DNA of 64,000 nt from Rhina ancylostomus (Eukaryota), in contig JARFYF010000060.1 of NCBI GenBank assembly GCA_030265395.1, positions 18,266,809 to 18,330,808 of the forward strand, written 5' to 3'. The notes below the pieces were generated by a model. The model had not been told where the DNA came from, made no database searches, and saw only the letters and a program-made list of their open reading frames with translations. This document shows positions 1-64,000 of the stretch, in pieces; position 1 is the first letter of the stretch; every line of letters begins with the position of its first letter. The translations under genes were made by a program, and so were the position numbers.

Positions 1-13789: not shown

Positions 13790-14105
13790 GCTGTTCTAGC
13801 CCATGAAGTCTGCCAGTTCTCAGTGCAATCCTCTTCCTCTGACTAATTTTCTCTGTAAACTACTCTCCCTACATTCCCAACAATTCCCCCCTACTCCGCT
13901 ACACACAATGAACAGTTTAAGGTGGCCAATTAATCTACCATCCTGCACATTGTTGGGATGTGGGTGGAAACTGGAGCACCTGGGGGAAACTCTCACAGTT
14001 TACAGGAAGAACATGCAAACTCCAGACAGATAGCATCAGAGGTCAGGCTTCAATCCAGGTTGCTGGCACTGTGAGGCAGCAGCTTTGCTATCTAAGCCAC
14101 TGTGC
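13790..14105 (-). mobile_element. V-SINE (HE1-like)
   Basis: The reverse strand reads gcacagtggcttag...gctgctgcctcacagtgccagcaacctggattgaagcc (tRNA-derived head), then ggagtttgcatgttct and gtttcccccaggtgctccagtttccacccaca (V domain). Confidence 0.85.
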
Positions 14106-15209
14106 AGTCCTCCAGGAATCAATTTTGCTGCTAGTATAAATTCTGTTTGTTGATACAAACTGGGCTAAAGGCAAAAAATAACATCAAATGATTGCAAGCT
14201 AATTGAGTATGCAGGACAGAGACACATACGAGTGCTGATGCAGTGCTGAAACAAATGGGTCTGTGTTTGTCACCATTAACCTCAATGTTCCTGGAGTGTG
14301 GGAGGAGGAAAAATTCAGCCTGGCTATCTCCAGCATTTTTAAGTGGTGTTAATTTTTTTGTGTGCTCAGCAATAACAGTTTGGCTTGTTCTTCATACCCC
14401 ACCTTTGTTTGTGAACTACAGCAGGTCAAGATAATGACCAAAACTTCTTGAATTTCATGCAAAAAACAGCACACAGCAGGTACTGCGAGGCTGAACAATC
14501 TTTATCCCTTCCCCTGCTTGTTTTAATTGGTTAGTTATGAGACCAGTCAGCAGCAAGTGCCTTTGCCAATTAGAATAGCTCTGTGATTCTTTGCAATTGG
14601 TTGCCCTGTGCTGGTGATATTTGAGCATGATTGGGTGTGTACTAGTTGGAGAGATGCCTTCTGACAGAGAATGGAACGCAAAGGGAAAAGGAAGCAAGGA
14701 GGGAAAATAAAATAACCACAGCTGGAACAAACAGAACTTAAAAGCAGTTATCCATCGTTCTTTGAGTCCAAGAAGCAAGGAGTTAGGACCCTGTCATAAC
14801 CTTAAAGGTCAGGAAGATTCCAACTTTAATTCCAGATTTGTGGCAATGGTAGAGTCACTGCTGAATCTTTTGGGGTGGGGAGAAGGCAGAGTGCTGCATT
14901 ATGCACTGATGAGAGCTGTGATCGTGTATACTGTCTGTATAGAGAGGGGGGCATGGGTGTGGTGTTGTCTAACACTTTCTGCTTGTGCAGTCATTGTGTG
15001 AGACCCAGCTGAAGATCAGTTGACATGGCCTCCCCTGGACAAATATCCTTTTACCACTCCGCACTCATGCTCATACACAACACTCCAGTTGGATGGGGAA
15101 GCAGAGGGGTCATGCCCTTGAATGCTGGATGCAGCAAAAGGCCACAACTTCAAACACTGGAAGAAAACACAGAATTTGGGACACAGGGAGGCACAGGCAC
15201 AGCTGCCTA

Positions 15210-15460
15210 TTACAAAATGATTAAAATAGGAGAATGGGCTCGAGGCCAGTTTGGAGAAGCGCGTAGATCTTAGAAAGATTGTAAGGCTGGAAGAGTTTAC
15301 AGGGATATGTCATGACACAGCTATGGAGAGATTTGAACACAGATTAGAAATTTAAAATTGAGGTGTTGCTGAGTTGGGAGCCAGTGTAGGTCCAGCAAGT
15401 ACAGGGTGGATGGTTGAACAGGATGTGGGAGTGAGTCATAGTAAAGTTTTAGATGAACAG
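15210..15460 (-). mobile_element. L2 fragment
   Basis: Aligns by eye with 18690-18930 (ggccag...ggagaag, atggagagatttgaacac, gggagccagtgtaggtccagca). Confidence 0.6.
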
Positions 15461-17499
15461 ACTTTTAGTCTTGAACGTATTTGTACTGAAGATGGCCCAC
15501 CATCGCTAACTTACCATGGCAACTTGGGACAAGCAATAAATGTCTCTGATCAGTATCACCCAAATCTCAAGAACAAAGGTCTTTTTTAATAGCAGCCTGT
15601 CAGTCCACTGCCAACAAGGGAAAGAAGCAAAGGGTCACTGGATGCATGCTGTTCAATGAGGCTGGGGAGTGCAGCCTCTCTGATTCCTTTGAACTGATGT
15701 CTTGGTGACAGTGCAGAGATTCACTTCAAAGAGTAAACATCTTACTGAGACTGTATCTAGTAATCACATGGGCTTTTAGCTTCAGAGTTGGTGGCTTCTC
15801 TCCAATGAAAGGATGCTGTTCAGATTGGTGGCATTGTCGTCTGTATTAGGGGCAGGGATGTTGACTGTCTTGGCTTATTTAAAAATAATCTTAATGCAAA
15901 TAGATTCTTTGTGTGTTAGTCAGTGGAACTTTGGGTTCCTGGTTTCAGTGGTGACTCAGGGCTCCTGTGTGAAGCCAGACCATTTGTTTCATTCTCTGTG
16001 AATAATAATCTCCAGGGGTGTGTCACGTGCAGTTATATTCTCTAACAGAGAGCCAGGCCATTCAATCCAACAAGTCCGCACTGGCAGTTTTCTTTGGCAC
16101 AAGCCTCCTTCAACTCCTCTTCATATCTATTGCTTGCTCCCTTGTGTGTTTGTCTGGTGTCTCCTTGATTCCATCACATGGAATTGTTGCAATACAGAAA
16201 GAGGCCTTGCAGCCCTTTAAACCTGTGCCGCAATCTTCGTGTTTCAACTCAACCTCTCCTTGTGGAAGACAGTTTCACAGAGTAATCAATCAGTGAAAAT
16301 GTTTTCCCTGAAATCCTACTAGATTTGTCTTATATTTATGAATTTTTATTCTGGAAAAAGAAGCTGCAACTAACACAATAATTCTTTGAGGAAATGGTCA
16401 ATAGGGGGAGATGAGGAATACATCCCAATAATTACCTGCATACTGGGCTTTTGTACATGCAACAAAAATCATAAAAGTTAAATAATGACAAAAGCTGAAT
16501 GATAGCAGTGACCTCGCCATCTCCCTTTCTCATTAATTGAAATCACAGCCAAGTTGAATATCGTTCCAAGGTTTGAGGTTTATCTATTTTTAGATATATA
16601 TTGTAAATGTGATGTAGAGATCACTGAGTCTGGCTGATGTTTATTACTGTATCTAACACCAAAGATGTGTCACACAGTATGTATGACAAGATCTAGGAAA
16701 GATTTCTGCACCACCATCAACATCCAGTATTTTGAGAAGTTGGTTGGAGCTAAAATTACAATTTAAGAGCCCAGTGTTATTTATTTAGCTGAACTTAGCT
16801 GGTGCTATTTCAATTGACTCAAAATCATGGTGTTTCCAATCCTCCAGGACTGCCTTGAAGTTTCAGAGACTTGAAGATTAACCTTCAGGCCACTCCTTCC
16901 ATACAATGAGCAGAACATCATAAGGTTGTTAAAAAATTGATAGATTTGTTCATTTTCTTTCAGCACTTTAGTCATGTGTATTGCAAAAGGAAAAGGCTAT
17001 TTGCCCATTCAGTGCTGTTAGAGAGAGAAGGTCACGTTATAAAATTACAGAAATACAGTTAACCAAAGTTAGCACCCAAATTTAAGAGTCCTAATTGTTA
17101 ACCAGTGAATTCTCCCTTTCTAGGGAGTTTGTAGATGGATGTGGATTCATTCCAAAAGAGTTCTAATACAGTAGCATCAATAATTTTAGAGATCAAAATG
17201 AACTATATAGGCATGATAACTATTGCATAGGATGGGTTTTACCAACAATCCTTTGATGAGCAGCTGGCAATATGTTTGTCATTTGTGCCCGTTCTTAACT
17301 TCACACTCAATGCATTTCTATATATGTAGAGTGACCCAGCTGTGGGTGACACCTGCATGGCCTTACCCTCAGTGAAACTGTCACCCCTTTGAAATCATAG
17401 TATATATATACATTTTGCTTCTCCTAAGCTCTGGCCACAAGCTAACACAAACTGCATGGATTTTGGATGAGGGCAGGAATGCATAAAAAATACATATCC

Positions 17500-18185
17500 A
17501 TTCATGGTTATCTGGGCATTGCCAATCAGGTCACCAATTATCATCTATCCCTATTTGTCTTTAAGAAGATAGTGTTGAGGAATCTTTTTAAATGACTGCA
17601 GTACTTGTAATGGATGTGTTCCCATAGTGCTGGATTTTGGAATTTCTGAATTTTGAAACCATGATGATAAAGGAGTGGCAGATATGTTTTTAAGTCACGA
17701 TGATGTGAGCCAGGAAGAGAAAATTGGTGGCCATGCTGTTCCTATGCGTTTGCTTCCCTATGTTCTCCTCAGTGAAAGAGGTTATGGGTTTGAGAGGTCA
17801 AGTCAAAGTTTAACTAGTTGTTGCAGTTCAGCTTGAAAATACACTGCAGAAATGGTTGTCCATGCCTTGATGCATACAGCATTATTAGGGAAGATATAAA
17901 TGGAACTAAACATAGTGAATTCTGCCCACATCTCACCTCATGAATGGGGGGCAGGTTATTAGCAGAGCAGTTGAGGATACTTGTACCTAGTCATTGCTGT
18001 GAACAACTTCTGCTGGAGCTGAGATAATTGACCCCAGCAAACTCAATCATCTTTCTTAGTGCTGGGTATGACTCAAACCCATTATTTTCATTTTACCAGG
18101 ATTTCTCAATGCCACAATTAGTCAAGCGCTGCCTTATTATCAAAGAACATCACTTATCTCTGGAATGGGTCTACATTTGGACCAA
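17500..18185 (-). mobile_element. Degenerate LINE RT/3' fragment (family of 32450-33350)
   Basis: Colinear similarity to 32450-33260 (atccctatttgtct, cagttgaggat, gtatgactc, ttttaccagg, gtcaagcgctgcctt). Confidence 0.6.
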
Positions 18186-18204
18186 GGTAAAGCGAAGCCT
18201 GTAG

Positions 18205-18620
18205 CCAAGTCAACAAAAACAGAATGCTGGAAGATCTCAGTGGGTCAAGTAGCATCTGTGGAGGCAAAAGGTGTGTCATTGTTGAGGGGCAAATAGAACC
18301 AGTTGTAGGGGTGGTGGGACAGAGGCTGATAGGTGATAGGTGGAACCAGAGGAAGAGGAGATGATGGGTAGATGGAACCAGTTGGGGGAGGGGAGAGTGG
18401 GACAGAGGCTGGTAAGTTATATGTGGAGCCAGATGGGGAAGGGATAATGGGCAGATGGAACCAGGTAGGGAAGGGGTTGGGAGGGATGAACAAAGGAAGA
18501 AGAAAACTAGTTGGTCAGGCGATTGTGTGTGGGTGGAGAACACTGGAGGTGTGGGTTACCTTGAAGTTGGAATATTCAATGTTCATACCATTGGGTTGTA
18601 AGTTATCCAAGCAGAATACC
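18205..18620 (-). mobile_element. Penelope-like element 3' end with internal tandem repeats
   Basis: The reverse strand of 18560-18619 translates to VFCLDNLQPNGMNIEYSNFK, typical of the C-terminus of PLE GIY-YIG endonucleases (LQPxGxN). Imperfect repeats gatggaaccag...gggacagaggctg lie at 18290-18480, and the terminal block aatgctggaagatctcagtgggtcaagtagcatctgtggag is present. Confidence 0.8.
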
Positions 18621-18629
18621 AAAACCCAA

Positions 18630-18970
18630 GGTTTAAAGTGGAGTGGGCTTCAAAAGTTAGGACCTGAGCAACTGAAGACATGGCCTAAAATGGTGGAGAG
18701 TGAAAATAGGAGAGGTGAAGAGGCCAGAACTGGAGAAGTGCAGAGGCCTCAGAGGGAGGGGTTGAGAGGAGGAGGGCATGGAGGGATTTGAAAACAGAGA
18801 TGAGAATTTTAAGACTGAGGCATTGTTGGATCTGGAGCCAATATAGGTCAGCATGCATGGGGTGGTGAATGAATGAGATCTGATGCTGGTTAGGATTAGG
18901 TAGCAGAGTTTTTGATGAGTTCAAGTTCACAGAGGGTGCAAGGCTAGAGAGAGTATTGCAGCAGTCTCAA
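18630..18970 (-). mobile_element. L2-clade LINE ORF2 C-terminal fragment
   Basis: ORF 18685-18930 reads HHPMHADLYWLQIQQCLSLKILISVFKSLH, matching the L2 motif ITPVLxxLHWLPVxxRIxFKILxLVFKxLH. Confidence 0.85.
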
Positions 18971-19479
18971 TGCATTAAAAGAAATATCTAAAGTTCAAGT
19001 AAAAGTCTGCAGGCATTACTTCTGCATGCCTAAATCTTTACAATCCAGTTCAGATAACTGGAGCATTCCTGGCTGATATTCAAATATCACAATTCACACA
19101 CAGCCATGCCGGTCCAGTTAAAAACATGTTAATCAATTTTGACAAATAATTTCTTTACATCAGTAATTGTTACATAATGTTTAAAAATCTACAGCATGTT
19201 TCAAAAATCAGGATCCAAACTTTCAATGATACAAATAAGAAAGTTGGTTGCTTACTGTCCAAGAATCATTAATCTACAAGCAGCTATGAATTTGCAAGTT
19301 TTGTTCATACTGTTGCATTAAACTTTGACTGACTGCTGGATTTATTTACACTACAATTATATTCTGTGACCTTAAGATGAAAAGGTTACCCTAGTAGTAG
19401 AATGATCGTTATATCCTATGGCTAGATACATACCTATGAGGATAAAAAGGTAGGGCAACCAAGGCCAGGCTTCCCTGAA

Positions 19480-20880
19480 TGATGAATGAGTAAAAAGAGG
19501 CAGACATTGCTGAGTATATGAAAGATGTCAGGTTGAAGGTTCAACTGGAAACCAAACTGAATATAGAAAGATCAAAGTGAAGGTGATAAAGGAAATAAAC
19601 AGGGCAAAGAGATAAAATAAGAGTAAATTGGTTTCAGTAGGTACATAACCAGAAAATGGACAGGAGGTGGAGTTAATAAGTGATAAAAAAGAAAGATTAT
19701 GCAGGACATGGGAGAGATGTACTTTGTCTTTATTGAAGAAAATGCTGCCAAAGTGACAGTCAACATTAAGATAGGCTAAAAACTGGCAAAAATGAAAGCT
19801 CTTGCAAGGCTGGTAAGATCTGGTACCAGATTTGTGTGGAATATTGCTTGGGTTTGCTGAGGGAAATAAGGTTGGAAGCTGCAGAGGGACTGGCCATAAT
19901 CTTCTATTCCACCTCAGTTATGATGATGGTGCCCAAGGATCGGATATTTGCCAATGTTAATAAAAGAATGCCTGAATAAAATTAACAACTACTTGCCATT
20001 TCAATTTAACNNNNNNNNNNNNNNNNNTGCCAGAACTGGTAAGTCAGTACAAAATGGATGGACGAGTATAATTTGATGGAGGAAAGGCAGCATACATTTG
20101 CTAATGTGCACAGGATGCTGAACTAACTTGAATGAGCTTTTTGATAAAGTGACAAAGAGGGTTGATGAGGGCAATGTAGTTGATGTGATGTATATGGAGC
20201 TTTAAAAAGTTTTTAATAGTATAATAGAATCTTGTCAGTACAGTTGAAGGTCAGTGGATAAAAAGGCGACTGCACATGGATAAGAAATTGGCATTGGGAC
20301 AGAAAATAAGGAGCAGTAGTAAACATTTGATTTTCAGGCCAGAGGAAGGTGAGCAGTGGTGTTCTGCAGGGTTTGATGCTGAAGGCATTGTGTTCCTCGA
20401 CATATGACTTATGCACTGTTTCCATATTTACAGTGATGCAAAACTTCAAAGTATGTTAGTCAGAGGTGGTGACTACCAGAGGATAAAGAAAGGCTGGTGG
20501 AATGAGTGGCCATATGGCAGATGAAATTTAACATAGAGAAGTGAAAAACAATGTAATCAGTTTGGAAGAACAAGGTGAGGCAATACTATATAAAAGGTGC
20601 AGTTCAAGGGTATCCATAGTAACAAAGTGACCTGAAGAGCGAAGGTGAAAAGGGAAATAGGAGGGGTAAAGAGATTATATGAATATAGATGTGTACAAAT
20701 CCATGAAGATAACAAACCAGATTGAGAAAGTGATTATAAAGTCATCAGGGTTAGGGCTTTATAAATAGAGGTATGGAAAAGCAAGGAAATGATATTAAAT
20801 CTCTATAAAATTACTCGTTTGGTCACAGCTAGTGTATTGTATCAAAATCTGAGCACCAGGCCCTAAGAATGACGTTTCAA
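19480..20880 (+). mobile_element. Old CR1 LINE ORF2 relic
   Basis: Degenerate RT blocks gttgatgagggcaatgtagttgatgtgatgtatatggagctttaaaaag, agtggtgttctgcaggg, tggcagatgaaatttaac and tattgtatcaaaatctgagcacca, colinear with the CR1 at 2300-3085. Confidence 0.75.
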
Positions 20881-22462
20881 TGCAGCAACAATGCTATCAT
20901 ACTATTAAATGGAACAACACTCCTCTCACTTTAAAATAATTAATTATCTGACTGACTATGATCGATACAACAGGCCTTTAATTTATATTAATAGAATCAT
21001 GTTCCAGAACATTTATCCTCTTCTACGAACTAATTTTCTTGAAAGTTATGATATTTGGAGATGGTCCATGACAAGAATTAGTTATACATTGTTCTTTCAA
21101 TTGTTCCTTAATTTATTTGCTCATTTAAAATGTTTGACTTAGAATTTAAAAGGGAAAGATGGCTGATTATTAATCACCAGAGGATTCCACTGTAAAAGAT
21201 GTTTGTTGGTTATTCTTTGTTTGGTCAATTTAGTTTTTATCTGATAAAGGAACCTTGATTTGCTTTTTAAGTGGAATGGGAGACCTTATCACCCACCCAT
21301 CATCTTGGAATAGTGAGACGTGGAAGCCAAAAATGTCCATTTCTTTTATATTTAGAACAGTAATGCAGACTCAATGAATGCACAATGGCTCCACACCTAC
21401 TGCACTAAATGCTTGGCCATCTCACAACCCTGCCAGTCAGTGTCAGGTATTTTTAGTCATCGAGTAATCCAGGGCCATAAGAATCAATCCCAACACTTGG
21501 TCTGGTTGGTTATTAGCATTAGATATTTGGTGCAGTTTCTTTCCTTGAGACCCCTAAAGCTCCAGTTTACATTAACTATTTTGGCTTTTCTAAGAAAAAA
21601 AAAGGACTGTTAGTAGGGAGATGGTTGGAAACAAAATTAATCCCTTATGTTCTGGCAGTGTCAAGGTGGGGCTCAGTGGCAACCCATCTTGCTGCTAAGT
21701 AATTTGGAAATAAGCTGTGTATTTTTGTCTCCTTTTTCCTGCAATTTTTCAGCTTCCCCTGGCATCTGGACTCATTACCAGAATGTGGCACCAGGAGTGT
21801 AGAGAATAGGCTGGTACTTTGAAATAAAGAACAACTATACCTGTGGTTTTAGACACTGAGAGTTCATTGGCTTCTCATCCATTGTCGCACGTCTGCCCCC
21901 AGCAAGATTGACTGGATAATGTGTGGGCTTCTTTGGTGTTGTTGCAAGTACCAGCACTTACACTAAACCCAGCCTTTACTGAAGGTTGCTATTCTTAAAC
22001 TAAACAGCAGTGCCGATATCACAGTGTATCAAGATCATAACGCATGGTACTTTTAAAAGTACATTCATATATGCTGGACCGCTTTCCACTTAAAATGTGA
22101 TAAATGCAGGCTATTCATCCACAATCTACATACACTAAATGTTATAATCAGATTGCTAATTACAAATATCAAATTATACAACTAACAAGTTGTTTGCAAA
22201 GAGAAATATAGAATATATAATAACCAAATACTAATTTACTTAGTTTCTCAGTCTTCACCCCTTAGCTATAAGCTGTATTTAACATTTCTGTGGTTGGTGC
22301 CATTACATAATTAGTTCCATCCATTGAACCACTAAACTGTGTGCAGTATACAGTCTACATAAACATCAACACAAGCATCTAATAAATCTAATTAATAACT
22401 CCAGCAGATACAATATATTTGGCATATTACTGATTTTAAGAACTCAGTAATAGTGTCCTTAC

Positions 22463-24585
22463 TTTGTAGACCTTTTAACACTTTCTGACTTTTTTGCCTT
22501 TATTTCTATTGTGTCTTCCATTTAGACTTTTCTTCCAATGCCTGAACTGTGTTTCACCTTTTTTTAACTTCAAAAGGTGGATCCATCTGCTGCTCTATTT
22601 TTTTGAGGCATTTATTTTGAGCTCTGCCACCCAGAACATTCCACATTGGGGCTACAGCACAGAGGGGACCTAGTTGCCGCTTTCATTTCCCAGATTATGA
22701 ATCAAATCACTAGGTCTTAATTTTGCTTGTTGCTTCTGGTATGGCTGAAGTGTTGTCCAACTGAAGTTCTCTAAACAACATTAATCAGACATTTGTGATG
22801 GGTAACCTGAATGATAGGATCACAGTCCACATTGTCTTTACATTTCCTTTGTTTTTTTATCATTTGTCATTTGTTCAAACTAGTTTTTGTTATCTATTTC
22901 TTTCACACCTTGGCTTCGTTCCAGTCCAGAGTCCATGGTACTGGAATCCATGTTGGTTTTAGACCAGTCTTGCTCATAACTTGTGGTTCCTGTGCACTTC
23001 TCTGCCCCTTTTTTACAGTCGGAGCTATTCACGTTCTCACCAGAGCTTTCCTTTGGCTTTGATGGCTCTCCATTGTGTCTTCATTATTATTTCCGCATTG
23101 GGAATCCATGGCACTCCTGAGCTGTTTCTATTGAAGTCTAGTGGTGCACAGTGGTAACTTACCTTGTGACTTTGGCCTATGTTGCTTAAATTTCCACTTG
23201 GATTTCCCTGCATTAGCGTGTGTTCCATCTTGTGTCACCTCTGTCATTTCCTTAATCAATGATGCATCATAACCATTTTCAGAGCAGCCTGTCTCATCTA
23301 CAGTAAGAACCTTCAAATCTTGTCATGATTGTGCATTAGTCATTTTTAATATATTGCCCACAACATGGATAACGCAAGACTGGCCCTCCACTTTTATACC
23401 TTGCCTCTGTTTCAACACTGCCACTTTATTCTCAGATTCAATAAATAAAACACCCCATGATTCAAGATATATTAGAGAGCCACTACTTATAATATCTACA
23501 ACATCTTTGAAGTCTGTTGAGATCAGCCAGCTTAATGTTGAAAATGTTNNNNNNNNNNNNNNNNNNNNNNNNNNNNNNNNNNNNNNNNNNNNNNNNNNNN
23601 NNNNNNNNNNNNNNNNNNNNNNNNNNNNNNNNNNNNNNNNNNNNNNNNTAACAGCACTCTGGAAATACTCCTCAGGTTGCTTTCTGTGCTGCACCTTTTC
23701 ATCATCTTTTTTGGTCAGTTGTGCAGTTTTTAGACCAATCTATCCCAGAACTTATAGTTTTTATCAGCTTGTCCAGCAAGGGCCAAAGTAATTTCAATTC
23801 CTTCCATTATGGTTGTATCACAGACATAGTGTTAGCCACTTCCTTACCGGTACACTGTGCCAGGTTGTAACTGCTTCCTCTCATTCCTGTTCTCTGTTCT
23901 TGAGGCTTTTCTTTTCCATCATTGCCTTTCATAGCTGCAAGAACTTAGCTTTTGGCTTCCATCTCCAAAGTACTTTTTGCTTTTGTCTAATCCACGTTGT
24001 TGGAAACTCTTATCTAAAACCTTCTGTTCAATTGATGACATCTCCAGACTCTCACAAGGATCAGCAGGCAATCTTTGTGAATCTTCCTTCTTCACCAGAT
24101 GACACAGTTTGCTTGAACGCATTACCAAGTGAAGGTTATTCGTCTTCTGAAGAGATTAAGTTGCCAGCCATATTACATGTAGTTTCTGAAATTCTCCTTT
24201 AAGGTTTTTACAGTGTCTTTGTGAGAGACCTCTTGTGTGCTTTGTGTCACAGACAGATTCACCAGTGTTTTATATGTCTCCAGCCTAATGCCATCAACTC
24301 ATGTGTTTTTGTTTCTTATGATACGTACTGTATCTTTCACCACATCACCAGTCAAGGTGCACACCTCAACAAATAGTTCTACACACTCCGCAGACAGAGC
24401 AAATGGCCAAATTAACTCATGGTTTTCAGATTTGCTTTTCCTGCCATTCTCACTATGCCTGGTCCAACATGGAGAGCCCATTTTTCTATTTTCTATTCTA
24501 GCCTAGATATCCATCTCCTTTCACTCTCACAAGCAACAACATCCCAAATTTGTTCTCAGTATTTCATCCATGGATTCTTTTATTG
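22463..24585 (-). pseudogene. Candidate decayed large coding exon encoding an S/E/K/T/N-rich, probably disordered protein region
   Basis: Chain of near-contiguous minus-strand reading frames broken by stops and frameshifts. Acceptor-like ctctatcttgtcttgggacttgtag before 24585 and donor-like AAA|gtaagg after 22463. No TE motifs recognised. Confidence 0.45.
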
Positions 24586-26180
24586 CTACAAGTCCCAAGA
24601 CAAGATAGAGCTAACAACAGTGGGGCCTTTATTGAAGGAAGCCATTCTCAAACAATGTATTTTGATATACCACGTTATACACTCAGTTTTTAAAGGTCTA
24701 CTCATACTCACAATGTTCAATAAAGAAAGGCTTGTATTTCTGTATTAGTTTTGTAACCTCAACACTCCAAAGACTTTTACTTTCAGTCAAGCTTTGTTGA
24801 TGTCCAGCTATTGTTCTAATATAATAAATCTATTAGCCAGTTTGTGCACACCAGGTATACTGAGGTAAATACATAATCTGTGTTTAGTAATATTGCTTGA
24901 GAAAAACACATTGACCAGGAGCTCTGAAGTATCTTTAATATCCTCCTGAGGGCAGATGGACAGCTTGGTTAAGGTTTCATCTGTAAGATTGCACCTCTGA
25001 CGTTGCACCTCTGAGAATGCCAGCCATGATTCCGTATACACACAAGACCACAAAAATATAGGAGCAGGAGTAGGCTATCTGGCCCTTCAAGCCTGTCCCA
25101 TCTTTTAACATGATCCTGGCAGATCTATTCTGGCCTCAGCTCTTCCATGCTATTTCTCTATATCCTTCTATTCCTTGATTTATCAAATATTTATCCACCT
25201 CCACTTTAAATCCATTGAATGATCCAGCTTCCACCACCTGCTTGGGCAGAGAATTCCAGAGATTCACCACCCTCTGTGAGAAGAAATTTATTCTCAAGTT
25301 GTTGGTGCAAGATTGAAGAGACAGAAATCCTGGCTAATTATTTTTTGTACCCCAAACCCGGGAGTCCTGGTGGGGTTGGAGAACCTCTTACTGCCTCTTC
25401 AGTTGAGATCAGCTGTTAGATATCTGTCTCTAACTTCTCAGCTGTTCATTGAAANNNNNNNNNNNNNNNNNNNNNNNNNNNNNNNNNNNNNNNNNNNNNN
25501 NNNNNNNNNNNNNNNNNNNNNNNNNNNNNNNNNNNNNNNNNNNNNNNNNNNNNNCTCAGCTGTTCATTGAAAATCAGATGCTGGAATTCTGAAGGAAAAG
25601 AAGAAAAAGTTGGAAAAACAGCACAAATGCTGCCTATTCTGCTGAGTTTTTCCAACATTTTCTGTTGTTATCTCAGCTGTTTATTGTCTTTTTCTACTAA
25701 ACCATCTGACCAAACTTTTTAGCAACATTCAAATATTTTAAGCTGGCAGTGATTGAGGAAGGGAGGAGTTATACATACCACAACATCACCGCAGGAGAAA
25801 GAATGTATTAAGAACATAGCAAGGCTTCCCGACACAGGCTAGGCTTTAGCCAACTTTATCATGAAATGATGGCAATGGCCCTTTAATACACATCCCTTAC
25901 TCAAGCAAGACAGGAAGTGATTCAGGGCCTAGAAATGATTGAATTCTCCTTAAAGAGGAAAAGGAAGAGGAAGCTGGTGGTAGCAGTACAACTATTTTAT
26001 AAAAGAAATATGTTTGTGTAGAAGTGAGTCAGACTGAAGTTAATGTCAGCCTCCTCCTACACAGCCACGGGTCATTGAAGCACTTCTCNNNNNNNNNNGA
26101 TCTGTGTTTTAAATTTTAAAATATTTTCATTTCCTTTCCAAATGCTCCACACAGACCCCTAAGGCTTTTGCCTCAAGGGG

Positions 26181-26370
26181 ATTCAGTTCCTAAAGGCATA
26201 GATTGGCAGGGCACAGTTACTGATCTCACAGATTGTTACTACAGTACAGCTCCTCATGACACAGACCACTGGGCTATAGTTTCTAAACTAGAGAGTGCTG
26301 GGGTACAGCTCTTGATTGCACAGACTATTAGGGTACAGTACCTAAAGGCACAGATTGTTGCAGTATAGTT
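26181..26370. repeat. Degenerate ~30-bp minisatellite, ~6 units
   Basis: Units resembling tacagctcctaaaggcacagattgctgggg repeat head-to-tail. Confidence 0.75.
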
Positions 26371-26724
26371 ATGAGCTTGATTAAGCACAGCTTGATTAAG
26401 AGGTTAATTAAACCACCTTGTGTCAGAGTCAATATTTGTCCCCGAACAGAACTGTGAAGTTCCTTTGGCATGGTTGAGTTGGGCTGAAGGGCCAGTTTTT
26501 GTGCTGTATAACTCCATGACTTTTGACGTGTTTTGCAATGTTAAGGATGCTATTTAAATCCCAGTTGTTGTATCTGAAATAGATGCATATCACTCTCTGC
26601 ATGATTTCCTCTATTTTCCGAAGGATCTGTCATGTAATTCAGCAGCTGATTTCACCATATAAATTGTAGGCATTACTTGTTCTACAAATTATAAAGCAGA
26701 GGAGAAATAAAAATCTCAACAGCA

Positions 26725-27720
26725 CCATAGGAGCATAGGGACCAGAGTAGAGTCGTTGAACCATTATACCTGTTCCAACATGAAGTGACATCATGGCTGC
26801 TTTGCAGTCTCACTACATAAGCCCATCTTTACTCCGTATCATTTAACAATTTTCATTAACAAAAATCTGTCAATCTCAGATTTTAAACTAACAATTTAAC
26901 AAAACAGTCATTGAAGAGAGTTCCAAATTTCTTCTCCCCACTGAGTACTTCCTAACTTCACTCCTGAAAGCCAGTACTCCACTGGGCAGATTCCAGAACT
27001 AACAGAATCCTTTCCTCATTCAACTCTTTCTGTTCCCATTAATATCATGAAAACTTTAATTAAATCACCTTTAACCTAAATTCCCGTGATACAAATTTGG
27101 TTAGTGTAATGTCTCCTTGAAACTTAAACTTTGTATCCATTCTTGAAAATGTATGCTGCATTCTCAAGGAACTCTTTATAGTACTCAAGGAATGGTCCAA
27201 GCAGGGTCTTGTCAAAGTTGAAGTCAGAGTCAAAGTCGAGTTTATTGTATGTACAGGTGCAATGAAAAATTTACTTGCAACAGCATCTCAAGCGTATAAT
27301 ATTAGATAAGCAGTATTCACAAGAAAAATATAATTTACACATATTATACATAATTTTTAAAAGAAGGAACACAATTAGAACAAAATGAACAAAGAAAAAA
27401 AAACAAAGAAAAAAACATTGTAAAAAGACAAAGAAAACTAAGTATAGCTACAGCATATGAGTAACAATAACATAACATCTACTTGCTTGTATTCTGGACC
27501 TCTAGATATCAAATCCAGCATACCATGAGCCTTATAGAGATTTTAATGACCATTTTAAAATTCCATTCACTTAAAGCCTAGATCTCTTTGAACCTCTCCT
27601 GCTTCATCATTCAGAAAGGACTTTCTTGTATCCTTTTCAGGTCCAAAGTGGATGATCTCACATTTGGCTAAATTGAAATCATTTGCGTCAGTTTTGCCCA
27701 TTCACTTAATCTATTGGTGC
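26725..27720 (-). mobile_element. Old CR1 3' fragment, interrupted by a younger insertion at ~27225-27440
   Basis: Similar to 39070-40090 (aaaaatctgtcaatctcagattttaaa, ttcctaacttcactcctgaaag, ttttgcccattcacttaatcta). Confidence 0.6.
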
Positions 27721-28049
27721 AGGCCTTGCTGCCAACCACCCAGCTCACTGCTGACTTATGTGGTAAGTAAGAACTAGAGTTTTCTAGATTTGTTGGTGTC
27801 AACAGCCACCCAATCTTAAATAGCAAGGCCTTGCATGGTGGTGGGGCCATGTCTGAACTGTGTCACCAATTGGGCAGCCAGAATTAGTCTCATTCATGAA
27901 ACAACTTAAAGAATCTCTGTCAACAGGCCAAGCCACACCACCGACCTTCGGAAACGTTCAAACAATTTCAGAAACTATTAAAAAGCAATGAAGCAGTTAA
28001 ATCATTTTAATACTTTTAAATTAAAACCTTTAAACAATTAAAATGTTTA

Positions 28050-28205
28050 AATGCAAAAGAACAGATTGCTGGAGGAATTCAGCAGAAGGCAGCATCCGTA
28101 GAAGGAAATATCCAGCTGACATTTGGGGTTGAGACCCCTCTTCTAGACCAGATCACATGTTAACTTATTGCTGCAGATTCTAGCATCTGCAGTCTCTCCT
28201 GTCTC
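28050..28205 (-). mobile_element. Short Penelope-derived terminal element
   Basis: gctggaggaattcagc, ggcagcatcc and agcatctgcagtctc are shared with 18205-18270 and 56870-57035. Confidence 0.7.
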
Positions 28206-28234
28206 TGAAATGTTTAAATAATAACTTCATAAAG

Positions 28235-28625
28235 ATATTGGTATTGGTTTATTATTGTCACTTGTACCGAGGTACAGTGAAAAACTTGTCTTGCATACCA
28301 ATCGTACAGGNNNNNNNNNNNNNNNNNNNNNNNNNNNNNNNNNNNNNNNNNNNNNNNNNNNNNNNNNNNNNNNNNNNNNNNNNNNNNNNNNNNNNNNNNN
28401 NNNNNNNNNNGAGTAAAGTGTCACAGCTACAGAGAAAGTGCAGTGCAGGTAGACAATAAGGTGCAAGGTCACAACAAGGTAGATCGTTAAGTCATAGTCC
28501 ATCTCATCGTATAAGGAAACCGTTCAATAGCCTTATCACAGTGGGGTAAAAGCTGTCTGGTAGTATGTGCCCTCAGGTTCCTGTGTCTTCTACTTGGTGG
28601 AAGAGAAGAGAGAATGTCCTGGGAT
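28235..28625 (-). mobile_element. Younger non-LTR retrotransposon 3' end spanning a gap
   Basis: Begins attggtattggtttattattgtcacttgtaccgaggtacagtgaaaaac (reverse strand carries aataaacc plus a short tandem tail). Related ends occur at ~27235 and ~49490. Confidence 0.55.
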
Positions 28626-28689
28626 AAAAAATGTCTTTTCACTCATCGCAGTAAAAGGTGGGATTTTGGACCTACAGTAGGGAAGGTAC

Positions 28690-29110
28690 CAGAGCCCTGT
28701 GCAGTACTGAAAGAGATGCCACCTTTCATCTGAAGCATTGAACCTTCTCAGGCATGTATAAAAGGCTCTATGCCTCTATTTGGAAGAGATAGTGGGAGAT
28801 CTTCCCAGTGCCCTAGCCAATATATATCCCTCGGTCAACATCACTTATACAATTCTGATACCGGGTTGCGACCCGAAACATCAGCAGTTCCTATCCTCCC
28901 ACAGATGCTGCTCGACCTCCTGAGTTCCTTCAGCAGATTGTTTGTTGCTCACTATTACAATTATCATGTTACTGCTTACTGCACTTTGCTGTCCATAGAA
29001 TTGATGTAGTTTTCCCTATGTTACAACAATGGCGATACTTCAATGGTACTTAATTGGTTGTACAGACTTCAGAGTGCCCTAAGAGTTGGGAACATGTTTT
29101 AAAATTTGTG
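28690..29110 (+). mobile_element. Deu-domain SINE interrupted by a Penelope-derived insert (28850-28950)
   Basis: SINE blocks gtgcagtactga...ccctagccaatatatatccctcggtcaacatcac resume after the insert at attatcatgttactgct...cttcaatggtacttaattggttg. Confidence 0.7.
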
Positions 29111-29307
29111 TTCTTTATGTAAACTAATGGGTTAATATGTGATCCAAATCCAATATCCCTTATTGATCTGCATTCTTTTGTTGCATTGTATGATATTGAA
29201 ATAAAAATCTAAGGTCAAATCAGGTTGATCAGTGGAAGCTATGATGCAATCATATTTCCTTTTAATTCATAACATATGATTATATTATATGATTAACATA
29301 TTCATAC

Positions 29308-29562
29308 ATGCACTTGAAACCCTTGATCAGATTTGTCATGAGTAACTAATCTACAATTTATTATATCATTTATTTTAAAATTTGTGGTGCACAACTATTT
29401 CATGTCTGCTCGCAAGGGGAGCTGGAGTTTCAAATCCCGGAGGTTTCTGCATTGATGGAGCTGCTGCTAATGGCACAGCTCATTCAGTTTATTGCTCAGA
29501 TGGCTCGTGACTGAAGACAATGTTTAATGGGTAGCTGGCACCAGAGTTTTTACTGAAACAGG
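29308..29562 (-). pseudogene. Candidate decayed coding exon
   Basis: Strong minus-strand acceptor tttatttctttatttttcttttctaatgtctcag. The frame reads CFSKNSGASYPLNIVFSHEPSEQ*TE*AVPLAAAPSMQKPPGFETPAPLASRHENSCAPQILK*. Possible donor CAT|gtatga. Confidence 0.35.
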
Positions 29563-32449
29563 CTGAGACATTAGAAAAGAAAAATAAAGAAATAAATTCT
29601 TTAATGCTTGGCTGTAGCTTGAGGAAAAATGATGTGAATGCTTTAGTCATCTCTGAGTCACTTGCAACATGAATCCCTTGTAACCAAACCTCTGTGCCCT
29701 GTGAGGTTTGTGGGGAAGGAAATAGGAGTTCAGGGCTGCTCCTCAAACCAACAAGCTCAGCTTATCAAACTCAACATTTTTGGAGCTTTTGTATTTCTGC
29801 TGGTTTGTTTCCAAATTGAGTTAACAAGCCTATAATTAGCCAATTAAAGCACTGTAGAATTTGTTCGAGTTCCAATAATGGGTGTTTGAACTGGATTTTG
29901 CTTTCTCTTTAGGCCATGCAGTGTGTTCCTGATTGAGCAGCAGACAGTACTCTGTCAGTGTTTGCTGGACAATGGATTTGAGTCGACACCTTGATGTCTA
30001 AATATCTGTGTTTGTGATTATGAAACTAAAGTAGCTTATTCAATGACTACCCTCTAATTCCTGATGTGTGCTGTTTTAGCTGATATCATCAGCTTGAAGA
30101 CGCACAATGGCCTCTGTTTCTGGATGGCGGAGGAGCAAAATGAACCAAGACTCCAAAGTTCTTGATCACTGTTAAGTGATCATANNNNNNNNNNNNNNNN
30201 NNNNNNNNNNNNNNNNNNNNNNNNNNNNNNNNNNNNNNNNNNNNNNNNNNNNNNNNNNNNNNNNNNNNNNNNNNNNNNNNNNNNTGTTAAGTGATCATAT
30301 GAGGACGAATTTGAGCCAATTACAGATGCTACCCACCCTGTTACAGAAAGTGGACTAAATGATACCCCATAAACCCATAATCTTGAAGGTTTTGGACTGA
30401 GCACTGAAAAACACATTATTCTCAATAGTCTTTTACAGCCAGTGCAGACATTGCCATGAATCTTTAACATTTCAAGACTCAAAATTCTATGGCTCGAAAC
30501 AAAAAGTATAGGCAAAGGACTAGACACCTGGCACTCGTGGTATTGACTTCTGCACAAGGCTTCAAACTCAGAGACAAGGTTTTGAATCATACAACACAGG
30601 AGGCAACTTAGCTCACTCTACCTGTGCAGATTCTTTAGAAGAGGTGTTCAATGAGCCTCACCTTATTCTCCTTTCCCAGGGTCCTCTTTTAAGATTTGAA
30701 ACTTATTATTGATTCAGCTTCCCGATCATAACAACTCATTACCTAAAAGAAGCTTTCCTCATGCCATCCTTCATTCCTTTGCTGGTTATTTCAACCCTAT
30801 GTCAGTGGCTACTGACTTTTCTATCACTGGAAACGATTTCTTATTTTGCCATGTCTTTGGAGACCTCTATTAAATCTCCTCTTAACATTAACTGTTCTTA
30901 AGAACAATTCCTCTGCCTCCAGCCTCTCTGTGTAACTTAAATCTATCACCCCAGAACCCTCCCCCTGCTAAAAATAACTTCTCTTATCCCCCTGACATCC
31001 CCTCCGGAAGTGTCATGTCCACAATTAAACACAATGGGGCCTTCTAGAGATATTTAAAGATCTGGTGCAATAAGTCAACTGAAGAAGAGAAAAAAAAGTC
31101 TTCAAATCTTAGCTTTGGATAGACAAAACGAGTATGGGTATTGGAAGCTTTCATTGGCTATAGCGAGATTGACTCATTCTCCACAGAATTAGCCACTGCT
31201 GACCCTTCACCGATGTTGAGAAAAAGTCACCATTGATGAGTGAACCTCTAATCTTGTGGCTTTGGAGAAGAACACATAGCAGATTGTTCTAAGCTGAAAG
31301 CTAACACCAGGAGAATTTGGACTAATACTAGGAAATACAATTTAAGCAAAACATATAGTAAAATGCTAAAAGATAATTGTACTTCAAATTAAGTACCTAG
31401 TACCAAAATAAGCTGATCATAGAAATCATTTTCCAGTTAGTAAAAACCTATTTTTCAATATCTTGGGGCTGATGACCTAATGATTAATCATATCTTGCAT
31501 GTGACTAATGATTTTGCTTTTCCCTTTCTGTTACTGCTCAACTCTTTCTGTGCCAACATTTTTTCCATCTTTCACCATGCCATGTGCTTTAAAGTCTTCT
31601 GAATCCAACCCAGACCTGTGCCATCTCATCCCCCTAGCTTCTAGTTGCTAATCAGAAGGTGCAGATTTAAGTTTATTGGTAAAAGAACAAGAGGAGAGAG
31701 AATAAGACTTTTATTTACTCAGTGAATTATTGAAAGGGTAGTGGAAGTAGAATCAATGCAACTTTCTAAAGAGCATTGGATAAAGGCAAAACTTGTAGAC
31801 TTGTAAGGAGAGAGTAAGGGCAGTAGCAACTATTGGATAGTTCTTTCAAAGTACTGGCACATATAGGATGGGCCAAATGGCCTCCATCTGTGCTATCTTC
31901 AATCATTCTTTGATTCTTCTTTTCCACCTTTTCTACCCCGATGAGCTGTTCTCTCATCTCACCTCATTCATCCCTTTTTTCTAAAACCTTTTTTACCCCA
32001 GAAAAGTGTACCACAGAAGGGAGATTGTAAGCATCTAATGATCCAGTAAGTATTAGTGACATTGATCATGTTCTCAGCAGATTTAGACAGATGGTTGACT
32101 CTGAGCATTGGAAGTACAGGCAATTTCCATTTGCTTGGACAGGGAGTGTAACAGGCCGCTTATGCTATATCACTGGACAAATTGTTACAGTGACACAGGT
32201 CTCTTTGAAATGGTGTATCCATTATGGTCTCTGTGACTTCAGAGGTGAAATATATTTAGGATCAGCATGCATACCATCACCCATCCTATTTTTGATATAT
32301 CCTCATGTCATCCACACATCTCCCAATATGTCTTCTAGCTTTCCTCTGGAATGGCACCCGGTTGCCTCTGGAGCACTTATGCTGTGCATTTATACCCTCC
32401 TTGGTACAACAGTTCCTATTTATATATAAAAAAATTGGAATTTGGGCTT

Positions 32450-33350
32450 TATTGGCAAGGCCGACATTTATTGCCCATCCCTAATGGCCCTTGACAAAAT
32501 GGTTGTGAGCCACCTTCTTTAACTGCTGCAGTTCTTAAAGTGAAGGTGCTCCCACAGTGGTGTTGGATAGGGAATTCCAGGATTTACACCCAACAATGAA
32601 GAAGGACGGATGATATATTTCCAAGTCAGGATGGTGCCTGACTTGGAAAGGAACCTGCACGTGGTGATGTTTTCATGCATCTTTACTTTTGTCCTTGATG
32701 GTGGAGGTTGCATGTTTGGGGGTGCTGTTGGAGTATCCTGAGCAGGAAACAGCAGTGCATTCTGTAGACAATGTACACTGCATCCATTTGTGTCCATAGT
32801 GAAGGCAATGAATGTTAAGGGTAATTGATGAAATGCCAATCAAGCAGGCTGATTAATCCTGAATGGTGTTGAACTTACTAGATCTATTAGAGCTACACTC
32901 ATCCCCAATATTTAACTGAATGTTGTTCAGCTGCATGCATGCATGAGCTGCTTCATTTGCTGAGGAATTGCGAATGGAATGTGAAATCATCAACGAACAC
33001 CCCACTTCTGACCTCATGATTGACAGAAGATCATTGATGAAGCAGTTGAAAATGGCCAAACCCAGGACACTCCTTAGTATTGTCTTGAGGCTGGAATGAT
33101 AGATTTCTAACAACTACAACCATCTTCCTTTATACAAGGTATGACTCCAACTATTCAAGTGTTTTAATGCCCTTTGACTTCAGTTTACCAGGGCACCTTG
33201 ATGCCACACTCAGTCAAATGCTGCCTTGGTGTCAAGGGCAGTCACTCTCACCTCACCTCTAGATTACAGCCCTTTAGTCTGAACCTTTAGTCAAGAGCCA
33301 AGTGGTCCCAGCAAAACACAAACTCGGCATCAGTGAGTAGGTTATAAACC
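32450..33350 (-). mobile_element. CR1/L2-group LINE RT and 3' end fragment
   Basis: ORF 32853-33113 RSVLGLAIFNCFINDLLSIMRSEVG resembles the RT motif QGSVLGPTIFSCFINDL...MFADD. Upstream cttgacaccaaggcagcatttgac gives LDTKAAFD. Confidence 0.85.
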
Positions 33351-35449
33351 ATGAAGAGACATAGAAAAGACTTCAGAGGTTACATTTTGCAAATTCAAAG
33401 TATTTATTGAATTATATTTATTGTTGTAAAAGAGGGAATGCAGCAAGCAATACACAGCAAGCTCCCAGAAACAGCAAAGGGATAATTGTTAAAAACAATT
33501 TTTTATAATGTTGGTTGAAGGATACATCTTAGCTAGGACATGAGGAGGAACTCCATTCACTTTAGAACATGTAAAATAGAATCAGGAGTAGGCCCCGCAA
33601 GACTTACCAAAATTCAATATGACCTTGGTTGATCCTCTGCTCTGTTGACATTCCCACTCAATCCACATGTCCTTTGATTCCCATAGTGTACACAAGTCTA
33701 TTGTTCTCAGCTCAAAGATGTAGCATCCATGGCCTTCTGGAGTATAGAATTGCAACAATGCACTCCCCTCAGGTAAAGGAAATTTCTTACCTCAGTTACA
33801 ATGGTCACTCTCTTTTTCTGAGACCATACCCTCAGAATTATGCCTTGGGTTCTATTACCTGAGAAGACAGGAGAAGACATTTGTTGTGCTCTGCAAATAG
33901 GTGAGCTGGGTGCAGAATAACACTCCAATAGCTGCAAGTTACCAGACATTGAACAAAAGGGAGAATATTGGAATTTGGAGAAGACAGTAACTAGAGAAGC
34001 AGTTAAATGCCAGTGGTCTTGAAATTAAGCAATCATTGCGAGGGAGGGAAAAGTTGCATGTAATATAAGAACGCCCACACTTTTCGGTGGTTGGGAATGA
34101 ATCGGCAAGAGTGTATGCACTGATTGCAGGGAGGAGAGAGGAGGGGTGAAGGGTTAATGGGCTTAAATGTGAACTAAAGAGAAATACTGTAACGAAAGCG
34201 AACCCTCCTGTGGTATCAGCAAGAAATGGGAAGTTGGAAAATTGGAAAGAAAGCAGCCAAATGTTCCAGAAAGATGAGCTGGTTAATGCTTTCCCATTTA
34301 CTTTGATCTCTACCTTCCAAGAATGAAAATCGAGGAAAATTGCCCCCAAAGATGAAACCCTACACCGTGGACATTTTTGCACTAGCTTTCAGTGACCATG
34401 AACATAGCCATTAATCCTGAAGGTGCCTGTATTCTGTCTGCTCTTGGTAACAGCCAGTTTGTGCCAACATATATATTCCTTTGTCTTTTAGCTGATGTAA
34501 AGAATAGGCTTGGGCAATGGGGGGTTGACCCACACATTGGATAAATTCTGCTTATCTTTCTCTCTTTCAGTTTTTCTCTTCCCCTGTCATGCCTGCAGCT
34601 GCTGAGACCCTAAGCTCTGAAATTCCCTTCTTAAACCTCTCTGTTTCCATAGCACTCTAAGATGCTTCTTAAACCCTACACTTTTGATTATCTTCCCTAA
34701 GATATCCCTATGTAATTCGGTGTCAAATTTTGTCTGATAATGTTGCTGTGATGTGCCATGGTGATTTCCCGTAGAAATGTGAGTTGTTACTGGAAGCATT
34801 TACACCTACGGGTATTTGTTGGTATGCAGTATCTCACCCCAGTTCCAAGAGAGCTGGACAGGCAAACTGTGGAAGAGGACAGGGGATAACCTTTATTTCC
34901 AGGCCATTCAATAGTGATCACAAACAGGAGTTCAGGCTTTTATTTTTTGCTCTTTAACACAGTGATGCTGAAATCAATGTCCAAATTTCCAAATTCCCGA
35001 CAATCTTAGGAATCAAATTTCGGCCACTGCTGCTCTTTGTGGATTAGCATATGTTCATTGACCTTGCCTGAAAATGATATATGTTACTTTATTGGAATGG
35101 CCATTTTGGTGCCTGTTAGAAAATCCTTTGAAAAGTTATAAGAAGTTGAATGGAAATCAGCTCCTTCGTTGCACCATTCCAGTTAATGCTTCTACTTTAC
35201 CCAATTCAAAGGAATCAACATGGAAGTTAAAGATGATTATTTGCAGCTCTTCTGGGATTTTGGAAAATTGTACAGGTCATGGTGGGACAAATGAAACCCA
35301 GAACAACTGCTCCATTTGTCTATTCTGAAGCTTCTAACTCTGGTAGGTTTCAGAGTTGATAATTTATCACTAGGAAATTTAAGTTCCTGCAAGTTACTCA
35401 CTGGCATTTTGCATGTTACTGGTTTCAGAATGAAGCAAGCCAGATATCA

Positions 35450-35780
35450 AATAAGAAAAATTGCATTTTCATAACTTTAGGATGTGCCAAAGTGTTTAAC
35501 AGCCGATGAAGAATTTTTGAAATGTGGTCAATGTTGCACTGTTGGAAATGTTGCTGCTCGTTTATATAGCAAGATCCCACAGGTCATCTGCAGCTTGATG
35601 GGTAAGTGCAAGCTAGAAAACTTGGAGCTTGTGGTGTGGGATCTTTTACACCATCTGTCCAGTATGAAAAGTCCAGGCTTAACACTTCACCTGAAAGATG
35701 AACTGGGCTTCCCTCCAAAATCTCTTCATTACTGTGATGAAGTGTCAGACTTGATCGTATGCTGACCTGCAGAGCTTTCT
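35450..35780 (-). mobile_element. Deu-domain SINE copy
   Basis: Reverse complement of the 565-915 family (ttgcattt...ccaaagtgtttaacagccgatgaag, gcaagatcccaca, tgggatcttttaca). Confidence 0.6.
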
Positions 35781-37619
35781 GACTTAGGCTGGAGTGTTAA
35801 TGGTGTGAAGAATCTCAATACAACCTGACCTTTCAATTTGGCAACAGATACTGTAGGTCCATATTATTACTCCATCTAGGGTAAAGAGAGGAACAGCAAA
35901 GAGATACTTGGAGTCATCATTAGTTACAGCACTTTAATTTTCTCCTCCTCTATCCCAGAATCACTGTTTGTTCGACAGGTACTATGAACCTCCAGGAGCC
36001 TCCCCATTCTTACACGTGGGTTTGTAGCAGTAACATGAGTTAGCTCATTGACCATGAAATGGATGAGATATAAGCTCTGTTCTCTCTTCTACCAGTAAGC
36101 CAATAGGTGGAAATAGGAATGATAATCATTTAAAATATGTGAATTTCCAAAATGTTTTCTGTTTAATTTAAGGTGAAAAGTTTCAATTTTAAGAAGAAAT
36201 AAAACAAATGTGGATTGCATTTATATAGGGCCTTTATCATGGTAAAACATACTAAGACACTTCATGGGAGTGTATTTCAGCAAGAGTTTGACCTCCGTGC
36301 CATATAAGGAAATATTACGATGACTTGGCTCAAGAACCTTAAGGAGAAAAATGGAGAGTTTTAGGACAAGACTAATTGGACAGCTTTTTCAAGGAACTGG
36401 TTCAGGTTCGATGAATTATATGGCCTCCACTTATGCTGTGACTACAGTAGGCACAGGTTGCCACTAAGAAGTCTGTAAAGAATGGTGGAATCAAATTCCA
36501 TTGGAATGTTCAGGCTGTCTTTAAAGGGACTTTGTGAGGTTAATTTGCCAAATCTGGGAAATTGTTGCACTAAATTGGGCAACAAAGAGCTGACCCAGTT
36601 TTACAATTGACAAATGTGCATGAATTAACTGTAACCTTTCATTCGGCATTCGTTCCACCCACAAGACACGAGAATGAAGTTGCTTTGGACTGATGTCCAC
36701 AGGCCTCATTGGCCACTGTGTATCACTAATGAGGGGAGCAGGTAGATTCTTGTCCAAGTTGCCATGATGCAGCTGAGGGGCCTGAGATGAGCTACTAGAT
36801 CTCAAGCAAGGGCATATTACAGCCGTTTCTGTAAAATTTGTAAAATTTCTGGATGACTGTCTTTCTGGTTGTCTTTTGAGCACAGCATACCAGCCCAGGA
36901 ATAGGCACAGTGAGGTCAAGTTTCCTTATGTTACTAAACTCTTTACGTGGGTACTTGAGATAGAGGAGTATCATTTGAAATCTTCATCTCTGATGTTTCC
37001 TCCCTTCACCCCATAACTTTATCTGTTACCCTCATCTCCAGAAACATCAAGCCGTAAACCAATGCAGCATGTTAAGGAATTTGTGGAGAGCTTTTCAGTG
37101 CAATAAACCAGACCAAATGGGTTCTGAGTGGGCACTGATCCAGCTTTTGGGTTCTGCAACTGCTTTTAATCATCACTCGCTTCATTAGTGCAATTTGTGG
37201 TATTGTTAAAACTCTTTGATTGAGTCCCATTGTGGTAAATGGAGCCGGAAAGAATTCCTGAAGCCCTGAACATGAAAGATATTTGATGACAATTTTACAC
37301 CTCACCCGAAATCTCTTCCAATCTATTAATGAACAACCATCAGTAAAACTCATTGTGTCAACTGTGGCTCAGTTGGCAGTAGTCTCTCTTCAAGGTCAGA
37401 AGGTTATGGGTTCAAGTCACATTACAGAAACTCCAGCACATTACCCAAAGTTGACACTCCTAATGCATTAACCTATATAAATACAAATCTTTAAAATACC
37501 TGAAATAGCCACATAGAATGTCTAAATTAACAATGAAGCACGTTGTATCACAATATATAATTAACTGAAACTATTTTGTACAAAGCTCCTATCATAATTC
37601 CCACCCTTTCATAATAAAA

Positions 37620-37885
37620 GAATAGTTTATGTTTATGTCACACTTTTGACAATGTCAGGACATCCCAAAGCAATTTACAGTCAATGAAGTACTTCCATGT
37701 ACAGTCACTGTACAAATTGCAGTAGCCAGCTCCCACAAAATGATAATGGCAGGATAATTTATTGTTCGGAAGAATCAATATTGGAAGATACTGGGGTCTT
37801 ATTGGGAAACCAGGAAGAATGCATCACCCCCTCTGTCCTGTCTTCAAAATGGGCCCCTAAGATTTTTACACACACCTGAAAGGGC
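37620..37885 (-). mobile_element. Deu-domain SINE copy
   Basis: caggacatcccaaagcaatttacagtcaatgaagtactt and gatttttacacacacctgaaagggcag. Confidence 0.6.
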
Positions 37886-38369
37886 AGAGAAAGGCCCAGA
37901 TGCCAGCAGGTAGAACTATGTCCACATTCCACCTCCATTCACTATAGCAGTGAATATGTAATGTATGTGACTAAAGATGGATTTTTACCCCAGGAATCCC
38001 AACAATGCAGTATTCCCTCAAAATATCATCCCACATGGAGCTTTTGTACTACCAGGAATCAATAGCTGTGAAATGAGAACCACACTTACCTATCCATCAA
38101 TGGACCGATAAATTTCTTCTAGCTCTCTCCTTTAGTTGATGATTCNNNNNNNNNNNNNNNNNNNNNNNNNNNNNNNNNNNNNNNNNNNNNNNNNNNNNNN
38201 NNNNNNNNNNNNNNNNNNNNNNNNNNNNNNNNNNNNNNNNNNNNNCCTATTGAACCCTGGTTATATGCATCTTAGCCCACCCCCAGATGAGACGTGGTTA
38301 CCAAAGGCAAGGTTTAACATTTATTCCTCCTTCTTTGTTAGCAATAGGATCTGCCGTTCTTATTCATGA

Positions 38370-38820
38370 ACCATGGTAGCCCAAATGGTGAAAATCTTCT
38401 CACTGTGCTGTCAGGTAGGCAGTGTCAGAACTTTGACTCAGTGAAGGTCAATACAGGTAAAGGAAGTAAAGACCTGTCCATGCCAGGCTGGTAAGTACCT
38501 TTGAGGGAGAAGTAAAGTTGTGCTGCTCCTATACTCCTACTGACCTCAATCATCTTCGTGGTAGGGGTACCAAATTTGTAAGATTCCAACAATGAATTGC
38601 TGCAGTGCATTTGTAGATGATGCATGCTGCAGCTGTTGTGCTTTGATGGTGGAGGGAGTGAATATTTAGGGTCATGGATGAGCTGCCAATCAAATGGGCA
38701 TTGATGGTGTTGCACATCTAAAGCATTATTGGATCTTCACTCATCCAGAAAATACATTCCTGACTTGTGTATTGTTGTTGATGGAAAGGCTTTGGAAAGT
38801 CTTGAGGTGAGTCATTCACT
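38370..38820 (-). mobile_element. LINE 3' fragment (family of 32450-33350)
   Basis: ctgcagtgcatttgtagatgatgcatgctgcagc and tgccaatcaa match 32750-32845. Confidence 0.55.
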
Positions 38821-39069
38821 GACTTATTTCTGTCCAGCTAGAAAGAGGACTCACACAGAAAGACGACTTAGGGAGCAGGAATCCCTACTGGTCTCATTTC
38901 TTTGGATTACTTGCTGTCTCCCTTTTTGTTAAGTCATTTCCCATACATCCTGGATTGGTGGATACAAAATGGATTGGAAAACAAAGCCCAGCTCTCAGTG
39001 TTGACTTGGGAAGAAGGAAGAGTGAAGGGAAAGCTGAAGGACATGGGATCAGGAGGTCACTCTGTCCCT

Positions 39070-40090
39070 AAGACTTGTTCCACCAGTCAGTGAGATCATG
39101 TTTGACTTGTGACTGAACTCCATATGTCCCTCCATCCCTTCATATATTTGGTTATCAAAATTTATCATTTTCAGATTTGCAGATAACAAATGGGCTCATA
39201 TCATTTGCCATTTGCAGAAGGAACTTCAAAATCACTGCCACCCTCTGTGTGCTGAAGTATTTTCTAACTACACTCTTGAAAAGTACAGCTTTAATTTTTC
39301 AATGAATCCCCCTAGTCCAAAACTTGCCAACTATTGGAAATAGATTCTTTCCATCCACCCCATCTATTGCCTTAAAGATATTGAAAATTTGAATAAAATT
39401 ATGACTTGATTCACTAAATTCCAAGGAAAACAACAGTTTCTGTAATTTCTGCTTGTTATTTAGTCCATGGATCCTGGCTAACCTGTTACCCTGGGCAACA
39501 TCTCCAAGGACAACATGACCTTAAGATGCAGAGCCCAAGCTTCATAGAACTGCCGCTTGAAGCTGGACTTCTACCCACTTGTACTCCAATCCTCTAGATA
39601 GAATGACTCACATTCCACAAGCCTTAGTGATTATTTTCTGCAGATCCTGATGATTCTGTAAGGGACCCTCAGGTTTCTTTGAACCTCTGTGGCTTCTAAG
39701 TTTTCAACATTTACAAAGTTCTCCATATTCTAAATGGAACTGTAATCTATTTGCTTCAGTTTTGTCTATACACATATGTCATAGACAGATTACTATCTTC
39801 TTGTTGTTTAATTATTGCAATGAGAAGTTGTGGCTCCAAAATAGATCCTTGCAAATCACCAGTAGTCACAGCCTACAGCTTTAAGTACCTGCTCATTGTC
39901 TCTGCTCTCTTCCTCCTGCCACTTAGACAGCAATTCAATAATTTCCCTGCATTTCTGGGGGCTCTGTTTAGCTGACAGACTCTAATGAGGAATTTTATCA
40001 AATGCTTTCTGGAGATCCATATTAAGAGTTTCCATTGACATACTGCTGATCCTGCACTTTAGTCATCATTTTAGAAAATTCTATTAGGTT
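39070..40090 (-). mobile_element. Old CR1 LINE relic
   Basis: ttttatcaaatgctttctggagatccat is the reverse complement of an MDxQKAFDK-like RT motif. The 3' UTR blocks are shared with 26725-27720. Confidence 0.65.
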
Positions 40091-40094
40091 TATG

Positions 40095-40327
40095 CACACA
40101 AGCAAACACTGAGTCACACACACACTCTGCTCACACTCACAATCAGCTCACTCAGGCTATCACACTCAACTCACACTCACATGGGCTCACTCTCATAAGA
40201 CACATCATATCAGGGTCATACTCAGCTCATAGATTGGGTTCACTCTCACATACTTGTGTCAGGCTTACTTTTACATTGAGCTTACACTTAGGCAATTTCT
40301 CTCACTGATCTCACACTCACACCAGAC
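40095..40327. repeat. Degenerate CACACT-rich tandem repeat
   Basis: Repeated tcacactc/ggctcac units running into a gap. Confidence 0.7.
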
Positions 40328-41311
40328 NNNNNNNNNNNNNNNNNNNNNNNNNNNNNNNNNNAGGCTAACATTCACACTAATATATAATTGCAAGTTCTGC
40401 TGCCTTTTTCCCTTCGTCAGGGCCACTTTAGATGTTCGAAGGGGTACTCTTTATGGAAAAGTGTTTTTGGTTTGGGAGAAAGACAGGAGCTGGCACCAAT
40501 GATATTACAATAACATGGCAACAGATTTCAACCGCCTTTGTGCTTGAAACAAAACATTGTTAGTTCAGCAAACGTCCCTTAATATCCAACAAAGCTGAAT
40601 CCTTTGAAAAGATTATTATGGAGGAAGTAGTTATAATTTTATAACTGGTTGAAATATAAACTATATAGGGAAAATAAGATGTTAAAGAGTGGAAGATTTA
40701 ACTGTGCTAGAAACAGGATTGACCAGCTGTTAAAACCTACATGAAGGTGTGGAAATATGGCTGCATCAACTGAGTTCATTTTAAATCTAATCGCTTGACA
40801 TGAGATTTATCTTTTGAATCAAAAACTCTTCGATCAGAATTGTTCGCAAAAATAGGATCTTAAATAGGATTTGGCACTAGTTCCCCAAACAGAGAAACAA
40901 CTGAAGTACAAATGCAGCTTTAAAATTTCATTTAATGATCGGGGAGTAAAGTTCAGAGGTCACTTTGCACCGTAGGTGATCAGCATTTGCACTCAGCACC
41001 CCACTTCCTCCGGCTCGCAAAGGGCTGGAACCAGAGAAGTGGGAGGAGAGTTAACTAAGGTTAGGGAACAGTGCATAGCAGAGCGCCGTCTAATGCTTAG
41101 TCTAGTGGTTTATTTGCCAGGGTACATACTGACAAAACTGAAGTCATGTGAAGCAAGCTGACAAGTGAAAAGAAAAAGATATAAAATCATATAGAAAGAG
41201 AGAGCACAGACATCTCGATGCTGGCTGGCCAGGTATTATCTTTCATTTTAAATCAGCATTTAGCAGCTCTCCATCTCTCATTCTCTCTCTCTTTTAATAG
41301 AGAATTTATCT

Positions 41312-41447
41312 TTGGCAGAGGGCCAGGCTGTGAATGTCAGATGCATGATGGTACTGGTCTTTGAGGCCCTGGTCTGATGGCTAAGTGCCACAATCAATTG
41401 CTAGTGAAATGAGTTGGCTGCCTGCCAATCTCAGGTTGCTATGCAGC
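41312..41447. promoter_or_regulatory. Candidate enhancer: three NFI sites plus an RFX X-box-like motif
   Basis: TTGGC-AGAGG-GCCAG (41312-41326), TGGC-TAAGT-GCCA (41378-41390), perfect TTGGC-TGCCT-GCCAA (41414-41428) and GTTGCTATGCAGC (41435-41447). Confidence 0.55.
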
Positions 41448-42919
41448 CAGCTTGTCTTGCGCTCTTCGCTGTTAAATCACAGAAGGCAAGAGTTCGGTTC
41501 CAGACAACTTTTTTTTTCTCTCTTCAAATTTTTTTTAACCCATTTCAGGCAGCGCTGGATCGAGTTATCAGAGTACAGGATCTAAGGCCACAGCCATGGA
41601 GTGGCTGCTTAAAATTAAATGCATGTGCTTGTATTGTGTATGTGAGAGCGAGAGTGACGTAATTTTCTTTAATATGAAGATTAATCTAACATGCAATGCT
41701 AAATGAGGTGAGGGAGACACAGCTGGGGGCCAGAGTGAGCTCAAAAATTGTTAGAAGGTGAACAGTTTTATTCCTGAAACTTGAGCAGGCTCCCGTTTTC
41801 TGGAGAAGGGGTGGGAAGTTGGGGAAGAGAGAGGACATTTTTCTGTATTATTTGACTGTGAATGTTCCAGTATTTTGGAGGCTGGAATTGTTCTCTGGCA
41901 CACTCCTCCCTCAAATGTATTAACACAACACAGTGATACTCATTTTACCCCATCGCAAATAATGTGTGTGAAGTTTAATTGGATACCTAAACATGCTGTT
42001 GCCTTCTGTTAATCATGCTGTTGGATGTGCCAGGGGATTTGGACTACAGCGATGGAATGTACAGAAAATGTAAACAAAATCACCACATTACCAAAATCTA
42101 AAATGTTAGTTTCTCTGTATTCTCTTGCAAAAAAATACCTACTAATTGAAGAATTGCTTATGCTGCACTGCCTGGTGTTTTGCTTGGCTGATGTTGCCTT
42201 CAGATGTGTCGCTGTCTTCAAACCATTGGCTAGACTGTAAGGGTATGAACAATTCATTGTTCCTGCCTGTTAAAATGTCCACCACTGCTGCATGAGAGCT
42301 GGTGGCTCTTCTGACATCTCAATTGCCTGGCAGCAGACCTGGGNNNNNNNNNNNNNNNNNNNNNNNNNNNNNNNNNNNNNNNNNNNNNNNNNNNNNNNNN
42401 NNNNNNNNNNNNNNNNNNNNNNNNNNNNNNNNNNNTCCCCACACTACTCCAGTTTGAATCCCCCCCCCCTTTGCCTAAGCAGTCCCTTATTTTGATTCAC
42501 TTTCTCGTACTGTGTGTGTGTGTGTGTATGTGTGTGTTTGTCTGTGCAATGCTGCAAATTAGGTTTTCAGTTTGAAAAATGATCCCGAGCTGCTTCCTTC
42601 CCAGTCAGCACATTTGAAGCTAGAGATTAATGTCCATGATTGGTGTAATGCTGCCGCAGTAATCCGTGAGCAGAATGCAAGATGGGATATGGGGGAAAGG
42701 CCAAGATTCATGCCTGTGCTCAAGAGTTTACAGAAGTCTCCATAGTAACATGCCTGGTTATTTTGTATGCATTTGTTCTGTATGAGGGCATTTTAAGAGT
42801 GTATATTCATTTAACCAGATATTTTATGCAGTATCTCTCTCTTTCTCATGAGAAATGCTCCCCAATATTTTTTTTAAATAATTGAGGTCGGCTCTGATGC
42901 ACTTAGCATGCAAATTATT

Positions 42920-43175
42920 GTTTTTTTCTCTTTCCCTCCCTTCCATTGTCTCTTATTTTGTCACCTTTTCTCTCCACTTCTTCTCTCTATTGCTCCCTCT
43001 TACCTTATCTTTCATCTCTTCATTCCTTCTCATTTCTCCTTTACATTCTATCCCTCCCTCTCTTCCACACTCTGTCCTGCTCTCTCCCCTTTTCCTCTCT
43101 CTCACCACCTCTCCATTTTTTCTCTGTTGCTTTCTGTCTCCCAGTCTCACTTCTCTCTCTGTCTCATTTTCTCTC

Positions 43176-43210
<35 letters not shown>

Positions 43211-43305
43211 GCCTCGATCTTTGTCTTTATCATGTCATCATGGTCCCTCCCTTCTCTCACTGTCTTTCTATGTTACTCATCGTTCTCTCTGTATCTCTTT
43301 CTGCT
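42920..43305. repeat. Polypyrimidine low-complexity tract with (CT)n
   Basis: Directly visible; explains the S/L/F-rich ORFs. Confidence 0.9.
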
Positions 43306-44779
43306 CCTGGCCACAGAGTTGGCAAAGCCCTTGAGGTTTTAATCATCCAGTTCTGACCTTATCCGCCCCCACCTCAAACCCCACAAACCCCCCTCCTTTT
43401 CTAATTTGGTGCTTAAAATATTTTGCAAAGATGCATCAGTCCTCCACTGTGCCACAACCGCAACCCCCCCCCCCCCGTACCCAAACACTCCCCCACCNNN
43501 NNNNNNNNNNNNNNNNNNNNNNNNNNNNNNNNNNNNNNNNNNNNNNNNNNNNNNNNNNNNNNNNNNNNNNNNNNNNNNNNNNNNNNNNNNNNNNNNNCCA
43601 AACACTCCCCCACCCCCTTCCGTGCGTACACACATACAATAAAAATTAGTCGTTGACTTCGCAAGAGAGAGGGGGAAAAAGAGCTCCTTCAGGAACTGCC
43701 TTGTCCTTACTGGGTGAAGGTATGTTGGAACTCTGTGCCTCCAATCCAGCTGTTAACTCATAGGAAGAGGCCGCTTGTTAAACCCGAATGATAGAGGGAG
43801 AAAAAAATGGGATTATGAAAGGCGTTGTGGTGCTGTCGAGCTGCTTGTGAATACTCTCTCCTCCCTGTCATGGCTCTCTGCTTCTAAAACGCATGCCAAA
43901 AAAAAATCGAAAGGCTCAGTGTTGGCGATTTTACAAACAGATGTTGCCTCTTGATGCGCAGTTAAAGCAGAGACCAGAACAACAGTTCTGGGACTCTAGA
44001 CGACTTTTTGGGGGGTGTTGCTTTTAGGGGTTGGGAGGTTCCAGTTGCGTTAATTTTTGTTTTAATTTTTTTCTACAAGCTGTGGGTTCACCATAATCGC
44101 TTTATTTACTTATTTATTTTGGTAAAAAGAAGCCTTCTTTTTATCTGTTTGCATCGACCACGACTGGACAATCGCTGAATGAATCCTTGGCCCTTCTTCC
44201 AAAAAGACCCCAGCTTCTCACCCCCCTCTGCACAGCGTAAAACAATATTGGGAATGTTTGGACGTTCCTGGTGAGTTAAAGACAACAGTGCCTTGGACAC
44301 AATGTGCCCAGGTCATTTTTTGAGGGGCTGGGGTTTATTTTTGTTTGTTCTGACTTGCGTTTTTGAACATTTTCCCGTTCCTGTTTCCCCTTCGCCATCG
44401 TATTATTAAACGGCAGTGGTTACTTTGAATGTAGTTCTCAAGTTATAAGGCTTGCGGAAAGCCTCCGGTTGAACGGATAAGTTATGGATGCAAAGCGGGA
44501 CAACTGTTAATATCTTTACAGTGCTAGAGTTACTTCATATTGTTCGTTCTGGCAGGGTGCAAACATCCACACACGGTTGTCTGTGTTCACCCTGTCTTTT
44601 CTATTGCTTTCCTGACCTGGGCCTCTTGACTCGAAAGTGTTAAAATTACTTGGCACCAGAACTGCATTTCAAAGCAGTTTTGTCCTCTCTTTGCATTCAA
44701 GATTCACAGGGTACCATCTGATTTTGAAATTCAGATTGTTAGGCTTCACGTATTGTGACAAGATACACAATAAGCCCTT

Positions 44780-44783
<4 letters not shown>

Positions 44784-44844
<61 letters not shown>
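44784..44844. repeat. (CT)n microsatellite
   Basis: Directly visible. Confidence 0.98.
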
Positions 44845-44847
<3 letters not shown>

Positions 44848-45527
44848 CGCAATCTCTACCTCTTTCTTTCTTTCCACTCCTTCATGCTTATTTAATGCTT
44901 AATACCAACAAAAAGAGAAAAGTTTACTTACAATTGAATAGCCAAGTTTGTCTGCGTTGTGCGAGTGTGTGTATGAGTATGTGCGTGTGCGTGCATGTGC
45001 GTATGTTCTCCAGTCTTTGTGAGGCGGCAAGTCTTTTGCTCGCTCTCCCTGCTGACGGTTGTCCATTAACCAAGTGGTTCTGTCATTGAATTGGGTAAGA
45101 ATGTGCAGTGTCTAGGCACTGCCTCACGTCTGCTTTCCTTGGCTGGGGCAACATTGGAATGGATGGGACCCACTCCTAAACTCATTTTCATTTGGCAATT
45201 CTTACTTGTCCTTTGTTTTGCTATTTTTCTGTTGAAAAACCAAGGCAAACGTTCCCATTCTGATCCTCAGTCAAGCAGGAAAAAGAATTGCAATTGCCAC
45301 TTTTTTTTAGATAAAAAGAAGAAACAGCTGGCTTATGCAGTCAGTGAATTCAATTACGAGGAAACCGATTCCATTTGCGTAGGATAAAAGTCTATTGGGT
45401 GACCTTTATGGATTACAGAATGGATTCCAGCACCCCTTCCCCCCTCCTTTGCTTGTGTCTCTGTTTCTCCTCCCTCTTCTGTAATATGGAATTACATTAG
45501 ATTCTGCTCAGAGCACGCATGTTAGTG

Positions 45528-45529
<2 letters not shown>

Positions 45530-45571
<42 letters not shown>
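45530..45571. repeat. (GT)n microsatellite
   Basis: Directly visible. Confidence 0.98.
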
Positions 45572-45572
<1 letters not shown>

Positions 45573-46103
45573 CCGCGCATGTGTGCATGCGCACACGTTG
45601 GCAGTACCACCTCCAGGGTAGGCCTTCTTGTCATAAAAGGCAGCGTGCCTTAAAATGAGGCAGGACGTATGCTGAACAAAGGGAAGTGGAATGGGATGGG
45701 TGGGTACAATATGGTGATTGGAGGGGTGCAGGGGAAATTGGAGTGGGAAGGGCTAAGGCAAAGGCCTATTTGAATCCCTTCCATCCTCCCAAACAATTGC
45801 CCTGTGTTTAGATTTATGTGAAAATTTTATATTTTTGTTATTCTTTTCATCCTTCCAACTGAGAGCGAGGAGAAAGGTGAGGTGAATGTCTCCGCATTTA
45901 AACAGAACGTTTTCCATGCACCGCTTCGCTATCGGAAGTGGGGTGGGGTAGTCTGCTACCACAATCCGACTGGACATTTCGGATCCCTTTCGGAATCTTG
46001 CCTTGAATGGGAGTGTGTCTGTTTATGAGACTTAATGCCGTAAGTCTCAAGTAAAATTAATCCAAGACCTTTATTTTTTGGGAATAAGAATTAAGCTGGG
46101 GGT

Positions 46104-46134
46104 GAGAGAGAGAGAAAGAGAGAGAGACAGAGAC

Positions 46135-46165
<31 letters not shown>

Positions 46166-46169
46166 GGGA
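46104..46169. repeat. (GA)n imperfect microsatellite
   Basis: Directly visible. Confidence 0.95.
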
Positions 46170-47064
46170 GTGAAAAAACAGCAAGACAAAGACTGTGTCC
46201 AAGCTTGGCATGCAGAAGGAGGCTGGGTCGCCAGCCAAGGAGCCTGCTATGGTACAAAACAAACCTTCCAGAATTCTCCCAATCACAGTTATACTCAGAT
46301 AAGGACATATTTTTCACTCAATTCTGTGTCTTTATCTCTAAGATTTTACTAATTTTAATGAAGAAACTTTATCTTATGTACATATAAACACATACCCATC
46401 TAACATTCGATCTGGAAGATTGGAAGATAAAGTTATTTTAGTTTTAATTTTGACGTCTTAGAAATCTTGAAGCGTCGTCACATTTAATTCTACCAAGTTA
46501 CTGATTCTGGCAGTTGAAGCAGTGAATTGTTCGCTTTAAGCCTTTACAAACTTTTTATTTCTTTTTTTTTGTTGCTTATACTTTAGGATCTCAAACTCCA
46601 GAAGTTTCGGCCTAGCAAAATACAATGCAGTCTCCTGAGGTATCGTCGCCTTATGCCAGGAGTTGAAGCTGGGAACCAACAGATGACCCTGCGTAGATAC
46701 AAGAGCAGCCAGATTTCAATGTTGGTGTTTTGGTTTAATATTATTTTTATAGTTAATATTGAAAACATTTTTTGTCCTCTTTTGGTCTGATTTGATTTGA
46801 GATATCTAAATTTGATTTGATGTATCTAAATTTAAAATTGCAATAAGTGAAAAGAAAACTCTAGATTAGGACATGTTTACCTCAACACTACGTTTTTACT
46901 TTGGTTTCTGAACTCTGTTGTTCTTTGTTGAAGAGGGAGGAAAGAATGGTTAGAGAAAGGAAATGGAAGGGAGGAAGATTAATAGCTTTAGTGATATAGG
47001 GGAGAAGATAAGTGAAGTCTGCAAAGAGAAAGAAGAGAAGCCAGAAAGAATGGAGATTGCAGAG

Positions 47065-47145
47065 CCAGCTGCCACTAACCCGTAGATCCGAACTTGTGTT
47101 TCAAGTATCTCACAAGCTCGTGTCTATAGGTCTGTGTCTACATGG
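47065..47145 (+). ncRNA. mir-100: microRNA precursor, miR-100 (miR-99/100 family); 5p 47077-47098, 3p ~47113-47134
   Basis: AACCCGTAGATCCGAACTTGTG equals mature miR-100-5p. The downstream CAAGCTCGTGTCTATAGGTCTG pairs with it as the star arm, and the flanks (gctgccac ... gtgtct) resemble vertebrate pre-mir-100. Confidence 0.97.
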
Positions 47146-48081
47146 TAAAGAACCAACCAGCCATGGATGTGTGTCATTTCCCAGTGGCAATTCTCAATGT
47201 GAGATACTGTAACAGTGTTTGCCCGCAGGGGGTCCCAGGGTAGGCGCTGGTGGCTACTATTTGCTCTCCAAGACCATATTTTGTATGTTGGTGTACAAAA
47301 ACTGGGTTGCAACAACATGTCTTGATGATAACCAGTAAAATAGAATGACATTATATTTGACAGGTCATTTTGCCTAACCAGTTTTGTGCTCTAGACAAAA
47401 CTCCTCAAATAAAGTTGGGCCAACTTTAAATCATGTGTTTTTTGTAGCAGGGTGGGGCGAGGATTGTGGAAGTCCCAATCCATGAGTCAGTGATGATGTG
47501 GACCTCCCAGCTGGCAACTCCCTGCCAAGATTAACCATTTCACCCAGTCTTTAACTTACCCTTCCGGAAATAGTGGCCCAAAAAGCTTATGGTTAATTCC
47601 CTTGTGATAGGGTTTTATGAATCAGTATGAAATGTGGTTTCTACCTGGGATTAGCCATGAATGGTAAAAAAAAGGAACAGATTTTAGGATAGCTATTTAG
47701 TCGGAAATGGACAATGAAAATGACTCTTGCATATTCACTGTGGCATCCACACCTTACTGATACCACGCTCGGAGAGCTGCCTGCACAATACCTCTCACTA
47801 AGCATCAGTGAGACTATTAGATTTCCTTTACGTGGGGAGCTGGGGAGGTGGGAGTGGTGAAAAAGTGATTTATTGGGTCATAACACTTGCCTGATTGAGG
47901 TGGAGACTTCACATTATTGATAGCTACTTTTGTCAATGACTCTTTTTCTTTAAAATGAGAACTGAAGTTGTTGAGTACTAACTGGTCTGTGTATGTTTGT
48001 ATGTGTGGATCTATGTGTTCATTTGGTATGTGTGTGTTCAAGGTTTTATGTGTGTGTTAGTGAGGCGAGTGCTTTGATAAG

Positions 48082-48082
<1 letters not shown>

Positions 48083-48123
<41 letters not shown>
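48083..48123. repeat. (TG)n microsatellite
   Basis: Directly visible. Confidence 0.98.
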
Positions 48124-48124
<1 letters not shown>

Positions 48125-48367
48125 TGTAACAATGTCCTGTTGTCCTGTTTATGGATTTCTCTATGTTTCTCATTCTCAGGGTGTGCATGTGTCATTTGGT
48201 CACACCTTTAGATATTGTAGGTATATAGGGTAAGTTCAGACTTTGGACCAATGCAAACTTTCCCTGACACCACCCTGAGTCATCCCTGACCTCTTCTCGC
48301 AACAACTTTCTACTCAACCCAACTTCTCTTTGAGCCTCTGATGCAGGGGTCGATGGGGCCAAGCACC

Positions 48368-48461
48368 GTGTGCACCCAGGCTGAGGTAGTAGGTTGTATA
48401 GTTTAGAATTATACCAAGGGAGATAACTGTACAACCTCCTAGCTTTCCTTGGGGCATGCAT
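48368..48461 (+). ncRNA. let-7a: microRNA precursor, let-7a (let-7a-2-like); 5p 48382-48403, 3p ~48427-48448
   Basis: TGAGGTAGTAGGTTGTATAGTT equals mature let-7a-5p. Loop TAGAATTATACCAAGGGAGATAA; star CTGTACAACCTCCTAGCTTTCC; basal stem gtgtgcacccagg / ccttggggcatgcat. Confidence 0.98.
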
Positions 48462-49889
48462 ACTACAGCAGCAGGAAAGCAAGGCACGGATAGTCGACCC
48501 AAAGAGAAAATAAAACATTATAACTCAGAAGATGGTAAGCTTTTTGATTTACTTTCATGGGTTGAAGCTTATCAATCTGGCTATAAGTATCTGCTGGAAA
48601 GATAATGGGCACAAACACATTCCTCAAACTTACATTTCTTACAGAGAAAGGTTTTGATGTTTAAGATGATTGTATTAACCTTTTGTCCCCTGCAGGTCTT
48701 TCTGTCCATTCATTCTTTTTCAAACAGAATTGTAGTTTACTGGCATTCTGCTTTGTTCATTGCATGGTTTCAGTCCAACCAGTGATCCTGTAGATCAAGA
48801 AACCATCACTTTGCCACTCAGTCTGAAACTCAATTGGTGCTAAATTCTAAGCCATCAACAGAAGTCCATCAAGTGGATTCCATCTTTTTGGCAAAGGATA
48901 TTGGGAATAATAACCAGAGTTACTCTATTGATTGCTATCCAATAATTCCATGGAAAATCCCAAGACATGACCTGTGTTGAGTATATAATATTGGAGAGGA
49001 ACTAGTTGCCTTTGTACTAAATGTCCCCAAATCTCAGCATCACTGGATGGTTTACCTCTGCCCCTGGCTGAATTTACTGTCAGCTCATAGATAGAATCAC
49101 AGAATCTGAGAAATTTACACCTCAGAAAGAGGTCATTCAACCCATTTTGACTATGCTGGCTAAAAAGAGCTATCTAAACCATTTTAACCTGTATTTCTGA
49201 TAGATTAAATAACAGCAGGTGCTTTTTGACTATAATGAGGGCTTCTGCCTCAACCATCTTAAAGTTCTGGACCCCCATCACTTTTGAGACAGGAAATATT
49301 TTCCTGAGCATCACCTTCCTGTCAATTACATTTAATCTGTGTCCCCTAATTATCTCTACTAAGGCAAATCAGTACTTCCTGTTCACCCTGTCCAGCACCC
49401 TAACAATTTTATACACCTCACAAGCCTCCTCTGTTCCAGTGAAGATTATCCAAGCCTAGCTAATCTCTCCTCATAACTGGAATTCATGTTTCAAGTTTAT
49501 TGTCAAACGCATACGTACACAGGGTGTAAGTGCCATGAAAATCTGCTTTTTGCAGCAACAGCACTGTACATTACGAGCATGACAAACATAAAGTAACATA
49601 AACTTGAATTAACATAAATTATACATAATTTGCACGCCTGGTCAATTTTGGTATCATCCATGTAAATATATCTGACAGAAATAGATTGATTAATTTATTT
49701 CAATATCATTGTACCAAGCAACCAACAGGATAGATGTAGCGGTTTCTCAACAAACAATCCTGGCATTGTCCCTTGGTTGTGTTGGAGTGGAGCTGTGGAT
49801 AGAATTAGATTGAGCCACACCCATGTCCCATTTACATCCCAGGAGATGAGGAACTGTAGGGTTTCCGGCACTATGAATCACAGCAGCAA

Positions 49890-50170
49890 CATATATTTAC
49901 ATAGTGCCTTCACAGTAAGTAAAACAACCCAGGATTAACATAGCATTATCAAAGAGAATGTGCTGTAAGGTGGGTGAGAGGTAGGTTTAAACCATGATTT
50001 AATGGAAGGCACCAAGGTGGAGAGACAGAGAGGGTTAAGAAAGGAGTTCTAAAGTTTAGCACCTGGGCAGCTGATGACTCAACCATGAGTCAGCAAAATG
50101 AAAGAATTCAGGGGTGTGCAAGAGGTCAGAATTGGAGCAGTATAATATTCTTGGAAGGTTAGAGGACGTT
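49890..50170 (-). mobile_element. L2 3' fragment
   Basis: tttacatagtgccttc tail and agagagggttaagaaaggagttctaaagtttagcacctgggcagctga match the reverse complement of 34585-34650 and 5510-5560. Confidence 0.6.
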
Positions 50171-53100
50171 AGTGTTCTCTGGTGGGAGAATTGGGTAGGA
50201 GTCAGGCTGGGGGGGAGAGTGTGATTGGAGGAAAATTGGCTCCTCTGTGTTTGTTAAAGGTTCGGAAGGAAATCATGTTAATCAGTTTTCCTCCCTACTT
50301 AGCAGATGAAGTGAAACATATTTCAAACTGGTGTTCAAGGAGAGGTTAATGATGCAACACCTGTCATTCTGAGATTGTGTGTTCAAAAATAAAAAAAAGA
50401 AAATTCTGGAAGCACACAGCAGATCAGTTCCTCTCTCCACAGATGCAGTCTGTCCTTCTGAGTATTTGCACCATTTTTTGATTTTATTTCAGATTTATTT
50501 TTGTTTTTCCACAAGGTAAATTTGAACTTCATCATGGTTGTTTTATAATTTGAATTAATTTTAAAAGACTTTTAAAATAAGTAGCTAGTGTTAGTAAAAG
50601 TGACTACAAAGCTATTGCATTGTTGTAAAAACCCAACTGATTCACTAGTTTTCTTCAAGAAATGGAACCATTCATGAATGACAACATCGAGTCAACCCCT
50701 AGCTGCCTTGGCAGTAATTTTTAGTGAGTCCACAGGCCATGGGCCTCTGGTTCCAATTGGCCTACGTATCGTGCCCTCTGGCAGGTGTGCGTATGCTGAT
50801 TGGATCCCACAGTCATTGAGGTTTGAGTTTATGCACTCACCAGCCTAAGATTGGGTGAAATCCCTGGATCCCTGGAGACCAAGTATATGTCATAAATTAC
50901 CGGAAATTCAAGGTCAATCGAGTAAGGTTCCCAGGAAGAGCGCCCACTGGTCAGCTTGGATGCATTAGGCCAGATGGCCTGTTTCCATGCTGTACAATTC
51001 TGTGATTCTATAAATGATTCTCTGAAGTGCCAAGACACTCGTTTAGACAATCATTGTCCACTGTTGCACGTATCCCAATAGTGAATAGAAATCTGATTGA
51101 ATCTGTATTGATCAAAAAGTCCCAGTAAGTGAAGCTTTATGGATCTGCAACTGTTGAAATCTGCAGAAGGCAATACTTGATCAGTTTCCTTCTAATTACT
51201 TCTGCATATAAACTTCAATGAACTCTTGTTAAAACAAAAGCACATAGTTAAATATTAAGTATCTACCATACCACTGCATTAGAAATGGTGAGACTNNNNN
51301 NNNNNAATTGACCAACCTTGTTTAATGGGTGCAGCCTGCTCCTTGCCCCTCCAAATTTAGTACATGCCAGGTTGGTAATATTTGGTCCTATTTTAGCTCT
51401 TCTCTTCTTTAGGTCAATGCATGGAAATAGAATGCATCTTCAGCCACAATTTAAATAATATACTTTTAAATGGATTTATTACATTTTAATTGGAATTCCA
51501 GGTCCATAGTTTGCCCTCATTTGATGTCAAAAGTACTGTTGGTGTTGGTGCCCTGAACACTCTGTTGCATTAGCATCCAGAGCAGGACATCAGTGAAGGC
51601 AAAATTCAGATTTCACCCAGACTGCAACATCCTCAAAATAAAATGACAGGAACATCCTTCTGAACTGAGGTTCTGGAGTGGGGGTAATCTGGATTGCCGA
51701 ATGAGCCTGATGCAATGGTTAGTGCATCAACCTAACAGAGATTTGTAGGTTATGGGTTCAATTCCTGGCACCAAGAGGAGGAGAAATTCTTTTGCTTAGA
51801 TGGTTTTGCATCTGTGGAAGTCTCTACCCATGAAGAAAGTGGATGCTCAGATGTTGAGTATATTCAAGATTGAGAAGGATAGATTTTTGGGCACTAAGAA
51901 AATCAAACAAAATGGGAGTAGAGCAGGAGAATAAAGCTGAGAAAAAGATCAGCTTTGATCTCATTGAATGGTGGAGTAAGCATGGGGCACTTGTGGCCCA
52001 TGTCTGCTTCCATTTTAAGCTACTTATTATGCAAAATGCCTGCTTTTCTTCTCCACTGACATCCACAGAAGGAAAGGTGGTGTGGGCCACATAATTAGCA
52101 GTTAATTTGCCACTGTCCATTTTCCACCCCTGCTCAGAGTTTTAACAACCCAGTCCATTATATGTGAAGGAAGCTAAGCTTAAATTGGCACAGGATAACT
52201 AAATGACAATATATTATGGTAAAATAATTAATTTAATTGGATCAGTGTCTGATTGGACGTTAGACTGATAATGATGGTTATGAGGTTATTAATAACTCTA
52301 AGAGACATAATGGTTCCAGGGGTGTTCTGGGAGAGCAAGGTTCCCTGGAGGACAAGAGTCTGAAGTGTCAGATGGAAGAATGAATGAATGCTCCAAACCC
52401 TTGATTCACCACCGTATTTTTGTGACAAATATTAATTCTATCTTTCTGTTGTGGGTAGGAGGGATGGGTGAGAACAAGTATGACAGTAAGATATGACAAC
52501 ACATTGGAAGATGAGCAGGCTATCTGGCCTTTTGAACCTGCTCTGCCATTCACGGAGATCATGGCTGAGCTATGAACTAACTCCACTATATGGAATGATA
52601 GAAGAGGTTAGAAGACCTCTTTCACGTGTCCTGAAGTACTCAAAATTAAAAAAAAACTATCTGCTTTTGTTAGACAGCTCATTTGATATTCCCAGCCAGA
52701 AAATGAACCTAATTACCAGAAAATCCACAATCATTGAAATCTGTTGAGTTGCATGTTCTAAGTTTGGAGATGGTTGATGGTTAACCACATCTCTGCTGGA
52801 AACACTGATTTTTAATAATCTATCCATGCAATATATTCCAGCTGCTGCAATTATTAGTGGGGCATTTGGATCAGCAAAGAGGCTAATGCTCGATTCTAAA
52901 CTCCACCCAATCTGCAAAAGGCATCCTAGGAAATGAGCCTTTGATGGAAGTCTTCTTGGTGTCACTTATTTCAATTATTTTTATAGTGCTAGAATTCTAG
53001 TACTTCCAGCATTTTCTGTTTTGATTTCAGGTTTCCAGCATCTGCAGTTTAATACTTTAATGTTCTGTTTGTCTGGTTAAAAGAGAAAAAGTATATATTT

Positions 53101-53519
53101 GTATAGCCCCCCCCCATACACTCAGGACATCTCAAAATGCTTCACAACCAATTAATTGTTTTTAAAGTGTAGCCATTTGTTTTATNNNNNNNNNNNNNNN
53201 NNNNNNNNNNNNNNNNNNNNNNNNNNNNNNNNNNNNNNNNNNNNNNNNNNNNNNNNNNNNNNNNNNNNNNNNNNNNNNNNNNNNNTTTTATAATATGGCA
53301 GACAATCTGCACACAGCAAGATCCTACAAGCAATGAAATAAAAGTCCAGACTATCTGAATATTTTTTAATAGTTAGATACCACCATGCTATGGGGGGGGG
53401 ATTTTTGCTGTGAGATGTGAGGTTATTCATCCAATTCTATGGATCCTCCTTCTTCCAACAATCTCATTCATTTATGTAGCAGCCTTAGTCCAATAAGGCA
53501 TCCAGTACTGATCCACTGC

Positions 53520-53780
53520 AACAAAGTCAGGCAAAAATTGATACCAAAGCCAAAGGAAAGAAGGTTGGGGCAAATGACCAAATGCTTGGTCTAGAAGGCA
53601 GAGGTTTTAAGGGGAGTCATTATGAAGCTGAAGGAGAGAGTTAGAGAGGTCTAGCAGAGATATCCGAGAGTTTATGGCGTGGACAACTGAGGCAAAGCCA
53701 CCACTGATGAGGTGAAGAGGAGAGCAATGCAGAACAGGCTAGAACTGAAGGAAAGCAGAGAAAAATAAATGTAGGACTTG
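53520..53780 (-). mobile_element. L2 3' fragment
   Basis: caaaaattgatacc...caaatgaccaaatgcttggtc...cagagtttatggc, the same family as 34585-34790. Confidence 0.6.
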
Positions 53781-53854
53781 CTGAATAAAATTATTTAGTA
53801 GAAAGAATTATCCTTACTCTACAGAGTAGTCCCTGAGTAACTAAAAGGTGAGGA

Positions 53855-54160
53855 ATGATGTAGGCTGCATGTTGTATCTGAAAGATTGACTAGAAAATCT
53901 AGGCATTACTATGGGAGTTCTACAGTATCGGAGCTGTCATCATCTGGAAGGGCAGGAGCATTATCTCTAGCATACTATACAAATCCCCGAGACAAAACAC
54001 ATTACAAAACTGATTATCTGGTCATAATTACATAGGAGTTTGCGGAATCTTGCCATGCACATTTTTACTGTTGTTCAATTGTGACGATACTTTTCAATTG
54101 CAACTGTGATGATACTTTAGTCACAGTGGATGGTGCTATGTAAATGCAAGGATTTTCTTT
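53855..54160 (+). mobile_element. Deu-domain SINE, degenerate
   Basis: aaaatctaggc, gggagttctacagtatcggagctgtc, gattatctggtcataattaca and the tail ggtgctatgtaaatgcaag. Confidence 0.6.
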
Positions 54161-55284
54161 CCACTTCCCTGCTCAATCTCCCATATCCCTTCATTCTCCT
54201 TGAGATGTAAAATTCAGCATCTGTGATCCATCACCAGTTGTGCACCACACTGACTGGTTTTGATGGAAGGCTCAGTCAGGCGAAGTTGCCCCTTGTTGAA
54301 CATGTTTAAGCCAGCCATCATGCTAGTGTCTTTCCAGCTATATACCTGAATTGGGGCAGAAGAAGTAGAGCAGGTTTGCTGCACTGTTGGTAGAATCTCT
54401 TTGAAACACTCAGTAGCTAATGTATGCTACATGATGAGGTACAGGAGTAAGCATCCCCTTTACTTAAGAGATGTTGGTTGAAGGATAAATATTGGGCACT
54501 CTGTGAACACCACTGCTCTTCTTTGAAATGCCATGGAACTCCATACGCCCTTCTAAAAGTTGGTGCCTCTGATATTACAGNNNNNNNNNNNNNNNNNNNN
54601 NNNNNNNNNNNNNNNNNNNNNNNNNNNNNNNNNNNNNNNNNNNNNNNNNNNNNNNNNNNNNNNNNNTTCCTCCACCTGCCATTGTTCAATACCCTGATCC
54701 ATCTTATGAAGTTGAACAGGAATAAACAGTAAAGATATTGCCTCAGTAGAGAAAGCCCCAAATGTTCATTGAACGAGGCTGTGCCTTTAAATCCCTTGGA
54801 TGTTTAGCTGCAGTGTTTTAGTCTGAGTACTGGGTGAGTGATGAGGAGCTAAATGGAGCCGTTAAAAGGATCAATTAACAGATTAGCATTTTGCAGAGAG
54901 TCAAACATTAATCAACTGCCGTATCCATTTATTTTTGCACAGAGGGTTTAGTGGAAAGTATAAAACAGGGCCACATTACAAAGAGTGAACAGCTCTTAAG
55001 AGGGAGTCACAGAAATTTTAAAAGTTTATTAATATGACAATTCACCCCAAAGAAACATTTTGTGCCCTCATTAATTTTAAACCAAAGAAATAAGGTTAAT
55101 GTAGAACAGCATTTTCTTGTTTCGAAATCACTAGAGACAGAACAAAGACGTAAGGATGTCTATTTAAAGGGGAACACTCTTGTCTCCATGGGCCACGTGT
55201 CATAGAGTCTCCAAGCTGTATGTTGTTTAATTCCATATCCCCATTAATTTCCACATTGTGTATGTAAGGTAGCTGACACCAGCG

Positions 55285-55660
55285 TAAGTGCTTGAACATA
55301 CAATTCAGACTGACGCAGCACCATGTAAGGAGTACATGCTCTCTGTCAATGATGCCAGCTTAAAGATCAGACATTAAGCTGAGGCACCATCTGCTTTCTC
55401 AGGTGGATGTGAAATATGCCATAGCAGTTTATTGAAGAGAAATAGAGAGTTCTCCCTGGTACCCTGGCCAATACTTATCCTTTCACCAATATCCCTTTGC
55501 CATACTCTCATTGTTGTTTGTGGGAGCTTGCTGAGTACAGTTTCCCTGTCATGTCTCCTACACTGTAATAGGAACTACAATTAAAAATACTTCACTGGCT
55601 TTAAAGCACTTTGGGGTGTCTGAAGTCATGAAAGATGTTGTCTAGATGCAGATTTGTTTA
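55285..55660 (+). mobile_element. Deu-domain SINE
   Basis: ctcaggtggatgtgaaatatgccatagca, ccctggccaatacttatcc, gtttgtgggagcttgctg and aaagcactttggggtgtctgaagtcatgaaag. Confidence 0.75.
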
Positions 55661-56869
55661 GGTTAGAAATTCTTCCTGGATGGAAGTGTGTCACCGGGCC
55701 ACCTGCATGCTGATGTTTTTTTTCATTTCCACCTGCAGTCTTCCTCTGATCTGATTCATCAAAGATGCAACAGTAGTAGGAGCAGTTTCCTTCCAAATCT
55801 CCAGCCAAGAAATTTGATTCAGGACAAATCAGTGAGTAAGAAATAATTACAGTAACTGGGTTACTGGGCTTACAAGCTGGTTTGATCACCGCTCCATCAA
55901 CATTCTGATGAGGACTTGGTCTTGGAATCAGATGGCTGACAAAACTGAGGAATCAAAGGCAGGTAGTAGATGCAGAATTTTCACTTAATCCCATCCATAA
56001 AGCAAGTTTAGCCATTTGCAAGGACTTGAACCCAGAATCTTCTCCTCTACAATTCTTCAAGGTTTGGAATGGATTGAGCTTAGATCTACCCTGGAAGTGT
56101 TGGGTGCTGATACTGAGAACAAAAAAGTGGCTTCACAGAGATTTTAGCAAAGTTTAAATCTGTTTTTCAGTATTAATTCTTTTAATTTACACAGCATTAT
56201 TACCAATCCCTAATTGCCGAGACTGGTAGGAGACTGGAATCAGATAATGGCCTGACTGTAGAAGGATGATGGATTTCCTTCCCTAAAGGATATTAGTGAA
56301 TTTGATAGATTTTACAATAATACAGCGATGGTATGGTTACCATAGATGGATTTAAACTGGATTCAAATCTCAAATTGTCAGAGTGAGACTTGAATCCTTG
56401 CATTATTAGTCTGGGCCACTATATTACTAATCTAAAAATAGAATCACCATCTATGCCTTAATATTAAAACTGTGCAAATTTTTTATGTCCCTCTCTTTTT
56501 CCAATCTACAGGCTTTTAAAACACAAGCTTGATTATCAGCTGGCTTCTATATTCTTCTTCTCTCATTTTTTTCTCTCACCCTTGGTTCCTCTTTACTAAT
56601 AACTGAACATTTCCACCAAAACTGACCTTCCAAAGCAAGGAGTTGTCCACAACCAATTGTTGTAGAGTAGTACAGTCCAAGGTGTATGACCATGTACTGA
56701 GGAACATGTTGAAGCTTGGTGAAGCCACTGCAAATGTTTCATGAGGAAAGGCTTAAGGCTTAGAACCCTTGTATCATTGCAATCCAAAGGGCTGGCACCT
56801 CCATAACATATTACTTGTGGAATGTATGTGAATGAAACAGTGATTCAGGCTAATCAGGGACACACATTC

Positions 56870-57035
56870 TTGTGCAACACGCAAAACGCTGGAGGAACTC
56901 AACAGATCAGGCAGCATCTATGGAGGGAAATGGACAGTCAACATTTCAGGTCAAGACCCTTCATCTGGAACAAACTGACTCGCTGAGTTCCTCTGGCATT
57001 TTGTGTTCAGCATCTGCAGTCTCTTGTGTCTCCAC
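56870..57035. mobile_element. Penelope-derived short element with inverted ends and a hammerhead-like core
   Basis: aacacgcaaaacgctggaggaactcaac pairs with gctgagttcctctggcattttgtgtt. The minus strand has cagatgaagggtcttgacctgaaat. Confidence 0.75.
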
Positions 57036-57179
57036 ACATATTCTTGTGGTGTTTTTAACCCAAAAATATCTGTATACAATTTCCAAAATACTATATAGTC
57101 ATATGTCAATATTCACAATACAAGACACATCAGTCCATTTCCTTACAAGATTTATATTTTATTATTAGGACATTGATGG

Positions 57180-57930
57180 TTCTTTTATGGTCCTGTTAAA
57201 GGGAATGATCCACTGCAATGTGACCTGGTCCATTCTCATCAACAATGAGGGCAGGTGGAACATCAACACATAGTGACACTTGGTTTTTACATACCCAGAG
57301 TATAGGAACAGCTTCATGCAGCCACACAAAAATGTAGCCATGCTGAGAACATGGAGACATGATCTACAAATTTCCAGGGAGAGGGGGAGAAGTGCACCCA
57401 ATGTATCTCTCATTCTTAATCGCCAGATGAAGTGTAAGAGAGCCCAGGTGACTGTAGCTATGCAGGAGCTGGGTAAAGCCCCCACATATGACACATGCAG
57501 CAGCACTGAGAACACTTCCCACTCAATGACCAGGTTCATCCCCACAATTGAGAGTGATGCTCCCAAAATCCCAGTTTCAGTTTCACCTTGATTAATAGGC
57601 TCCACCCGGTTCTTGGTGCACACCCTGGCTCCTGTGAACTATATTCCCAGCATTTTCAGGTAATCTGAGCAGACAGCGAAGGGAATAAAGGATCAGTCAG
57701 ACCATTTACCAAAGACCATAGCCTTGCTTTTGCTGAATTCCTCTCCAGCCCTAGGGGCCAGTTCAAACTGGTTGCAGATGCTCATCAATTTGCAGACCAG
57801 CAGCGGATCTGAGCTGAAGAGGGTGATGTCATCCACATACGGGGAGGCTTTGACCTGAGGGTATCCACTGCCTGGGATCACCACCCCTCCCATACCACAC
57901 CCTTCCTAATGTATTCAGCAAAAGGCAATA
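57180..57930 (-). mobile_element. Tx1/L1-clade LINE ORF2 fragment (RT C-terminal half)
   Basis: VKASPYVDDITLF (YxDD), SKSKAMVFGKW, DYLKMLGI, and SLSIVGMNLVI...LLHV...LLHFIW, as in vertebrate Tx1 elements. Confidence 0.85.
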
Positions 57931-58659
57931 TAGTAGATAAATGAGATAGACCTGCATCCTTGTTAAATCGATCAGAAGGTACTTACTGCTTTAAACCAGC
58001 AGGTGGCAATTGGGAACACAGAACTACACACCAGTGAGTACTCATCCACCAAGAGAAGTTTTGCTCCCCCTCCNNNNNNNNNNNNNNNNNTATGGGGGGG
58101 GGCGGGGGTTTAAAGTCATAGGGCCAAAAAAAAATGGATGTTCATTTTAATGAGAAAAATTATTTATTAGTTATTGGGGGCAAGGAAGAAAAATGAATTG
58201 GATGAGGAAGAGGTTGCTTTATTATTGCCCCTGGGAAGATGGGGTGCCACAGGCATGGACAAAGAGTGAGAATGTGAGGGCAAGGCAATTAAAGGTCACA
58301 TGATGATACCTGACATCTGGCCAAAGTTGTCAACCAGACATCACTTTCCTTTCAGCAATTCAGCAATACTGATTCCACAAAGGAAATTGGAACCAGAGTG
58401 GACAGATCACAGTTAGCATCAGGCTCTGTCACTGGTGCAGAACTGGAATTTCTCCCAGATCCTCCATAGACATTGGTGGCTGGCTTGTGGGAAATTCCAT
58501 GCAAAGTTGTGTGCATTGGGTAAACGATGGAGCACTAGTGGAAGGCAAGTGAATTCAAGTCCCAGGGAGACCAGGAACACAGTCTTGTTGTCAAGCATCA
58601 GCACTGATCTCCCACAGCTTTATCAAGAAATTAAATCTCCATCCAATTTTAGTTGAAAT

Positions 58660-58900
58660 TAATAAAACAGGAAATAATGGAGCCACTCAGCAGGTTACGA
58701 AACATATGTGGAGAGAGAAACAGTTAAGGTTTCAGGTCAATGACTTTCCGTTAGAAGTAGGAAAAGTTAGAAATTAAACATATTTTAAGTTACAATGAAG
58801 GAACTTGGTCAGGAGAACAAGTGAAATGCGTGTGCTAGAATAGAGACTAAGTTTTTACTCAATGTTGAGTCCTGAGGGCAGTTGGAAGATAAGATGCTGC
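58660..58900 (-). mobile_element. Old Penelope-derived fragment
   Basis: cactcagcaggt...tgtggagagagaaacagttaaggtttcaggtcaatgac, plus tcaatgttgagtcctgaggg (endonuclease-end relic). Confidence 0.55.
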
Positions 58901-59339
58901 GCTCAATTGAGATTGCCATCGTCCCAGTTCTACACTAGGGCAAATATCACTTGGGATGGACACAGTGATTAGAATGAGGAACTCAATGCCTCAGGAACAG
59001 GCTGAGGTGAACAGAATTACTGTATTTAAGAGGAAACTGAATGAATACATGAGAACAAAAGTAATAAAGTATATCAGAAATCAAGAAACCAATAGTACAG
59101 ATGGCCACTCAGCCCATCATGTCTGATGGAGCTGTTATGCCTTTTCCTATTCCCCTACATTTGACTGTAATACTGTCAGTTCCAGTCCAACTTCATTTTA
59201 GATGCTTATAAAGAAATTCCAATTCTTTTAAAAGAATCCCGTGTTAAGATCATTTGTAATGAATTTTAATAATCATTTACATATAGATCTGAGTGTTCAT
59301 CTACAGACCTGCAAACTGTTTCTATAACAGATATAAAAC

Positions 59340-59745
59340 AAACAGAAATGATTGCATTTATATGACAACTTTCACAACCTCGGCGCATTTTGCAGCCAAT
59401 GAAGTACTTTGATGTGCAACACTGCTGAACTGCAAGAAACACATCAGCCAGTTTGCACAACGCAATGTCTCATGAAAAGCACTGTATTAATGATCATGAG
59501 GAATTTTAGTTGAAGAATGTATTGAACTGGGACACCAAAGATAACCTCCCTTCTCTTCTTCAAAGCTGTACTGGAGGATTTTTTTCCCCATTTAAATAGA
59601 ATAGATAAGGACTTCAGATTAACATCTTATCTCAATGACATACAGTCCTCCCTCAGTCTTCCCTCACAGAATGTTAACCTGGGTTTTAACCTTAAGTCTC
59701 TTTAGTGGGACTTGAATCTCCTGACCCATCACTCACCACCACAGC
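59340..59745 (-). mobile_element. Deu-domain SINE
   Basis: ttgcatttatatgacaactttcacaacctc, cagccaatgaagtacttt and ttagtgggacttgaatc (B-box side). Confidence 0.65.
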
Positions 59746-62514
59746 CAACACCTGTGCACTGCCCATTCAATTTGTTGTTCTCTCTTCCTGGCATGTAGCC
59801 CATGCAATGTCCAAACTCTAGTAGGATTCTCCTGATCCAGGCTACCTATCCTGGCCCTCTGTACATGTTTGTTGGCACAAGGAAATCCATTTGGATAAGG
59901 ACAAGACATCTTTCTGATAGGCTTTGAGAAAGATAGGTGTCAGAAGAATGGGCATGTTAGATGGACAATGAGAGTGGTAGATTTGGAGGTGATCAACAGT
60001 TTCAAAAGGAAATTGGATGGGCACATGAGGGAAATAAACATACAGGGCTACAGAGACAGAGTGAGAAGATATAGGTCAGAGTGGATTGCTGTATCAAAAG
60101 CAGGCATGGACCATATGGGCTAAAGGCCTCCTGTGTTGCAATGATGGTATGAATCTGAGGTGACTACTCTGAGGGAAGGGTAAAGAAGAGAGAGAGAGCA
60201 CGAGAGGGTAAATAACCCTCTGGTACCTCACCTGAGAGGCTATTCATCTTTTGTGAGACCTGGTCAGTTAAGGATCATTACAGTCAAGGTCAATCCTAAT
60301 CTGACCCAGTGTCCACAAACTATGCACTTGCACTGGAAATCCTGGTTTGTTATCCTCCTTTTCTCCTCAACTTTCTCTGAGTTGGAACTATTCTGTTACA
60401 CTGCCTAATATAGCTTACCCACAATGCCATTCTTAAACCTGTCCCTGACAACTCAGTTGCAGATAATGAAGTTGATACTGGATTTGTGATGAGTGCCACA
60501 AATCACTAACATCAGTGAATTAGGACCTGTGGAGTGTTCTGTGTTACCCACTTTGCTACAGGATCAGTGATTGGAAACATTACACAGGAGCCAGCCCCGT
60601 GACTTGCAACTATAACCAGGAACAAATGAAATCTGGTTGCATTAAATATCAAAGGAAAGCAACCAAGGGAGAGCACTCAGGCTGGTCTCATTTGGCACGC
60701 TGTTCTCAGCTCAATTTTTATTCAGTCTGAAATGAACAGCTGAGCAAATCGATGGGACCAGTTTTCAAGTCAAACCATCAGGGGATCTTGAGGTAGTTTA
60801 GGTGTTAGACCATCTGGGACATTAGAAGTCAGATCATCTTGAACTGGGACCTGGAGTTTAAATATGATCTGAATTATTGGGCAGAAGCCTTCCTTCCTTG
60901 TTAGCTGTGAAAGTCATCTGTTGCATAGAACAAAAATAGCCCATTCATCCCAATTGGTCTGCACTGGAGTTGTTTCTCCACATAGGTCTCTTCCAGTTTC
61001 TTCTGCTTTATCTCAGTCATTCATCATAACTTTCTGTCCTTTTTCCTTCATGTAATTTTCCTGTCTCTTTTTAGAAATCTTCTAATCTATTTGTTTCACT
61101 CACTTCCTAGGCTAACCAACTTTGACATTCTCAGGAAAGGAATTTCTCATATTTCCCAATTGGATTTATAACTATCTGGCATTGATGACCACTAGGATTG
61201 GACTCTCCAATATGCAGAAACATGCCATGTCCTCCTTGTCCAACACACACATAGTTTCAAAGGACACCATCAGGTCTCTTCCAAGGCTTCTTCGTCCTAA
61301 AGATATAGCTTCAATCTATTCAGTCTTTCCCATTATCTATAACACTCTTGGTTCTGGTAGCATCCTTGTAAATGTTACTTTGCACTTTCTCAGGTGCTTC
61401 ATTAGTAGGGAGGCTGGGCCTTAAAGTTCTTTAATGTAACTTGATCTTTTGTCCTCAATGTCAGCAGTTCCCAGTGTGGGAAGAATGAACACCCACCCAC
61501 CCCCACTGCATGAGCCAAAAGTTACAGGGGTACATAATGCGTCAATAATTTTAAGGTAATTTGATTCAAAAGTTCAAAATATGAAAATAAATGAAATAAG
61601 TGGTTCACAAGGATGCTAAAGACCTTTACAATTTTCACTTAAGTTTATTACTTTTGAATTCTACTGCTCCCAGAAATAAATCCTAATTCTTTGTTGGCAA
61701 TTTTAATTGTTTCACTAACTTTTGATAATTTCCCTACCTGTTTCCCTTGACCCCTTTTGCTCTCTCACCCCCAAATAGTTTCTTATTTTCCACAGTGCAG
61801 CTAGAAACTTTGTCTTCCAAACCTACGTGACAAAGTGATTCGAGCATGGGCAATATCAATTGGATTTCAGGTGGGCAAGGGCCATACTGCAGCAAGATAT
61901 CTTCTACTCCTTGACCATCCTAACAACCTCTTTCAGAGAAGTCCAAGGGTGGAAATGGAGAAATCTCCTACATGCTGTTGGCGATGCTCTCCTGAGAATG
62001 GGTTTCAGATATATTCATAGAGAAAGGTGACAAAGGAACTTAATCTCTCATGTACTTGTGCAGGGAGTGCCTGAAGCTGACAGCCAACCTGGAAAATGCT
62101 CAGTTCCTCAGTCTTGAGAAAGTGGGAACAGTAAAAAATGGAATTAACATAGGATCAAATTGGTCATTAATGGTCAGCATGAACTCAGTGAGCTGATGGG
62201 CCTTTTTCTATGCTGTATTTCTCTGTGACTCTATGATTCACTTCTACCCCAAATGAATACAAATCATTTGTAAAAGAAATGTACTTGCAATCAAGAAACA
62301 GTGCCTGTTACAATACCTTCTTAACTTTCAGAATGTAATTGTTATACCTTTTTTTTAATCACCCCTGACACTCATCATTGTGTACTCACGTAACAGATAA
62401 AGATGAGGAAGGTCATTTGGTCCATCAAATCCAAGTGAAGGGCCCAGAGTTCCCTTCCTCTGCCCCATTTCCTTAACAACAAATAATTTGAGAAATTATT
62501 GCATTTTTTACCAA

Positions 62515-62640
62515 TTCAAAGGCAAAATTCTGCAGATACTGGAAATCTGTAATATAAACTGAAAGGGCTGAAAAAGCTCAGTGGGTCAGGTTGCATCAGT
62601 GGAAAGAGATAACGTTTCAACCCCATGACCCATCAGGAGG
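62515..62640 (-). mobile_element. Old Penelope-derived fragment
   Basis: ctgcagatactggaaatctg...gctcagtgggtcaggttgcatcagtgga...aacgtttc. Confidence 0.55.
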
Positions 62641-64000
62641 AACTTTAACTCCACTGGTCTCCCTGGGTCCATTCGAAGTGTGGATCACTCTAGGTGAGAA
62701 ATTCCTCCTGCTAACACTCCCAGATGTGATTTTTGATTATTATCAGCCCCTGTTCAACTCTGATAGAACTATTTAAATCTTCCAGTTTTGCCATTTCTGT
62801 ACCTATTACTGTATTTTCTACTTGTGCTGGGCAACACCTTTGCAGGTTAATAAATCAAAGTTCGTTTCAACTTTCCGTAAACCTGCATTCCTGACTAGCA
62901 CCTCTGCATAAATTCTTATCCACATTTCCTACCAACCAAAAGTACTCCATTGATTGTAAAGCAATTTGGATCAGCCTAAGGATTTGAAAGGTGCTACATA
63001 NNNNNNNNNNNNNNNNNNNNNNNNNNNNNNNNNNNNNNNNNNNNNNNNNNNNNNNNNNNNNNNNNNNNNNNNNNNNNNNNNNNNNNNNNNNNNNNNNNNN
63101 CCCCTTTACCACAGGATTATGACGTCGGTGTTATGTAAATAATATCCCTCAGCGTCAGTCATAATTATATGATAATTTATTTGTTATTAAAGTACTATCC
63201 AGTGCATTTTTACTCACTTTTAGTAAAACCGTAGCAAGAGTATAACTTATGAACAAAACATGATAACTATGCAACGCATGAATGTTTGTATGCATAACGT
63301 CATGGTCATTCGGTGTCGCTACGAGAATTTTGTTGCTTTGAATAAAATTTTCTTTGTTGTACACCTCACGCTTAGCAAAGCTCTGTCAGTTGTAACTCTC
63401 TTTACTATTCCCCTGGTTTATATATTAACCCTTCGAAGCTACTGCAAGGTTTCTTATAATTCCAGTGTACCCAAATGGTCTTGTGTGAGCTTGTTTTGAT
63501 TTCTATTCATTTTCTGATTTACTTCTAATTTTCAGAAGATGTAGAATGTTCCTTTAATAAATAATTTAATCCTGAGGTGACAAAAGATCATTGCTTAAGA
63601 CTNNNNNNNNNNTTCTTCTCTGGCTTTTCTGGTTCTTGTTCCAACACCAGATTGGCTTTGAAACATTGCATTCAAACTCATAAAAACCTGAGACAAATAG
63701 CAATGAAACTCCACCCTGTCAGCTGGAGCAGAGTTGTCACATTTGGGCCTCTGGTCCAAGGAGGAGGGAAGATATTAGCCATGGTCTTATGACGTTAATC
63801 AGAATAGAGTCCTGAGAAGTCAGCCATCAAGGTTCACATTTGTTGGCCCTAGCTATTGTTATTTACTTTTTAACCTCAATCCCTCATTCTTTCTTGATAT
63901 CCCTTCAATACTATTTTATCTCACCATCATTACTATTTGTCTCCTTTACCAAGACCACAGTTGATTCTGTGTCATTGGGTTATTTTCCATATTCTTACAA

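What the first reader, a model, noticed from the sequence alone, without database searches (positions are those of the whole stretch)
47065..48461. miR-100/let-7 cluster whose star arms are intermediate between mammalian paralogues
The linkage and order miR-100 then let-7 is the ancient bilaterian cluster; the spacing here is ~1.3 kb. From recalled human sequences, the 3p arm CAAGCTCGTGTCTATAGGTCTG differs at 3 positions each from miR-100-3p, miR-99a-3p and miR-99b-3p, and its loop (TTTCAAGTATCTCA) is unlike human mir-100. The let-7 3p arm is one change from both let-7a-2-3p and let-7c-3p. The locus could be the MIR100HG orthologue, a slowly evolving orthologue of the miR-99b/let-7e cluster, or a fourth genome-duplication copy lost in mammals.
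Basis: partly seen in the sequence, partly recalled or inferred. Interest (0 to 1): 0.7.

Follow-up and report, generated by a model that had tools for sequence, protein, structure and literature searches.

The report
Ordinary miR-100/let-7a-2/miR-125b-1 cluster orthologue
This is an ordinary, well-known trio of microRNA genes (miR-100, let-7 and, just past the window, miR-125b) lying next to the SORL1 gene as in humans, so it is very likely the fish counterpart of the human MIR100HG cluster, and its 'intermediate' passenger arms likely just keep ancestral letters that mammals later changed.

Summary
A miR-100 hairpin (47070-47140) and a let-7 hairpin (48376-48451) lie 1.3 kb apart on the + strand, and the 3p-arm difference counts to human paralogues check out against published sequences. 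The novel readings are not supported. An intact miR-125b lies 20.1 kb downstream, and its 3p arm is identical to human miR-125b-1-3p. A multi-exon SORL1 starts about 210 kb further on, on the opposite strand. The chr21-type paralogue (let-7 plus miR-125b-2-like, beside HSPA13) sits on another contig. The miR-100 3p arm differs at 1 of 22 positions from teleost miR-100-2-3p. Its other 'intermediate' letters match amphioxus, and its one derived letter is shared only with miR-100. UBASH3B was not found in 700 kb upstream, so synteny is shown on one side only. Cluster D is already reported in elephant shark. Verdict: known MIR100HG (cluster D) orthologue, low interest. Side note: a miR-204-family hairpin 68 kb downstream has no TRPM host and is probably mis-scaffolded from TRPM1.

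The parts
47070..47140 (+). pre-miR-100 hairpin (Rfam mir-10 family)
   Evidence: 66.9 bits; z -4.15, 0 of 200 shuffles as stable
47077..47098 (+). miR-100-5p, predicted guide arm; identical to hsa-miR-100-5p, 1 difference from miR-99a-5p
   Evidence: coordinates; sequences printed in PMC8499475, compared by eye
47113..47134 (+). miR-100-3p, predicted passenger arm; 1 difference from teleost miR-100-2-3p; would leave a 2-nt 3' overhang
48376..48451 (+). pre-let-7 hairpin with let-7a mature arm (48382-48403) and 3p arm at 48427-48448; let-7a-2 orthologue by position. The third cluster member, pre-miR-125b-1, lies outside the window, 4.5 kb past its end (G000:C60:18,335,291-18,335,352, + strand).
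   Evidence: 70.8 bits; z -5.51; for miR-125b

Best explanation
The window holds a miR-100 and a let-7 hairpin 1.3 kb apart, followed 20 kb later by a miR-125b-1-type hairpin and then SORL1, and is very likely the orthologue of the human chr11q24 MIR100HG cluster (cluster D), predicted to be read as one long + strand non-coding transcript. Inferred from established knowledge, not tested here: Drosha/DGCR8 would crop the three hairpins, Dicer would cut them, and the 5p arms would be loaded on Argonaute to repress mRNAs through the conserved miR-100, let-7 and miR-125 seeds in developmental timing and differentiation. The 3p arms are likely passengers, constrained mainly by pairing. They look equidistant from the three human paralogues because this lineage likely kept ancestral letters while each mammalian paralogue changed 2-3 positions of its own.
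For: Shown: both hairpins; miR-125b on the same strand 20,101 bp after let-7, 3p arm 22/22 identical to hsa-miR-125b-1-3p. SORL1 on the minus strand from C60:18,547,414 (FANSHY tail exon) through LDLa and YWTD-type exons to Vps10p exons up to 18,648,376; best PDB match SorLA E 6e-24 against sortilin 2e-6. SORL1 is named a neighbour of MIR100HG in PMC6057987 (passage). The same contig carries an intron-bearing HSC70, a PX exon matching mKIAA0254 at E 3e-17 (= SNX19, recalled) and a multi-exon BTG gene (BTG4 name recalled); that these are human 11q23-25 genes is recalled. A separate let-7 + miR-125b cluster on C74 lies 0.94 Mb from an HSP70 that ends after the ATPase domain (HSPA13 type), which fills the chr21 slot. 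miR-100 3p arm: 1 of 22 differences from sardine/zebrafish miR-100-2-3p (PMC7320087 table row), 2 of 21 from mouse miR-100-3p. Positions 7, 9, 10, 14, 20 and 21 match amphioxus miR-100-3p (PMC5650284 table row). Position 16 is shared only with human, mouse and teleost miR-100, not with miR-99a, miR-99b or amphioxus. Cluster D is reported in elephant shark, and cluster A is compact throughout gnathostomes (PMC3384580 section 8 part 1).
Against: UBASH3B, the upstream human neighbour, was not found: motif scans of 700 kb upstream were blank, as were Pfam scans of 140 of 434 and 65 of 171 candidate ORFs. A genome-wide His_Phos_1 search gave 5 matches, none on C60. The HSC70 gene lies 9.5 Mb away on the downstream side, not about 1 Mb upstream as recalled for human. 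The only coding hit upstream is one DNAH6 exon. The assembly shows misplaced fragments (TRPM1 exon on another contig), so gene order is not fully reliable. Cluster A was not found in this genome, so assignment by elimination is incomplete. No expression data; no precursor phylogeny was built.
Confidence: 0.95

Rival explanations
1. Slowly evolving orthologue of cluster A (miR-99b/let-7e/miR-125a, human chr19).
For: No separate cluster A was found among 2 miR-100/99 core matches and 6 let-7 matches. The 3p arm shares positions 7, 9, 10 and 20 with miR-99b-3p.
Against: Those shared letters also match amphioxus, so they are ancestral. The third member has miR-125b-5p and miR-125b-1-3p arms, not miR-125a. 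The 1.3 kb and 20 kb spacings contrast with cluster A being compact throughout gnathostomes. SORL1 is the downstream neighbour.
Confidence: 0.015
2. Fourth whole-genome-duplication copy (hypothetical cluster B) lost in mammals.
For: UBASH3B is not found upstream and an unexpected DNAH6 exon and miR-204-family hairpin flank the cluster.
Against: A full SORL1 gene is adjacent, and by eye the other Vps10 exons translated (4 of the 9 matches off C60) look like sortilin or SorCS. miR-125b-1-3p is identical to human. Only two mixed clusters were seen in this genome, not four. PMC3384580 (section 8 part 1) finds three mixed clusters and no support for a B locus; the MirGeneDB 2.0 preprint (passages) also counts three P1 paralogues.
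Confidence: 0.015
3. Orthologue of cluster C (miR-99a/let-7c/miR-125b-2, human chr21).
For: The let-7 3p arm is one change from let-7c-3p; the miR-100 3p arm shares position 20 with miR-99a-3p.
Against: The C74 cluster has a miR-125b 3p arm closest to miR-125b-2-3p (2 differences from mouse, by eye) and an HSPA13-type neighbour. The window's 5p arms are miR-100 and let-7a, not miR-99a and let-7c.
Confidence: 0.02

Closest known systems
MIR100HG cluster: mir-100, let-7a-2, mir-125b-1 (cluster D of Hertel et al. 2012, PMC3384580; human 11q24.1)
   Same: Same three members, order and strand; miR-100-5p, let-7a-5p, miR-125b-5p and miR-125b-1-3p identical to human; SORL1 downstream on the opposite strand.
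   Different: Tighter spacing (1.3 kb and 20.1 kb; human let-7 to miR-125 is 46 kb per PMC3384580, mir-100 to let-7 about 5.7 kb recalled); 3 changes in the miR-100 3p arm and 1 in the let-7 3p arm against human; UBASH3B not seen within 700 kb upstream.
Teleost miR-100-2 (sardine spi-miR-100-2-3p, query dre-miR-100-2-3p; PMC7320087)
   Same: 21 of 22 letters of the 3p arm.
   Different: Position 20, where the window keeps the letter seen in amphioxus, miR-99a and miR-99b.
MIR99AHG cluster C (mir-99a, let-7c, mir-125b-2)
   Same: Paralogue with the same layout; similar let-7 to miR-125 spacing in this genome (20.3 kb on C74).
   Different: Different 5p letters in mammals, different miR-125b 3p arm, chr21-type neighbours; its likely copy here is on contig C74.

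Membership tests
Cluster D (MIR100HG orthologue) | miR-100, let-7, miR-125 in this order on one strand | tested here: met
Cluster D (MIR100HG orthologue) | miR-125b-1-type 3p arm | tested here: met
   22 of 22 identical to hsa-miR-125b-1-3p
Cluster D (MIR100HG orthologue) | SORL1 as downstream neighbour, opposite strand | tested here: met
   no other coding gene was identified in between, but that interval was not scanned exhaustively
Cluster D (MIR100HG orthologue) | UBASH3B as upstream neighbour | tested here: inconclusive
   not found in 700 kb upstream or in 400 kb around HSC70 by recalled motifs and partial Pfam scans; UBASH3B was not located anywhere in the genome, so the searches lack a positive control
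Cluster D (MIR100HG orthologue) | Precursors group with cluster D in a gene tree | not tested
   no curated precursor set was on hand; only by-eye arm comparison with published mature sequences
Cluster D (MIR100HG orthologue) | Hosted in introns of one long non-coding transcript | not testable with these tools
   needs RNA data for this organism
Cluster A (miR-99b/let-7e/miR-125a) | Compact cluster with miR-125a-type third member | tested here: not met
   1.3 kb and 20.1 kb spacing, miR-125b arms; compactness per PMC3384580
Cluster C (miR-99a/let-7c/miR-125b-2) | miR-125b-2-type 3p arm and chr21-type neighbours | tested here: not met
   these features are seen at the C74 locus instead
Bona fide microRNA | Stable hairpin with conserved arms and 2-nt overhang geometry | tested here: met
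Bona fide microRNA | Reads from both arms with precise 5' ends | not testable with these tools
   needs small-RNA sequencing

The most novel reading that the evidence does not exclude
The cluster is the ordinary cluster D, but in this lineage it has a free-standing miR-204/211 gene 68 kb downstream on the opposite strand, outside any TRPM intron: a gnathostome copy that has left its TRPM1/TRPM3 host, against the published view (PMC13143021) that jawed vertebrates keep these microRNAs only inside TRPM1 and TRPM3.
Probability: 0.12. Interest if true: 0.45.

Novelty: already known. Interest (0 to 1): 0.08.

Why it matters
As it stands it matters little: it is one more orthologue of a textbook cluster already reported in a cartilaginous fish. 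Its small value is for polarising changes. The arms here suggest that the mammalian miR-100-3p, let-7a-2-3p and let-7c-3p differences, and possibly the let-7c mature change, are later lineage-specific substitutions. A surviving fourth copy would have filled the one missing slot of the mixed clusters after two genome duplications, but the evidence here is against that.

Tried and rejected
Genome-wide miR-125 patterns found nothing because my patterns held one base too many; they are no evidence. The Rfam lin-4 family search found nothing and rang in no control. Rfam at gathering threshold missed the miR-125b hairpin (24 bits to mir-10) and the C74 let-7, which straddles two fetched pieces. The second miR-100 core match on C56 is not a hairpin (1 of 2 matches); the reversed control pattern had more matches than the pattern, so bare pattern counts mean nothing. 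Sequencing-run look-up: no RNA holder listed; none of the 24 listed runs was laid and none is used. A codon-based coding score trained on 4318 codons did not print even the known DNAH6 exon among its top segments and was dropped. TRPM exon queries against 200 kb downstream gave no credible hit (best E 0.007 in a small search). No miR-99a was found within 100 kb on either side of the C74 let-7, a stretch with 43,038 N of 200,000. The protein atlas gave no answer for the BTG exon, and PDB holds only BTG2/Tob matches, so the BTG4 name stays recalled. A paper search for let-7, miR-100, miR-125, cluster, cartilaginous and synteny together gave 0 papers; a search for Mir-10-P2a or Let-7-P1a gave 9 papers (8 listed), none on a fourth gnathostome cluster by title or abstract start. 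Two look-ups in earlier scan findings returned nothing. The supplements of the bioRxiv preprint 10.1101/2021.09.01.458616 (paralogon tables of microRNA loci) were not seen and may bear on whether a fourth cluster is curated in any species.

Full report
Observation. The window (G000:C60:18,266,809-18,330,808; 31.2 Mb contig of a 2.2 Gb genome) contains two microRNA hairpins at Rfam's thresholds: mir-10 family at 47070-47140 and let-7 at 48376-48451, both on the + strand; the third match, mir-3596, is the antisense reading of the let-7 hairpin, a known antisense annotation of let-7a-2 in rat (PMC3384580, table passage). Both fold better than 200 of 200 shuffles. The 5p starts are 1305 bp apart. 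The organism is a non-mammalian jawed vertebrate, probably a cartilaginous fish; that is inference and was not tested.

Third member. In 200 kb fetched downstream a miR-125b hairpin lies on the same strand at C60:18,335,291, 20,101 bp after let-7 and 4.5 kb past the window end. Its 5p arm equals miR-125b-5p and its 3p arm equals hsa-miR-125b-1-3p at 22 of 22 positions; miR-125b-2-3p and miR-125a-3p are clearly different. This is the most diagnostic sequence character of the cluster.

Synteny, downstream side. The Sortilin-Vps10 family gave 11 matches genome-wide, 2 of them on C60 at 18.63 Mb, minus strand. The exon tested matches human SorLA at E 6e-24 and sortilin at 2e-6. Motif scans show LDLa repeats, YWTD-type exons and the FANSHY tail in the right order from 18,648,376 down to 18,547,414, so this is a whole SORL1 gene, tail to tail with the cluster and about 210 kb from miR-125b. 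SORL1 and UBASH3B are named as MIR100HG neighbours in PMC6057987 (passage). The contig also carries a multi-exon BTG gene at 15.76 Mb (BTG4 by recalled sequence), weak HSP70 matches at 16.58 Mb (HYOU1 is my guess), an intron-bearing HSC70 at 27.78 Mb and a PX exon at 27.66 Mb matching mKIAA0254 (SNX19, recalled). That these belong to human 11q23-25 is recalled knowledge.

Synteny, upstream side: not shown. In 700 kb upstream no UBASH3B or homeobox motif was credible. Pfam scans of 140 of 434 and 65 of 171 candidate ORFs gave only two matches, both below their cut-offs. In 400 kb around HSC70 neither UBASH3B nor a homeobox was seen (97 of 335 ORFs scanned, one PX hit). One DNAH6 exon lies at 18,132,596 (E 7e-22) with no other dynein exon found. 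These searches used recalled motifs and never located UBASH3B anywhere, so they are inconclusive. A real rearrangement and mis-scaffolding both remain possible.

Paralogues in this genome. Of 6 let-7 matches, 2 have the mixed-cluster type of loop by eye: the window's and one at C74:111,699,985. The C74 copy has a miR-125b 20,260 bp downstream whose 3p arm is closest to miR-125b-2-3p, and lies 0.94 Mb from an HSP70 whose last exon stops after the ATPase domain, the HSPA13 layout (established knowledge; human 21q11, recalled). C74 therefore likely holds cluster C. Its miR-99a was not found, in a gappy stretch. Cluster A was not seen; the assembly has gaps and withheld stretches, so absence is not shown.

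Why the star arms look intermediate. The miR-100 3p arm differs at only 1 of 22 positions from teleost miR-100-2-3p (PMC7320087, table row) and 2 of 21 from mouse miR-100-3p. Against an amphioxus miR-100-3p (PMC5650284, table row) the first 15 letters are identical and so are positions 20 and 21. Six of the seven positions at which it departs from one or another human paralogue therefore carry the outgroup letter. The seventh, position 16, is shared with human, mouse and teleost miR-100 and with neither miR-99a, miR-99b nor amphioxus, a single derived character that groups it with miR-100. For let-7, both mixed-cluster copies in this genome have the same letters at 3p positions 8 and 12, the two positions where human let-7a-2 and let-7c each differ once. 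The simplest inference is ancestral retention. These are few characters, compared by eye, with one outgroup.

Mechanism. Shown: three same-strand hairpins with conserved 5p arms and, for miR-100, a fold that leaves a 2-nt 3' overhang. Inferred from the human locus (intronic in non-coding MIR100HG; PMC3384580 section 8 part 1; PMC6057987 passages) and general microRNA biology: one long host transcript, Drosha and Dicer processing, 5p arms as guides, seed-based repression in developmental timing and differentiation. Nothing about expression was tested.

What is known. PMC3384580 (section 8 part 1 and passages) lists three mixed clusters A, C, D, reports D in elephant shark, says A is compact throughout gnathostomes and finds no support for a B locus. 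The MirGeneDB 2.0 preprint (passages) likewise counts three P1 let-7 paralogues. The preprint 10.1101/2021.09.01.458616 (passages) and PMC11701709 (passages) added nothing specific; the former's supplements were not seen.

Side finding. A mir-204-family hairpin lies at C60:18,403,788-18,403,875, minus strand (80.7 bits), 80.7% identical over 83 nt to the miR-204 inside the TRPM3-like gene on C104. Of 5 matches to the mature core only these 2 are homologous hairpins by blastn; a third, on a small contig, folds but does not align. No TRPM N-terminal domain match lies on C60 (0 of 23 matches). PMC13143021 (abstract and passages) says the gnathostome copies examined sit in TRPM1 or TRPM3 and that no further duplicate survived. 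Here the TRPM1-like gene on C66 has a 4,676-N gap exactly over the exon and intron where its copy belongs, and a matching exon turns up on C51. Two hosts, two hairpins and one gap make a misplaced miR-211 the likely answer. It is not proven: the N-free piece holding the C51 exon (about 10 kb) is larger than the estimated gap.

Verdict. Real feature, already known: the MIR100HG (cluster D) orthologue, confidence about 0.95, interest 0.08.

Noticed in passing
G000:C60:18,403,788-18,403,875 (L026:3788-3875, minus): miR-204/211-family hairpin with no TRPM exon within the 200 kb scanned; probably the TRPM1 copy misplaced by scaffolding, a free-standing copy not excluded.
   Followed up: partly
G000:C66:20,483,781-20,488,456 and C51:10,124,937-10,125,119: TRPM1-like gene has a 4,676-N gap over one exon, and a matching exon lies on another contig: evidence of misplaced fragments in this assembly.
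   Followed up: yes
G000:C60:18,132,596-18,133,006 (L081:2596-3006, +): Single DNAH6 exon 180 kb upstream of miR-100, no other dynein exon found among 140 candidate ORFs; possibly another misplaced fragment.
   Followed up: partly
G000:C74:111,699,985 and 111,720,245 (L007, L147): Second mixed cluster near an HSPA13-type gene; its let-7 has the let-7a mature sequence rather than let-7c, and no miR-99a was found within 100 kb on either side.
   Followed up: partly
G000:C60:27.65-27.79 Mb (L187, L225): HSC70 gene whose N-terminal exons appear twice in tandem in the assembly, next to an SNX19-type PX exon and 9.5 Mb from the miR cluster; no BSX or UBASH3B seen in the 400 kb around it.
   Followed up: partly
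G000:C60:18,254,372-18,254,551 (L093:4372-4551, +): Coding-looking open frame 12 kb upstream of the window with no Pfam or credible PDB match; unexplained, may be chance.
   Followed up: partly
window 2385-2927, +: Open frame that reads like a LINE reverse-transcriptase fragment (by eye).
   Followed up: no
G000:C94:20,242,557 (L009): let-7a hairpin followed 1.2 kb later by a let-7d-like arm: a let-7-only cluster.
   Followed up: no
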